Shown piece by piece: positions 1 to 64,000 of a DNA stretch of 64,000 bases; position 1 is the first letter of the stretch; the number at the start of each line of letters is the position of its first letter. The translations under genes were made by a program, and so were the position numbers. The stretch comes from Longimicrobiales bacterium (GTDB lineage: Bacteria; Gemmatimonadota; Gemmatimonadetes; Longimicrobiales; Gaopeijiaceae): NCBI GenBank assembly GCA_965248195.1, contig CBDFIQ010000002.1, forward strand, positions 2,784,001-2,848,000, written 5' to 3'. The notes under the pieces are model-generated. The model was not told the origin of the DNA, did not search any database, and saw nothing but the letters and a program-made list of their open reading frames with translations.

Positions 1-1
1 G

Positions 2-1870
2 GTGGTCGCGCAGATCGCGGGATGCTCCGCCGAGCAGTTCCTCGCCATGGCGGAGATCGTCTGCTCCACGGGGACCGCCGACCGGGTCGGCACCATCATG
101 TATGCCGTGGGCTGGACCATGCACACCGTCGGGAGCCAGATCATCCGCACCGCGGCGATCCTCCAGCTCATCCTCGGCAACATCGGGCGGCCGGGAGGCG
201 GTATCAACGCGCTCAGGGGTCACGCCAACGTGCAGGGCGCGACGGACCACGCCATCGTCGCCGGCATCCTTCCTGGCTACCTGAGGGTTCCCAGCCCCGC
301 TCAGACGTCTCTGGCAAACCATCTCGCGGAGTCCACGCCGAGGCCGCTGGTACCCGACACGGTCAACTACTGGGGCAACTACCCCAAGTTCATGATTTCC
401 CAGCTCAAGGCGTGGTTCGGCGATACGGTCGGGCCGGAGAATGAGTACGGATATCACTACCTGGGTAAACCGGCCGACGACGCGACGTGGCTCTCCATGT
501 GGGACCAGGCGCATCAGGGGAGGCTCGAGGGGCTGGTGGCCTTGGGCTTCAATCCGCTCCTGGCCGGACCGGACGTGCCTCGCCTCCTGCGGGCCATGGC
601 GAACCTGCAATGGAAGGTGGTCATCGATCCGTTCATGCTGGATTCGGCAGAGTTCTGGAGGGCACCGGACGTCGATCCCGCCGAGATCCAGACCGAAGTG
701 CTCTACCTTCCGGCCACGCACTGGGTCGAGCGCGCGGGCTCCTTCACGAACTCGGGGCGCTGGGCCCAGTGGAAGGAGCAAGCCATCGACGCCCCGGACG
801 GGGTCCGCTCCGACACGTGGATCCTCTCCGAGCTCTTCTGGCGTGTGAAGGAGCTCTACGAAGAAGAGGGGGGAGCATACCACGAGCCGATCCTCAACCT
901 CCAGTGGAACTACCTGAACCAGCGGGAGCCCCGCCTGGAGGAGTTGGCCCAGGAGATCAACGGGTCCGACCTCGGAACGGGCGAACTCCTCTCGTCCTTC
1001 GGGCAACTCCGTGATGACGGCACGACCACGTCGGGAAACTGGCTCTACACCGGCAGCTTCACCGAAGAGGGGAACATGATGGCTCGGCGCGGGACGGACG
1101 ATCCCAGCGGAATGGGCTTCCATCATGACTGGGCGTTCAGCTGGCCCGCGAACAGGCGCGTTCTCTACAACCGGGCGTCGGCGGATGGGGAGGGCAGGCC
1201 GTGGGACGGCAGCCGGGCTGGAATTCGATGGACGGGCGAGAGGTGGATCGGTGACATCCCGGACTACGGACCGACCACGCCGCCCAATCAGGCGGGCGCG
1301 TTCATCATGACCGAGGAGGGCGTGGCGAGGCTGTTCACGACCTATCTGGTGGACGGACCGTTCTCCGAGCACTACGAGCCGGTGGAGAGTCCGACCCCCA
1401 ACATCCTGCACGAAGACGTTCCGACCAACCCGCTGATCCGTTGGTACGACGGTGTCCGAGAGACGCTGGCCAACGGCAGGGACGAATACCCCTACGTGTG
1501 CACGGTCTACCGTGTCGTGGAGCGCGAGCACTTCGTGACGTCCAACGTCCCGTACCTCGTCGAGTTGATGCCCGACTTCTTCGTCGAAGTCCCGTACGGC
1601 CTCGCCGAGGAAAAGGGGATCGAGAACGGCGAGCGGGTCCGCGTGTGGTCCAAACGTGGTGAGGTGGAGGGAGTGGCCGTGGTCACCAAGCGGATCAAGC
1701 CGCTCACGGTAAACGGCGAGACGTGCTGGACCGTCGGCGTCCCCGTTCACTGGGGCTTCAAGGGGATCACCACCGGTTCGATGGCCAACAACCTCACGCC
1801 CTTCGTCGGGGACGCCAACACGGGCTGCCCCGAGTTCAAGGCCTTTCTCGTGAACCTGGAGAAGGCCTGA
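2..1870 (+). CDS. fdnG: Formate dehydrogenase-N/O alpha subunit (molybdopterin), 5'-truncated by the window edge
   Basis: Motifs GNIGRPGGGINALRGHANVQGATD, GSFTNSGRWAQW, WPANRRVLYNRAS, DGPFSEHYEPVE and C-terminal VGDANTGCPEFKAFLVN. Followed by beta, gamma and fdhE genes. Confidence 0.95.
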   Translation: MVAQIAGCSAEQFLAMAEIVCSTGTADRVGTIMYAVGWTMHTVGSQIIRTAAILQLILGNIGRPGGGINALRGHANVQGATDHAIVAGILPGYLRVPSPAQTSLANHLAESTPRPLVPDTVNYWGNYPKFMISQLKAWFGDTVGPENEYGYHYLGKPADDATWLSMWDQAHQGRLEGLVALGFNPLLAGPDVPRLLRAMANLQWKVVIDPFMLDSAEFWRAPDVDPAEIQTEVLYLPATHWVERAGSFTNSGRWAQWKEQAIDAPDGVRSDTWILSELFWRVKELYEEEGGAYHEPILNLQWNYLNQREPRLEELAQEINGSDLGTGELLSSFGQLRDDGTTTSGNWLYTGSFTEEGNMMARRGTDDPSGMGFHHDWAFSWPANRRVLYNRASADGEGRPWDGSRAGIRWTGERWIGDIPDYGPTTPPNQAGAFIMTEEGVARLFTTYLVDGPFSEHYEPVESPTPNILHEDVPTNPLIRWYDGVRETLANGRDEYPYVCTVYRVVEREHFVTSNVPYLVELMPDFFVEVPYGLAEEKGIENGERVRVWSKRGEVEGVAVVTKRIKPLTVNGETCWTVGVPVHWGFKGITTGSMANNLTPFVGDANTGCPEFKAFLVNLEKA

Positions 1871-2856
1871 TGGCCACGGACGAAGGCGTGCTGGCCCAGA
1901 CCGCGCAGGGTCCCCAGAGCGGCCTCGCCGTCAGGCGGATCTCGGCTACGCCCGGCCACTCGCTCGAGCGAGGACCCGACGGCGCGCCCGCTGCCCGAAC
2001 GGGACCCGAGTACGCGAAACTCATCGACATCTCGCGCTGTATCGGCTGCAAGGGCTGCGAGGTGGCGTGCAAGGAGTGGAACGAGCTCGGTGTGGAGCCC
2101 ACGGAGAACTTCGGCAGCATGCAGAGCCATCGTGACCTCGGCCCGGACACGTGGCTGCTCATGCGCTTCAACGAGATCGAGGTCGGGGATGACGTCCAGT
2201 GGCTGATCAAGAAGGACGCTTGCCTCCACTGCGAGGAGCCCGGCTGTCTGTACGCATGCCCCGCGCCGGGAGCGATCGTCCAGTACGAGAACGGGATCGT
2301 CGACTTCAACCATGACAGCTGCATCGGCTGTCAGCTGTGTGTGTCCGGTTGCCCCTTCGACATCCCTCGATTCAATCAGGACACGAAAAAGGTCTACAAG
2401 TGCAACATGTGCGTCGATCGGGTCGAGGCTGGGCTGGAGCCGGCGTGCGTGAAGACCTGCCCGACGAACGCCATCTCCTGGGGGACGAAGGAGGACATGG
2501 TGGCGCTGGGCGAGAAGAAGGTGGAGGGGCTCCAAGGGAGGGGCTTCGAGAACGCCAGCCTTTACGACCCTGCGGGCGTGGGCGGCACGCACATGATGTA
2601 CGTGGTGCCGCACGGGGACCAGCTGGATGAGTACGATCTACCGGCTGATCCTACGGCCGCCCCGGGTGCCCTCGCTGCCTTGGGGGGCCTCAGGCAGCTC
2701 GGCGCCTCCGCGCTCGGCCTCGGGCTTTTGGCCACGGCGCTCCACTACCTGGGGTTCGGGCCTCAGGAGCCTGAGCCGGAGGGGGTCGGAGCCGGGCCGT
2801 CCAGCGAAGGGGCAGGCACGGCGGGAGGCGAAGCCGCCGGGAGCACCGACGCGTGA
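1870..2856 (+). CDS. fdnH: Formate dehydrogenase-N beta (4Fe-4S) subunit
   Basis: ATG overlaps the fdnG stop (TGATG). Four Cys clusters: CIGCKGCEVAC, CLHCEEPGCLYACP, CIGCQLCVSGCP, CNMC...CVKTCP. Also YDPAGVGGTH and a C-terminal TM helix. Confidence 0.95.
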   Translation: MATDEGVLAQTAQGPQSGLAVRRISATPGHSLERGPDGAPAARTGPEYAKLIDISRCIGCKGCEVACKEWNELGVEPTENFGSMQSHRDLGPDTWLLMRFNEIEVGDDVQWLIKKDACLHCEEPGCLYACPAPGAIVQYENGIVDFNHDSCIGCQLCVSGCPFDIPRFNQDTKKVYKCNMCVDRVEAGLEPACVKTCPTNAISWGTKEDMVALGEKKVEGLQGRGFENASLYDPAGVGGTHMMYVVPHGDQLDEYDLPADPTAAPGALAALGGLRQLGASALGLGLLATALHYLGFGPQEPEPEGVGAGPSSEGAGTAGGEAAGSTDA

Positions 2857-3488
2857 ACGACCCGGGAGACCTCCAGCGCTTCACGTACACCGAGCGGGTC
2901 ACGCATTGGGTGGCCGGCCTCTCGTTCGTGTTTCTCCTCTTCACGGGTCTGGCCTTCTCTCACCCACGGCTCTTTTGGATCACCAGCCTCGTCGGCGGCG
3001 GATCGACGGCTCGCATCCTTCACCCGTGGATGGGCGTCCTCTTTACGGGGTCGATGGTGATCATGTTCATCATGTGGGCCAAGGAGATGGGGATCCAAGA
3101 CCACGACCGAGCCTGGCTGAAGGCGGTGAAACACTATGCCGTCCACGACAAGGAAAACGTCCCCGAGGCGGGCAAGTACAACGCCGGTCAGAAGCTGTTC
3201 TTCTGGTCGATAGCCCTTCTCGGCATCGCCTACGTCGTCACGGGGATTCCCATGTGGATGCCCGGCGGAGCCCTGGGCCTGGGACCGTTCTATGGAGGCG
3301 TAGTGAACAGTATGCGCTTGGTCCATTACCTCTCCACGGTGGCCGGCGGCCTACTCCTGATCGTGCACGTGTACCTCGGCACCATCGCATATCCGGGCAC
3401 CCTGCGCGGAATGCTCCACGGGTCCGTGTCGCGCGCCTGGGCCAAGCTCCACCACCCGCTTTGGCAGAAGGAGCAATCCGGGTCTTGA
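2853..3488 (+). CDS. fdnI: Formate dehydrogenase-N gamma (cytochrome b556) subunit
   Basis: ERVTHW, ARILHPW, GKYNAGQKLFFW, His-bearing TM helices, WAKLHHPLW. GTGA overlap with fdnH. Confidence 0.95.
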   Translation: MNDPGDLQRFTYTERVTHWVAGLSFVFLLFTGLAFSHPRLFWITSLVGGGSTARILHPWMGVLFTGSMVIMFIMWAKEMGIQDHDRAWLKAVKHYAVHDKENVPEAGKYNAGQKLFFWSIALLGIAYVVTGIPMWMPGGALGLGPFYGGVVNSMRLVHYLSTVAGGLLLIVHVYLGTIAYPGTLRGMLHGSVSRAWAKLHHPLWQKEQSGS

Positions 3489-3523
3489 GCCTCCACGGCT
3501 CTCGATCCCTGGGCAACCTCTAG

Positions 3524-4513
<990 letters not shown>

Positions 4514-4688
4514 AGCTCACTGGTTCCGCCAGAAAGCCACATCTCTTGGCGAGTTCGGGGATCTCGGAGGGTGACCCTCCCTCTTGCCCTCTCCCGATCC
4601 GCCACTCTACGCTGTCTGGTGTCGTAAGCAGGCCTTCCGCTTGAGGCGAAGGCCTACCAGCCTAGCAACCGGGCGTACCATGGCTTCA

Positions 4689-5690
4689 ATGAAGAGACTG
4701 AGAGTCACGAGCCTGCTGGTCCTCCTCGTCGCAGTCGGGGCCTGTGGGGCGCCGGAACAGACAGCCGGCCCCGGCGCCGGGGGCATCCTGCGTGTCGACC
4801 CGCGGCTCGACGCCCTCGTGCCCGCCGACGCTCGAATCGAGAAGCTGGCCGACGGGTTCGTCTTCACGGAAGGGCCGGTCTGGATCCAGAGCGAGTCTCG
4901 GCTCCTGTTCTCCGACGTACGAGCCAACACCATCTATCAGTGGACCGAGGCCGAGGGGGCAAGCACCTTCATCGATCCCGTGTTCGAGGGCGACATCACC
5001 GGCCGCCGGTCCGTCAGCTCCAACGGCCTGACGCTCGACGCAGACGGTCGGTTGATTATCTGCGAGCACGGAAATCGCCTCATCTCACGGCTCGAAGCGG
5101 ATGGCAGCCGAACGACGGTCGTCGACAGCTACCAGGGAAGACGGCTGAACAGTCCGAACGACGCCGTCTACAGCACGGACGGCTGGCTCTATTTCACCGA
5201 CCCCCCCTACGGGCTGGAGGGCCTCGAGGAGTCGCCGATGCGGGAGCTCGACTTCAACGGCATTTACCGGCTGTCTCCCGACGGCGAGTTGGAGCTGCTG
5301 TACGCGGATCAGACCCGCCCGAACGGTATCGCCCTCTCGCCTGATGAGAGGACGCTCTACGTGGCAAACTCCGACGCGAACGATAAGGTCTGGTACGCCT
5401 ACGACGTGGGCGATGACGGTCTGTCGAACCCGCGCGTGTTCTATGACGTGAACGATCAGACGGCGCCGGGGGCCGCGGACGGCATGACCGTCGACCTTGC
5501 TGGGCACATCTTCGCGACGGGGCCGGGCGGGGTCTGGATCTTCGCGCCCGACGGCACACACCTGGGCACCATCCAACTCGACGAGGTGGTGGCAAACGCC
5601 GGCTGGGGTGATGACGGGCGCACGCTCTACATGACCGCGAGCACGGGACTGTATCGAATTCGGCTGACGACGGAAGGGGCGATTCTGTAG
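4689..5690 (+). CDS. SMP-30/gluconolactonase family beta-propeller, probable lipoprotein
   Basis: FTEGPVW, SNGLTLD, LNSPND, YFTDPPYG, PNGIALSPD and ADGMTVD motifs; signal peptide ending VGAC. Confidence 0.9.
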   Translation: MKRLRVTSLLVLLVAVGACGAPEQTAGPGAGGILRVDPRLDALVPADARIEKLADGFVFTEGPVWIQSESRLLFSDVRANTIYQWTEAEGASTFIDPVFEGDITGRRSVSSNGLTLDADGRLIICEHGNRLISRLEADGSRTTVVDSYQGRRLNSPNDAVYSTDGWLYFTDPPYGLEGLEESPMRELDFNGIYRLSPDGELELLYADQTRPNGIALSPDERTLYVANSDANDKVWYAYDVGDDGLSNPRVFYDVNDQTAPGAADGMTVDLAGHIFATGPGGVWIFAPDGTHLGTIQLDEVVANAGWGDDGRTLYMTASTGLYRIRLTTEGAIL

Positions 5691-5691
5691 G

Positions 5692-6781
5692 TCAGCGGGC
5701 CTCCGCGTCCAAGCGTTCCTGATAGCGCGCGCCGCTCAGCACGTTGGCGAGGGCGTAGTTCCCCTCGTGGCAGGCATACTCGTAGAGACGATCGTCCAGC
5801 GCCCTCATCGGTATCTCGCCTCCCCACGGGCGGGTGTAGGTCCCAGGGTCGATGACCGTGAACTCGTAATTGAGCGTGCTCTCGTCCACCCGTGTGAGGC
5901 GCTCGATCACCCTCATGTCCTCGGAGCCACCCGGGTACACATATTCCTGCGCGTTCAGCTGTCTCGGCGGGAGGTTGGTGGTCTCGATCACGAGCGTATC
6001 GCCCTCCCAGTGGCCCCACGAGTCGCCCATCCAGGGACGGATATGCTCCGGCAGCGGCACGCGCTCGCCTAGCCGGATGATACGCACGTCGTGGACCATC
6101 TCCGCCAAGATCATGATGTGGTCGGGGGTCTGCACGATCGCATAATTGTTGTTGTAGAAGTAGTTCGGGAGCATCGGAGGGCCGGCGTTGGACCCGAACG
6201 ACATGAGGCAGCGCTCGCCGAGCGGCCGATTCTCCGGATTGTCGAACTCGCCGAATTGGCTGTTGAACTCCGTGAGCTCGGCGGACCGTTGCTGCGCCTC
6301 GGGCGTCAGGGGAGGAATGCGGCCGTCTGCGGGGTTGGTGACGAGAGAGCTTCGCCGCTCGCCGTTGAAGATGGCAACCCGGTCGCCCCCGTCGATATAG
6401 ACGTAGTTGTAGCCCCCTGTTCCGCCGGAGGCCGCGTCGAAGAGCAAGTCTCCTGTGAACTGGCCCCCCACCGGTGGCGCCTCGCGATCGGGATCGCTGG
6501 GGGCCGAGGCCTCCTCGATGTATTGCTCGCGCCGCCCCTCGATCGCCGCCACCTCGTCCGGCGTCAGTACAGGGGCGAATCCTGCCGGACGCTGCATCGG
6601 CGTGATCGTCGCGTTTGTCCAGTTCCCCTGGAGGTCCGGACGACCATCGGGGTGTACGGGGCACCACCCACTGCTGTCTGTCAGACGTGGGCTCCCGGGC
6701 CGCAGCGGACGGCGGGGCCACCAACGCGGACGCGCCTACGAAGCTGAGCGCCAAAAGCGAAGCAGAATAACGTGCGATCAT
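5692..6781 (-). CDS. Exported protein of the uncharacterised 'PDLQGxW...YEYACHEGNY' family, copy 1; +1 frameshift at about 6650
   Basis: Signal peptide and WVVPRTP in one frame, DGRPDLQGNWTN...YEYACHEGNY in the next. One extra base in the G4 run at 6649-6652. Paralogous to 16263, 44016 and 45098. Confidence 0.8.
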
Positions 6782-7001
6782 CTCACCTCCTCTGAGCTCG
6801 CCAACCGTACTCCGATAATGTCACCCTCGACCTGACCCGGCCAGTTGACGCTCGCCAACCGACGGAGGACACCGGTGGCTCCCGGAGCGCAGCCTCCCCG
6901 GCCTATCTCGCGCGTTTGATGACGACCGCGTACTCTGAGCGAGCTCACTCCATATCGGTCGTGCCGGTGCCTTTTCCCCTCAGCGACCCTCAGAGGCCAG
7001 A

Positions 7002-8258
7002 ATGATCCACAGGGGCACGATTACTCTCGCTCTCCTCGCCCTCGTCTCGGTCCCCGCTTCCGCTCAGCGGTTTCCCGTGGCCGAGCCGGAGGAGGTCGGA
7101 CTGTCAGCCGAGCGCTTGCAGCGAATCGATGACGTTTTCCAGAGCTACGCCGAGGAGGGTCGCATCGCGGGGGCCGTGGGGGTGATCCTGAGGCACGGAA
7201 AGCTTGCGTACACAGGCGCCTGGGGGATGCGGGACGTGGCGGCGGGGGACCCGCTGGAGGCCGACGATATCTTCCGCATAGCCTCCATGACGAAGCCCAT
7301 CACAAGCGTAGCCGTGATGATGCTTTATGAGGAGGGGCACTTCTTCCTCAGAGATCCGGTCGGTCGGTACCTACCGGAGCTCGCCGACGTTCGAGTGGCC
7401 CGGCTCTCGGAGGCAACGTCCGCGGACGACATTCCGACCGAGCGGGCTCGCCGACCGATCACGATTCAGGACCTGCTCAGTCATACGTCGGGCCTCACCT
7501 ACGGGTCATTCTCCGACACCGTCGTCGACTCGCTCTACCGCCGAGAGAGGGTCGGAGGCCAGCCGACGCTCGCGGAGATGATGACCGAGCTGGGTGAGCT
7601 CCCGCTGGCGTACCAGCCGGGAACGCGGTGGCACTACAGCCTTTCCACCGACGTGCTCGGCCGACTCGTGGAGGTCGTTTCAGGACAATCGTTCGATGTG
7701 TTCCTTCGCGAGCGGATCTTCGACCCCCTCGGTATGGTCGATACGGGATTCCACGTGCCAGGCCCCGAGCAAGATCGCCTTACCCGTGAGTATGGGCACC
7801 AGGGCCCCGAGCGGACGCTCACGGTCGGCGACACACTCCGCTTCAAGCGGCCCCCCACAAGGTTCTCCGGGGGTGGGGGTCTCGTGTCCACTGCGCACGA
7901 CTACGCCAGGTTCGCCCAGATGCTGCTCAACGGCGGAGAGCTGGACGGGGCTCGGATCCTCGGTCGGAAGACGATAGAGCTGATGACCGTCGATCACTTG
8001 GAGGACGGGATGCCTACAGGGTTCCTACAACCCGGATGGGGCTTCGGGCTCGGGTTTACGGTGAAAAAGGAGGCGGGCCTGGATGGCATGCCCGGATCGG
8101 TGGGGAACTATTACTGGTACGGCATCCGGGGGACTTCCTTTTGGGTAGACCCCGAAGAGGACCTCGTCGGCGTGTTCATGATCCAGATTCGTCCGAATAG
8201 TGACATCACATTCCGGCGGCAATTCAAGAGGCTGGTGTATCAGGCGGTGATCGACTAA
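7002..8258 (+). CDS. Exported serine hydrolase, beta-lactamase class C/AmpC-like family
   Basis: FRIASMTK (SxxK), LLSHTSGL, PGTRWHYS, GGGLVST; signal peptide. Confidence 0.9.
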   Translation: MIHRGTITLALLALVSVPASAQRFPVAEPEEVGLSAERLQRIDDVFQSYAEEGRIAGAVGVILRHGKLAYTGAWGMRDVAAGDPLEADDIFRIASMTKPITSVAVMMLYEEGHFFLRDPVGRYLPELADVRVARLSEATSADDIPTERARRPITIQDLLSHTSGLTYGSFSDTVVDSLYRRERVGGQPTLAEMMTELGELPLAYQPGTRWHYSLSTDVLGRLVEVVSGQSFDVFLRERIFDPLGMVDTGFHVPGPEQDRLTREYGHQGPERTLTVGDTLRFKRPPTRFSGGGGLVSTAHDYARFAQMLLNGGELDGARILGRKTIELMTVDHLEDGMPTGFLQPGWGFGLGFTVKKEAGLDGMPGSVGNYYWYGIRGTSFWVDPEEDLVGVFMIQIRPNSDITFRRQFKRLVYQAVID

Positions 8259-8315
8259 CCGCTCGGGGGAGTAACGGGCGCGGGCGATCAAGGACTCGAA
8301 CACAGTAAGGATGAA

Positions 8316-8720
8316 ATGAAGTTCAGCAGCATCCCTCTCAGCGGAGTGCTCGCGACGGCGATCGTGATCGCCATCGCGGGGGCCGTTGAGGCCGGCGCTC
8401 AGACGGCGGAGGTAGCCGGTAGATGGACCTTCACGGTAACCACCGACGTAACGGGCATCACCTATCCGGAAGTAACGCTGGAACAGGACGGAGAGACGCT
8501 GACCGGGCGCTATTCGTCGGACGCGCTGGGTCAAGCCCCCCTGTCGGGGAGGGTAAGGGGATCGGAGATCACGTTCACGTTCTCGGCGGATGCGCAGGGG
8601 CAGCTCGTCGATGTCACATACAGCGGGACCGTCGACGAAGACGGGAAGATCTCCGGGATGATGGATCTCGCTGGTGGGTTCGTGACGGGGACGTTTACCG
8701 CAGTCCGGTCGGACGGATGA
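8316..8720 (+). CDS. Small exported beta-rich hypothetical protein
   Basis: Signal peptide; VAGRWTFTV...TLEQDGETLTG...YSGTV pattern. Confidence 0.7.
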   Translation: MKFSSIPLSGVLATAIVIAIAGAVEAGAQTAEVAGRWTFTVTTDVTGITYPEVTLEQDGETLTGRYSSDALGQAPLSGRVRGSEITFTFSADAQGQLVDVTYSGTVDEDGKISGMMDLAGGFVTGTFTAVRSDG

Positions 8721-8792
8721 CGTTCCTCGGGGCTCGGATGACGTCCTGACCGTGGGGGCCGCCTCGACCAAGGGGGGAACCTGGATCGATTG

Positions 8793-10365
8793 ATGGCTCA
8801 AATCCGGAAGTGGTTGATCCTCTCACATCGGTACTTGGGCATCGCCCTCGGCCTACTGTTCGTGGTCTGGTTCGCCTCCGGGATCGGAATGATCTACGCG
8901 AGGGGGATGCCGAGCCTGACGGAGGAACTGCGGTTGGAGCGACTGGAGCCGCTGGATCTCCAATCCGTCCGCGTGATGCCGGTGGAGGCCGGAGAACGAG
9001 CGGGTCTCGGCGGCTCATTGGTGAGCGTCACGCTCCTCATGGTGATGGACCGGCCGGCATACCGATTGAATGGCGAGGGCGCGGCGACGGTCTTCGCCGA
9101 CAACGGAGATCTGATGCCCGAGCTGGGTCCCGGTCGGGGCACGCGAGGTGGCGAGTCGATTCATGGACGTTGCCTCGGAGCGGGTCCGCTACGAGGAGCT
9201 TCTGACGCGGTCCGACCAGTGGACCCTATCACTGCGCAGACAGCTCCCGTTTCACAAGCTGAGCATCGAGGACGATCGTGGTACTCAGCTCTATGTGTCA
9301 CCGGAATCGGGAGAGGTGACGCTGCTCACCACACGGGCCGGCCGAGCTCTCGCCTGGGTGTCTGCGATCCCCCATTGGCTCTATTTCACTCCGCTGCGCG
9401 TCCGGCAGACCCTATGGACGAATACCATTCTCTGGACGGCTGGGCTGGGCTGCGTTCTCGCGATCCTGGGAATCACCTTGGGGATCCTTCAGTTCAGGTT
9501 CAGGCGTCCTTTCCGGTGGTCGCGGATCGGCTCCTATATCCCGTATTCGGGCTGGATGCGGTGGCATCACATCACGGGTTTGGTGTTCGGCGTCCTCGCT
9601 CTGACCTGGGTCTTCAGTGGCCTTCTGTCGATGGAGCCGTTCGGATGGGCGTCTCGGCCAGGGCTGAGCACCGGAGAGCTTCGGCGGGCGCTCAGCGGTG
9701 GACCACTCGAGGCGTCGGCCTTCCCGCCGATCGACGGTGACGCCTGGGATGCTCTCCTACCGGGCCAGAGCATCAAGGAGATTACCTACCAACGGATTTT
9801 GGGAGAGCCGTACTTCAGAGTCCTGAGCACACCGACAGAACCCGTGGGGACAACAACTGCTGAGGGTGGAGGAGGTACCGCGAAGCCAGCTGATACGAGG
9901 GGAGTGCTGGTCGATGCCGGAACCCTCGAGGTCCAAAGGGGACCCTTCGTGGTGGACGCCTTGATGGTCCGTGTTCGCGAGACCTATCCGGACGTTCCGA
10001 TTCTCGAAGCCCGCATCCTCGACGAGTACGATTCCTACCATTACTCGCGGGACCAGCAGGCACCGCTGCCGATCCTGCGCGTCAAATTCGCCGATCCCGA
10101 CGAGACATGGCTCTACATCGACCCGCGATCAGGACAGCTGTCGAGGAGCCTCCATCGCCTCGACCGGGTCGAGCGGTGGATCTACCATGGCTTTCACAGT
10201 CTGGACTTCGGGTTCTGGTACTACGACCGCCCATTCTGGGAAGTAGGGGTCATAGTGCTCAGCCTCGGTGGTCTGGCTACGAGCGCAATCGGCCTGTTTG
10301 TAGGGACACGAAGACTGTGGCGTGGGCGGAGGTCGGTTTTCAGGGCCGCCCGGACCCCTCCCTAG
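8793..10365 (+). CDS. PepSY-associated TM helix membrane protein; +1 frameshift at about 9136-9139
   Basis: HRYLGI..WFASG, IPHWLYF, WHHITGL..TWVFSG, RWIYHGFHSLDF. Removing one G from the G4 run joins the two ORFs (…GRAREVASRF…). Confidence 0.85.
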
Positions 10366-10711
10366 CCGGCCGCCCCCTCTTCCTTGAACACCATGACCAT
10401 GGCGATGGCGATGACGGCGAGGTTGGTGCAGGCTAGAGGCCATCAGGAGTAGACGCTATCAGCGACGAACAACCGTCGGTATGTTGTGTCGATGACCCGG
10501 ATTGCCCTCCTCGAGCGTCTAGGCGCCCTCGCTCCGGCTGGTCTGCTCGTCGCGCCCCTCGTGCTCCTCGGTTCTCCGATGGCGGCGCTCGCCCAGGACG
10601 ATGTGGGCTCCGCCGCGTGGCTTAGGGGATGCTGGGTCGCCTCGGCCGGCGACGTACGCTCGGAGGAGGTCCGGAACCTGTCAACGACAATGGGACACTC
10701 TACGGGATTAA

Positions 10712-11719
10712 TTAGAGAGCAATATCCTGTGTGGTGAGGGAAGGGATGGGAGGATTGATGTAGACGGCCTCCGGGAGCGGTTTGGGCTTCGGCACACCTG
10801 TGACGAAGCGTTCGGGATGAGCGGCCCATGCTTCGCGGAGCACGGATTTCCTGCCGGCAATGACCTGATCGGCGTTCCCGAAGTGGACCTGCTCGGGGGT
10901 TAGCATCGAGATACCGCCATGGCGGTGCTCGGCATTGTACCAGCGGAAGAACGATCGACACAACGTCTTGGCCTGGCCCTGATCCCCGAACCGCCCGGGA
11001 AACGAGGGATGGTACTTCAAGGTTTTGAACTGAGCCTCGGAAAACGGGTTGTCATCCGACACCTGAGGCCGGCTCAACGAGCGAGTCACGCCGAGGTCAG
11101 CGAGAAGTTGAGCGGTGCATTGGCTCGTCATTGGAGCTCCCCGATCCGAGTGCAGGGTCAGGACCCGGGGCTGGACGCCATGCTTCAGGCAGCTCTGCTG
11201 GATCAACCGGCCGGCCAGGGCCGAGTTCTCCCGGTCCGCCACCATCCAGCCCACGACGTAGCGGCTGTAGATGTCCATGATGACGTAGAGGTAGTAATAG
11301 CTCCACTTCTTCGGCCCGAGTAGCCGCGTGATATCCCAGGACCACACCTGGTTCGGCGCCGTGGCCATCAACTCGGGCTTCTTGTACTCGGGATGGGTGC
11401 GCTGCGCCCGGCGTTCCTGAACCGGCACCTCGGAGGCCAGAACACGATACATCGTGCGTTCGCTGCACAGGTAGACCTCTTCGTCGAGCAGCGTGGCCAC
11501 CACCTCGGCGGGTGAGCGGTCCACGAACCGCTCCGAACACAGCGTGTCGAAGACCTCGCCTCGTTCCGTCTCGCTCAATGCCCGGGCGGGCGTCGGGCGG
11601 GGCTGCCGTTGCCCGGTCGATGGGCCTCGACGACGGTAGAACGTCGATCGGGAGACCTCGAGAGCCGCGCACGCCGGTTTTACACCGACGTGCTTAGCCA
11701 GCTCATCGGCCGCCTTCAA
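10712..11719 (-). CDS. IS3-family transposase OrfB (DDE/rve integrase core)
   Basis: PNQVWSWDIT, DIYSRYVVGW, LHSDRG, DNPFSEAQFKTLK, YNAEHRH. Confidence 0.95.
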   Translation of the reverse strand: MKAADELAKHVGVKPACAALEVSRSTFYRRRGPSTGQRQPRPTPARALSETERGEVFDTLCSERFVDRSPAEVVATLLDEEVYLCSERTMYRVLASEVPVQERRAQRTHPEYKKPELMATAPNQVWSWDITRLLGPKKWSYYYLYVIMDIYSRYVVGWMVADRENSALAGRLIQQSCLKHGVQPRVLTLHSDRGAPMTSQCTAQLLADLGVTRSLSRPQVSDDNPFSEAQFKTLKYHPSFPGRFGDQGQAKTLCRSFFRWYNAEHRHGGISMLTPEQVHFGNADQVIAGRKSVLREAWAAHPERFVTGVPKPKPLPEAVYINPPIPSLTTQDIAL

Positions 11720-12165
11720 GAGTTCGTCCCGTCGTCGAGGCTTATCCCCAGCAGCCCCGCAACTTTTCCCTGCACGTCGATGATCAGGTGTGCCTTCCTG
11801 AGCTCATTCTCGAGCCGTGCGTTTTGCCGCTCCAGCTTGCGTACCTTCTCATCCAGCGGATTCCGCTCCGGCTTGCGGCCGCGTTTCTTCGACAGGGCCT
11901 TCAGCGACCCGCTATGCGCCGCCTTGCGCCACGTCGTCAGGTGCGACGAGTACAGGCCCTCGCGCCGCAGGAGCTGACCCACCTCGCCGGGCTCGGTGCA
12001 CCGGTCCGCTTCTTCGACGATCCGCAGCTTGTACGATGGACTGAACCGCCGGCGTAGCGGCCTATCTACTACCTCCGGGTCCGCAGGAGCTGCCGCGCTT
12101 CGCTTGGCCTCCCCGATTCCAGGGGCACTACCATTCTCTTCCATTCTCTCTCGCAGTCCCAACAT
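11716..12165 (-). CDS. IS3-family OrfA (HTH)
   Basis: RRRFSPSYKLRIV, LLRREGLYSSHLTTWR, C-terminal coiled coil. TTGA overlap with orfB. Confidence 0.9.
   Translation of the reverse strand: MLGLRERMEENGSAPGIGEAKRSAAAPADPEVVDRPLRRRFSPSYKLRIVEEADRCTEPGEVGQLLRREGLYSSHLTTWRKAAHSGSLKALSKKRGRKPERNPLDEKVRKLERQNARLENELRKAHLIIDVQGKVAGLLGISLDDGTNS
11764..11770 (-). other. Putative -1 programmed frameshift heptamer G GGA AAA producing OrfAB
   Basis: X XXY YYZ motif in the correct orfA phase (CAG GGA AAA). The -1 frame reads without a stop into orfB. Confidence 0.75.
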
Positions 12166-12612
12166 GTTCGTTTTCTCTGCCTTCGCCCTACTCTAATTCT
12201 TTGCGTGCTCCGTGTCTCACGTACGTTGGCAGAGAGGGGTCTGGATGGAGCCCGATGGAGGGCTGATGGTAGGCATGGCACGCACCGTGCGCGGGGGCAT
12301 GGCGACGGGACACGAGTTTCTTCTGCTACAACGGAAGGACGGGCGCCTCACATACTTGGCCTATCCCTCTGGGCAGGACTCGACGGACTTCCAGGCCACA
12401 GAGGTGTCGACACAAAGGCTACGCTTCGAGAACCCACAGCACGATTTCCCGCAGGCGATAGAATACGAACGGACTTCGCCCGACTCGCTCACCGCGAAGG
12501 TTTACGGGGAGATCGGATCGCGTGAGCCCGCCTTCGTCCTGCGTTATGTACGAAGGGCCTGTTGAAGGCGACGGCGAGCGGATCATGGAGCTGATCACGG
12601 CCGGGGGAGGCC

Positions 12613-13608
12613 CTACCTCGTGTCCGTAACCGGGCTCAGGCATCCCATCGCACGGGCGGAGTCTTCGGGTGTCGTCGAGCCCGACTCCGAGTATTGCACC
12701 ACCCAGTTCTGGGGCACCTCGAGCCAGTCATCGGTATTGATGAACGACCCGATGCCTGCCCCCAAGGCGAGACCACCGAGGGCCCCCGCGATTCCGCCGG
12801 CAATGCCGTAGATTTCCCGGCGTAGATGAAGCGACGACTCGCGCTCGTATTTGGAGTCCCCAATGACCGCCCCCGCCGCGGCTCCGAGAAGCGCACCGAT
12901 GAGCCCACCCTCACGGCTTCGCGAGCGGGGTCTCCGGACCTCGACCCTGGTCACGTTCACGACCGGCACGGCGACGCGTTGGTTTTGCAAGCCGACACTC
13001 AATAGCAACTCGCCACCGCCCGCCCCTTCGAAGAACCCCTCGGCAATCCGCGCGTCCTGAGCCTGGGGCGAAAAGCATTCGACGCGAAGAAGATCCCCCG
13101 CGACCGGTCGGCTAGCCGGAGCAGCCGCTGGGATCACGGCGCCGGCCGGGATCGCCTCGCCCGCCAACCTAGAGGTCCGGGGAAGGCGTATGTAAAACAG
13201 CTCGATGGTGGGATAGGTCTGTCGAATCTCCCACTCGTATCGCTCGCCCGGGTAGACGGTGACAAAGGATTGGGTGGGTTGTCGGCGCCTGGTAGCGGCG
13301 CCTGTGAGAGCGGGGGGCGTAGACAGGACATTCAACGACAGCCGAAATTCGAGATCTCGATGGGGAGTCACGAATGTCCTGGTCTCGCGCCCGCGGACTT
13401 CGCCGAGCGGCACTCGCCCACCGGCCCCCCGCCACTCGACATAAGCGGTGACCGTTCCAGGGGTGCGGTTGATGACGACCATCTCTACCACGGCACCCGA
13501 GTCGAGAGCATCGGAAGCGCTGTTCGCCTGGCTCGCAGAGGTGCCGCCTGACACAAGGCCCATTGAAAGGAGCAGAACCCCCCCCAACTGCTGGCTCTTA
13601 CGCTCCAT
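12613..13608 (-). CDS. Exported hypothetical protein with a C-terminal glycine-zipper region
   Basis: Signal peptide; GLIGALLGAAAGAVIG and GGIAGALGGLALGAGIG. Confidence 0.65.
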   Translation of the reverse strand: MERKSQQLGGVLLLSMGLVSGGTSASQANSASDALDSGAVVEMVVINRTPGTVTAYVEWRGAGGRVPLGEVRGRETRTFVTPHRDLEFRLSLNVLSTPPALTGAATRRRQPTQSFVTVYPGERYEWEIRQTYPTIELFYIRLPRTSRLAGEAIPAGAVIPAAAPASRPVAGDLLRVECFSPQAQDARIAEGFFEGAGGGELLLSVGLQNQRVAVPVVNVTRVEVRRPRSRSREGGLIGALLGAAAGAVIGDSKYERESSLHLRREIYGIAGGIAGALGGLALGAGIGSFINTDDWLEVPQNWVVQYSESGSTTPEDSARAMGCLSPVTDTR

Positions 13609-13813
13609 GACTCACCCTCATGCGGAAAGGAAAAACGGCCGTGTCAAACTTGGTCTCAGGGTAAAGTACGCCGCACCCCGCCGCAAGATTTACCCGGTGC
13701 CGGGAAACCGAGCTTGAGGGGATGTCTTGAATTTCACTGTAAGTCAGTGCCGTTCTTGCAGATGAGGGGGTTACGATGGGTCTCGCGCGAGAATCGCGCG
13801 GAGTGCTCGTGTC

Positions 13814-14953
13814 TCAGAACTCCGGTCTGAAAATCCACAGGCCGCTGGTTACCTCCGACACGTAGACTAAGCCGTCGTGAAGCTGGGCACCCCAACTGCG
13901 TGCCTGATTAAACTCCCCGTAACCGCTGATGGAGCCGACTAGCCGTCCCTGTGCGTCAAGTCGACCAAGAAGCTCTCCACTAACGTCAATGGCCTTGAGT
14001 CCCTGCCTCCACCATGCCACGTAGAGAATACCTCGCGCCTCATCCAGCCAGAAGTTGTGCGGGTTCCCTGCGTTATCCACGAAGGTGGCGACCTCGACCG
14101 GGTTGGACAGATCGCTGACGTCCACCACGTGCAGCACCCCCGGACGGTTGCTTTCCTCGCCGACGAATACGTACCCTGCGTCGGGCCAGTACCAGGCGTT
14201 GTGGGTGTTTCCTCCCTCCATTTGCACTCGGCCGACCTCGACGGGATTTGTTGGAGAACCCCCGGCAATACCATTGCCGACATCGAGAATCACCAACCCG
14301 GCATTCCAGTGGCTGACGAACGCGAGACCGTCGCGCACGTACACGTCATGAGCACCGCTCGAGCCGGCGTAATACCCCGCCACGACCTGCGGAGCAACGG
14401 GGTCGCTGATGTCGATAACGGAAATCCTCCCACCGTTAGCCGCACCCCCGGCTGCGTACACGTAGTCACCCTCGATCCACGCGTTGTGCACGCCCCCTTC
14501 GAGCGACGTCAAACTTCGCGATATCACCGATGGCTGCAGGGGATTGCTCAGGTCGATGAGCGTGACTCCGTTTAGCCCCTCGTTCGATCCCTGGTGCGTA
14601 ATCACCCCGAGCGTGCCGTCGGCCCGGATCTTCACATCGCCGATCGAACCTACTCCATCCATTACAAGGGACCCTGCCCCTACCGGTGTGGCCGGGTTAC
14701 TTACGTCCCACACCCACAAGGTGTTCGCGGCGGCTCCAGCGCCGCCGAGGTCAACGGTGCCGGTATAGGCGACCGTGCCGTGTACCCAAAGGTCCGAGGT
14801 CACTCTTTGGTTCGGATTTGCGCGTCCGACGACCGTGAACGTCGGGGGTATGGGTATGGGCGGGACCACGTCGGATGGTTCCATGGCGCCCTCACCCCCG
14901 CAAGCAACGAGGAGAGCACAGATGCCCAAGTGCATGAGGCCCGGCCTTTTCAT
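13814..14953 (-). CDS. LVIVD-repeat beta-propeller lipoprotein
   Basis: Lipobox LLVAC; repeated 'H(N/D)xW/Y…Y…GL.I.D.S.P..P' units. Confidence 0.85.
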   Translation of the reverse strand: MKRPGLMHLGICALLVACGGEGAMEPSDVVPPIPIPPTFTVVGRANPNQRVTSDLWVHGTVAYTGTVDLGGAGAAANTLWVWDVSNPATPVGAGSLVMDGVGSIGDVKIRADGTLGVITHQGSNEGLNGVTLIDLSNPLQPSVISRSLTSLEGGVHNAWIEGDYVYAAGGAANGGRISVIDISDPVAPQVVAGYYAGSSGAHDVYVRDGLAFVSHWNAGLVILDVGNGIAGGSPTNPVEVGRVQMEGGNTHNAWYWPDAGYVFVGEESNRPGVLHVVDVSDLSNPVEVATFVDNAGNPHNFWLDEARGILYVAWWRQGLKAIDVSGELLGRLDAQGRLVGSISGYGEFNQARSWGAQLHDGLVYVSEVTSGLWIFRPEF

Positions 14954-15041
14954 TACCACGTCTGCGGTGCCTTCAGCACCGACGGGCCGGATCGTATGTG
15001 CGCGCATGAGTGCCTTGCCAGGATCAGATGTACCCGCCCCG

Positions 15042-16246
15042 CTACTTCAAGAATCGAGAGAAGAACTCCTCCATGGCGTCCAACGTGGGCTGGTACCAGG
15101 GAGGCTCGTTTAAATCATGCCCACCACCCTCGGCGAGAAAGAGTTCGGCGGACACGCCCACCGCCTCGAGCGCGTTCTTCATGGCGCCGGACTGCTGGAA
15201 GGGGGAAAGCGGGTCGTCCGTTCCGTGCAAAAGCAGGAACGGTGGCGACCCTCCTCCGACGTATGTAATCGGTGAGGCCAGAGCCCAAAGGTCTGGGTTC
15301 TCCGCGTAGGTGGTGCCCAAGAACCCTTCAATAACTGCGTGGTTGGGAAATGTAACAAAGTCAAAAAGCCCGGCGAATGACGCCACAGCTTGAACCTGGC
15401 TCGAGACGCCCGGGTTACCCCCGTCGCCTTCGAGTTCAGCAATATGAGAGGTTGTGCCGACCATGGCGGCCAGATGACCCCCTGAGGAAGCCCCCGCCAC
15501 TCCGATTCCTTCGGGGTCGATGCGATACGTCGTGGCATTGGCTCGGAGCCAGCGGACGGCCGCCTTGGAGTCCTCCACCTGCGCAGGAAATATGACCGAT
15601 CCCCCCCGTCGGAATTCGATGGTCGCTCTTACGAACCCTTTGGCCGCCATGTCGATAGCTCGCGGCGGGAAAGTATTCACGCCCGGCCCGCTCCAGCCAC
15701 CACCGTGTATGTACACGATCGCCGGAAACGACCCTCCTCGCTGACGGTAATGCTCACCGGATTGCTGGTCACCCCGTCGGCAGAGGCCGTAATGGTCGCC
15801 GAACCGACCCCGGTGGCGCTCACGTCGCCGGCGGAGCTCCCCTCGCCGCTACTCGACACCGTGACCACGGAAGCGTCACTCGAAGTCCAAGTAAGCGTCG
15901 GAAAAAGGCGAACCCCACGAAAAAAGCGAACTCCAGCTCCGTCACGAACGTCCGCGACCAAGACGGCGTCGCGATACTGGGGCAGATACAAAGTCAGGGA
16001 CAGCTCCAGCCCTCCTGGGCTGGCGTACACGTGATCACTGACGGCCTTCCCTGCAGGAGAAGTCCACAACGATAGGCTCGTCGGAAGCTCGATCGTCGCG
16101 CCGACTGGCCCAGTCGGCGTAGTCTCCGCACAGGCATAAACTGCGAGACTCCCCATCAGCGACATAGCGAGCGTCAGCCGTGGCCCGACATGTCCTTGGA
16201 TGAAACGCCATGCGGGAAGCGGTGGGAAGTGACTGCGTTGGATCAT
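15042..16246 (-). CDS. HSL/BD-FAE-like alpha/beta hydrolase with an inserted Ig-like (Big_2-type) domain; frameshift at about 15730
   Basis: IHGGGW, GASSGGHLA, LLHGTDD and GGGH motifs. The upstream frame carries YASPGGLELSLTLYLP followed by TWTSSDASVVTV…G.V.ATGVGSATITA. Start codon uncertain. Confidence 0.75.
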
Positions 16247-16262
16247 GCGACCTGACGGTCGA

Positions 16263-17327
16263 CTACCGCGCGCCAGCCTTCTCCTCCGCCTCCATGCGCT
16301 CCTGGTAACGCTCACCACTGAGGATGTTGGACAGTGCGTAATTCCCCTCGTGACAGGCGTATTCGTAGACACGGTCGTTCAGCGGCTTGAACGGGATCTC
16401 GCCTCCCCACGGCTCTGAATAGGTCGTGGGGTCGTCGACCGTGAACTCGTACAGGATGGTCTCCTCATCCACGCGTGTGAAACGCTCGGTCACCTTCAGG
16501 TGCTCCGTCGGAGGGATCCCGCGGAACGTCTGTAGGGGATTGAAGTTGGTGGTCTCGACCACGAGCGCATCGCCCTCCCAGCGGCCCCAGGAGTCACCCA
16601 TCCACGGACGCACATGTGACGGAAGCCGTGGGCCGTCACCGATCCGGATGATTCGGGTGTCGTGGACCATCTCCGACATGACCATCAGGTGATCGGCGGT
16701 CTGCACGAATATGTAGTTGTTGTTGTAGAACGTATTGGGAATCATGGGCGGACCGGCGCTGGACCCGAACGACATGATGCACCGTTCTCCGAGCGGGCGG
16801 ACCTCGGGGTGGTCGTACGTCTCGAACTGGTCCCGGAACGCTCTATACTCCTCCATCCGCTTCTCGCCCTCAGGCGTCAGGTCCGGCCGACGGCCATCCG
16901 ACGGATGGGTGAGGAGCGAGCTCCTGTATTCGCCGTTGACGATGGCGATGTTGGTGCCCCGATCGATATAGACGTTGTTGTACCCGCCTACGCTTCCAGT
17001 GGCTTCACTTCCGCCGGCCCGGGGCGCCGATCGATCGGGATCGCTGGGCTGGGCACCGCGCTCGATTCGGGCCACTGCGCTACCCTGCCGCTCCTGGACC
17101 TGCTCCCAGGTGAGAACCGGACTCTCCTGCTCCTCAGAGCGCTCGAACGGAGTGATGGTGACGTTCGTCCAGATCCCTTGGAGGTCCGGATGACCGTCCG
17201 GCGTACGGGGAACGACCCACTCCCCAGCGGCGCTTGCTCGGGCCTGTGCTGCCGCGGAGGCGACCAGTCCTTGGGCCGCGGTCACTAGGCAAAGCGTCAC
17301 AAGTATGGTGGAATAACGTGTGATCAT
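16263..17327 (-). CDS. Exported 'PDLQGxW...ACHEGNY' family protein, copy 2
   Basis: WVVPRTPDGHPDLQGIW, ERCIMSFGS, WMGDSWGRWEGD, YEYACHEGNY; GGGAGG RBS. Confidence 0.85.
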   Translation of the reverse strand: MITRYSTILVTLCLVTAAQGLVASAAAQARASAAGEWVVPRTPDGHPDLQGIWTNVTITPFERSEEQESPVLTWEQVQERQGSAVARIERGAQPSDPDRSAPRAGGSEATGSVGGYNNVYIDRGTNIAIVNGEYRSSLLTHPSDGRRPDLTPEGEKRMEEYRAFRDQFETYDHPEVRPLGERCIMSFGSSAGPPMIPNTFYNNNYIFVQTADHLMVMSEMVHDTRIIRIGDGPRLPSHVRPWMGDSWGRWEGDALVVETTNFNPLQTFRGIPPTEHLKVTERFTRVDEETILYEFTVDDPTTYSEPWGGEIPFKPLNDRVYEYACHEGNYALSNILSGERYQERMEAEEKAGAR

Positions 17328-17629
17328 CTTGCCTCCCGCTCTGAGCATTTTCCGGTTCGCATTGGAGCCGCCCACCTATAATCTCACCCGCCGGCCGTTT
17401 GGGCTAGTTCGTCCGAGCGACGATCGCCCAGACTATCGTGGCCGCAGGACGGGCTCGACCCCGGCGCGGGTCATGACCTCACGGATCACCGCGGCCGTCG
17501 GGGGCGAGCTGAGGATGTTCATGCCGATGTGGATGCCGCCCTCTACGATGTCGTTGCGTGCGAGCGTCCAGTTCCAATATCTTGCGATCCAGCCCAGGAA
17601 TTGGCGGCCCTGCCGCGCAAGGGGACCGG

Positions 17630-17875
17630 ATGCCGATCTACGAATACGAGTGCAGTGAGTGCCAGAACCGATTCGAGCTTCTGGTATTCGACTCGACCTC
17701 GCCCGCGTGCCCCGCCTGCGAGGGCACCCACCTCGAGAGGCTCATGTCCCTCTCCTCGGTCAGCTCCGACGGCACTCGGCAGCGGAATCTCGGGCTCGCG
17801 CGAAAGGGAGCGAAGAAGACCCAGATCGAAAAGGCGCACGCCGATCACGAGGCGATGCACCACCACCATCGCTAG
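17630..17875 (+). CDS. FmdB-family zinc-ribbon protein
   Basis: MPIYEYECSEC…FE…CPACEG…LERLMS; His-rich C-terminus. Confidence 0.9.
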   Translation: MPIYEYECSECQNRFELLVFDSTSPACPACEGTHLERLMSLSSVSSDGTRQRNLGLARKGAKKTQIEKAHADHEAMHHHHR

Positions 17876-18098
17876 CTGACACGCCGACCTCCAGACCGTC
17901 TTGGCGCGGTCGGACGGGGTCGATTCAGTCGAAGGTCGCGCCCCTCTCGACAAGGAACTCGACGATCGAATCGTACCCTCCCCGATCCATCCTCCCAATG
18001 ATCCCTCCCATGAATCCACCCAACTCCAGTTATGACAAGGAGTTATGTCACAATATAACGGCGGGATTGGGAGGCTCTCACAGAGCCGCCGACAGTGT

Positions 18099-19232
18099 CT
18101 AGTCGGTGACCAGAACCTCGGCCGCCTCCGCTAAACGCTCCAGGATCCCACGGTACTCGGAGAAGAGGGTTCTCCGTCCGAAGCCGTATCCATCTCCGAC
18201 CGCCGTCTTGTGGGCCACCACCATATCGAGGGCGGGCAGAACGGTGATGTACTGGCCATAGGCGCCCGCCCCGGTGAACGCAGCTTCGAACGCGCCCACG
18301 GCGGCCGGCCCGTCCCAGACCCACCACATCATGCCGAACCCCACGGAGCCGCCTCGTCGCGACTCGGGATTCATGTCGGCGAGGGGTGTGATCGCGCTCG
18401 TACTCGACTTGATCCAATCGGCGGGCACGAGTTGGACACCATCCCAGCGTCCCTTGCGCAGCATCAACTCGCCAATCCGTGCGAGGTCGCGGGTCGAAAG
18501 CCACATGTGGTACGCCGGATATCGGGAAATCGTCAGGTCACCCGACCTCTTCTGGGCGCCGCGATCGAAGTCCTCCATGCCAAGCGGCACGGCCAGGTCG
18601 TCCCTTAGCGCGTCGTAGATCGCCCGCCCGGTCACCAGCTCGAACACGGCACCGGCGGCGTTGAAGTCCCAATTGTTATACAGGAAGTACTCGCCCGGCT
18701 GCTGCGACCCGCGCGCCGGGGCAGCCCCAGAATCGTCGCCATCGTTCGATGCCGGGTGGTACACGCCGGAGCGAGCCGTGATGAGGTCACGGACTGTGGC
18801 CTGTTTCTCGAGAGGCAAGAGCCCGCTCTCGTCATCCAGACCCAACTCCCCCAGGGTCGCATCGAGGTCGATCGTCCCGTCCGCAACGTACCGCCCATAC
18901 AGGATGGAAAGGATGCTCTTGCGGACGGAGGCGACGTACGTCAACTCAGTCACGTTACCCTGCGAATGAAGCACCTGGCCTCCCGCCACCACAACTAGTC
19001 CCGTTGTGTTGAGGCTCTCGGCATACGACGCGACCTGAGCCAGTCCCGCCGTGCTGAAACCCGCATCTTCGGCGACAGACCAAACCGGCCACGTCGAGTC
19101 CCAGATGCTCCCGTTCGGATCGGTCGGCGACCCGCACGCCTGAATCGCGATCAGAGCAACAACGAGCTTGCTCAAACGGACCAGCTCGCCGGCCCTCCTA
19201 CCCGTCCACCGCATTCGCCCCGTCATCCTCAT
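18099..19232 (-). CDS. Serine hydrolase, beta-lactamase-like family, probable lipoprotein
   Basis: ASVRKS (SxxK), LITARSG, FLYNNWDFN, RDLARIG, GAYGQ; IQAC lipobox; GAGGAG RBS. Confidence 0.88.
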   Translation of the reverse strand: MRMTGRMRWTGRRAGELVRLSKLVVALIAIQACGSPTDPNGSIWDSTWPVWSVAEDAGFSTAGLAQVASYAESLNTTGLVVVAGGQVLHSQGNVTELTYVASVRKSILSILYGRYVADGTIDLDATLGELGLDDESGLLPLEKQATVRDLITARSGVYHPASNDGDDSGAAPARGSQQPGEYFLYNNWDFNAAGAVFELVTGRAIYDALRDDLAVPLGMEDFDRGAQKRSGDLTISRYPAYHMWLSTRDLARIGELMLRKGRWDGVQLVPADWIKSSTSAITPLADMNPESRRGGSVGFGMMWWVWDGPAAVGAFEAAFTGAGAYGQYITVLPALDMVVAHKTAVGDGYGFGRRTLFSEYRGILERLAEAAEVLVTD

Positions 19233-19454
19233 CACTGTCCCCTCCTCAGTACCGGACACCCTGACCCGCGCCGCGCATGGCTCTCTCCTACAACGAGCAC
19301 CGGTCGCTGACGTACCAATGGGCGTGCGACCCCCCTCGCCCGTCGCGCGAGTTGGGGCCACCCAGGTAGCATCTAACGGGCGGGTCGTATAGTCTGAGAC
19401 GAAGGCGAATCGAGAGGAGAGACCACCGTAGGAGAGACCACAAGGGATACGAGC

Positions 19455-20944
19455 ATGACCCATTCGAGCACCGCTCGCAGGATATCCATCTCGTTGTTAC
19501 CGATGGTGTTCTTCACACTTCTCGCCCTGGGCGGTTGCGATCCAGCAGCGCCGCCTCAGGACCTTCCCGTGGGCCTTACTCTGAGCACGGCCATGGCGTC
19601 GGACGGCAGCTACATCTCGTGGCGCGAGCATTTGATCGACGACGAGGCCACGGCGGGCGTCGAGCTCAGGGGCAGCGACGGGCTGGTGATGGCCGACTTG
19701 AATCTGGACGGCCACCTGGATGTGGTGTCGGTCCACGAGTCCGACACCGAGTACGATGGCGAGGCAGACGGGATCATCCGTATCGCCTTCGGCTCGGAGG
19801 ATCTCGACGAATGGGTGTCGATTACGGTCGCGCAGGGACCGGATGCCGCGGCTCCGGAGGACGTAGCCATCGGAGACATGAACGGGGACGGGTATCCTGA
19901 CATCGTAGCGGCCAGCGAGCTGGCACACCTGATCTTCTACAGAACCCCGGCGAGGGAGCCACGACGGAGACTTGGCAGAGACTGATACCGGATGTGACCG
20001 TCGACCGGGGATCGTTCATCAGGGTCTTTCTCGCGGACCTGACGCAGGATGGCCGCCTCGAGGTCGTCACGGCCAATAAGGGTGCGCAGAACCCGACGCT
20101 GGATATGGGCGCGAAGCCGATCTCCTGGTTCTCCGTCGAAGGGGATCCCCTCGCGTCCGCGAGTTGGGTCGAGCATGAGCTGACGCGGGTGGGCTGGCCC
20201 ATCAACGCACAGCCGGTCGATCTCGACGCGGACGGGGACTGGGACGTGGTCGGTGGGTCGACGGCCGAGCAGCGGATCATGTGGTTCGAAAACCTGGGCG
20301 GTGGCGAGTTTTTGGAACACCGGATCGAGATTCCCGGGACGGTAGTGTCAGAGGATCGTCGCCGACCGCGCGACCAGGGCGAGCACGCTGCCGTAAACGG
20401 CTTCAACATGGACTACGTGGACCTGAGCGGAGACGGCCGTCTGGACATCGTATTGGTGGAGTCGGGCAACACTCTGGTTTGGATCGAGCAGCCGGTCGGG
20501 ACGGACGCGGCCTGGGATCTGCACGCCATCGGGACGCATTGGCCCGACGCGGTCACGGGCTTCGGCGTGGCCGACATCAACGGGGACGGCAATCCCGACG
20601 TCGTCGCCGGCGGTTACAGCCGCGGGCCCAGAGATCGGGACGGTGAAATGGATCTCTCGGCGTCCATGGGCCGCATCGCCTGGTTCGAGCATCCCGGTGA
20701 CGCGTGCGGACGCTGGATACGGCACGACATCTCACGCCGGAGGCGGGGGATGTTCGACAAGTTCGTGCCCCGGGACATGGACGGGGACGGAGACGCCGAT
20801 TTCGTGGCGACCCGCGGTAACAGTGCGCCTTATGACGGTGTTTTCTGGCTCGAGCAGGTACGGTCGACGGACCAGCGACCCTCCTTCGAGAGGGCCCGTG
20901 AGGCCGATAGCCAAGAAGCGCGACTCCCGGTTGAAGCCCGTTGA
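19455..20944 (+). CDS. FG-GAP/VCBS-repeat lipoprotein; frameshift at about 19937
   Basis: Repeated DxxxDGxxDxV motifs in both ORFs. Adding one base after ATCTTC gives continuous …LQNPGEG…WQRLIPDVTVDRG. Confidence 0.85.
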
Positions 20945-21163
20945 GCCCGTCGCTCCAGGGGAAGCTTCACGTGGGATAGCTTCTCGCTCCCGGAAAGACT
21001 CGCGAGTCTCCATCTGGACAGGGTTGTCCCCCTGGTGCGGGTCGGGGATGCCCAGCTCCGGGTAGGTAGGAGCGAAATCGCGTCTCGGGAGTTATGCTAT
21101 GGTTCCTCCCGTCGCCGACGCTCGGCGCCGAGGGTGCGGGGCCCTTTTCCTTAGGAGAGACCG

Positions 21164-22756
21164 ATGACTCGTGCAGCTGCCGTTCTGCTGATCGCAGGCC
21201 TACTCGTGTTGGGTGCGAGACCCGCCCAGGCTCAGTTCGAGAACGTGGGTTCCTTCGAGTTCCCGACGTCCGCAACGGGTGAAGCGCAGCAACACTTCCT
21301 CCGAGGGGCGGCCTTTCTGCACAGCTTCGGTTGGATTCAGGCGATCGAGGAGTTCAATGCGGCTCAGGAGATCGACCCGGACTTCGCGATGGCGTACTGG
21401 GGCGAATCGCTCACATACAACCACCCCCTGAACTCGGCCATGAATCCGACGGAACCGCGTAGAGTGCTCGAGCGGTTGGCTCCGACCCGAGTCGAGCGAC
21501 TGGCCAAGGCGCCCACCGAGCGTGAGAAGGGCTTTATGAACGCCGTCGAGATCCTCTGGGGAGAGGGTGACCGAGCAGACCGCACGGTAGCCTACATGGA
21601 CGCGATGAGCCGGCTGTACGAGCAGTACCCCAACGACACCGAGGTGGCGGCGTTCTACGCGCTCTCGATACTGAGTGCCTCCACCGCGACCCGCGATCTG
21701 ACTCAGCGGCTCAACGTACGGGCCGGCACCATCTCCTTGAATCTATTCGAGCACAACCCGAACCATCCGGGTGCCGCTCATTATACGATCCACGCCTTCG
21801 ACAATCCCATGCTCGCTCCACTTTCGCTTGAGGCCGCATACCGCTTTTCCGAGATCGCTCCCGCCGTTGCCCACGCCATTCACATGCCGACGCACATCTT
21901 CATTCAACACGGCATGTGGGACCGGGTCTCGGGCAACAATCAGACCGCCTATACCGCTGCGAGGGAGTTGTGGAGGCCGGACGAACCCATGGGAGCCGCA
22001 GTCCACCCGCTGGATTGGGGCCAGTATGGAGACCTCCAGCTCGGGGACTACAGAAAGGCGAGATTGTGGATCGATCGGATCGAGAGCATGGCCTTCGAGG
22101 GTGTCTTCCTCGAGGGTGGCCCGCGAGGCGCACCGGGCCAGGCCCGGGCTACCCGCACGGTCTCGCTAATGAAGGCTCGTTACGTCGTCGAGACGGAGGA
22201 ATGGGAGGTTCGGCCGATCACGGACGAGTCGGCGGCGGACGAGCTTCTGGCGACGGGTCTGAGCGCCGCGCGGACGGGCGACCAGGCGACCGTTGCCCAG
22301 GCGGAGGCCGCGCTCAAGGAGATGGCTGAGCGGGGTCCGAATGGAGACCGGAACGCCAACATCATGGCGAAGGAGGTCGGCGCGCTACTCCATGCCGGTA
22401 TGGGACATGGAAGCGTGGCAACCCGCCTCATGGACGAGGCGCAGGCGATCGTCGAGTCGGGAGCAGACCCGCGAGGAGCGGCCTCCCCAGTGAAGCCCGT
22501 CCACGAGCTTTACGGTGAGATCCTGCTCGACCTGGACCGGCCCGCCGATGCGATTGAGAAGTTCGAGACGTCGCTCCTTCGCTTGCCAAATCGTCCGCGA
22601 TCGCTCCTCGGCCTCGCTCGCGCGTACGCCAGGAGCGGTGACATTGGCATGGCTGCCGAGGCCTACGAGCAGCTGACCGAGGTGTGGGCCGGCCGCGAGT
22701 CGTTCGATGGGTTCCAGGAGGCACGTCGTTTCCTGGGGAATACCGGGCAACCGTAA
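21164..22756 (+). CDS. Exported TPR-repeat protein with a His-rich motif, paralog A
   Basis: AQQHFLRG…DPDFAMAYWG, HPGAAHYTIHA, HAIHMPTHIF; C-terminal TPRs; signal peptide. Confidence 0.85.
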   Translation: MTRAAAVLLIAGLLVLGARPAQAQFENVGSFEFPTSATGEAQQHFLRGAAFLHSFGWIQAIEEFNAAQEIDPDFAMAYWGESLTYNHPLNSAMNPTEPRRVLERLAPTRVERLAKAPTEREKGFMNAVEILWGEGDRADRTVAYMDAMSRLYEQYPNDTEVAAFYALSILSASTATRDLTQRLNVRAGTISLNLFEHNPNHPGAAHYTIHAFDNPMLAPLSLEAAYRFSEIAPAVAHAIHMPTHIFIQHGMWDRVSGNNQTAYTAARELWRPDEPMGAAVHPLDWGQYGDLQLGDYRKARLWIDRIESMAFEGVFLEGGPRGAPGQARATRTVSLMKARYVVETEEWEVRPITDESAADELLATGLSAARTGDQATVAQAEAALKEMAERGPNGDRNANIMAKEVGALLHAGMGHGSVATRLMDEAQAIVESGADPRGAASPVKPVHELYGEILLDLDRPADAIEKFETSLLRLPNRPRSLLGLARAYARSGDIGMAAEAYEQLTEVWAGRESFDGFQEARRFLGNTGQP

Positions 22757-22775
22757 GCGACTGGAGCACACGATC

Positions 22776-24407
22776 ATGCGAATCCATTTGTTCCCCGTGT
22801 ACGCGGTGTCCGCGCTCGCGTTGTTTGGCCTCCTTGCCCCCTCGACGTCGTGGGCCCAACAGAGCACGGTAGAGGGCTCGGGGACGTCCGACGAACCGGA
22901 AGTCCCCCTCTTGGCGGCGGTGACCGGGCCACTGACCCGAGACATCACAACGGCCTACCCCGACGCTCAGGCGTACTTCAATCAGGGCCTCCAGATGATG
23001 TATGCGTTCACGATTCCCAATGCGCTGGAGTCGTTTGAAGAGGCCCAACGGCAGGACCCCGATTGTGCGATGTGTTTCTTCGGAGAAGCGTGGGCACGGG
23101 GACCGTTCCTCAACGGACGGATGCGGCCGTCGAACGCGCCTGATGCATACGAAGCGATCCAAACGGCGATTGTTCTCGCTGAAGAGTCTGGAACTCCCTC
23201 GGAACGGGCTTTGATCAACGCGATGGCCATCCGCTACACGGAAGAGGAAGACGCCGATCGCCGCCCGCAGCTCGACTCGATGTACTCGCGAGCGATGGCC
23301 GAAATCTACGAGGACTTCCCTGATGATTTGGACGTGGGCACACTCTATGCCGAGTCGTTGATTCTCCTCGATCCCGTGCGCGCCAACTACCGGCTCGGCG
23401 ACCCTTCGGTCCAGAAATTCCACCGGGTCCTGGAAGCGGTTCTGGCGAAGGACATCAACCATCCCGGCGCGTGCCACATCTACATCCACGCCACCGAAGC
23501 CACGGAGGAGCCGGGGAAAGCAGAGTCCTGTGCGGATCTTCTCGGGGCCTCGATTCCCGGGTCGAGTCACATCAACCACATGCCGTCGCACACGTACAAC
23601 CGGATCGGGCGCTGGAACTCAGCCGTGCGGTCCAACCTCGACGCGTGGCATTCGGACCAGCGCGTGGCCTTCCGGGAGGGTGTCTCCTACGGAGCGACTC
23701 ACAATCTCCACATGCTTCTGTTCGCGGGATCCATGGCAGGCCAAGGGGCTGTTTCGCTTTTGGCCGCGCAAGCGTACGCCGACCAAGTGGAAGGCGGCGT
23801 GTTCTACGAGGCGCTCGTCCTGCTTCGGTACGGTTGGTTCGACCAGATTCTAGAGCTCGGGGAGGCCCCCACCCTCCAGCAGCCCATCCAGCGCGGCCTC
23901 TTCCAGTTCGCGCAAGGGTACGCCCACCTCCGAGGTGGGGAAGCCGATTTGGCCGGTGTATACCTTGGGCGGGTCAAAGACGCCGCCGCGAGTCTTCCCG
24001 AGAGCACCCAAATCCGGGGGGCGACTGCGGCTCGGCTTCTCGGAGCTGCCGGCGGGATACTCGAAGGTGAGATTCTCCGGGAGGAAGGCCTGCTGAACGA
24101 GGCGATCGATGTGTTCGAAGAGGCCATCGAGATCTACGCCCCGATTCCATACGCCGAGCCCGAGGCCCTGAATATCTCGCCGCGCCACTGGTTGGGCGCG
24201 GCCCTTCTCGAAGCCGGACGCGCAGAGGAGGCGGAGGCGGTGTACCGGGAGGCGTTGGTCCAGCATCCGCACAACGGATGGTCGATCTACGGGCTGGAGC
24301 AGGCGCTCCGGGCGCAGGGGCGAGCGGCCGAGGCCGACGAGGCCCGGGCTTGGTTCCGGGAGGCCTGGTCCGACACCGATACGCTCATCCGTTCGTCACG
24401 GTTCTAG
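22776..24407 (+). CDS. Exported TPR-repeat protein with a His-rich motif, paralog B
   Basis: AQAYFNQG…DPDCAMCFFG, HPGACHIYIHA, HINHMPSHTY, PHNGWSIYGL. Confidence 0.85.
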   Translation: MRIHLFPVYAVSALALFGLLAPSTSWAQQSTVEGSGTSDEPEVPLLAAVTGPLTRDITTAYPDAQAYFNQGLQMMYAFTIPNALESFEEAQRQDPDCAMCFFGEAWARGPFLNGRMRPSNAPDAYEAIQTAIVLAEESGTPSERALINAMAIRYTEEEDADRRPQLDSMYSRAMAEIYEDFPDDLDVGTLYAESLILLDPVRANYRLGDPSVQKFHRVLEAVLAKDINHPGACHIYIHATEATEEPGKAESCADLLGASIPGSSHINHMPSHTYNRIGRWNSAVRSNLDAWHSDQRVAFREGVSYGATHNLHMLLFAGSMAGQGAVSLLAAQAYADQVEGGVFYEALVLLRYGWFDQILELGEAPTLQQPIQRGLFQFAQGYAHLRGGEADLAGVYLGRVKDAAASLPESTQIRGATAARLLGAAGGILEGEILREEGLLNEAIDVFEEAIEIYAPIPYAEPEALNISPRHWLGAALLEAGRAEEAEAVYREALVQHPHNGWSIYGLEQALRAQGRAAEADEARAWFREAWSDTDTLIRSSRF

Positions 24408-24696
24408 CCGACTCTCGGATCGGCAGTTTGTGGCTGCGTTGACAGGCTTACAAGGGCATTGCGAGAATGGCCAAGGAGGGACCGGTAAGGGTGAGGTCGG
24501 CTCCGATGGCGGCCGGAGTCCATTACCGCCAGCATTCACGCCTCTCCGGAAACGGCGGCGCTGTTGCGCCGGCTGTGATGACGGAGCGTGGGCTGTCGGT
24601 TCCCGAACCAGACCTTGGGGTCGCGAGATAGGACCTCCATAGGCCCGCCGCGTCAATGAGCCCCGGCGGGCGGCTTCAAATCAAGGAGAGCCAACG

Positions 24697-25590
24697 ATGG
24701 CGAACTCAAAGCTGGTCCTCGTCACTGGCGTCACCGGACAACAGGGCGGCGCGGTAGCACGTGCACTGATCGCGAAGGGCCATCGAGTTCGTGGAATGAC
24801 CCGGAACGTAGAGTCCGATGCAGCCCGGGCCGTGGCCGCGTTGGGTGTGGATCTGGTCGTGGGCGACTTCCGGGATTCGGATTCTCTCGCGGCTGCAGTA
24901 GCCGGCGTCGATACGGTGTTCGCCATGGGCACTCCGTTCGAAGCTGGGGAGGCCACTGAGGTCGCCCAGGGAGTCGCGATTGTGGATGCGGCCGTCGGCG
25001 CGGACATCGATCACTTCGTGTACACGTCCGTCGCCTCGGCCGACAAGAGCACGGGGATCCCGCACTTCGACAGCAAGTGGGAGGTCGAGAAACACCTGGC
25101 CTCGACGGAGTTGGACTGGAGCGTCATTGCCCCCGTGTACTTCATGGAGAACCTCTTCTTTGGAGAGAACCTGGGTGCCCTCCTGAATGGCTCCTATCCG
25201 GTGCCTCTTCCCGTCGATCTTCCCCTCCAGCAAGTGGCCGTAGCCGACATTGGCGCCTTCGGCGCGTTGGTGGTCGACAGGAAGGACGACTTCGTCGGTC
25301 GCCGGGTGGATATCGCGAGCGACGAGTTGACGTCCGCGGGGTCTGCGGCGGCTCTCGGCCAGCTCCTGGACCGGCCGGTCGAGCACTTCGAGGTGCCTAT
25401 GGAGCAGATCCGGGCTTTCAGCGAGGATTTCGCGGTGATGTACGAGTGGTTCATCGAGACGGGATATTCGGTCGATATCGATGGCCTCCGGACTGCCTAT
25501 CCAGAGGTGGGGTGGCACCGGTTCGCTGACTGGGCCGCCGTAGTCGTGCCGCCGGCCTTGGCGGAGGTGGAACGGTCGGCAGGTGCGTAG
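24697..25590 (+). CDS. NmrA/HSCARG family NAD(P)-binding protein
   Basis: VTGVTGQQGGAVA, HFVYTSV, IPHFDSKWEVE, PVYFMEN; AGGAG RBS. Confidence 0.92.
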   Translation: MANSKLVLVTGVTGQQGGAVARALIAKGHRVRGMTRNVESDAARAVAALGVDLVVGDFRDSDSLAAAVAGVDTVFAMGTPFEAGEATEVAQGVAIVDAAVGADIDHFVYTSVASADKSTGIPHFDSKWEVEKHLASTELDWSVIAPVYFMENLFFGENLGALLNGSYPVPLPVDLPLQQVAVADIGAFGALVVDRKDDFVGRRVDIASDELTSAGSAAALGQLLDRPVEHFEVPMEQIRAFSEDFAVMYEWFIETGYSVDIDGLRTAYPEVGWHRFADWAAVVVPPALAEVERSAGA

Positions 25591-25594
25591 AGCC

Positions 25595-26560
25595 ATGAGG
25601 AAGCCCTTCACTGCAGGCATTTTGGCGGTCGCGCTAATGGTTTCGAGCGGGACAGCCCTCGATGCCCAGGTGCGGGTCCCCGGCTGGAATCGGGTGGCCC
25701 CGCCCGGGGGTCATCAGAATGATCCGCAGCTTGTCCGGCCCGCCGGCGGACCCGTAATCCCCATTTTCGAGGGCTGGTTTCCCAACCCGGACGGCTCGTA
25801 CCAGCTCTGTTTCGGTTATTTCAACACGAACACGGAGCAGGTGATCGATCTCCCGGTCGGTCCGGACAACTCTATCGAGCCGCGCGAGTTCGACGGGTTG
25901 CAGCCGACACATTTCCTGCCACAACCCGATGGGGGTCGAAGGCATTACTGTGTTCTGAGTGTGAACGTCCCGCCAGACTGGGGTGATCGCGACCTGATCT
26001 GGACGCTACGCGACGAAAGGAGCGGTCAGGCTTTCAGCTCCCCGGGTCGCATAGTACACAGTACCTACCGCCACGACGAACCCTTGCAACTAGAGCGGCG
26101 GAACAGCCCACCGAAGATCAAGTTGGATCCGGATGGTGGGGAAGCGATGGGTCGCGTAGGGTTGACTACGGGCACGATCGCCGGGCCGCTCGAAGCCACG
26201 GTGGGAGATCCTCTGCCGCTGACTGCATGGGTACGCCGAGACAACCCTTTCCGCGAGAGTGACGGGAGGTCGATTAGGGTCAGATGGTTCAAATATCAGG
26301 GACCGGGCGACGTGATCTTCACGCCGGATTGGCCCTCGTGGAAGGAACGGACCGTGGGGTGGGTAGACTCCGCCACGTGGCTGGAGTCCGCCGACGCCTA
26401 CGGCCAGTTGGACACCGAAGCAACTTTCAGCGAACCGGGTGAGTACCTCTTGCAAGTCCAGGCCTACAATGCCTCGGGTCGGGCCACGTACGAAACCTCC
26501 GATTTCGAGTTCTTTTGTTGCTGGACCAACGCGTTCGTGAGGATCAACGTAAGTCGATAG
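25595..26560 (+). CDS. Exported hypothetical protein, 'EGW..N.DG…CCWxN' family, copy 1
   Basis: Signal peptide; PIFEGWFPNPDGSYQLCFGYFN, WFKYQGPGDV, CCWTN. Paralog of 57630-58490. Confidence 0.85.
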   Translation: MRKPFTAGILAVALMVSSGTALDAQVRVPGWNRVAPPGGHQNDPQLVRPAGGPVIPIFEGWFPNPDGSYQLCFGYFNTNTEQVIDLPVGPDNSIEPREFDGLQPTHFLPQPDGGRRHYCVLSVNVPPDWGDRDLIWTLRDERSGQAFSSPGRIVHSTYRHDEPLQLERRNSPPKIKLDPDGGEAMGRVGLTTGTIAGPLEATVGDPLPLTAWVRRDNPFRESDGRSIRVRWFKYQGPGDVIFTPDWPSWKERTVGWVDSATWLESADAYGQLDTEATFSEPGEYLLQVQAYNASGRATYETSDFEFFCCWTNAFVRINVSR

Positions 26561-26598
26561 GGTAAGTCGATAGAGGTCGATAGAGGAGGAGCAGGCAG

Positions 26599-28140
26599 AT
26601 GGGTGTCCTGACGAAGGATCAAGAGCTCCGTGTACGGACGAGATGCGTACGGACGACGGGGGTCTGGCGCGGTGCCGCCATGGTCGGCGGCATGTTTGCC
26701 GTGCTCGCTCTGTACCAACCCGCTTCTTCGTCCCAGAACGGGGTAACCAGTGTGGTGCAGTCGGTTGCTCAAGATGCCGCTGATCCCCCCACCTTCTCCA
26801 AGGAGGTGGTCCGGATTCTCCAGCAGAGCTGCCAGCGGTGCCATCAGCCCGGGGGGGTCGGACCGATGCCACTCGAGACGTACGAGCAGGCGCGGCCATT
26901 TGCTCCGTTGATCAGGGAATATGTGCGACGGCGGATGATGCCACCCTGGCACCTCGACCCCACCATCGGAATCCAGGAATACAAGAACGACTATTCCTTG
27001 AGCGAAGATGAGATCGAGACCCTCGTCGGCTGGGTTGACGCCGGCGCCCCCGAGGGTGATCCGTCACAACTACCGCCCCCTGTAGTATGGCCGAAATGGG
27101 AGGAATGGGAGCTCGAGGCCCAGCTCGGTCCGCCCGATATGGTGTTTGGGACGGGCCCGATCCCGATCCGTGCGGAGGGCCAGGATTTTTGGCCCTCGAT
27201 AAGCCTCGAGTGGCCGGCTCTGGAGGACCCGCGTTACCTGAAGGCGGCCGAGATCAAGAACACGGTCAAGGGCCGGGCCGCCCTGCATCACAACAACGTC
27301 TCTCTGAATCTCGAGAACGGACCCTCAGGGCGGGTGGTCGGAGCGGGCGCCGGAAAGAGGTGGGATTACTTCGGCGAGGACACGGGAATAAAATTTGGAA
27401 CGGGGCCGGGAAGGATCAACTTCGGCGCGCACTACTTTCCGATCGGAGAGGAATTCGAGGACAACATCGAGGTTGCTTTCTGGTTCCACCCGGAAGACGA
27501 TCCGCCTGAGACCGTGGCCAACGTCGAAATCCACCACCTGGTGGATCAGTTCGATCCGAGTCAGCCCAGAGGCCGCGATATCCTCATCCCGCCCCACGGG
27601 ACCCAGACGATGTATCGGACGTGGGTGTTGGACCAGCCGATCATGATCAACAGCTTCCGGGGGCATATGCACCTGCATGGGGTCGCTATGTCCATCGAAG
27701 TGGTCTGGCCCGGCAGAGTGCCGGACTACTACGGGCCGGGTGCGAACCGAAGAGATATCATCGCTTCGATCCACAACTACAGCCATAACTGGCAGACGTC
27801 TTTCGTATTCGAGGACCACGCACGGCCGCTCCTACCCAAGGGCACGGCGTTGGTCATGCGCACTCACTTCGACAACACCGAGAACAACCCGCTCTCGATC
27901 GATCCTGATCAGTGGGTCGTCTTCGGGGGCCGAAGCGTCGACGCGATGTCACATTTCCATATCAGCGTTACCTACCTGGACGACCAGAAGTACGAAACGC
28001 TGCTGGCCGAGAGGCAAGTGCAGCTGGCCGAAAGGAATGAACAGGAGGGGAGTTTTGGGACGGCCCTGCTGAGTGTCGCGCCGGAGCAACGGGAAGAGTT
28101 GGAGGGCGCTGTCCGAGGACGAAGGGCAGGAGGCGGGTGA
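26599..28140 (+). CDS. Cytochrome c domain fused to a copper type II (PHM/DBH-like) monooxygenase, copy 1
   Basis: CQRCH heme motif, MPPW, LHH, AHY, GHMHLHG, YSHNWQ, DAMSH. Confidence 0.8.
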   Translation: MGVLTKDQELRVRTRCVRTTGVWRGAAMVGGMFAVLALYQPASSSQNGVTSVVQSVAQDAADPPTFSKEVVRILQQSCQRCHQPGGVGPMPLETYEQARPFAPLIREYVRRRMMPPWHLDPTIGIQEYKNDYSLSEDEIETLVGWVDAGAPEGDPSQLPPPVVWPKWEEWELEAQLGPPDMVFGTGPIPIRAEGQDFWPSISLEWPALEDPRYLKAAEIKNTVKGRAALHHNNVSLNLENGPSGRVVGAGAGKRWDYFGEDTGIKFGTGPGRINFGAHYFPIGEEFEDNIEVAFWFHPEDDPPETVANVEIHHLVDQFDPSQPRGRDILIPPHGTQTMYRTWVLDQPIMINSFRGHMHLHGVAMSIEVVWPGRVPDYYGPGANRRDIIASIHNYSHNWQTSFVFEDHARPLLPKGTALVMRTHFDNTENNPLSIDPDQWVVFGGRSVDAMSHFHISVTYLDDQKYETLLAERQVQLAERNEQEGSFGTALLSVAPEQREELEGAVRGRRAGGG

Positions 28141-28212
28141 CCTTGACACCCTGCCTCTGCGGTCATAGTTCAGACTTGTAGGCTTGTCTTCAGCTCAATT
28201 GAGGAGGTTCTT

Positions 28213-28750
28213 ATGCAACGTCCTTTCGTCCTATCCACTAAGTTTGTTTGTTACGTTTTGTTTCCTTGCCGCCTGCACCGGCGATGACGGCCCCACGGGA
28301 CCAGCCGGAGCGGCGGGAGGGGCGGGACCAGCGGGACCGACGGGGGACCCGGGAATCCAGAGCTTCACGGCTGTACTGAATGAGGCGAATGTGGTGGGCG
28401 GTACCGGGAGCACCGCGACCGGCACCACGAGCTTCTCGGTCGTCGGGCAAACCCTTCTATACAGCATCAGTGTCACGGGCCTCCTCGACGTGACGCAGGT
28501 CCATATTCACGGTCCCGCCGCGGCGGGTTCCAATGCAGGCGTCATTCAGGACCTCTGTAGTTCCCGCGATGCGCCGCCGTGTGCAACCACCACGCCGGCG
28601 CTTACCGGGGTCCTCGTCGCGGGCGCGGGCACGGCCTCGAGGATCCCGTTCGATTCGCTGGTGGTCCTGATGGGGAATGGGAACGCCTACGTCAACGTGC
28701 ACACGAGCACATTCCCCGGAGGCGAAATCCGAGGGCAGATCATGCCGTAG
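28213..28750 (+). CDS. CHRD-domain lipoprotein with a short collagen-like linker; probable frameshift at about 28238
   Basis: FLAAC lipobox, GPTGPAG repeats, VHIHGPAAAGSNAG, YVNVHTSTFPGGEIRGQI. A strong RBS (GAGGAGG, 28201) precedes the ATG at 28213, which is one base out of frame with the main ORF. Confidence 0.8.
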
Positions 28751-28924
28751 ACTTCCCGTGCTTCGGGAAAACCCCATCTGCACGGATTCTTGGGCATCTT
28801 GAGTCGATCATGGCAGGCCCGGTATGCCACGATTTCCCTCGAGTTGCCCCCTGCGGGGTCAGCGGGCGACCGCGAGGGATACCTCGGGGCCCGTCGAGAG
28901 TGGGAACGCAGCCGCCAATCGCGC

Positions 28925-31117
28925 TTACATCGAGAGCAGGTAGGTCACCTTGATCAGGAGTTGGCGGTCCCGGAACTTCTCCAGGAATGGGGACACCAGG
29001 AGGTCCGTATCTCGGCGTACGTCGTCGTAGACGATGTAGATGTCGCTTCCAGGGCGGTAGATATACCGGAACCTGGCACTCGTGCTCCACTGATCGGCCG
29101 AGGAATTGAACTGGGTGAGCGTCCGAAGTGAAACGGCAGGGGAGAAGGCGTAATCGACCTGGAAGGATCCGATGTCGGCGGTGAACGCCCCCGCCGGGAG
29201 GTCTACGTCGCTTCGCGAAAATCTGGCCGAAGTGGCGAGTTTGCTCGTCACACGGACGCCAGCCCGCAACGACATGTCGGTGCGATCCCCGTCGTAGAAG
29301 GTTTGCGGCCCGTAGCTCACGCCATACGAGAACACCCGGGAGGGATCGCTGTTGTAGGATAGGCGCACGTCCCAGAACTGGTACTCACCGGGATCGATGA
29401 CGACGCCGCTCGCGACCTGGAACGGCCCGTCGAGCCGCTCGAAGACGCGGTTGTAGACAATGTTGAGGGCAGCACCGCTGTCGAATTGTGTCCCCAGCAT
29501 GTTGTGGTACCGGCGGCTGACCAGTCGGCCGGTCTGGTCCGTGTGGACGACGACGTGCCACATGGGCTCCAGCATCCGGATTCCCCATTTCCCTGGCCTC
29601 GGATTCCCCTCGAGGTGGAGCTTGCTCCTACGGATGCCGACCCGGGGTACGAAGCCTACCTCCGGGTTGAAGTTGTCTTCGAGGTCCGTGTACTCGGAGT
29701 AGATCCTCCACGACCGACTGAGCCATCCCGCCCTGACGTGGCCACCGAACTGTTCGTCCGAGACGCCCGGCGATGACGTACCCGCCAGAAACCCGTCGAC
29801 CGTGAGAGAGGGGGTGATCGAGAGCCTTAAATCTGTGGCGTACGTCCGATTGAACTGCCCGCCGCTACTGGCTTGCTTGTTGATGAAAAGCCCCCCGATC
29901 TGGGACCGCTGGAAGATGTCCCGGCTGTAGCGCGCAACCAGGAAGTTCTGCCCCGGCTCACCGAAAGCGTCCTCCGTCTGAAGATCCATGATCGCGAGGT
30001 TGTTCTGACCGATCTTCCCGGTGAGTCGTGCGCCGCCGAGGATCGGCACGGGCGTTCTCGAAGCGGAGAGGCCGATCTGTCTGGTGAAGAACAGGTCTGC
30101 GATCCGTCCGGTCGAGTTCGTCGTCCCGACCGCGAACTGACCTGCGTTCTCGAGGAAGAACTCACGCTTCTCCGGAAAAAAGAGCGGGAATCGTGTCAGA
30201 TTGACCTGCTCGTTATCCACCTCGGCCTGAGCGAAGTCCGTGTTGTAGGTGAGGTCCAGATTCAGGCTCGCGGTCACCCCGTACTTCACGTCGAGTCCCA
30301 TGTCACGCTGGGTGGAGTTGTCCGTGATCCCTCCCGCCCGCTGTCTCCGTCCGCCGCCGGTGACGTACGGCTTGATGCGAAGATCCCTTCCCTGGCTCAG
30401 ATCCTCCAGATCCCTCAGGCTTCCGGCGAGGCTGACTCTGGTCAGGGTGAACGCCCGAGGGATGGGTGCCCAGAAGACCTGCTCGTTCTTTCGCCGGATA
30501 TTCCTCATGAAATTGATCCCCCAGGTCTGGGGATCACTGTCCGGAAATCTGAGAGTCACCATCGGGATTGCGATCTCCGCCACCCAGCCATCCGAGGTGG
30601 ACCTCGCGGCCACGGACCAGACTCCGTCCCAGTCCCGGTTGATGGCTGAGCCGGTTGCCCGCCGGTCACGGCCGCCCTCGTCGAAGACCTGTTGGTCGAG
30701 CTGCGCTCCCAGTGGGCTCACCACGAACATGTAGGCGGACCGTGAGTCCATGAACGTGTCGAGGATTACCTGGAAGTTGTCCTCATCGAGGATCCGGTCC
30801 GCATCGCGCCGCATCTCGCTGGCGATCGGACCGTCAGGGGACGAGTCGAAGGCGTGCACGCCAAGAAAGAGGGTGCTCCCCTCGTACAGCACCCGTACCT
30901 CGGTTCTCTCGGTCGCGGGGGCTCCCTCATCGGGCTCCTGCTGGACGAATTCGTTGATGACCGCCGCAGTTTGCCAGACGGGGTCATCCAGCACCCCGTC
31001 GATCTGCGGGCCCTGTTCCACCCGGACCGCCCCGATCTGGTACAGCTCCCCGCTCTCCTGTGCGGAAACGGCCTGCGCGCACGCGATCATACAGAAAAGA
31101 AAAAATCCGTGGCGCAT
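28925..31117 (-). CDS. CBM9-like plus DUF5916 outer-membrane/exported protein
   Basis: PQIDGVLDDPVW, TERTEVR, DWDGVW, WVAEIAIP, NTDFAQAEVD, NLTRFPLFFPEKREFFLE. Confidence 0.85.
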   Translation of the reverse strand: MRHGFFLFCMIACAQAVSAQESGELYQIGAVRVEQGPQIDGVLDDPVWQTAAVINEFVQQEPDEGAPATERTEVRVLYEGSTLFLGVHAFDSSPDGPIASEMRRDADRILDEDNFQVILDTFMDSRSAYMFVVSPLGAQLDQQVFDEGGRDRRATGSAINRDWDGVWSVAARSTSDGWVAEIAIPMVTLRFPDSDPQTWGINFMRNIRRKNEQVFWAPIPRAFTLTRVSLAGSLRDLEDLSQGRDLRIKPYVTGGGRRQRAGGITDNSTQRDMGLDVKYGVTASLNLDLTYNTDFAQAEVDNEQVNLTRFPLFFPEKREFFLENAGQFAVGTTNSTGRIADLFFTRQIGLSASRTPVPILGGARLTGKIGQNNLAIMDLQTEDAFGEPGQNFLVARYSRDIFQRSQIGGLFINKQASSGGQFNRTYATDLRLSITPSLTVDGFLAGTSSPGVSDEQFGGHVRAGWLSRSWRIYSEYTDLEDNFNPEVGFVPRVGIRRSKLHLEGNPRPGKWGIRMLEPMWHVVVHTDQTGRLVSRRYHNMLGTQFDSGAALNIVYNRVFERLDGPFQVASGVVIDPGEYQFWDVRLSYNSDPSRVFSYGVSYGPQTFYDGDRTDMSLRAGVRVTSKLATSARFSRSDVDLPAGAFTADIGSFQVDYAFSPAVSLRTLTQFNSSADQWSTSARFRYIYRPGSDIYIVYDDVRRDTDLLVSPFLEKFRDRQLLIKVTYLLSM

Positions 31118-31259
31118 ACAGGTTCCTTATTGTGCAAAGTGATAGCGCGAAGGTAACAAACTCGCCGTCAACGGACGTCAGGTCCAGCCGCACGCCTCAA
31201 TGCAGAACTCCGCCCGCCAGGAGCTCGGCCGGCTTACGACTCGGCGAACGGCCCGAAGC

Positions 31260-33530
31260 CTACCGTGTCAGCTCGAAGAGACGGCTGTACTTGATCACGA
31301 GCTGCCGCTGCCTGGGGCCGGCCAGAATACCCGTTCGCACGAACTGTCCCAGGTGCTCGGTGTCGTTGTACACGATGAACAGACCGGTGCCCGCGGTGTC
31401 GAGCCATCCGACTCGGATGTTGGTGCCGAGGTTCTCTGTGTCGTCGTTGTACTGGAGGTTCGCCTGCACGTACAGACGCGGGGTGAAGGAGTACGAGGCG
31501 TTGAGCGCGTAGACTGCCGTCGTGAAGCTGCCCTCGTCGAGGCGCACGTCGAAGTAATCGCCTTGCAGTGACACGGTGAAGCGATCCTCGAACCGGTACT
31601 GCACCGTCGCGTTGGGTCCGAAGCGGGTTCCTGAGAAGAAGCCGCCCCACTCCCATCCAGCCGCGATCGAGAGGGGCGCCGCGCGGTTGGTGTTTGCACG
31701 GAATTGCCAGTCGTAGTTGTTGTAGCTCCCTGCGGGGATCACGATGCCCGGGCGAATCTCGAAGCCCTCCTCGAGTCCTTCTCCGGTGAAGTTGAAACCA
31801 GGCAGCTGGAAGAAGGCGCCATTCTCGAAGGCGAAGTGACTGTCTACGTGAACGAGGTAGGACTCACTGAAGCCGTCGAGCGACCAGAACTGGTTCCAGT
31901 TGATGTGCGGCCGAAATTCTCGGAACCAGGGTACGTCGTCTGTTCGAAGATGCCGCAGCACACGAGCGTTTACGTGCCGGTACTCACGGCGATTCACGAA
32001 TCCGACCTCCGGGTTGAAGTCGCTCCCGATCTGCCGGTAGCCCGCGGACATCTGCCAGTCACGCGTCACAAAACTCGAACTTCCGTTGAACCCGTATTCG
32101 CCATTGTTGAATCCGGTCCGCGAGTCGGGCACACCGGCGGGGACCGGCGTCGTCGTCAGGCTCATCCAGCCGTCGAACGTCAGCGCTTGGCCGACGCCGA
32201 GCCGGCCATCCAGACCGTAGGTCATGTTGTAGTCGTTGGTGTCGCTCGTATTGAGACGCGACACGAGGATCCCACCGACCTGGGTCCGATTGCCCAGCTC
32301 CTGATAGAGCCGAACAACCCCGAAGTTGTTCGTCGGAGCGACCTGTTCCGGCAGTCCAGTTTCTGAGTCGAGCGCGCTGAGATCATCCGTCTGGATGTTC
32401 AGCACGCCTACCTGAAGACCTCCGACCTTGCCGGAGAGCCTGGCACCGGCCTGAATAGGGACCTCTATCCCCGACGCAAGTCCGATGCGGCGGCTGAAGA
32501 AGAGCTCGGCGGACCGGCTCGAACCGACAGAGAAGGTCCCGGCATTCTCCAGGAAGAACGCCCTCTTCTCGGGAAAGAAGAGCGAGAAGCGGGTGAGGTT
32601 CACCTGCTGGTCATCGACCTCCACCTGCGCAAAATCGGTGTTCACCGTCAGGTCGAGTGTCAGGCTCTGGTTGATGCCCACCTTGGCGTCGCCGCCGATC
32701 CGACTGCCGAAGTCCGCGTCCGGTACGGCGACGGTGTAGTCCTTGAACGCGTCTCCGAGCACGTACGGACTGACCGTCACGATCCGTTTGGTCGGAGCCT
32801 GGAGGGCGAGCGTCCCCGCCATCGAAACGCGGTAGAGGTTGAACTGGCGAGGGATCGGCGCCCAGACCGACTGCTCGCTATTCCGCCGAATGTTCCTCTC
32901 GAAGTTGATGCCCCACGTCTGCTCACCGCCCTCACCGTACCGGAGCGTCGAAAAGGGGATTCGCATCTCGGCGTACCAGCCACGCTCGTCAGTGGACGTG
33001 GCGACCTCCCAGCTTCCGTCCCAGTTCAGATTGAAGCCGCCGCCCGACCCCCTCTGCTGACGCCCGCCGCCACCGCGGCCGCCGCTGCCCTGGCCCTCGT
33101 TCGAGATCTGCCCGTCGTATTCGATGCCCGCTGGCGTTGTACCGAAGACGAAGCCGTTCTGACGATCGAGGTACGTGTCGATCACCATCACGAATGCGTC
33201 CGACTCATTCACCGACGCGTCGCGGAGCGTCTGGCCCACGACCAAGGACGAGGCATCGGCGTCGAACATCCACGCCCCGACGTAAAGCGCCCCGTCGTCG
33301 TATACGAGGCGCACCTCGGTCCGCTCCGAAACGGGCTGGCCTTCCATTGGCTCGCGCTGAACGAAGTTTGTCAGCACCTCAGCGCCGGCCCATGCACCGT
33401 CATCCAGACGTCCGTCGATGGTTGGAGCGACCGGAACCTGGACCGCGATCGCCTTCGGCGATTGTTGGGCTTGTAGACGGCCCCCGATCACAAGGATCGT
33501 GATCGGCACAATCCAGCGCACATGTAACAT
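31260..33530 (-). CDS. CBM9-like plus DUF5916 protein, tandem paralog
   Basis: PTIDGRLDD, GWYAEMRIPFSTLRY, NTDFAQVEVD, NLTRFSLFFPEKRAFFLE, FFSRRIG. Confidence 0.85.
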   Translation of the reverse strand: MLHVRWIVPITILVIGGRLQAQQSPKAIAVQVPVAPTIDGRLDDGAWAGAEVLTNFVQREPMEGQPVSERTEVRLVYDDGALYVGAWMFDADASSLVVGQTLRDASVNESDAFVMVIDTYLDRQNGFVFGTTPAGIEYDGQISNEGQGSGGRGGGGRQQRGSGGGFNLNWDGSWEVATSTDERGWYAEMRIPFSTLRYGEGGEQTWGINFERNIRRNSEQSVWAPIPRQFNLYRVSMAGTLALQAPTKRIVTVSPYVLGDAFKDYTVAVPDADFGSRIGGDAKVGINQSLTLDLTVNTDFAQVEVDDQQVNLTRFSLFFPEKRAFFLENAGTFSVGSSRSAELFFSRRIGLASGIEVPIQAGARLSGKVGGLQVGVLNIQTDDLSALDSETGLPEQVAPTNNFGVVRLYQELGNRTQVGGILVSRLNTSDTNDYNMTYGLDGRLGVGQALTFDGWMSLTTTPVPAGVPDSRTGFNNGEYGFNGSSSFVTRDWQMSAGYRQIGSDFNPEVGFVNRREYRHVNARVLRHLRTDDVPWFREFRPHINWNQFWSLDGFSESYLVHVDSHFAFENGAFFQLPGFNFTGEGLEEGFEIRPGIVIPAGSYNNYDWQFRANTNRAAPLSIAAGWEWGGFFSGTRFGPNATVQYRFEDRFTVSLQGDYFDVRLDEGSFTTAVYALNASYSFTPRLYVQANLQYNDDTENLGTNIRVGWLDTAGTGLFIVYNDTEHLGQFVRTGILAGPRQRQLVIKYSRLFELTR

Positions 33531-33793
33531 GAAACCTCACGAACTGGCTGGCGAATCGCGCTGAGGAGCGCAAGGAAGGCCTAGTCTGCCTGATAACCTC
33601 CACTCCGACAAGAGCGCGACGTTCGACCGTAGCGACGCGCCGCCGAGCCCGGAGCATCGCCAACTCCGCCTCAGAGTATGCCTCCACCGAGCATTCCAAG
33701 AGCCAATCTCAGGCATTTGCCCGACCCGAGCCCCCTCCGTAGCTTGCGCTGGGGTCACGGACACGACACGCCAACGATGGGGAGGTACCCACC

Positions 33794-34510
33794 ATGAAGC
33801 TCTCTAGACGAGATGCGATTCGAGTCTCCGGGACGACGGTAGCTGGCCTGTCCATGGGGGTGGTCAGCGCAAAGGACATGCTGGGGCAAGCCCCATCCCA
33901 GCAGGCGTGGCCGGACAATCTCGTGGAGGGGACGCTGCGCCAACGGGCCGAGCTTCCGCTCAACCCGGATGGGTCCGCCCCCGAGCACCCGCCCGAGGAC
34001 GCGGGAGAGATCACGGGCGCCATCTGGCGCTACACGGGCGGAGAGGCCCCCGAGATCGACTACGATTACCGGAACCTGGAGATCAGGCTCGACTCTCGCG
34101 GGCTCGCGCGATTGGGAGGGACCCTTCGGTTCAGCGATCTCGAGGACCTGCCTCGTAATTCATATACGACCCTGCTCCAGTGTGGAGCGCCGCAACCCAC
34201 CGGGATCGTGAAGTGGACCGGCGTACGATTCAGCGACTTCGCGGAGATGATCGGCGTGCAGCGGCCCGCACACTACTGCCGGTTGATTTCGCATGACGGC
34301 TATTGGATCGACGAAGAGATGCCCACCATGATGCATCCACAGGTGATGCTGGTATGGCTGATGAACGACCAGCCGCTCGCCCCGATCAACGGTGCGCCGA
34401 TTCGGCTCGTGATCCCGTTCCGCTACGGGGCACGCAGCATCAAGGCGATCTCGGAGATCACCTTCGGCTCTCCCGGGCTTCCGATGCGAGAGCCACCCAC
34501 GAGAGGCTGA
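33794..34510 (+). CDS. Tat-exported molybdopterin oxidoreductase, sulfite oxidase/MsrP-like
   Basis: SRRDAIR twin-arginine signal; LQC (Mo ligand), WTGV, GAPIRLVIPFRYGARSIKAI. Confidence 0.85.
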   Translation: MKLSRRDAIRVSGTTVAGLSMGVVSAKDMLGQAPSQQAWPDNLVEGTLRQRAELPLNPDGSAPEHPPEDAGEITGAIWRYTGGEAPEIDYDYRNLEIRLDSRGLARLGGTLRFSDLEDLPRNSYTTLLQCGAPQPTGIVKWTGVRFSDFAEMIGVQRPAHYCRLISHDGYWIDEEMPTMMHPQVMLVWLMNDQPLAPINGAPIRLVIPFRYGARSIKAISEITFGSPGLPMREPPTRG

Positions 34511-34673
34511 GCCGTCACACCTGGATAGTATTATTCATTGGAGGGGCCACAAGAGGTTCTCTTCCTTGCCGTGAGCGCACATCCTACTTAACTATCGAGA
34601 ACCGTTGAATCAGGTGCGGTCACTCCGTTCCCCCGTGGGTGGGCGCCCACCGTACCCCGCCGGAGGTCCCGAA

Positions 34674-36026
34674 ATGCGAGCCACGACCGGTCCACTTCTC
34701 CTGACTTCATTGGCGATCACGGCTCTGGCCGTCATCGGCCCATCCACAGCTGGTGCGTTGGCCGCGCAGCAAACGCTCGCTGTGACGGCGGCGGACCGGT
34801 CCCCGTCCCGAACGCACGAGACTCCGACCTTCTATGCGGACGTTCTGCCCGTCCTCCAGGAGAACTGCCAGACGTGTCACCGGGATGCCGGTGCGAACAT
34901 GGGAGGCCAGATCGCACCGTGGCCGTTGGTCACCTACGAGGACGCGCGCCGACGGGCCCCCAGGATGGCGACAGCCGTGCGGGAAGGCCGGATGCCCCCC
35001 TGGTCCGCCGCTGATTGGCACAAGGGAACGTTCAAGAACGAGCGAGTCCTCGAAGACGAGGAGAAGGCGACGATTATCGCATGGGCCGAGGGAGGCACCC
35101 TCGCAGGAGATCCAGCGGACGCGCCGCCCATGCCCGAGTTCCTGAAGGGGGCCCTGGCCAATGCAAGCGAATGGACGCTCGGAGAGCCCGATCTGATCAT
35201 GCGGTTCGATGAGCCGTACTGCGTGGACGACGACCTCAGGGATATCTACGTCGACATCCCCGTTCAGATCACCGAGGACATGCTTCCCGAAGACCGCTGG
35301 ATCAAGTCGATCGAGTATCGTAACGGACCGGCGGTTCACCACATCATTTCCGCCGTCGGGGGCCTGGTTCCCGGAGCCGCACCCCGTGTTTACGAGGATG
35401 GCTATAGCCGGCTGATGCGAGCAGGGCCGAGAGAGGTCATGTTCAACATGCATTTTAACAAGGAGCCGGGACCCGGTACCGCACTGTGCACCAACATCCA
35501 GGCGGGAATCACCTTCAAGGAGCCGGGCGAGGTGATCCGGTTCGTCACCGGCGGGAACGGTCTCTTCATACGCCCCATCTTGATCCCGGCCGGGGCCGAG
35601 AGCTACTCCGCATCCCGGGAATATGAATTCGAAGAAGACGTCGAGATCCTCAGCTTCATGCCGCATATGCACCTGCGCGGCAAGGCGGCCCAGTACGAGA
35701 TCACCTATCCGGACGGGCGACACGAGACTCTTCTCCACGTCCCCAAATACATCTTCAACTGGCAGCACACATACAAGTTCAAGGAGCCGGTCTTCGCGCC
35801 CGCGGGCTCGACGCTCAGGTTCACGCTCTGGTGGGACAACTCGGAGAATAACCCCCACAACCCCGACCCGACCGTATACGTGGAGTGGGGTCGGCCCACC
35901 CACGCAGAGATGTCTCAGGGTTACATGAGCTTCCAGACGATGGAGGAGCGCCACATCGTGGTGGGCGAGGAGATCCCGGACGATGTGAGGATAGCCGAAT
36001 CGGGAGACGACTCGAACGGCAACTAA
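34674..36026 (+). CDS. Cytochrome c domain fused to a copper type II (PHM-like) monooxygenase, copy 2
   Basis: CQTCH, MPPW, VHH, MHF, PHMHLRGK, YIFNWQ, AEMSQ. Confidence 0.82.
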   Translation: MRATTGPLLLTSLAITALAVIGPSTAGALAAQQTLAVTAADRSPSRTHETPTFYADVLPVLQENCQTCHRDAGANMGGQIAPWPLVTYEDARRRAPRMATAVREGRMPPWSAADWHKGTFKNERVLEDEEKATIIAWAEGGTLAGDPADAPPMPEFLKGALANASEWTLGEPDLIMRFDEPYCVDDDLRDIYVDIPVQITEDMLPEDRWIKSIEYRNGPAVHHIISAVGGLVPGAAPRVYEDGYSRLMRAGPREVMFNMHFNKEPGPGTALCTNIQAGITFKEPGEVIRFVTGGNGLFIRPILIPAGAESYSASREYEFEEDVEILSFMPHMHLRGKAAQYEITYPDGRHETLLHVPKYIFNWQHTYKFKEPVFAPAGSTLRFTLWWDNSENNPHNPDPTVYVEWGRPTHAEMSQGYMSFQTMEERHIVVGEEIPDDVRIAESGDDSNGN

Positions 36027-36066
36027 GCTGTAGCGGCGCGGGGCAGTTCCGCTGTCCTAGGCCTTC

Positions 36067-36930
36067 CTAGGGACTGGTCACGTAGCGTGAGAACTTCTCG
36101 CGGTCGGACTCGGCCTCTTCGCCATAGATGAACCCGCGATAGCGTTCATCCCCATCGAGATAGAGTTTCAGCCAGGCAATGCCGTAACGGCCGATGGTTG
36201 CCAGATCCGGTCCGCACGTAGAGTCCGCGATGTAGTGATCGCCGCCGTCGACCTCCATGTAGACTTTGGTCGTCGATTCGGGAATCGATAGGAAGTGTGG
36301 CCAGGCGTGATCAGCCACCGGTGTGACCCGGTCCGCCGAACCAGCCATGATCAGAGTCGGAGCGGTGATCCGGTCGAACACACCTTCCGGCTGGTAGGGA
36401 GTGAACGGGATCGCCGCCTGAATCTCGTCCCCGTGTTCGTTGGCCGCGATCAGGGTGCCGCCGCCACCCATGGAATGGCCCATGATCGCCATTTTCCCGG
36501 CGTCGACGCGACCGCGTAGGGGGCTTCCATCGCGGTTGTTCTCGGCCTTCAGGATCCTCACGGCAGCGATCAACGCGTCGGCCCTGACTTCGGGGCGATC
36601 CCTCGGCTCATTCGTATCCAGCACCAGCACCGCGTAGCCATGGGAGGCCAGGCGAGGCCCCCACCAGTCGATGTGGCGCTGTTCTTCAGTGAAGCCTGGC
36701 GCGATCGCCACGCCGCCCGTCGGTGCCGGGGCATCGAGGGGATAATAGATCGTCGCCTCCGCAAATTCCCGCGCATCCGGAAAGTCGGTGTAGGTCCTCA
36801 CTTCATAGACCCCGTCTCCGGACAGCGAAGCGATGCTCGGTGCGGGGCCTTGGGCAACTCCCGGGCCAGAGGTGGCGCAGGAGACGAGGAGTACCGCGAG
36901 GGTCGGTAGCAGACTTCTGCCCAAGCTCAC
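36067..36930 (-). CDS. Cutinase/polyester hydrolase (PETase-like) alpha/beta hydrolase, probable lipoprotein
   Basis: [73 protein letters not shown] lipobox. Confidence 0.88.
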
Positions 36931-38854
36931 GGACTGGTGGGTAGCGCCAGGCCGATCAATCCGGATTCTTCCCCTGCGCCGTAGGCCATCACGATGAATT
37001 GTCTGCCTTCGGCCATATAAGTCATCGGGGTCCCGCTGGGTGTCACCGGGAGTTCGATCGAGTGCACGACCTCGCCGGTCCCCTTGTCGAACGCCCGTAG
37101 GACGGGAGGCTCCCCGGTGCCGCGACCACCGCTGTGGCCCAGGAACAGCAGATTCGGAGTCAGCAGGGGACCCGTATAGCCGCCGCCACCCACGGGACCG
37201 GGATCGGGTATGCCGAGATCGATCAGCCGCTGGCGGATCCCATTGCCATGAGGAACCATCCAGGCACGTTCTCCGCTATTGAGGTCGTACGCGGTCACGC
37301 GAGCGTACGGTGGCTTGAGCAGGGGAAGACCTCGCGGGCCTGCGGCAGAGCGTTCCCCACCCCGCCTGTACCGGAAATCTGAGCTTTCGGGATCGGCCTC
37401 CACGATCTGAACCACCATGGGGCCCGTGCGCGAGGGCACGTAGAGATACCCGGTCTGGGGATCGAACGCCGCGCCTTGCCAGTTCGCCCCCCCTCCCCAC
37501 CCCGGGACGTTGATCGTCCCGCGCTCTGACGGCGGAGAAAAGAGAGGGCCGTAGTCGAGTTCGGACAGGATGGCTTCGGCCTCGGCCCTCAGCTCGGGTG
37601 TGAAGTCGATCAGGTCGTCGATCGTGACTCCCTGCCGCTCGAAGGCTGGGGGTTTCGTCGGGAACGGCTGCGTGGGGGAGACACGCTCTCCAGGAACCGT
37701 CGACGGTGGCACCGGGCGCTCCTCGATGGGCCAGACGGGCTCTCCCGTTACACGATCGAACACGTAGACGAACCCCTGCTTGGTGACCTGTGCGACGGCC
37801 TTGATGGGCTGGCCATCCACGGTGATGTCGACCAGCGTGGGCGCCGCCGGGATGTCGTAGTCCCACAATCCGTGGTGCACGAGCTGATAGTGCCAGACTC
37901 ACTCACCCGTCGCGGCATCCACAGCGACGAGGCTCTCGGCAAACAGGTTGTCCCCTAAACGATGCCCGCCGTACCAGTCGTTGGTCGGTGTGCCTATGGG
38001 CAGGTAGACGTATCCGAGCTCGAGGTCGGCGCTCATGATGGACCACACGTTCGTGTTGCCGGTGTAGGTCCAGGAATCATCCTCCCACGTCTCCATGCCG
38101 TACTCGTCCTTCTCGGGGACCGTGTTGAAGCGCCACCGTTCCTCACCGGTACGTACATCGAAAGCCCGAACGTCACCTGGGGGGGCGGTCATGTACCGTG
38201 CGCCGTCGGAGATCGATGACCCCACGACGACGACCTCACCCACCACGAGCGGGGGCGACATGACCTGGTACGATCGCCTTGGGACGGCGCGGCGCAGGCG
38301 CTCGGTCAGATCGATCCTGCCATTCGTGCCGAAGTCGCCCACCGGGCGCCCGGTCCACGCATCGAGCGCCCACAGGTGTGAGTCGCCCGTGGCGACGAAG
38401 ATGCGCTCCGCCTCACCGTCCGACCAATAAGCGACGCCCCGAGAGTTGAAGCCGAGGTTGGTTGGGCGCCCCACCTCCCAGCTCCCAGGATCGAATTCCC
38501 AGAGCTGCTCGCCGGTGGCTGCTACGATCGCCGCAACCATACTCAGGGAGGTCCGTACGTAGAGCACCCCGTGGACCATGATCGGGGTAGCCTTGAAATT
38601 CCCGACCTCCAGGTCGTGCTCGGAAGCACCGCGGCGTCCGACGTCGTCCACTGCCATACGACCCGCAACTGCTCGACGTTGTCAGCGTCAATCTGGTCGA
38701 GTGGTGCGTACTTCGTGCTGCCGGCGTCCCCTCCATAGGCCGGCCAGGCGCCTTCGGGCGCGCCCTGCTGGGCGCGGAGCACGGCCGCCGGTGCGAGAAC
38801 CGCCACTAAGACCGCCGCCACACTCATCGTCACCGCTGGTCTCACCGTTGCCAC
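36927..38854 (-). pseudogene. PQQ-dependent (glucose/quinate-type) dehydrogenase with a frameshift (about 38624) and an in-frame TGA (37899-37901)
   Basis: WPAYGGD…[69 protein letters not shown]. Confidence 0.85.
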
Positions 38855-39017
38855 ATATCTCCGCTGAAGTTGGGCGTCATCATAGGGCCCGCCATTCCGA
38901 ATCGGAAGATCGGGTGGCTCGCCAGGGCTTTGCTGCGGGAATGAAAAGCATTTAACCTAGGTGCCGGCGGCCCAACCCGTGGGTCGAGCTGGACTTGGCT
39001 GTACTCGGAGCGGGAAG

Positions 39018-39470
39018 ATGACGATGCGCGCATCAGCGATGGTCCTCCTAGCCGGCGCCGCACTTGCCCAAGCACTGCCGGCGCAGCAGCAGCCTCTGCC
39101 GGACTCGGTTCAGGGCCCACAGCCGGTCGGAACGATGAGTGAGCTCATGGTTCACCTCATTTACCCAACCTCGGACGCCATCTTCTATATCCTCACGCGA
39201 ACCCCGACAAGCACTGCGGAATGGGGCGAACTCGAGGGCAAAGCCCTCATGGTGGCGGAGTCGGCCAACCTGCTGATGATGCCGAGCCGAGCCCGTGGAC
39301 GCGAACAGTGGATCATGGACGCCCGGTTGCTACTCGATGTGGGTGAGGCGGCGCTCCGGGCGGCACAAGACAGGGACGTCGAGGCACTCAGCGAGTTGAA
39401 CGAACAACTCTATCAGTCGTGCATAACCTGCCACCAGCACTTCCGGCCCGGCTATGGAGCGCGACAGTGA
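39018..39470 (+). CDS. Cytochrome c'-like exported helical protein, copy 1
   Basis: Signal peptide; C-terminal CITCH; MSELM…P.SD and AESANLLMMP. Confidence 0.75.
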   Translation: MTMRASAMVLLAGAALAQALPAQQQPLPDSVQGPQPVGTMSELMVHLIYPTSDAIFYILTRTPTSTAEWGELEGKALMVAESANLLMMPSRARGREQWIMDARLLLDVGEAALRAAQDRDVEALSELNEQLYQSCITCHQHFRPGYGARQ

Positions 39471-39539
39471 TCGTGGCGGTTCCTGTGCTGGAGTTTTGGC
39501 CTGGTGCGAAACATCGCGGAGCCAATTAGCTTGCCGCTC

Positions 39540-40019
39540 ATGAAATCAAAACGATACCAATGGCTCGTGCTGCCCATCCTCCTTTTCGGCTGCTCACCCG
39601 ACGCCGGCGGGCCGCCCTTCACACTGGTCGCAGATCTCCCGGACCTGATGACTACGGTCGTGGACCCGGCGGCCGACGTCTATTGGGACGCAGTGGGGTG
39701 GATCATCGACGCGAGCGGCACGACGGAAATCCGACCCGAGTCCCCAGAGGAGTGGGAGGCGGTGCGTAACGCCGCGTACCAGGTCGCCGAGTCCGGCAAC
39801 CTCATGATGATGGAGGGCCGCGCGGTGGACGAGCCGGAGTGGAGGGGTTTCTCGCAGGCGCTGATCACCGTTGGACGGCGAGCGATCGAGGCCGCGGAGG
39901 CCCGAGACGAACAGGGTGTCTTCGACGTGGGCGCCGAGATCTACGCCGTCTGTACGGGCTGCCACTCCATATATGCGGTCGAGACGCTGCGGCCGGGCAC
40001 CCGCACCGAGGGCGACTGA
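39540..40019 (+). CDS. Cytochrome c'-like lipoprotein, copy 2
   Basis: LFGC lipobox; C-terminal CTGCH; AESGNLMMM. Confidence 0.75.
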   Translation: MKSKRYQWLVLPILLFGCSPDAGGPPFTLVADLPDLMTTVVDPAADVYWDAVGWIIDASGTTEIRPESPEEWEAVRNAAYQVAESGNLMMMEGRAVDEPEWRGFSQALITVGRRAIEAAEARDEQGVFDVGAEIYAVCTGCHSIYAVETLRPGTRTEGD

Positions 40020-40022
40020 GGC

Positions 40023-40295
40023 TTAGTACGGCCAGCCATAGTACGGCCAGCCGAATCCCTCCGAGATCGTCCGCATGATCGTCCATGCGAGAAAAATGCC
40101 CGCAAAGCCCACTCCGAACACCAGAGCGAGGCGGCTGAAAGGTCTGTCTCCCACCTTCCCTGCGAGTTCGCCCTTCGCCCCCTCCCCCTCGGACTCGCTG
40201 AGGCCGCTGTCTTCCACAGATCCCTCCCGGCATGTGTTCTCCGCAACATACGCGGGTGTTGCGCCGTGAGCATCCCCGAGATCACCCCTCGTCAC
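40023..40295 (-). CDS. Possible small membrane protein
   Basis: One clear TM segment (LALVFGVGFAGIFLAW) and an aromatic tail; start uncertain. Confidence 0.35.
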   Translation of the reverse strand: MTRGDLGDAHGATPAYVAENTCREGSVEDSGLSESEGEGAKGELAGKVGDRPFSRLALVFGVGFAGIFLAWTIMRTISEGFGWPYYGWPY

Positions 40296-40467
40296 GTCCC
40301 AAGATGATCAGATATGGTCACATTGATCAAGACGGAGCGCTGGTCGATTCCACTTCACCGGACCCATAAGCTCGAGTCGTCGAGCGGCTATTGACAACCA
40401 CCGACGCCGCCGGTTTGTTGGAGGCGCTCCAACGCCTGTCCACTCTGTCTTCTTCGAAAGGTGTGCT

Positions 40468-40974
40468 ATGCGATTCTTCGGCACCGCTCTTGTACTGTTG
40501 CTCGCCGCGTGCGCGGGCACGGGCACGGCCGGGGTGCCGGACCCCGAGCCGATGGGCAACCTCGCGCAGGTGATGCGCGGGATCCTGTTTCCTAATTCGA
40601 ACATCCTCTTCGACGTCCAGTCGATCGATCCCGACGATCCGCCGCCAGTGGCCGCAGGGGGAGGTGCCACGGCGACCTTCTCCGGCATCTACGCGGGGTG
40701 GCAGGTGGTCGAGAACGCGGCGATCGCCTTGGGGGAGGCGGCCAACCTCATCACGATTCCCGGACGCTTGTGCGAGAACGGTCGACCGGTGCCGTTGGGA
40801 CAGGCCGATTGGGCCGTGTTCACCGAGGGGCTGAAGGACGCGGCCGACGTCATGCTGGTCGCGGCGCGGGCCAGGGATCGAGAAGCCGCGAGCGACGCCA
40901 CCAACGACCTCGCAGAAGCGTGTTATGTCTGCCACGAGGTGTATCGCGATGCGGCACCACGCTGCACGCCTTGA
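40468..40974 (+). CDS. Cytochrome c'-like lipoprotein, copy 3
   Basis: LAAC lipobox; C-terminal CYVCHEVYR; GEAANLITIPGR. Confidence 0.78.
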   Translation: MRFFGTALVLLLAACAGTGTAGVPDPEPMGNLAQVMRGILFPNSNILFDVQSIDPDDPPPVAAGGGATATFSGIYAGWQVVENAAIALGEAANLITIPGRLCENGRPVPLGQADWAVFTEGLKDAADVMLVAARARDREAASDATNDLAEACYVCHEVYRDAAPRCTP

Positions 40975-41059
40975 CCGTTTGCCTAACGTCTGACATCAGC
41001 CTGGTAGTCGGTGCTCGAACCGGCGGCGCTGGGCCACACCTCGCCTTGTGGATGAGCCC

Positions 41060-41560
41060 ATGAGTCTGCGTAGCTGGTTCGAGTGGATGGACGCATTCCC
41101 AAGCAGCATCGCCATGCGCGAGTCGCTCTACGCCTTCCCGGTCTTGCTGACGATTCACCTCATCTCGCTGGCGATGTTTGCCGGGCTCGTCGTGATGATG
41201 GACCTACGACTCCTCGGCGTGGCGTACCGAGGCACTTCATTCTCTGAGGTCCAGGCGCGGCTCTTTCCGTGGCAGATGGTGGGTATGGTGCTAACCTCCC
41301 TCGCCGGACTTCTGCTCTTCTACGCCCAGCCGATGCGTTACTTCGGGAGGGTGCTCTACTGGATCAAGATGGCGTTGATGGTGCTGGCTGGCGTGAACGC
41401 ACTCGTCTTTCACCTGACGACCTATCGCTCGGTCGCCGAGTGGGATACCGCCGGCCCGCCTCTCGGAGCGAAGGTGGCGGGCGGGCTGTCCCTGGCCCTG
41501 TGGGCCGGTATCGTGACCTTCGGCCGATTGACGGCCTACGACTGGTGGACCTTCGAGTAG
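41060..41560 (+). CDS. DUF6644-like four-TM membrane protein
   Basis: MRES..AFP..TIH, DLRLLG, GLLLF, WIKM, final GR motif. Confidence 0.75.
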   Translation: MSLRSWFEWMDAFPSSIAMRESLYAFPVLLTIHLISLAMFAGLVVMMDLRLLGVAYRGTSFSEVQARLFPWQMVGMVLTSLAGLLLFYAQPMRYFGRVLYWIKMALMVLAGVNALVFHLTTYRSVAEWDTAGPPLGAKVAGGLSLALWAGIVTFGRLTAYDWWTFE

Positions 41561-41572
41561 GCCTCCGATCTC

Positions 41573-42049
41573 ATGCTACTACCTCTCTTCGAGTGGTTGG
41601 ATGGCCTTCGGGTCGGCGACTGGATCAGTACTTCATCATATGCTGCGCCGCTGATCAACGTGATGCACATTCTGGCGCTGGTCATCCTGTTCGGCTCGCT
41701 GCTCATCGTCGACGTGAGGCTGCTCGGGCGCGGGATGACGCAGCAGCCGGTGGCGAGAGTCGCGAGAGATGCGCGTCCGTGGCTGATCGGAGCACTCATC
41801 TGCATGCTGCTCACCGGCATTCCGCAGGTCCTGTCCCTCCCCATCAGAGAGTATTACAGCCCGTTCTTCTGGCTGAAGATGCGGCTCCTTCTGGTCACGT
41901 TGATCTTCACTTTCACGCTCCGACACAAGGTGACCATGGCGGACGAGGCGAGGGTGGGGCCGGTCTGGGGCAAGGTCGTGGGGCTCGTGTCCATAGGCCT
42001 CTGGACGTGGATAGCCGTGGAAGGGCGCTTGATCGGACTGCTCTCGTAA
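41573..42049 (+). CDS. DUF6644-like four-TM membrane protein, tandem paralog
   Basis: MHIL, DVRLLG, FWLKM, SIGLW…GRLIG. Confidence 0.75.
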   Translation: MLLPLFEWLDGLRVGDWISTSSYAAPLINVMHILALVILFGSLLIVDVRLLGRGMTQQPVARVARDARPWLIGALICMLLTGIPQVLSLPIREYYSPFFWLKMRLLLVTLIFTFTLRHKVTMADEARVGPVWGKVVGLVSIGLWTWIAVEGRLIGLLS

Positions 42050-42134
42050 CGGGTGCTCGCGGTCTCGTACCTCGTCACTACTCCAGCCCGAACACAAGGC
42101 GCAGCGCCAACACACCGTTTGGGGGGAGACAGAA

Positions 42135-43910
42135 ATGACGTGGGAAATCGCGTTCGTGCTGGGCCTGACGGTCTGTGCGGTGGTTCTGTTCGTCACCGAG
42201 AAGTTCTCCACCGACATCGTGGCGATTCTCGTCATGATCGTGCTGCTCGTCTTCCGTGTGCTCACGCCTGCGGAGGGGCTGGCTGGATTCGCCAACACCG
42301 CCACCGTCACGGTCGGCGCGATGTTCGTGCTCAGCGCCGGGATGTTCCGGAGCGGCGCGGTGAACTTCGTCGGCAAAGCGCTCGAGAGATTGGCGCGGCG
42401 CAGCTCGGGGCTGATGCTGTTCGTGCTGATGGTGGGTGTCGGCGTGTTGTCGTCGTTCCTGAACAATACCGCCGCGGTGGCGATCCTGATCCCCGTCGTG
42501 ATCGTCGTCGCGCGGCGAGCGGATACCAGCCCCTCGAAGCTGCTGATGCCTCTCTCCTTCGCTTCCATGTTCGGCGGCATGTGCACGGTGCTCGGCACGT
42601 CGACCAACATCCTGGCGAGCTCGATCGCCGAGCAGGCAGGCCTCCAGGCCTTCGGCATGTTCGAGTTCACCAAGCTGGGCGTGATTTTCTTCGCCGTCGG
42701 CCTCGCCTACATGATGACCCTGGGCAGAAGGCTCGTTCCCGACCACCGCGGGCAAGGCGATTTGACGACGAGCTTCGGTTTGGGCGACTACCTGACCGAC
42801 CTCGTATTACAAACCGAATCGAAGTCGGTCGGCCATTCGCTGGCATCGGCGCCGCTGGTGAAAGAGCTCAACATCGACGTTCTCCAGATCCTACGGGGCG
42901 AGGACACTCTGCGGCCGACTCCCGAGACCATCCTTCGCGAAGGCGACGTGCTTCGCATCCAAGGCAATCTGCGCACGATCAACGAGCTGAAGGGCCGCGC
43001 CGGAGTGACCTTCGGAATGAGTATGAAGTGGCGGGACGAGCATCTTCAATCCACCGATACCAGACTGGTCGAGGCCGTGGTGGGGCCCAGCTCACCGCTG
43101 GCCGGGAAGTCCCTCGCCGAGTCGCGTCTACGAGCAAACTACGGAGCCTCGGTGCTCGCGATCCGGCAGCACGGAACGCTCAGGCATGGCCAGTTCGAGA
43201 ACATCACGCTGATGCCGGGTGACGCGCTGCTCATCGACGTGCCGAACGACCAGATCGAGCATCTCACCCAGCAGCGTGTGTTTTTGGTGGTGTCCAGAGC
43301 CGGGATCCCCCGTTTCGACTGGTCCAAGGCGAGCAAGGCGGTCGCAATCGTGGTCGCGGTCGTCGTGGTCGCGGCAACAGGGCTACTGCCGATCGTGGCT
43401 GCCGCAGCCACCGGCGCCTTGATGATGGTGCTGAGCGGCTGCGTCTCGACGGAGGAGGCCTACGGGGCGATCGAGTGGAACGTGCTCTTCCTGCTAGCGG
43501 GCATGCTTTCGCTGGGCGCCGCCATGGAAAAGACTGGGGCTTCGACGATGCTGGCGGACGGGATGATCGACGGCGTGGGAGCGCTCGGTCCACTCGCGCT
43601 GCTGGCTGCGTTCTTCGGCGCCACCATGCTGCTGACGGAAGTGATGTCGAACAACGCCACCGTGGCGCTGCTACTCCCGATCGCGATCACCACCGCGCAA
43701 GCGATCGACGTAGACCCGCGTGCCTTCATGTTCGCCGTCGTTTTTGCGGCTTCGTCGAGCTTCATGACGCCGGTCGGCTATCAGACCAACGCGATGATCT
43801 ATGGGCCGGGCCAGTACCGGTTCAAGGACTTCGCTCGTGTGGGCGCCCCGCTCAACCTCATATTCTGGGTCCTGGGCACGCTCTTGATCCCCTGGTTCTG
43901 GCCTCTCTGA
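42135..43910 (+). CDS. SLC13/CitT-family permease with two TrkA-C domains
   Basis: FLNNTAAV, PSKLLMPLSF, LGTSTNI, central TrkA-C repeats, MSNNATV, FMTPVGYQTN. Confidence 0.92.
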   Translation: MTWEIAFVLGLTVCAVVLFVTEKFSTDIVAILVMIVLLVFRVLTPAEGLAGFANTATVTVGAMFVLSAGMFRSGAVNFVGKALERLARRSSGLMLFVLMVGVGVLSSFLNNTAAVAILIPVVIVVARRADTSPSKLLMPLSFASMFGGMCTVLGTSTNILASSIAEQAGLQAFGMFEFTKLGVIFFAVGLAYMMTLGRRLVPDHRGQGDLTTSFGLGDYLTDLVLQTESKSVGHSLASAPLVKELNIDVLQILRGEDTLRPTPETILREGDVLRIQGNLRTINELKGRAGVTFGMSMKWRDEHLQSTDTRLVEAVVGPSSPLAGKSLAESRLRANYGASVLAIRQHGTLRHGQFENITLMPGDALLIDVPNDQIEHLTQQRVFLVVSRAGIPRFDWSKASKAVAIVVAVVVVAATGLLPIVAAAATGALMMVLSGCVSTEEAYGAIEWNVLFLLAGMLSLGAAMEKTGASTMLADGMIDGVGALGPLALLAAFFGATMLLTEVMSNNATVALLLPIAITTAQAIDVDPRAFMFAVVFAASSSFMTPVGYQTNAMIYGPGQYRFKDFARVGAPLNLIFWVLGTLLIPWFWPL

Positions 43911-44015
43911 GCGAAACCGCCATGCGCGACATCGCCGAGCTCCAGGAAGAGGAGGACAAGGGTTCGTTCAACTACAGCGGCTCAACCGGGCCCAGGGCCG
44001 CCAGGCTCTCTCGGT

Positions 44016-45059
44016 CTACCTCGGCTCACCCCGATTCTGCGAACCCAGACGTTCCTGATAGCGCGCACCGCTCAGTATGCCCTCGAGAGAGTAGTTCCCC
44101 TCATGACAGGCGTACTCGTAGAGCTCACCGTGAAGTGCTCTCATCGGGATCTCGCCCCCCCACGGCTCGGTGTATGTCGTCGGGTCGTCGATCGTGAACT
44201 CGTACAGGATGGTCTCCTGGTCGACCCTGGTGAACCGCTCGATAACCTTCAGATCCTTCGAGGGTCGAATTCCGCGGAACGTATGAAGGGGATACATATT
44301 GGTCGTCTCGACCACGAGCGCATCACCCTCCCACCGACCCCAAGAGTCGCCCATCCACGGCCTGATGTGATCGGGCAACCGCGGGCCTGATCCGATCCGG
44401 ATGATCCGAGCGTCGTGGACCACCTCCGCGTGGATCACCACGTACTCCGCCGTTTGGACGATCGTGTAGTTGTTGTTGTAGGCGCCGTTGGGGACCACCG
44501 GCGGGCCGACGTTCGAGCCGAACATGAGGCACCGCACCGTCAGCGAGAGATTCTCCGGGTGGTCGGCCTCGCCGAATTGGCGGCGGAACTCCGTGCGCTC
44601 CTGGCGCAGTCGCTCGGCCTCGGGCGTGAGGGGCGGCCTGCGGCCGTTCAGCGGATTCGTGATCAGCGAGCTCCTGGGCTCTCCGTTGACGACCGCCACC
44701 CGTAGACCCCGCTCGAAATAGACGCTGTTGTAACTACCGATATCGCCGCCCGCGCTCAGTGGTGGGCGGTCCGGGTCGCTCGGCTGGGCACCGCTGATGA
44801 CTCGGTCAACCGCGCGTTGTTCGCGTTGGGCGACCTCATCGGCGGTGAAGACCGGGCCTTGGCCCTCTGCACGTTCGAACGGTGTGAGCGTGCCGTTGTT
44901 CCAGTTCCCCTGGAGGTCCGGATGGCCATCGGGCGTCCGAGGCACGACCCACTCCTCCGAGGATCTGGACGCGGCCTGCGCCGCCGACAACGAGATGGGA
45001 CCGGCGACTACGGTCGCTGCACAAAGAGCTAGAAGCGAGGCACGATAACACATAATCAC
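44016..45059 (-). CDS. Exported 'PDLQGxW...ACHEGNY' family protein, copy 3
   Basis: WVVPRTPDGHPDLQGNW, VRCLMFG, YNNNY, YEYACHEGNYSLEGILSGARYQERL. Confidence 0.85.
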   Translation of the reverse strand: MIMCYRASLLALCAATVVAGPISLSAAQAASRSSEEWVVPRTPDGHPDLQGNWNNGTLTPFERAEGQGPVFTADEVAQREQRAVDRVISGAQPSDPDRPPLSAGGDIGSYNSVYFERGLRVAVVNGEPRSSLITNPLNGRRPPLTPEAERLRQERTEFRRQFGEADHPENLSLTVRCLMFGSNVGPPVVPNGAYNNNYTIVQTAEYVVIHAEVVHDARIIRIGSGPRLPDHIRPWMGDSWGRWEGDALVVETTNMYPLHTFRGIRPSKDLKVIERFTRVDQETILYEFTIDDPTTYTEPWGGEIPMRALHGELYEYACHEGNYSLEGILSGARYQERLGSQNRGEPR

Positions 45060-45097
45060 CTTCCCCCTTCGAAGAGCTCAACACTACCCCTGGGAAT

Positions 45098-46170
45098 TCA
45101 CCTCCGCTCAGACGTTGCTTCGGCCTCCAAGCGTTCTTGACGTTCTTGATAGCGCGCACCGCTCAGTATGCCGCCATTGAGTAATTCCCCTCGTGACAGG
45201 CGTACTCGTATAGCTGGTCGTGCAGCGCCTTCATCGGGACCTCGCCCCCCCAGGGCTCGGCATACGTCGTCGGGTCGTCGATCTCGAACTCGTACAGGAT
45301 GGTTTCCTGGTCGACCCGGCTGAACCGCTCTATCACTTTCAGATTGTCGGAGGAGCCTTCACGGAAGCGCTGCATGGGATTGATGTTGGTGGTCTCGACC
45401 ACGAGCACATCACCCTCCCAGTGGCCCCAGGAGTCACCCATCCAGGGACGTATGTGGGCGGGCAGCCGTGGGCCGTCGCCAATCCGAATGATCCGAGTGT
45501 CATGCACCATCTCCGACATGATCATCAGGTGGTCGGCGGTCTGCACGATCGTGTAGTTGTTGTTGTACCATCCGTTGGGGAGCATCGGGGGACCGGCGGA
45601 CACGACCCACATGAAGCACCGTTCGCCGAGCGGTCGAAGCTCCACGTGGTCGTACGGCCCGAATTGGCTCCTGAGCGCCTTGTACTCCTCGAGCCGCTGC
45701 TCGGCCTCAGGCGTCCGGGGAGGCACGCGGCCGTCCGAAGGAAACGTGATGAGCGAGCTTCTGGGCTCACCATTCACGATGGCCACCCGTTCGCCCGGGT
45801 CGATATAGACCGAGTTGTAACACGTCCTCGGTCCATCGATACAAACCGGGTCAGTCCCGCCCGCCTGCGGCGGCGCGCGGTTGGGGTCGCTCGGCTGGGT
45901 GGTCGCGAACACGTCGTCTGCCTGCCCCTGCTCGATGCTGGCGACCTCTTCCGGGGTGAGAATGAGACCCTGACCACTCGGGCGTTGGAGTGGCGTGAGC
46001 GTCACGTTGGTCCAGTTACCCTGGAGGTCTGGGCGGCCATCAGGCGTCCGGGGCAGCACCCAGTCCCCGACAGCACTGTCCTCGGTCTGCGCCGCCTGCA
46101 AGGCGACAGGGCTCGCAACCAGGGTCGCTGCGCAAATGGTCAGCAGCGAGGAACGATAACGCATAATCAC
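45098..46170 (-). CDS. Exported 'PDLQGxW...ACHEGNY' family protein, copy 4; frameshift at about 45172 near the 3' end
   Basis: The annotated frame ends YSMAAY*. Adding one G restores MAGILSGARYQERQERLEAEATSERR*, matching the paralogs. Confidence 0.82.
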
Positions 46171-46216
46171 CCTCCCGTTCGGATTCACCCCCGGCTCAGT
46201 CGCGGGCTCCGCTCGC

Positions 46217-46281
46217 TTACATGCGCTCCTGATAGCGCGCACCGCCCAGCACGTTGCCGAGGGCGTAGTTCCCCTCGTGGC
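46217..46281 (-). pseudogene. 3'-terminal remnant of a fifth 'ACHEGNY' family gene
   Basis: The minus strand reads HEGNYALGNVLGGARYQERM*, directly preceded by an RBS-like GGGAGG; the rest of the gene is absent. Confidence 0.85.
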
Positions 46282-46303
46282 TTACCTCCCGCGGGTTAGC
46301 CCG

Positions 46304-46765
46304 TCAGCATCTCCCGCCGCCCGCGAGGGACCTGCTCTCGGCACCGTCCTCCGGGGCGCCGGTACCTGACGAGCCCAAGAAGAACTTCCTGCCGTCGGTG
46401 AACGTGACGTCGCGGCCATTGGCCCGAGGAAGGGAGTGATCCTTCGCCTGATACCCGTCGACGATCAGCTCGGAGCCGATCGGCAGGCACTCCCGGCGGA
46501 GTCCGCGGCGCTGAAGCACGTTCGGCGTGCCTCCCTCGACCATCCACACCTGCGTCGAACCGTCATCATTTTCTACCTCGATGTGAATCCACGAATGCGG
46601 ATTCACCCACTCGACCCTCACGATGGTGCCTTCGAGGCGAATCGGGGCATCCGCGTCGAACTCCGCCCCGAACGCGTGGTGGGCTACTGCGGGGGCCGCA
46701 TACGCCAAAAGGGCGACCGCCCCCAACGTCAAAGTCGCGTAGATCAATCTTCTTGCTCTCATCAT
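46304..46765 (-). CDS. DUF6152-like exported protein
   Basis: Signal peptide ending AVA, then HHAFGAEFD; EWVNPHSWI, WMVEGG.PN.L.R.G. Confidence 0.8.
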   Translation of the reverse strand: MMRARRLIYATLTLGAVALLAYAAPAVAHHAFGAEFDADAPIRLEGTIVRVEWVNPHSWIHIEVENDDGSTQVWMVEGGTPNVLQRRGLRRECLPIGSELIVDGYQAKDHSLPRANGRDVTFTDGRKFFLGSSGTGAPEDGAESRSLAGGGRC

Positions 46766-46903
46766 TCTTCCCCTCGGTTCAGTCCGGGCTTCCTTCGGCT
46801 TCCACTCGCTCTTGATACCGCGTCCCACTCGAAAAGTTGGTCATCCATCGCCTTCATCGGAGTCTCGGCTCATCTTCTGTCCTCTTCTGAGTCGACCAAC
46901 GTC

Positions 46904-47761
46904 CTACGGTACTCTACGGTACTGCCCATACAGGAGCTCCTCGACGAACTCCACGCACTTGAATACGCCGATCCGCGCGCCCTCCTCGATATTCTTGTAC
47001 AACGGCAGCCGGATCGTCCACGGGCGCGAGAAGGTGCTGGGGTCCTCCAACGTTGCTTCGTACAGGATGTGGTAGGGGCTCGTCATCGTGTATCGTTCCA
47101 CGACCCTCAGCTGATAACTCGCGTGGTTTCCGGAACGGTCGAACCAGGCCTGACCGGTGAATCCGATCGCTTCGACCACGAACGTGTCACCCTCCCAATG
47201 GCCGACGGATTGGCCCATCCAGGAGTCCACCTGCGGGGCCCCCGGATCTTCGAGATAGATGTTGCGGTCCGCGCCCGCAAATTCATACGTGATGAAGAAT
47301 GCGCTCTCACTCTGAAAGATCTGGAACGGGAAGGGCATGTATGTGGCGCGTGGGACCCCAGGGAGGTAGCACTTGACCGCAGGGTCCCGGGTGACCCAGT
47401 CCTCCCGGTTCGCTTCCCTGATCGCGAGCGCCGCGGGTAGATAGGGAATCTCGCCGCCTTCGACGATGCCCATCCCCGGCGGCACAGCCCCAAGCGCACC
47501 AAAAGCGACCACCTCCTCAGCAGGCACGGGAACCACCGGGCCCGGGACCATCTGAAGCGCGGCACGTGCCTGGTGCGGCTCGATGTCCCAATGGGCATTA
47601 CCGAGCGCCTGCCAGATGCCGTTCAGGTCCGGCCTCCCGGACGCGGTCCTGGGGATGTCCGAACTCTGGGCCTGTGCGTAAACGGGCATGAGGGCTACCG
47701 CAAGCAGGCCGAGGACGACCGTTCCGACGGCAAACCTCAGTGATCTGACCACGCTCGACAT
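46904..47761 (-). CDS. Exported protein distantly related to the 'PDLQGxW' family
   Basis: PRTASGRPDLNGIWQ, KCYLPGVPR, WMGQSVGHWEGDT, VVERY, DPSTFSRPW, FKC. Confidence 0.8.
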   Translation of the reverse strand: MSSVVRSLRFAVGTVVLGLLAVALMPVYAQAQSSDIPRTASGRPDLNGIWQALGNAHWDIEPHQARAALQMVPGPVVPVPAEEVVAFGALGAVPPGMGIVEGGEIPYLPAALAIREANREDWVTRDPAVKCYLPGVPRATYMPFPFQIFQSESAFFITYEFAGADRNIYLEDPGAPQVDSWMGQSVGHWEGDTFVVEAIGFTGQAWFDRSGNHASYQLRVVERYTMTSPYHILYEATLEDPSTFSRPWTIRLPLYKNIEEGARIGVFKCVEFVEELLYGQYRRVP

Positions 47762-47986
47762 GGCTCAACGCTCCCGGTTCTCGTGGGACTCCAGCCCATT
47801 TGGACTGTAACCCATGATTATATCGCGCTTAACCATCACCGGCTAGTTGGAAGCGGAGCCCGCAGCGGTTGCGGCCAATCCGGCCGGAGTCATTGCACAT
47901 TGATCAGCCAACCCATACGTACATACTCAACTTCGCCTACTCATTCGACGGCCCTTCTTTTCACCCTGGTTCATGGAGTCCGGATT

Positions 47987-48406
47987 ATGAGCGAAAGAAT
48001 GAAGCCGATCCTTGGCGCACTGGTCACCGCGTACATCGTTTTCTTCCTGGGTGTCACGTACTTCTTCGGTCCCATCTCGGCGAATGACGTACCGGCCGGA
48101 CCCATGATGCCGGCCTGGGCGTCCTTGGCCGTCGGGTCCGTTTTCCTCATTTTGCTCTACGATTGGGTGAACGTTTCCGTGGGAAGTCCGATCCGCTCGG
48201 GCTTGATCGTCGCCCTTTCGCAGATTGTTCTGGTGGACGTCTTCTATGTATTGAACGGCACACGTGGGATCGCCGCAGGCGCAGCGAGCGCTGCCCTCCT
48301 GATCGTCGGATGGACAGTGGTCGGGTTCGTCTACGGTAAGCTTTCGGGAGGGGCGCCAGCTGGTGCCGGGGCAGAGACGGCTGGTGTAACGGAGGGGGGG
48401 ATGTAG
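47987..48406 (+). CDS. Small four-TM membrane protein
   Basis: Four hydrophobic segments; GGAG RBS upstream. Confidence 0.7.
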   Translation: MSERMKPILGALVTAYIVFFLGVTYFFGPISANDVPAGPMMPAWASLAVGSVFLILLYDWVNVSVGSPIRSGLIVALSQIVLVDVFYVLNGTRGIAAGAASAALLIVGWTVVGFVYGKLSGGAPAGAGAETAGVTEGGM

Positions 48407-48532
48407 GAAGCTACTGATCGACGTGTGATGGGCCTCCACACCGGAGTCGGGCGAAGCTCAGAGGGGCTCCGCAGTGGTAAGATCACTGCGGGGCCCCTCT
48501 CGGGTCCGGGAGCCTTCGACGTCACCCCGCAC

Positions 48533-48562
48533 TTGACCTCACCGCGCTCCCGTACTTAACGT
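48533..48562 (+). promoter_or_regulatory. Putative sigma70 promoter of the his operon
   Basis: TTGACC (48533-48538), 18-bp spacer, TAACGT (48557-48562). The predicted +1 falls at or near the leader ATG (48569). Confidence 0.5.
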
Positions 48563-48568
48563 ATTCCC

Positions 48569-48652
48569 ATGAACACTTCGATTCGACATCATCGGCACCA
48601 CCATCACCATCCGCTCCCCGAGCGGCTGGCTGGGGCTGTGCCACTGAGTTGA
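48569..48652 (+). CDS. hisL: his operon leader peptide MNTSIRHHRHHHHHPLPERLAGAVPLS
   Basis: 27-codon ORF, too short for the ORF track, with 7 His codons in an 8-codon stretch. It lies directly upstream of a terminator and hisG. Confidence 0.9.
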   Translation: MNTSIRHHRHHHHHPLPERLAGAVPLS

Positions 48653-48680
48653 AGATCGTCTGACGACCTGAGCGCACCTT

Positions 48681-48712
48681 ACGCCGGCCTCCGAGGTCGG
48701 CGTTTTTCGTTT
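48681..48712 (+). terminator. Attenuator intrinsic terminator of the his leader
   Basis: Stem ACGCCGGCCT / AGGTCGGCGT (10 bp, one G-U pair), loop CCG, followed by TTTTCGTTT. Confidence 0.85.
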
Positions 48713-48754
48713 ATGCCCTCCTCGGAGTTCCGGCGCACATTACGGAGCTCCTTC

Positions 48755-49648
48755 ATGAACCGAGACAACAAAACCCGAGACGATGCGGGCGCGGATACGC
48801 TCCGTCTCGCCCTACCCAAGGGCCGCATGCAGGATGCGGTGCTCGCGCTGCTGGCCGACGCCGGCATCCGTGTAACCCCCACGGCCCGTGGATACCGCCC
48901 CACGGTGTCCCTTCCCGACTGCGAGGCGAAGATCCTCAAGCACCAGAACATCGTCGAGATGCTGGAGCTCGGGAGCCGGGACGTGGGATTCGCCGGAGCC
49001 GATTGGGTCGAGGAGTTGGATGCCGAGGTCGTGGAAATCTTGGATACGGGGCTCGACCCCGTGAGGGTGGTGGCGGCGGCGCCCACGGGCCTCTTCGACC
49101 GACTCGACGAGCTCGGACGGCCGCTCGTGGTCGCATCCGAGTACGAAACGCTCACCAGGGCGTGGATCGCACGGCGAGGCCTCGACGCGGAATTCGTGTG
49201 TTCCTTTGGCGCGACTGAAGTTTTTCCACCCGAGGACGCCGACGTCATCGTCGACAACACGGCGACCGGCAGCACGCTCCGGGCGAACGACCTCGAGATC
49301 GTCGACACGGTGATCACTTCCTCGACGCGGCTGTACGCGAGTCCCCAGGCCATGGAGCACGATGTGAAGCGGGAGCGAATCGAGGATCTGAGCCTGCTTC
49401 TCAGGAGCGTGCTCGACGCTCGAAAGCGGGTCATGATCGAAGTGAACGCCCCCGAGGGCTGTCTCAACGAAGTCGTATCGCTACTGCCGTGTATGCGCGA
49501 GGCCACCGTTTCTCCGCTCTTCGGAAACAGTGGATACGCGGTCAAGGCAGCCGTATTGCGGGATGAGCTTCCCGAGATCATCCCTGCCGTCAAAGCCGCA
49601 GGCGCAACCGATGTGGCGGTCATGTCGATCTCGCAGATCGTCCCATGA
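48755..49648 (+). CDS. hisG: ATP phosphoribosyltransferase, long form
   Basis: LALPKGRM, DVGFAGADW, FGATE, DVIVDNTATGSTLRANDL, C-terminal regulatory domain. Confidence 0.95.
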   Translation: MNRDNKTRDDAGADTLRLALPKGRMQDAVLALLADAGIRVTPTARGYRPTVSLPDCEAKILKHQNIVEMLELGSRDVGFAGADWVEELDAEVVEILDTGLDPVRVVAAAPTGLFDRLDELGRPLVVASEYETLTRAWIARRGLDAEFVCSFGATEVFPPEDADVIVDNTATGSTLRANDLEIVDTVITSSTRLYASPQAMEHDVKRERIEDLSLLLRSVLDARKRVMIEVNAPEGCLNEVVSLLPCMREATVSPLFGNSGYAVKAAVLRDELPEIIPAVKAAGATDVAVMSISQIVP

Positions 49649-51390
49649 CCGACCGACGATCACCGCTCCCTTCGACTTGGATTCCCCGGGATCTCTACAA
49701 GGGACCGGCCCGTCCGGAGCCCGGGGTGCTCAAGCTCGACGGTAACGAGGGGAATCCTCCACCACGCAGGCTCCTGGAGGATGTGGCGGCGGCGGACCTG
49801 TCGCAGGTCCGGGATTATCCGGACGCCCGTCCCCTGGAATCGGAGATCGCCGAACGCCTCGGAGTGGACCCGGAACGCGTCGTCGTGACCGCCGGTGCGG
49901 ACGAGGCGCTGGATCGCGTATTCCGGGTCTATCTAGCGCCTGGCCGGCGCCTGGTGCTTCCAGTTCCGGCCTTCGAGATGATGTACCGCTTCACCGCAGT
50001 GGTCGGCGGGGAGATCCACCCCGTGCCATGGACCGACACCTTCCCAACCGATGCCGTCATTGCCGCCCTGGGTGAGGCCGTCTCACTCGTTGTGATGATC
50101 TCGCCCAACAACCCAACGGGGTGCACGGCCACTGCAAGCGATCTCGAACGGGTCGCTGAGGCAGCGTCCAAGGTGGACTCCGGAGCGGCCTTCGGGGCGA
50201 TGGTCGTCCTGGACCACGCTTACGTGGAGTACTCGGATCAGGATCTCACGTCCGTCGCACAACGCTTCGACAACGTCGTCACGGTGCGCACGTTTTCGAA
50301 GGCCTGGGGATTGGCGGGCTGCCGCGTGGGCTACGCCGTGGCATCGCCCGAAGTCGCGACCCTCCTCCGTAACGTGGGGAGTCCCTTCCCGGTCGCGGGC
50401 CTCTCGTTGGCCGCGGTCCGTGCGCAGATGAGCACGGGCGAAGCGGCGTTGGGGGAGCACGTCGCAGCCGTTCGGGCCGGGCGGGCCCGCCTCACGGAGA
50501 CGCTCAACCGGCTGGGCATCGAAACGAATCAGGCTCAGGGCAACTTCGTCCTCGGTGACTTCGGCGCCCAGTGCGACTTCGTATGTGACGGCTTGAACGC
50601 ACTAGGGGTCCGTGTTCGGCGATTCCCGCACCGCCCCGAGATCAGAAACGCCTTGCGGATCACCGTGCCCGACCACGCGAAGCCGCTGGCACGGCTTCTG
50701 GAGGCCCTTGAAACCTGCCTCGCACCCGAGGCCCTTCTGTTCGACCTGGACGGAGTGATTGCGGACGTAGAGGAGTCCTATCGGCGGTGCGTACTCGAGA
50801 CGGCGGGAACGTTCGGGGTGGAGATCACGCGAGAGGAGCTCGCCACCATGGTCCTCGCGGGCGACGCCAACAACGACTGGGTGCTGACTCAACGCATCCT
50901 CGCGGGCCGGGGCGTCGAGGCGTCGCTCGACGCCGTCACAGAAGCGTACCAGGAGGTGTACCTCGGCACATCGACCTCACCGGGGCTCCGGGAATCCGAA
51001 CGCCTCCTGGTAGGGCGTGACGTCCTTTCGAGCCTCGCAGACCGACTGCCCCTGGCCATCGTGACCGGGCGGCCTCGCGAGGAGGCCGAATGGTTCCTCG
51101 ACAGGGAGGGGCTGACGGATCTTTTCCAAGCCGTCGTTTGCATGGAGGACGGCCCGCTCAAGCCGGACCCGGCGCCCGTTCGCACGGCCGCGTCTCGCCT
51201 CGGCGTGGAGCGCGCCTGGATGGTAGGCGACACGCCCGACGACATCCGCGCCGCATCAGGCGCTGGCGCCGTACCCATCGGCGTCGTCGCGCCCGGACCC
51301 GACCCCACCGCCAGCGCCGTCGCCCTCCGTGAAGCCGGAGCCGCCACGATACTGGCGGCAATCGATGACCTGATGGAGCTACTTCCATGA
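49645..51390 (+). CDS. hisC: Histidinol-phosphate aminotransferase fused to a HAD phosphatase (probable histidinol-phosphatase)
   Basis: LDGNE, AGADEA, SPNNPTG, RTFSKAWGLAGCRVGY; then FDLDGV, VTGRP, KPDP and MVGDTPDD (HAD motifs I-IV). Confidence 0.92.
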   Translation: MTDRRSPLPSTWIPRDLYKGPARPEPGVLKLDGNEGNPPPRRLLEDVAAADLSQVRDYPDARPLESEIAERLGVDPERVVVTAGADEALDRVFRVYLAPGRRLVLPVPAFEMMYRFTAVVGGEIHPVPWTDTFPTDAVIAALGEAVSLVVMISPNNPTGCTATASDLERVAEAASKVDSGAAFGAMVVLDHAYVEYSDQDLTSVAQRFDNVVTVRTFSKAWGLAGCRVGYAVASPEVATLLRNVGSPFPVAGLSLAAVRAQMSTGEAALGEHVAAVRAGRARLTETLNRLGIETNQAQGNFVLGDFGAQCDFVCDGLNALGVRVRRFPHRPEIRNALRITVPDHAKPLARLLEALETCLAPEALLFDLDGVIADVEESYRRCVLETAGTFGVEITREELATMVLAGDANNDWVLTQRILAGRGVEASLDAVTEAYQEVYLGTSTSPGLRESERLLVGRDVLSSLADRLPLAIVTGRPREEAEWFLDREGLTDLFQAVVCMEDGPLKPDPAPVRTAASRLGVERAWMVGDTPDDIRAASGAGAVPIGVVAPGPDPTASAVALREAGAATILAAIDDLMELLP

Positions 51391-51418
51391 TTACAACCCT
51401 CCCTTCGGAGAAGCCGAC

Positions 51419-52021
51419 ATGACTCCCCGAAACGCCACGATCGACCGCAAGACCAACGAGACCGAAATCAGCGTCACGCTCGAGCTGGACGGAACAGGCT
51501 CGTCGGATGCCCAGACGGGCATCGGCTTTCTCGACCACCTGCTCGACGCTCTCGTCCGCCACGGCCGATTCGACCTCGAGCTTCGCTGCAAGGGGGATCT
51601 CCAGGTCGACGACCACCACACCGCGGAGGATTGCGGCCTGGCACTGGGCAGCGCCCTCCAGAAGGCCCTCGGCGACCGCGTGGGAATCGCACGTTTCGGT
51701 TACGCCTACGCGCCCCTGGACGAGGCGCTCGCGCGAGCGGTCGTGGACATCTCCGGGCGTCCCTTCGCTGCCATCGACCTGGGCCTCACGCGCGAGCGCC
51801 TGGGGGAACTGTCGTGCGAGAACATTCCACACGTGCTGAGCTCCCTGGCCGCGGCGGCGGGCATCACCCTCCACGTCGACGTGCTCAGCGGCGACAACGA
51901 CCACCACCGCGCCGAGGCGGCCTTCAAGGCCGTGGCGCTCGCGCTCCGGGCAGCCGTGCGTGCGTCGGGTTTCGACGACGTCCCATCCACCAAAGGCACG
52001 ATCGGAGGCGTCGCCCCGTGA
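51419..52021 (+). CDS. hisB: Imidazoleglycerol-phosphate dehydratase, monofunctional
   Basis: RKTNET, TGIGFLDHLL, DDHHTAED, PLDEAL, NDHHRAEAAFKA, PSTKG. Confidence 0.97.
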   Translation: MTPRNATIDRKTNETEISVTLELDGTGSSDAQTGIGFLDHLLDALVRHGRFDLELRCKGDLQVDDHHTAEDCGLALGSALQKALGDRVGIARFGYAYAPLDEALARAVVDISGRPFAAIDLGLTRERLGELSCENIPHVLSSLAAAAGITLHVDVLSGDNDHHRAEAAFKAVALALRAAVRASGFDDVPSTKGTIGGVAP

Positions 52022-53517
52022 GCGATTCGAACGCAGAGCCTGCGCCGACGCCCGCAGAGTGCCACGTGGCGATCATCGACTCTGGGGTGGCCAACCTCGC
52101 GGCCGTCGAGAGCGCCCTGACGGCTCTGGGCGTCGAGTATTCGATCACCGGGGATCCGAAGGCCGTGCTGGAAGCCAGCCACGCGGTTCTGCCCGGCGTG
52201 GGGCGGTTTTCCGCCGGCCTCGAGACCCTTTGTCGTAATGGCCTCGACGAGGCGGTGCGCGAGGTGCACGAACGAGGGACACCGCTCCTCGCCGTCTGCC
52301 TGGGCATGCAGATGCTCGGAGCCGGGAGTGACGAGAGCCCGGACACACTGGGACTCGGCATCGTCTCCGGCCGGTTCCAGCGCTTGCCCGACTCGGTACG
52401 CGTACCCCATCTGGGGTGGAATCAGGTGAGCGCCGATGAGGGCTCCGGCCTCCCGAGCGGTACGGCCGCCTTCGCCAATTCGTTCTACTTGCCGGAGGCT
52501 CCCAGCGGGTGGGACGCCGCCTGGACGACTCACGGAGCGACGTTCGTTTCGATGCTCGCCCAGGGACGGACTCTCGCGTGCCAGTTCCACCCGGAGCTCT
52601 CCGGACCATTCGGCATGGGGCTCATCCAGGACTGGCTCAGAGGAAAGCTTCCGGTGCGGGTAGATCCTGGCTCCGGCGCGGGCGCAAGCGATCCCGCCAC
52701 TACGGCCAAAATCGGCCACGGAAGCCCGGCCCCGGACGAGGGCAACGACCGCACCGTGTGGCGCGAGGTCGCGCCCCGGATCGTCCCTTGTCTCGATGTG
52801 AAGGACGGGAGGGTGGTGAAGGGCATCCGCTTCCAGAACCTCCGAGACGCGGGTGATCCGGCCGACCAGGCCGGAGAGTACGAACGCCAAGGGGCGGACG
52901 AGATCGTCATTCTCGACATCGGGGCCTCCGCCGAGGCGCGCGAAACGCAACGTGAAACGGTGCGCGCCGTGCGCCGGCGCATCCACATCCCGCTCACAGT
53001 AGGCGGCGGCGTCCGAACCGTAGACGACGCGCGGGGCCTTCTGGCTGCAGGCGCCGACAAAGTGAGTGTCAACACGGCCGCCGTCCGGGATCCGAGCCTT
53101 CTGGAGCGGTTGAGCCAGGCATTCGGCACACAGTGTGTGGTGTTGGCCATCGACGCACGCCGATTGGGCGACAGTTGGGACACCCTGGTCGTGGGCGGGA
53201 GGGAGGCGACGGGTATCGACGCGATCGAGTGGGGACGCGAGGGCACGCGCCTCGGGGCCGGCGAGATCCTGCTCACGAGTTGGGATCGGGACGGGACCCG
53301 CGCCGGCTGCGACGTGGAGTTGCTCGAAGCCATGCGCGAGGCGGTGGATGTGCCGGTCATCGCATCCGGCGGCATCGGCACGCCGGACGACGTGGCCACA
53401 GCATTCCGAGCCGGTGCCGATGCCGTCTTGGCCGCCTCGGTCTTTCATGACGGAGACCTCACGGTCGGGCAGATCAAGACTTACGTATCAGAGCAAGGAC
53501 TGGCAGTGCGCCCATGA
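52018..53517 (+). CDS. hisHF: Fused imidazole glycerol phosphate synthase HisH-HisF
   Basis: GTG start overlaps the hisB stop. LPGVG, CLGMQ, VPHLGWN, QFHPE; about 40-aa linker; RIVPCLDV…VVKG, GADE, PLTVGGG, DRDGT, IASGG. Confidence 0.93.
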   Translation: MSDSNAEPAPTPAECHVAIIDSGVANLAAVESALTALGVEYSITGDPKAVLEASHAVLPGVGRFSAGLETLCRNGLDEAVREVHERGTPLLAVCLGMQMLGAGSDESPDTLGLGIVSGRFQRLPDSVRVPHLGWNQVSADEGSGLPSGTAAFANSFYLPEAPSGWDAAWTTHGATFVSMLAQGRTLACQFHPELSGPFGMGLIQDWLRGKLPVRVDPGSGAGASDPATTAKIGHGSPAPDEGNDRTVWREVAPRIVPCLDVKDGRVVKGIRFQNLRDAGDPADQAGEYERQGADEIVILDIGASAEARETQRETVRAVRRRIHIPLTVGGGVRTVDDARGLLAAGADKVSVNTAAVRDPSLLERLSQAFGTQCVVLAIDARRLGDSWDTLVVGGREATGIDAIEWGREGTRLGAGEILLTSWDRDGTRAGCDVELLEAMREAVDVPVIASGGIGTPDDVATAFRAGADAVLAASVFHDGDLTVGQIKTYVSEQGLAVRP

Positions 53518-54893
53518 TCATTCCCAGCATCGACCTCATGGATGGACGCGCGGTTCAGCTGCGCCGAGGTAAGGAGTTCGTCCTCGACGGAGGCGATCCG
53601 TTCGAGCGGCTCGAGGAGTTCTCCGTGGCGGGCGAGGTCGCGGTCGTCGACTTGGATGCAGCCATGGGAAAAGGATCCAACGCCCCGATCATTCGCGAGT
53701 TGGTCCGGCAGGCGCCTTGCCGCGTCGGTGGCGGGATCCGGGATATCGACACTGCTCTGGCGTGGCTGGACGTCGGCGCGGAACACGTGGTCATCGGAAC
53801 AGCCGCGTCCGTGGAGTTCTGCTCGCTGCTGCCTCGGGATCGGGTCATCGCCGCCGTCGACGCCGAGGCTGGCAGGGTGGTCGTGGAGGGTTGGCAGACC
53901 AAGACCGAACACGGCGTGATCGATCGCATTCAAGAATTGTCACCGGTCGTGGGTGGCTTCCTGCTGACGCAGGTGGAGTATGAGGGGGGTATGTCGGGCT
54001 GGAACGAAGATCTGGTCGGCCAGGCCGTGCAGGCGGCTGGCTCGGTCCGGATCACAGCAGCGGGAGGGATCACCACGGCCGAAGATGTGGGTCGGCTGGA
54101 TCAACTCGGTGCGGACGCCCAAGTGGGGATGGCGCTCTATACGAACCGCATGAGCCTGGGTGAGGCGGTCGGCGCCCCCTTGGTCAAGGCGATCGACGGA
54201 CGACTCTGGCCCACTGTCGTGTGCGATGAAGAGGGGCACGCCCTCGGGCTGGTGTGGAGTACACGTGAGAGCCTCGAGGCGGCGGTGCGGGAACGGCGGG
54301 GAATCTACTGGTCCCGCTCCCGAGATTCGCTCTGGATCAAGGGAGAGACCTCCGGGGCAACCCAGGAGCTGCTTCGCGTGGAGTTGGACTGCGACCGCGA
54401 CGCTCTCCGCTTCGTCGTTCGCCAGCAGGGCTCCGGCTTCTGCCACACGGGAACCCCCGGGTGCTGGCCGACCCCTTTTACGCTCTCTACGCTCTCGGAC
54501 GTCATCGCACGTCGTGGCCAGGAGGCTCCGGAGGGATCAGGGACGGCCAAACTCATGGGAGATCCGGCTCTTCTCGCGTCGAAACTCCGCGAAGAGACGG
54601 AGGAACTGATCCAGGCTCTTCAGACCGACAGAACCGGAGGTGGGACCTCGGACAAGGACGACGCCAGTACCGTGGATGAGGATGGTGCTGGACCCTCGGA
54701 TAAGGACGACGCCGAAAGCGAAGGCGCGAGTGAAGTGATCCACGAGGCGGCCGACCTTCTCTACTTCACGCTCGTCGCCGCCTCGAACCATGGCGCCGGT
54801 GTCGATGCACTCCGCCGTGAACTGGCTCGACGAAACCTCCGGGTTCGGCGGCGGCCGATGACGGCGAAGCCCGACGAGGGAGGGGATCGATGA
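53514..54893 (+). CDS. hisA: Fused HisA-HisI-HisE (ProFAR isomerase / PR-AMP cyclohydrolase / PR-ATP pyrophosphatase)
   Basis: IIPSIDL..GRAVQL, VGGGIR, AAGGI; YWSRSR..WIKGETSG, DCDRD, CHTG; KLREE, EAADLLY. Confidence 0.9.
   Translation: MIIPSIDLMDGRAVQLRRGKEFVLDGGDPFERLEEFSVAGEVAVVDLDAAMGKGSNAPIIRELVRQAPCRVGGGIRDIDTALAWLDVGAEHVVIGTAASVEFCSLLPRDRVIAAVDAEAGRVVVEGWQTKTEHGVIDRIQELSPVVGGFLLTQVEYEGGMSGWNEDLVGQAVQAAGSVRITAAGGITTAEDVGRLDQLGADAQVGMALYTNRMSLGEAVGAPLVKAIDGRLWPTVVCDEEGHALGLVWSTRESLEAAVRERRGIYWSRSRDSLWIKGETSGATQELLRVELDCDRDALRFVVRQQGSGFCHTGTPGCWPTPFTLSTLSDVIARRGQEAPEGSGTAKLMGDPALLASKLREETEELIQALQTDRTGGGTSDKDDASTVDEDGAGPSDKDDAESEGASEVIHEAADLLYFTLVAASNHGAGVDALRRELARRNLRVRRRPMTAKPDEGGDR
54646..54713 (+). 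repeat. 20-bp direct repeat (19/20 identical, 48-bp period) inside the HisE domain
   Basis: CCTCGGACAAGGACGACGCC at 54646 and CCTCGGATAAGGACGACGCC at 54694; encodes SDKDDA twice. Confidence 0.85.
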
Positions 54894-56155
54894 GCCAGCC
54901 CCTTCTCCCCCGCCGCCGGGCGGAGGAGCTCCAACGCCGCAAGAAAGGCGGCGTGCCCCCCGAGATTCTCGCGGAGGCAACGGTCATCGTGGAGCATGTC
55001 CGCACCGGCGGAGAAGAGGCCTTGAGGGAATACACCACTCGCTTCGAGGACTGTGCACCGGACGCGCCCCTCTACCTGACTGGGAAGGCGCTGAAGAACC
55101 ACTTGGTTGATCTCCCCGGGGATGAGCGGAACCGCCTCGAGCGCATTGCCGATCGAATCCGAACGTTCGCCCGGTCGCAGCGAGGAGCGCTCGCGCCGGT
55201 GGACACGCCGGTACCAGGAGGGCGAGCCGGTCACCGTATCGATCCGGTCGAGGCCGCAGGGTGCTACGCGCCGGGCGGCCGCTATCCCCTGCCCTCCTCG
55301 GTGCTCATGACCGTGGTTACCGCACGAGCGGCGGGTGTGCGATCCGTATGGGTCGCGAGCCCCCGCCCAGCCCCGATCACGCTGGCGGCTGCGGCGGTAG
55401 CGGATGCCGACGGCGTCCTGGTCGCGGGCGGAGCCCATGCGATCGCGGCCCTGGCGTTCGGGGTCGGCCCCGTTGCCCCGAGCGACGTCGTGGTAGGCCC
55501 CGGAAATCTGTACGTGACCGCCGCGAAGCAACTGCTCGCCGGACAAGTCCAGATCGATATGCTCGCAGGCCCTTCGGAGCTGGTGGTCATCGCCGACGGC
55601 GACGCCAACCCCGCCTGGGTCGCGGCCGATCTCCTGGCACAGGCGGAGCATGACCCCGATGCGGTGCCGATCCTGATCTCCATCGGCGCGGGCCTCCCCG
55701 CTCTGGTCGAGCGAGAGATCGGGCGTCAGCTCGCGGATCTGCCGACGGCCTCCACGGCAAGGGAGGCGCTCTCGAACGGAGGGGTCATCGCCTGCGAAAC
55801 CGAAGAGGACGCGCGTCTAGCCTGCGACGCCATCGCACCCGAACATCTGCAACTCTCCGTGTCGAACCCCGAAGCCTGGCCGGATCGACTCCGTCACTAC
55901 GGCGCCCTCTTCATCGGTGAACGCGCGGCAGAGGTGTTCGGGGATTACGGCATGGGGCCCAACCACGTCCTGCCCACGGGCGGCACCGCTAGAGCGCGGG
56001 GTGGGCTTTCCGTCATGGACTTCCTCCGGGTGCGCACTTGGATCCGGGCCGATTCGGATCTCGATGCGGATTTGATCGAGGATGTGGCGTGGTTCGCTCG
56101 GCAAGAGGGTCTCGAGGCTCACGCCAGGGCCGCAGAGATCAGGCGGCGCACCTGA
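54890..56155 (+). CDS. hisD: Histidinol dehydrogenase
   Basis: [58 protein letters not shown]. Confidence 0.97.
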
Positions 56156-56161
56156 ACGAGA

Positions 56162-56197
56162 CATCCCCCTGCGGCCGCTCAGGGCCGCAGGGGGATG
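56162..56197. terminator. Perfect 15-bp hairpin between convergent genes; probable bidirectional terminator or 3' stabiliser
   Basis: CATCCCCCTGCGGCC-gctcag-GGCCGCAGGGGGATG; no strong U-tract. Confidence 0.7.
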
Positions 56198-56223
56198 GTC
56201 GATCCTAATTGACTTCGGAAAAG

Positions 56224-57606
56224 CTAGCGATTGTCGCCCTGGTCGTCGTCGGCCGCCGGGCGTGCCTCCCTCGCCGCGACCTGCCTCTCGAACTCATCCT
56301 GTTCCAGATAGGTCACGTCCACCCAGGCGTGGGCCATTTCATCGACCGTCCGGTCCCCATATCCGACCCACTGACGCGAGTCCGGGTTGTTGGGATTCGA
56401 CTCGGTATTATCGTGCCACGCCGTGAACACGAGCGTCGTGCCCTTGGGAAGCAAAGGAGCCACGTCCTCTTCGTAGACGTAGTTCACGTGCCAATTCCAC
56501 TGGAAGTTGTCGACCGAACTCAGTAATTCTTTGCGGCCATCCGGGTAGATCGCCTCCATGGACATCGCCTTGCCGCGCATGTGCATGTGCGGCTGGAAGT
56601 TCTCCAGACGCCCAGGCGCTTGCATCACATGGAAGTTCTGCGTCACGCTCACCTGCCCCGGAGGAATGTCGAGCTCCTCACCGACCGCCTGGAATAAATT
56701 CAGAACCGTGCGGTTTTCCGGTACGTAGCCCTCGGGGTAGAAGTACACCCCGAGCTCGACCACGTTGTCCCTCACCTCTTCGCCGATCGCGTGCATGTGG
56801 ATCTCCCAACTGATCTGGGAGCCCGGCAGCATCAGCTTACCGGCGTCCGCCGGGAAGACCTCTCCGACCTTACCCACTGCCCACTCCATGAACAGCACGG
56901 CACCCACGCCCGGACCGCCTTGGATGGCGGCCGCTGTGCTCGCGAGGCCCGCCATCCCGCCCTCTTCCCGCTGAAGGAGGAAAGCGAGCGCGTGGTGCAC
57001 GATCTTCCGTCCGTCCGGATACGCCGGCTTCATCTCGATCGCACGCACCCAACGAGGCTCCGTGATCCCGCTGGGAACCGTGGGACGGAACCACTTGTCC
57101 TGAGTTACCGCCGCCAGCGTGTACGGCTCGGACCGAATGATCAGGTCCGGCTCACCGAAACGATCCGCCAGCTGCCAACGGTTCGGATCCGGGAACTCCA
57201 TAGGCGCCGGCTCGTCTGCCGCGTCACCGTACACCGCGCCCTGGTCCACCCAACCCACGATCGTCTCGATCTGTTCGTCCGTCAGGCCACGATCGTTCTT
57301 GAAGCCCTGGATTCCCACGGTACGGTTGATGTGGTACGGAGGCATTATGCGGCTCTCGACCTTGATCTTGATCAGCGGAGCGTACGTCCGCACCTGCTCA
57401 TACGTCAGCAACGACATGGGTGCCACCGAGTTCGGCTGATGACAGATCTGGCACTTCTCCTGCAGGATCGGCGCCACGTCCCGCACGTATGTGACCTGTT
57501 CGCCGGCATCCTGCGCCGGGAGTTCCGCCGCCGGCGAGGCGACCATGGCCATCACTCCGAACGTAATACCGCTCAAGAGCACTCGGCTGATTCTCGTCTC
57601 TGTCAT
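56224..57606 (-). CDS. Cytochrome c domain fused to a copper type II (PHM-like) monooxygenase, copy 3
   Basis: CQICH, MPPY, VHH, EIH, PHMHMRGK, FQWNWH, DEMAH. Confidence 0.82.
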   Translation of the reverse strand: MTETRISRVLLSGITFGVMAMVASPAAELPAQDAGEQVTYVRDVAPILQEKCQICHQPNSVAPMSLLTYEQVRTYAPLIKIKVESRIMPPYHINRTVGIQGFKNDRGLTDEQIETIVGWVDQGAVYGDAADEPAPMEFPDPNRWQLADRFGEPDLIIRSEPYTLAAVTQDKWFRPTVPSGITEPRWVRAIEMKPAYPDGRKIVHHALAFLLQREEGGMAGLASTAAAIQGGPGVGAVLFMEWAVGKVGEVFPADAGKLMLPGSQISWEIHMHAIGEEVRDNVVELGVYFYPEGYVPENRTVLNLFQAVGEELDIPPGQVSVTQNFHVMQAPGRLENFQPHMHMRGKAMSMEAIYPDGRKELLSSVDNFQWNWHVNYVYEEDVAPLLPKGTTLVFTAWHDNTESNPNNPDSRQWVGYGDRTVDEMAHAWVDVTYLEQDEFERQVAAREARPAADDDQGDNR

Positions 57607-57629
57607 GAGTCCAATCCCTATTTTCGTAT

Positions 57630-58490
57630 TCACGGGTTGACGGATACCCTCACGAAACCGTTGGACCAGCAGCACTGAGAATGCCCAGCGCCGGCGACCC
57701 CCGAGGAATCGGTGGCACGGATACGTATAACATACTGTCCCGGAGTTTCGAAGCTCACGCTGTTCACGATCGAAACCTCCGCATCGCTGACTCGATGACT
57801 TGCCTCACCGAACGTGACGTCGCCCGGTCCCTGATGCTTGAACCACGTCAGCGTCGCGAGCGTGCTTCGTGTGCCGCCGCGGGAGAACCCGCCGAGTCTC
57901 CGCCCCTTGCCGTCGTCGTTCGCGTACACCGTGATGTCCACGGGCTCGCCCACCGAGGTGCGAAGCGGACCATAGACGATGCCCGATGCTCCGGGGCCCC
58001 TCACCTCCGGGCCGCCTTGCACGAATTGAAGCACCGGGGGCGTGTTGTCATGCGCCCCTTCATGCAGCGCGTCGATCTTCCAATCAGGGTGCAGGTGGCC
58101 CGGAACCATGAAAGTCTGTCCCTTCATCTTCAGAGTCCACGTCACCTCCTGGTCCCCATAATCCCCGGGGACGCGCACAGCGAACGTGCCCCAGTGGCGA
58201 CCCTCCTCGAAGCGCGTCGGCTGATTCTGTGCCAGACCCGCAGGTTCGATCATGTTGTCGGAGCCGAGCGGAATCTCGAGGACTTCTCCCGTATTCCGGT
58301 TGTAGTAGCCGAACGAAAGGCTGTACGTCCCGTCGGCGTTCTCATACCAGCCCTCGTAAGCCGGCGTCACCGTCCGCCCGGTCGCGCTACTCGGCGGCAG
58401 CGGTATCTGTTGTATAGCTGAGATCGGGCCGCCCACCAGGAGCGCGAGCGCAAAGCCGAGACCGTACGTGATTTTTCGTCTTCCTCGCAC
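57630..58490 (-). CDS. Exported hypothetical protein, 'EGW..N.DG…CCWxN' family, copy 2
   Basis: PAYEGWYENADGTYSLSFGYYNRN, WFKHQGPGDV, QCCWSNG. Confidence 0.85.
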   Translation of the reverse strand: MRGRRKITYGLGFALALLVGGPISAIQQIPLPPSSATGRTVTPAYEGWYENADGTYSLSFGYYNRNTGEVLEIPLGSDNMIEPAGLAQNQPTRFEEGRHWGTFAVRVPGDYGDQEVTWTLKMKGQTFMVPGHLHPDWKIDALHEGAHDNTPPVLQFVQGGPEVRGPGASGIVYGPLRTSVGEPVDITVYANDDGKGRRLGGFSRGGTRSTLATLTWFKHQGPGDVTFGEASHRVSDAEVSIVNSVSFETPGQYVIRIRATDSSGVAGAGHSQCCWSNGFVRVSVNP

Positions 58491-58779
58491 GAGTCGCTCC
58501 TTGGATCACGGGCGCACGCGACATGAGGGGCGGCGGGATGGCGCGCCCTCCGTGGATCGGGCCCAAAATTTCTCATCGCCACGCCCATCGCGCAAGCGAA
58601 AGACCACGGTACTAAGCTTCTACATCCGCTTGCAGCCCTTCGACGTGCTGAAGGCTCTTCTTGGTTCGGGCAGAGAGGACCCGACGATCCTCCTCGTCCC
58701 CCCCGCCGATGATAGAACGATGATACCCACTGATTAGGGTGATCACTCACGACGCTCACTCTAACCAGGAGTCTTATTG

Positions 58780-58968
58780 ATGACGACTTTGACGCTGGAC
58801 GCGATGCGGACGCTCCACGGGGCCGTGATCCCGAGACGAAGAAGAGGGGCATACTGTGGGTTCCTGGTAGGTGCCTTGGCGATGGCCCTTCTAACGGGAA
58901 ATCTGGTCGCCGCCGCGGCTGTCTACACGTTCACACCCGTTACGTGTCTCTTCGATTACGCGATGTAA
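58780..58968 (+). CDS. Putative double-glycine-leader precursor peptide A (15-aa leader ending GA, 47-aa core)
   Basis: AGGAG RBS at 58767; leader MTTLTLDAMRTLHGA; hydrophobic core with C-x29-C; C39 transporter downstream. Confidence 0.8.
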   Translation: MTTLTLDAMRTLHGAVIPRRRRGAYCGFLVGALAMALLTGNLVAAAAVYTFTPVTCLFDYAM

Positions 58969-59017
58969 CGGCCCGGAACAGACACCATGATTCACTTTCA
59001 CCATGAGGATCAGGTCC

Positions 59018-59212
59018 ATGCGAGAGCTTACGATACGTCAAATGTCCGAAGCGGATGGGGGGATAGGTTTCAGAGGCGGCTTCTTTAGGGGGTTTCTTTG
59101 CGGCGCGGCGCTCTTCGCTGCGTTCGCGATCACCCCGACTACCAGTGGGCTCGCACGAGCGGTCATCTATACCACAGCGATAGGAGTCTGTGGCAACGCC
59201 TTTGCCGTCTAG
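59018..59212 (+). CDS. Putative double-glycine-leader precursor peptide B (15-aa leader ending GG, 49-aa core)
   Basis: GAGGA RBS at 59005; leader MRELTIRQMSEADGG; hydrophobic core with C-x29-C. Confidence 0.85.
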   Translation: MRELTIRQMSEADGGIGFRGGFFRGFLCGAALFAAFAITPTTSGLARAVIYTTAIGVCGNAFAV

Positions 59213-59218
59213 CAGGTC

Positions 59219-59249
59219 GGGGGCCGGGTCCGTCGGGCACCCGGCCCCC
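59219..59249 (+). terminator. 11-bp GC hairpin just after the precursor genes; partial terminator or mRNA stabiliser
   Basis: GGGGGCCGGGT-ccgtcgggc-ACCCGGCCCCC; only a weak pyrimidine tail. Confidence 0.6.
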
Positions 59250-59302
59250 TTCCCTGCGGGCTAAGCCATGAATCTTCCGACCACTTCAAGTTGCGACGTC
59301 CG

Positions 59303-60934
59303 ATGAGTACCGCATACAGCAACCTGATTCTGGTCACCCGGGTCAAGCTTCGCATCGTGTGGCGCGAATTCGTCCACAGCGTACACACAACGTTCGAGGG
59401 CAAGTTCGCCGTCGCAGCCATGGTCGCGGCTCCTTTCTTGATGAAGAGTATGTTGGTCTCGAGTGCCCTCCGGCAGGCGAACTTGAGCGAGGACGCCGGA
59501 TGGGTCGTCCTGTGGACCGCCCACCTCTCAATGATGGCAGCGGCCGTTTCGGCCGTCGCCGCCCGGACGGCACGCTCCCTCATCGTGTGCCGACGCGACG
59601 ACTCGCTCGCTCAATACCCCCACGCGAGGCGGGGTCTAGCAGCCTTTCATCTGTGGGGAGAGATCGTGGCCGCCATGGCACTCCCAATCTTCGGCTTCTT
59701 CTACGTGTTCTATGGTGCTTTGGTGAGCAAACTTACGGCGCACCCCGTCATGGGGACGCACCTCCACGTGATCGCGCACGCCGTCGTTTCCCTGGCCCTG
59801 GGAGCGGTGGCGTACCGGCTCACGCTACGCTCGCTCGAGCGGCGACCGACCTGGGGACCAGCGATTTTCCACCTAAGCACGCTCCTCGCTATGTTCGCCT
59901 TCGTCGGGATGGTGGGGGGCCCCCAGTTGCTGCTGGATTTCGCTCCCGATCGAATCGATGAGCTCCGATCGTTCTTCATGGGAGCCGGGCGGTTCTACCC
60001 GCCCGTCACAGCCCTGCTTGGGTCAGCGGTGCGGCCGGGGCCACTATTGGGCTGGTTGATCGGGGTCGGGGTGGCAGGAGCGATCGCCATCGGTGCGGCG
60101 GCGCCTCTCGTTCAGACGCCAAGCACCCTCTTGCTCGGAGAGGTCGAAGGCCCGGTAAATCGTCGTTTCAAGAGCGTTTTTGGGGGTCGGAAACGTATGT
60201 CGACCCACCGAGTGGTTCACGGTGCTCGAATGTTCTTCTTGAAGGACGTCCTCCTAGCCACGGTCCGTTCCCCTCAGGCGTTCATCAGGCGGCAGGGCCT
60301 ATTCCTCGGCACGGTGGGCTTGGCTTCCTACCTGGCCTGGGGGCTCCTTCAGGAGGGCCTCATAGGGGAAACCGAAGCCGAGGCCCTCGTTTTGGGTCTG
60401 GTGGTCTTCCTGGTCTGTGCGGCGGCATATCTCCGAGGACTCGGCTCCCTCGGATCGGAGGGCCCGGCGTTGGCGCTGCTTCGCCCCGTCGTGCGGCCCT
60501 CCGATCTGATGGGCTACAAAACGGTCGCCGCGTTGGCTTCCGTCGTGCCCGCTGGACTCGTGTACGCCGCCGCCGCCGGGGCGCTATCCCAAGCCCTGGA
60601 CATGAGACCCGGTCCAGTGGTCACGGCAGGAATCGGGGGTCTCACAGCCGTGGTTGCGGCCGCATTCGCGGTCTCATTGGCCTTTCTTTTCCCGGACTTC
60701 GAGCGGCGAAACGCTCTCGTGCCCGGCGCCTCGCGAATGGGGAGATACACCTTCATTTCGGCCGCCCTCTACGGCGCTGGAGTCGTCGCGGGTCTCCGGT
60801 GGATGACACGATCGGGGATGCTCGCATCGAGCATGTTCGTCCCGAGCCTCATGACGACGGCCGGAGTGGGGATGGCCTTGACGGTAGTCTTGATGACGTT
60901 GGCTCTTCGCCGATTCCCTCACCTGGAGTACTGA
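59303..60934 (+). CDS. Multi-pass ABC exporter permease; candidate immunity or export component
   Basis: About 12 hydrophobic segments in two halves; FFLKD and 'LGSEG.ALALLR..V…K' patterns typical of ABC-2-like permeases; adjacent ATPase. Confidence 0.75.
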   Translation: MSTAYSNLILVTRVKLRIVWREFVHSVHTTFEGKFAVAAMVAAPFLMKSMLVSSALRQANLSEDAGWVVLWTAHLSMMAAAVSAVAARTARSLIVCRRDDSLAQYPHARRGLAAFHLWGEIVAAMALPIFGFFYVFYGALVSKLTAHPVMGTHLHVIAHAVVSLALGAVAYRLTLRSLERRPTWGPAIFHLSTLLAMFAFVGMVGGPQLLLDFAPDRIDELRSFFMGAGRFYPPVTALLGSAVRPGPLLGWLIGVGVAGAIAIGAAAPLVQTPSTLLLGEVEGPVNRRFKSVFGGRKRMSTHRVVHGARMFFLKDVLLATVRSPQAFIRRQGLFLGTVGLASYLAWGLLQEGLIGETEAEALVLGLVVFLVCAAAYLRGLGSLGSEGPALALLRPVVRPSDLMGYKTVAALASVVPAGLVYAAAAGALSQALDMRPGPVVTAGIGGLTAVVAAAFAVSLAFLFPDFERRNALVPGASRMGRYTFISAALYGAGVVAGLRWMTRSGMLASSMFVPSLMTTAGVGMALTVVLMTLALRRFPHLEY

Positions 60935-60947
60935 CTGGAGTACCGAA

Positions 60948-61709
60948 ATGAGCGAGACGCCTCACATCAGCGTGGACGCGCTCACCAAGCGCTTCGGAGC
61001 GATCACTGCCGTGGCCGACCTCAGCTTGTCGCTCGAGGCGGGTCAGATCGTGGGCCTCCTCGGCCCCAATGGGGCCGGCAAGACCACGACCCTCAACACC
61101 ATCATGGGCCTGAAAACGCCCACATCAGGCGACGTGCGTATCAACCGCGTGAGCGTGCAATCGCCTGAGATCGCGTCGGTGAGGCGCGGAATCGGGTACC
61201 TGCCCGAACAACCGGTGTTGTACGACTATCTGACCGGCCGGGAGTTCGTCCAATTCCTAGGGCAGCTCTACGACGCCGCCTTGGACCTCGATGACTGGCT
61301 TACCGACAACCTCGACGCCCTCGAAATGGGCCAAGACGCTGATCGCTTGATCCGGACATACTCGTTGGGCATGCGCAAGAAGATCGCGTTCCTGGCGGCC
61401 ATGGTGCACCGGCCGAACATCCTGATCTTCGACGAGCCGACCGGCGCGCTGGATGCGGCGAGCGCCAGAGTGGTCAAAGACCAAATGCAGATCGCACGTG
61501 ATGGCGGGGCTCTCGTCCTGTTCACGACTCATGTCATGGAGATCGCGGAGCGCCTCGCCGATCGAATCGCGATCCTCAATCACGGCAGTTTGGTAGCGGA
61601 CGGAACGTTGAAAGAGATCAAGGAAGCGCACGCACGTTCCGGGCGTGATACCCTCGAGGAGATCTTCCTCAGGCTCACGGCTTCGCAGCCGGAGCACACA
61701 TCAAGATGA
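60948..61709 (+). CDS. ABC transporter ATP-binding protein
   Basis: GPNGAGKTT, YSLGMRKK signature, IFDEPT, TTH. Confidence 0.95.
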   Translation: MSETPHISVDALTKRFGAITAVADLSLSLEAGQIVGLLGPNGAGKTTTLNTIMGLKTPTSGDVRINRVSVQSPEIASVRRGIGYLPEQPVLYDYLTGREFVQFLGQLYDAALDLDDWLTDNLDALEMGQDADRLIRTYSLGMRKKIAFLAAMVHRPNILIFDEPTGALDAASARVVKDQMQIARDGGALVLFTTHVMEIAERLADRIAILNHGSLVADGTLKEIKEAHARSGRDTLEEIFLRLTASQPEHTSR

Positions 61710-63768
61710 GAGGACGGACCCGATCGTGGATGCGATTCCTCGGATTCGCGCCCCGCTACCCGGTGGTTCGGCAATACGACCGTGTCGACTGCGGCCCCGC
61801 CTGCCTCCTCGCCGTCCTTCGATTCCACGGCGGCGACGCCGGACTGGCACCGGTTCGCTCTGCAGCCGGGACGGATGCAAGCGGAACCAGCCTCCTCGGG
61901 CTCTACCAGGCCGCGGACACGCTCGGATTCGATGCGAGAGGCGCGACGGGAGATTACGAGTCCCTGAGGAATGTGAAGCTACCCTGCATCGCACACGTCG
62001 TCGTCGAGGACGGCCCCCACTACGTGGTGGTCTATGAGGCGGGAGAACACGAGCTCAGGGTGGCGGACCCAGCGCGCGGGCTGGTTCGGCTGACTCGTAC
62101 CGAATTCGAGCGAATCTGGGTGCAGGGCGCGGTGCTTCTCCTCGACCCCGGCCCGGAGCTTCACTCCGCGCCGCCCCCCCATTGGTTCCCATGGGTCCTG
62201 CGCCACTGCCGGGGAGCACAGGGATGGCTCGTACAATCCGTGTTCCTCGGACTGGTGTACACGGCTTTGGGGCTCGTGACGGCATTCGTGGTCCAGAGGC
62301 TCGTCGACGACTTCATTCCGGGTGGCCATGGGAACCGGATCATCGCGGCCGGAGGGATTCTGCTCGGACTACAGCTGATTCGGGCGATGGTGGGCTATCT
62401 GCGTCAACACTTCCTGGTCGGGCTCGGCAAGCGAGCGGCCACGGCCATCGCCCAGGAGTTCATCGAGCACCTCTTTTCTCTTCCATCCCGGTTCTTCGAC
62501 ACCCGGAAAAGAGGTGACATCGCGGCCCGCCTCCAGGACGCTTCCCAAGTTCAGAACGCGGTCCTCCAAATTCTGGGGAGCACAACCTATAGATGTCCTC
62601 GTCACCGTACTCTCACTCGGCGTCGTATTCCATTTCTCTGCCGAGATGGGGTGGGTCACACTTCTCCTGGTGCCGCCCTACGCCCTGGTGGCCAGTATGG
62701 TCGCCGCTCGGCTCCATCATGAACATCACGAGACGCTGGGAGCATACGGGCGGCTCCAAGGCTCCTACATCGACACGCTCGACGGTATCGAGGCGGTGCG
62801 GAGGACCGGGGCCACCGCGATCTTCTCGAAGGCCACGCTAGCCCTCTTCGGCATGTTCCAATCCAAAGTCGAGCGGCTCGGACACACGCAAGCCGCCGCC
62901 GTATCGAAGCTGGAAGCCGTGGGTGGAGTGTTCCTCACCGCTGTGCTGACTACTGGGGCCATGCTCGTGCCTCCAGCGAGTGACCGAGGGTTTCTTCACG
63001 CTTCAGGCCGGATCGGCGGCGGCCCAGCGGCTGCAGGACGTCTTGCTCACCCAGCCCGAACGGAACACCGGTACGAATAGTTTCCGGATGGAAAGGGAGT
63101 TGAGACTGGAGAACGCGACGTTCCAGTGGTCCCCCGACGAGCCTCTTCTTCAAGGCACGAATCTCACGCTCCAGCGGGGCAGGATCACCGGGCTGAGCGG
63201 GGCCAACGGCAGTGGCAAGAGTACGTTGATCCACCTCCTCAATCGCCGGTACCCACTCACCGAAGGAGTGCTCACGATAGACGGCGTGCCCGCCGAAGCG
63301 ATCGACCTTCACAGCTATCGCCGAAACGTGGCGCTCGTTCCTGAAGCGGTGAAAATCTTCAACGGCACGCTCGGAGCCAATCTCACGATGGCGGCCCCGG
63401 GCCTTCCGCACGAGGCCCTCTTGGAGCGCCTCCGTGAATTGTCCCTCGAATCGTTCCTGGGCCGTTTCAGAGCCGGCCTCGCCACCGAGGTGGGTGAAGA
63501 CGGCCGACGACTTTCCGCGGGGGAGCGTCAAATGATCGGTCTGGTTCGAGCCCTCTTCGGAAAGCCCGCGGTACTGATCGTAGACGAGGGGTTCAACGCG
63601 CTGGATCCGCAGGCCTTCGCACTTGCCGTGCGCCTGGTGAGGGCACAGGCTCGTAGCGGCGCCGTGCTGCTCGTCTCGCACGCTCAGCAGCTGATCTCCC
63701 TGGCGGACGAGCGCTTCATCCTGGAACGCGGAACCGTGCTCCCCGATACGCGCTCCAGGGCCGCATGA
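61706..63768 (+). CDS. Peptidase C39-containing ABC transporter (PCAT); frame breaks at about 62588 and about 62970
   Basis: QYDRVDCGPACL, GTSLLGL, LPCIAH, HYVVVY, VADPA (C39 domain); FFDTRKRGDI (TM domain); GANGSGKST, LSAGERQ, IVDE, VSH (NBD). Spread over three frames. Confidence 0.9.
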
Positions 63769-64000
63769 ACAAGCGGCTTCCCGACCATGAGGGCACCACG
63801 CGCCTGGGTACCCAATCGGTATGGCCGATGTTAGCCATCATGACTGCGATTTGGATGGCGCTTGCTCTCTACACCAATGAACGCGTGCTCACGCCTCAGG
63901 TATTGGCACATTTGGCCAGGCAGGGAGACGGCATGGCGATGCCGGCAGCTCAATTGGACAACCTCCAGCGTCTGGAATTGCTGTCTTATGGATTGTTACC
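63765..64000 (+). CDS. Membrane protein translationally coupled to the PCAT, truncated by the window edge
   Basis: ATGA overlap with the PCAT stop. Open to the window end: MNKRLPDHEGTTRLGTQSVWPMLAIMTAIWMALALYTNERVLTPQVLAHL…LELLSYGLL. Confidence 0.65.
   Translation, partial: MNKRLPDHEGTTRLGTQSVWPMLAIMTAIWMALALYTNERVLTPQVLAHLARQGDGMAMPAAQLDNLQRLELLSYGLL

Follow-up and report, generated by a model that had tools for sequence, protein, structure and literature searches.

Several characterized systems resemble parts of the locus analyzed here. Members of the gallocin A group (gallocin A, thermophilin 13, brochocin C, ABP-118) are encoded as two adjacent double-glycine precursors and exported by a C39-peptidase ABC transporter (PCAT). 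As described in the cited part of PMC10100652, their cores are long and weakly charged with two cysteines near the ends, their hosts are Gram-positive Bacillota, gallocin A has a 23-aa leader, and a small immunity peptide is present. Classical class IIb operons include a small dedicated immunity gene, according to the cited part of PMC2850506. Bacteroidetocin loci occur in diderms of the FCB group and encode a PCAT, a five-TM-type protein and a peptide with a 15-aa leader and at least two cysteines; the cited portions of PMC6671954 and PMC8546649 describe no immunity gene and, in the four-gene region, no adaptor gene. The products, made by Bacteroidetes and active against them, are single, self-intoxicating peptides (A and B have four cysteines and 42 aa), accompanied by a thiol oxidoreductase in most members. 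The class II microcins of Gram-negative bacteria are likewise single peptides, with a 15-18-aa double-glycine signal ending in GG or GA and an immunity protein, and need a PCAT, a membrane fusion protein and TolC (PMC12219008). The diderm Caulobacter makes two hydrophobic GxxxG-rich peptides, CdzCD, which may stay cell-associated; these glycine zippers of 84-86 aa have a full type I system (CdzA, the adaptor CdzB and TolC) and an immunity protein, CdzI (PMC5380434). In Staphylococcus, the type V ABC exporter PmtCD stands beside a second ABC exporter, AbcA, for amphipathic, leaderless PSMs (PMC9974410).

The window, a 64,000-nucleotide stretch of a Longimicrobiales genome, ends within a six-gene cassette encoding peptide A, peptide B, a fused type V ABC permease, an ATPase, a C39 PCAT and a Yip1-like membrane protein. 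By analogy, it is best read as a class IIb pair of the gallocin A/thermophilin 13 kind with a bacteroidetocin-like module of PCAT and membrane protein and a PmtCD-like second exporter. The likeness to the gallocin A group, which is one of description rather than sequence, covers the paired precursors, PCAT export, the cores and a thioredoxin-like helper in some sister cassettes; the cassette differs in its diderm host, 15-aa leaders, lack of an immunity peptide, type V ABC exporter and Yip1-like protein. With bacteroidetocin loci it shares an FCB-group host, leader length, cysteines, a PCAT and the absence of immunity and adaptor genes; its Yip1-like protein may, by locus layout, be the counterpart of their five-TM-type protein. 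It departs from them in its paired, putatively hairpin-shaped peptides, its additional ABC exporter, its usual lack of an oxidoreductase and its Gemmatimonadota host. Paired hydrophobic peptides recall Cdz, and the short double-glycine signals and PCAT recall microcins, but the adaptor, TolC and immunity protein of both systems are missing. Published precedent exists for every module; what is unusual is the lack of a periplasmic adaptor and the non-canonical ends of 14 of 23 B leaders. Judging from sequence, we put the probability that the cassette encodes a two-peptide (class IIb-like) bacteriocin of the disulfide-hairpin kind at about 0.6.

The two peptide genes lie in tandem on the forward strand, each with its own RBS-like motif and a 15-aa leader, as the original prediction had described. 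Peptide A (58780..58968; motif AGGAG) is a 62-aa precursor with a hydrophobic core of 47 aa, and peptide B (59018..59212; motif GAGG) a 64-aa precursor with a core of 49 aa. Both are real genes rather than chance ORFs, given the rarity of their signature in the genome, their retention and their dN/dS ratios. Among 28,758 methionine-started ORFs of 40-100 aa in the whole genome, the leader pattern fits six, and just two of these, peptides A and B, also have an RBS-like motif. Orthologues of both occur 5' of the permease gene in all 25 close loci examined, which upholds the expectation that they are conserved beside homologous PCATs. Overall dN/dS is 0.54 for A and 0.60 for B, with values of 0.36 and 0.27 for the leaders; the cores (0.59 and 0.75) change faster than the PCAT (0.18) and ATPase (0.20). 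Related cassettes were found in 26 Gemmatimonadota genomes, with a patchy distribution within the genus (4 of 12 genomes). Such fast-evolving cores, patchy presence and frequent decay fit competition loci. Neither peptide of the window matched a Pfam or NCBIfam bacteriocin model; several homologues score weakly against PF10439 (Bacteriocin_IIc), the best at 26.1 bits against a cut-off of 27.1. Contigs from one RNA run cover 20 of 30 bins of the stretch with the peptide genes hardly covered, which is no proof of transcription.

According to the cited parts of PMC6363468 and PMC10885120, C39 recognition is determined by hydrophobic residues at -12, -7 and -4 and glycine at -2. The pattern M/L/M/hydrophobic/G is retained among close orthologues, and these four positions are together kept in 20/23 A and 22/23 B leaders, in agreement with the proposal of double-glycine-type leaders beside a C39 PCAT. 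By position, A leaders have L or M at -12, M at -7 and L at -4 in 23/23 and G at -2 in 20/23; B leaders have L at -12, M at -7 and T, I, M, V or A at -4 in 23/23 and G at -2 in 22/23. The window leaders end in GA and GG, respectively, but as a rule for the family such an ending fails: position -1 varies widely, with GG, GA or GS in 18/23 A and 9/23 B close orthologues and in 22/25 distant peptides (GG in 21). Non-canonical -1 residues (GR, GK, GM, GI or GT in B) are concentrated in B, with 2/23 in A, and put cleavage of B in question. In the clade with odd -1 residues, the loop that precedes the catalytic His of the PCAT is shorter; this is a lead only, and genome G707 combines a short loop with GG leaders.

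The skew of these ends towards B would suit a division of labor in which one peptide acts as the toxin and its partner, shaped like a hairpin, as antidote or helper; the partner would be exported or membrane-inserted and not necessarily cleaved. GIP, the gallocin A immunity peptide that mimics the toxin hairpin, is a precedent (cited part of PMC10100652), and no small conserved ORF that could be an immunity candidate lies between the peptide genes and the permease. The same absence of a dedicated immunity gene counts against the class IIb reading. We nonetheless regard an antidote as unlikely, in view of the strongly conserved B leaders, the predominance of GG among distant peptides and the two B-type or two A-type copies at some loci.

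The disulfide-hairpin part of the preferred reading concerns the cores. Core A (GRAVY 0.96, charge +3) has a C-x29-C pair and a central or late Pro; core B (GRAVY 1.17, charge +3) has F-x-x-G-F-L-C-G, a central Pro, a conserved Arg and C-x29-C. Two cysteines lie near the core ends in 23/23 A and 22/23 B close orthologues, usually 29 residues apart; in peptide A both are invariant and have this spacing in all 23 distinct sequences. Together with hydropathy and the central Pro/Gly, the spacing suggests that each core forms a disulfide-closed helical hairpin. It counts against this that the six-gene cassette type has no thiol oxidoreductase, which is present in the sister cassettes G125, G468 and G673, and that neither DsbB nor VKOR was found in the 91.8% complete genome; five DSBA-family matches were.

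Peptides A and B are distantly paralogous (hhalign 91%, E 1e-6). GxxxG-like motifs, which class IIb bacteriocins have in both of the peptides they need for optimal activity, number four in A and five in B, counted with a permissive G/A/S pattern and no chance control. A tree was built from 46 peptides of 22 loci; its main split is weakly supported (67/94, 59 columns). Each of the 20 loci with the A/B architecture has peptides on either side of this split; four of these loci have a swapped gene order, and some loci carry a second B-type or A-type copy. This joint retention of A and B types, which extends across two families, gives comparative support to the two-peptide reading. A complex prediction for the two cores scored 0.02 against a mark of 0.32, which speaks neither for nor against binding. 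If A and B were instead independent single-peptide toxins sharing one exporter, as in bacteroidetocins or microcins, they would be interchangeable cargo, for which retention of both types despite order swaps is unexpected. This alternative, in which the target may be an outer-membrane protein such as BamA rather than a joint pore, has a low probability. It draws on the similarity of the export module to that of bacteroidetocin loci, where BamA is the target of single peptides (cited parts of PMC6671954 and PMC8546649), and on the sister cassettes G125, G515, G468 and G673, in which one to three peptides occur but no A/B pair (G125 and G515 being the two in the tree).

Downstream on the same strand, the permease (59303..60934) is a polytopic protein of 543 aa, a fused type V (ABC-2/ABCG-like) exporter membrane domain. 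It matched no Pfam or NCBIfam model; its Atlas neighbors carry 12TM_1, ABC_tran_2 and ABC_export at 0.96. Foldseek returned nothing at E <= 0.001 with its model (pLDDT 75), and the C-terminal half of the model matched the folds of Cdr1 (Z 14.1), ABCG1 (14.0), CcmB (13.7), NosY (13.7) and PmtCD (13.0). The likeness to PmtCD is thus one of fold, which is not function shown, and the permease differs from it as a fused two-half protein. Its partner is a forward-strand ABC ATPase of 253 aa (60948..61709; PF00005, E 1e-31), for which the best NCBIfam model is of drrA type, under cut-off. By analogy, a role of the pair as ABC immunity is plausible.

The C39 PCAT (61706..63768, forward strand) is the sole PF03412 gene of the genome, and its nearest solved relative is PCAT1 (E 1e-28). 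While the order and strand of the permease, ATPase, C39 transporter and coupled membrane gene are as originally predicted, the PCAT is not one ORF here: PF03412 (E 2e-31), PF00664 and PF00005 are spread over three frames (61706-62722, 62514-63080, 62980-63768). Compared with three congeners, two lesions split the gene: one inserted base (+1) near 62588 and the loss of 68 bp at 62968/62969. In these congeners (G001, G006, G011) it is intact, with 2130 nt and 709 aa by DNA alignment, and the first piece here keeps the Q/C/H/D catalytic motifs. Long-read error as the sole cause was considered and weighed against read contigs and gene comparisons. For the insertion, a short contig of depth 7.4 from run X1, otherwise free of differences, aligns across the site with no gap; contigs from runs X2 and X5 lack the extra base; and a near-identical protein on another contig, P0388, retains the segment of the 68-bp deletion. 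No other gene of the genome was broken in 25 compared stretches. Because the only PCAT is broken, this genome's copy of the cassette probably no longer exports its peptides and is probably decaying; the intact system first envisaged is not supported here. Plasmid searches with the PCAT gave generic PCATs at ~30% identity, and a Phocaeicola plasmid locus turned out to be a usual HlyD-PCAT-TolC operon, which was used as a control.

The last gene encodes the 224-aa Yip1-like protein (63765..64000, on to 64439 beyond the window, forward strand). Its model (pLDDT 90) had no Foldseek match at E <= 0.001 and a best Z of 6.6. PF04893 did not match the protein of the window and gave 18-24 bits for 6/39 distant homologues (cut-off 28.6); YknW matched weakly (E 0.018). 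Its Atlas neighbors are mostly from Bacteroidota, with Yip1 on 17% of one cluster. A PCAT gene lies directly 5' in 23 of the 25 genomes with a strong match; weak matches (about 20-55 bits) to a 114-row profile, seen in many genomes, were counted as generic Yip1 paralogues. A Flammeovirga plasmid carries the same membrane family (71 bits) with a redoxin, a PCAT and a GG peptide; the bacteroidetocin architecture published in the cited part of PMC6671954 is a membrane protein, a redoxin-type gene, a PCAT and a peptide. The G197 homologue had no match among plasmids.

The operon continues past 64000, as predicted, but stops at 64439; the next genes, on the opposite strand, encode a RoxA-like cytochrome c, a polyketide-cyclase-like protein and a TPR-like protein. 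The operon ends without HlyD/TolC or an oxidoreductase, no modifying enzyme was found in it or beyond it, and the HlyD, TolC and Dsb genes anticipated downstream are missing. Four HlyD/TolC/MFP tblastn queries against 31 loci matched the control locus only, and TIGR01843 had no match above cut-off in the genome. In the cassette, the position that HlyD occupies in the usual diderm PCAT locus is vacant. Since the cassette ends without a modifying enzyme, the modified RiPP offered in the original prediction is not supported. An enzyme acting in trans, by modification or head-to-tail cyclization, or acylation of a peptide through the pfa-like PUFA synthase cluster close by, is very improbable. Yip1 proteins and ABC transporters do occur in circular-bacteriocin clusters (cited part of PMC8659200), but SpoIIM/DUF95 (PF01944) was not found in the 91.8% complete genome, nor did any cassette protein match it, and ORFs with the radical-SAM motif CxxxCxxC are absent from 26 loci. 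The pfaD gene lies 3' of the cassette in 13 of 29 Gemmatimonadota loci tested; it was not found in the other 16 and still adjoins the his genes in G010, where the cassette is deleted, so the linkage reflects chromosomal position.

Upstream of peptide A, the element at 58709..58779 (forward strand) consists of a direct repeat, GATGATA-x4-GATGATA, and an imperfect inverted repeat, followed by the RBS. Its columns are on average 79% identical across 16 loci, and it is kept even with other flanking genes; it is a probable promoter/operator. A consensus RNA structure was unsupported (-2 kcal/mol), the sigma-70 consensus was not matched and a promoter/terminator scan gave matches at chance level. 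Between the peptide and transporter genes, a GC-rich hairpin (59219..59249, forward strand; -37.8 kcal/mol) has z -2.7 in this genome and z -2.3 in G001 and is mostly deleted in G011; it is possibly an mRNA stabilizer or attenuator. The regulation suggested by the upstream repeats would also suit peptides that act as signals, or as host-interaction or envelope peptides, rather than antibacterials. Quorum peptides are also PCAT cargo (cited part of PMC6363468), and several runs that contain the sequence are labeled with organisms rather than free-living habitats. We consider such roles quite improbable: the examined cassettes conserve no sensor kinase or regulator, and the cores, which at 43-54 aa are long and also highly hydrophobic, come with a second exporter, as membrane-active cargo would lead one to expect.

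Under the bacteriocin reading, the C39 domain would recognize both precursors through the 15-residue leader helix and cut after residue 15, and the PCAT would move the peptides across the inner membrane. Each core would then close to a helical hairpin through its Cys pair, in the periplasm or outside, and A and B may jointly permeabilize competitor membranes. The Yip1-like protein may be a PCAT accessory needed for output, while the type V exporter could clear hydrophobic peptides from the producer membrane, as self-protection, a second export route or both. Given the lack of an adaptor or TolC, outer-membrane passage is probably indirect, by vesicles, lysis or surface retention. A broader version is doubtful at present: that two-component hairpin bacteriocins with HlyD/TolC-free export occur throughout Gemmatimonadota, with the Yip1-like protein as an obligatory PCAT accessory equal to the bacteroidetocin five-TM family, the fused type V exporter handling membrane-inserted peptides, and, in this lineage, C39 domains with a relaxed P1 rule cutting after GR, GK, GM, GI or GT.

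If the preferred reading is correct, the disulfide-hairpin class IIb subgroup would reach from Gram-positives into a largely uncultured diderm phylum and would yield dozens of short, synthesizable peptide pairs overlooked by standard profiles. Whether C39 peptidases can take large or charged P1 residues becomes open to testing; a relaxed P1 would bear on protease tools and on leader-based genome mining, where a pattern that demands G[GAS] passes over most of the clade's B peptides. Two further questions are made testable: how peptides leave a two-membrane cell through a PCAT without adaptor or TolC, and what role its bacterial Yip1-like partner may play.

The two small ORFs, their purine-rich RBSs and their 15-residue leaders are placed as in the original prediction, and the co-directional permease, ATPase, C39 transporter and membrane gene described there follow on the forward strand. 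Peptide A (62 aa) spans 58780-58968 and peptide B (64 aa) 59018-59212. Downstream are a 543-aa membrane protein (the permease, 59303-60934), an ABC ATPase (60948-61709; PF00005), a C39 peptidase-containing ABC transporter (PCAT, 61706-63768; PF03412, PF00664, PF00005) and a 224-aa Yip1-like membrane protein (63765-64439), whose end was read from the genome beyond the window. The operon had been expected to continue past 64000; only the end of the last gene does so, and HlyD, TolC, thioredoxin and modifying enzymes are all absent from the operon up to its end at 64439. The genes beyond (RoxA-like cytochrome c, polyketide-cyclase-like, TPR-like) lie on the opposite strand.

The RoxA-like di-heme cytochrome c protein (525 aa, L001:6575-8152, reverse strand), directly after the cassette, occurs in the window's genome (G000) alone among four congeners compared. 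A pfa-like PUFA synthase/PKS cluster lies 4 kb downstream (L001:10324 onward, window-relative 68324-83336; ORFs of 574, 2115 and 2312 aa), and many Longimicrobiales carry a pfaD-like gene after the cassette site. Divergent from the cassette, two exported-looking proteins of 483 and 286 aa (56224-58490, reverse strand) have no Pfam match over the cut-off; the pair is kept in the congeners G001 and G006 and missing at the same site in G011. The 483-aa protein carries what we take to be copper-monooxygenase-like His motifs. Gene fusions at 51810-54893 were labelled from their translations as HisH-HisF-like (to 53517) and HisA-HisI-HisE-like (53514-54893).

Related loci belong to the Longimicrobiales (Gemmatimonadota). 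Among the runs that contain the stretch, the labelled ones are metagenomes of sediment or marine sediment; others have coded organism names. The permease was found in four of 61 relatives, all of the same genus, and peptide A in four of 12 genus members. Conserved synteny, proposed earlier as a check, was observed: A then B precede the permease in 25/25 close loci (G000, three congeners, four related loci and 17 metagenome loci), which provide 23 distinct sequences per peptide once redundancy is removed.

Among the genome's 28,758 ORFs that start with M and are 40-100 aa long, six fit the leader pattern, and only A and B among the six have an RBS-like motif. Of 13,049 ORFs that are 50-75 aa long, 31 have exactly two core cysteines 29 apart, A and B included. 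In close orthologues (23 A, 23 B), leaders have L or M at -12, M at -7, a hydrophobic residue or T at -4, and mostly G at -2 (20/23 A, 22/23 B), in agreement with the positions that C39 domains are described as recognising (PMC6363468, PMC10885120). The predicted GG/GA ending holds for the window's own leaders but not for the close clade, where -1 is non-canonical; in B (n=23) it includes R (5), T (3), K (2), M (2) and I (2). A protein search gave 77 matches to B, of which 61 were inspected and 42 fitted the pattern; 28 of these 42 scorable homologues have a leader ending that is not GG, GA or GS. At distant loci, GG ends the leader in 21 of 25 peptides. The cores are hydrophobic and weakly charged (43-54 aa), with a variable N-terminal stretch, a central Pro/Gly turn and a cysteine pair 29 apart in 23/23 A and 29, 32 or 36 apart in 22/23 B. 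No bacteriocin profile matches the window's A or B; several homologues match PF10439 below its cut-off.

A and B are distant paralogues. When 46 peptides of 22 loci were placed in a tree, its deepest split, weakly supported (67/94), set A-type apart from B-type. Each of the 20 loci of A/B layout contributes peptides to both sides, and in four of these loci the B gene comes first; the peptides of two further genomes (G125, G515) fall on one side only. That one peptide of such a pair is a toxin and the other its hairpin antidote is unlikely, and we give equally little weight to two independent toxins. Pooled dN/dS, from 4 to 10 sequences per gene and pairs that are not independent, is 0.36 (A) and 0.27 (B) for leaders, 0.59 (A) and 0.75 (B) for cores, 0.18 for the PCAT, 0.20 for the ATPase, 0.39 for the permease, 0.31 for the Yip1-like gene and 0.13-0.15 for his genes. 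A role of these peptides as signals or envelope components is less probable still.

We favour, with a probability of about 0.6, a mechanism in which the PCAT would cut the leaders and move A and B into the periplasm, aided by the Yip1-like protein. Each peptide would close into a disulfide hairpin, the two would jointly permeabilise target membranes, and a type V exporter would clear them from the producer's membrane. Five DSBA-family matches were found in G000, and neither DsbB nor VKOR. The original prediction also allowed for a RiPP; a trans-modified, circular or acylated product is very improbable, as the operon encodes no modifying enzyme, SpoIIM, described as defining for circular bacteriocins (PMC8659200), was not found in the genome (91.8% complete), the radical-SAM motif is absent from 26 loci, and pfaD is linked in only 13 of 29.

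No profile matches the permease. Its language-model neighbours are 12TM_1, ABC_tran_2 and ABC_export clusters, and the C-terminal half of its structure model (pLDDT 75, pTM 0.51) aligns to ABC exporters of type V: Cdr1 (Z 14.1, rmsd 3.5, 222 aligned), ABCG1 (Z 14.0), CcmB and NosY (both 13.7) and PmtCD (Z 13.0, rmsd 3.9, 215 aligned). With the ATPase, the permease is read as a second exporter. Staphylococcal PmtCD is reported to remove hydrophobic peptides from the membrane and protect the cell, with AbcA exporting from the cytosol (PMC9974410); by analogy, we infer a similar division of labour here. Four HlyD/TolC/MFP queries of 31 loci matched the control locus alone, and the type I HlyD model gave 11 weak matches in G000, none over the cut-off. 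Caulobacter CdzCD, likewise two peptides in a diderm, differs in using TolC with an adaptor; it remains at the cell surface (PMC5380434); such surface retention is a plausible mode for A and B.

The last cassette protein is Yip1-like and has a confident structure model. Its 114-row profile gave strong matches (95 bits or more) in 21 of the 401 genomes searched within the order and in four of the 401 within the phylum, with one partial match in each set. Cassettes or remnants were inspected in 26 genomes (overlaps counted once, G006 added); such counts are descriptions and not statistics, since kin are not independent. G006 lacks the Yip1-like gene; the PCAT lies directly upstream of it in 23 of 25 genomes, the exceptions (G010, G143) being truncated remnants. 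The layout of A/B, fused permease and ATPase is shared by eighteen genomes, in one of which A is frameshifted. The G125 cassette has a thioredoxin-like gene and two peptides in another gene order, and the stretch read of G515 encodes three peptides and lacks a permease. The latter three are C-x29-C GG peptides just below the PF10439 cut-off, following the PCAT and Yip1-like gene (L097:11847-12629); a fourth, orphan GG peptide lies about 5 kb away (L097:17927).

The profile also scores 71 bits on a Flammeovirga plasmid membrane protein whose gene is followed by those for a redoxin, a PCAT and a peptide with a GG leader; the locus has no annotated adaptor. This gene set is that of bacteroidetocin loci: a five-TM protein, a peptide with a 15-aa leader, a thiol oxidoreductase and a PCAT (PMC6671954). 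Deletion of the bacteroidetocin TM gene is reported to weaken activity, the protein conferring no immunity, and the authors left undecided whether release needs lysis (PMC6671954). On the F. pectinis plasmid (L113:9920-19994), the 51-aa GG peptide is followed by genes annotated as GLPGLI, LanC-family and glycosyltransferase, possibly an uncharacterised modified-peptide cluster. Nearer to the bacteroidetocin layout are the sister cassettes of G468 and G673 (L103, L105), with an ABC ATPase, single ABC-2 permease, thioredoxin-like gene, four-Cys peptides (50 aa, GG, C-x10-C-x7-C-x10-C), PCAT and Yip1-like gene.

The PCAT, the sole PF03412 gene of G000, is split there into three frames; in G001, G006 and G011 it is a single 2130-nt gene (709 aa). 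Relative to these, the G000 copy carries a single inserted base near 62588 and a 68-base deletion at 62968/62969, within the final transmembrane portion. A contig from run X1 (depth 7.4, otherwise identical) crosses the insertion gap-free, contigs from X2 and X5 lack the extra base, and P0388, a nearly identical protein encoded on a different contig, retains the 68-base segment. Since the X1 contig spans the insertion and no other split gene was found among 25 compared stretches of G000 (one further two-frame row reflects a frameshifted query), the lesion is probably strain-level decay. Frameshifts, truncations, insertions and deletions in cassette genes are common elsewhere (G006, L014, L015, G197, G272, G626, G667, G662, G668, G010, G143, L028-L030); some may be assembly errors.

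Full-text literature, which leaves most subscription papers outside, yielded no description of this cassette and no paper joining Yip1, bacteriocin and C39; the PCAT literature searched has no mention of Gemmatimonad-. The accessible part of a marine Gemmatimonadota survey lists antiSMASH lasso, Nif11-type and 'microcin' genes and no such architecture (PMC11316326). As a working description, the system is a putative class IIb-like bacteriocin, class IIb membership being unestablished since there is no immunity gene and activity is only predicted. Adaptor-free export through a Yip1-like partner, together with relaxed P1 specificity of the C39 domain, is a tentative and rather doubtful proposition. 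Each module has precedent; their combination, and its occurrence in this host, appear to be undescribed.
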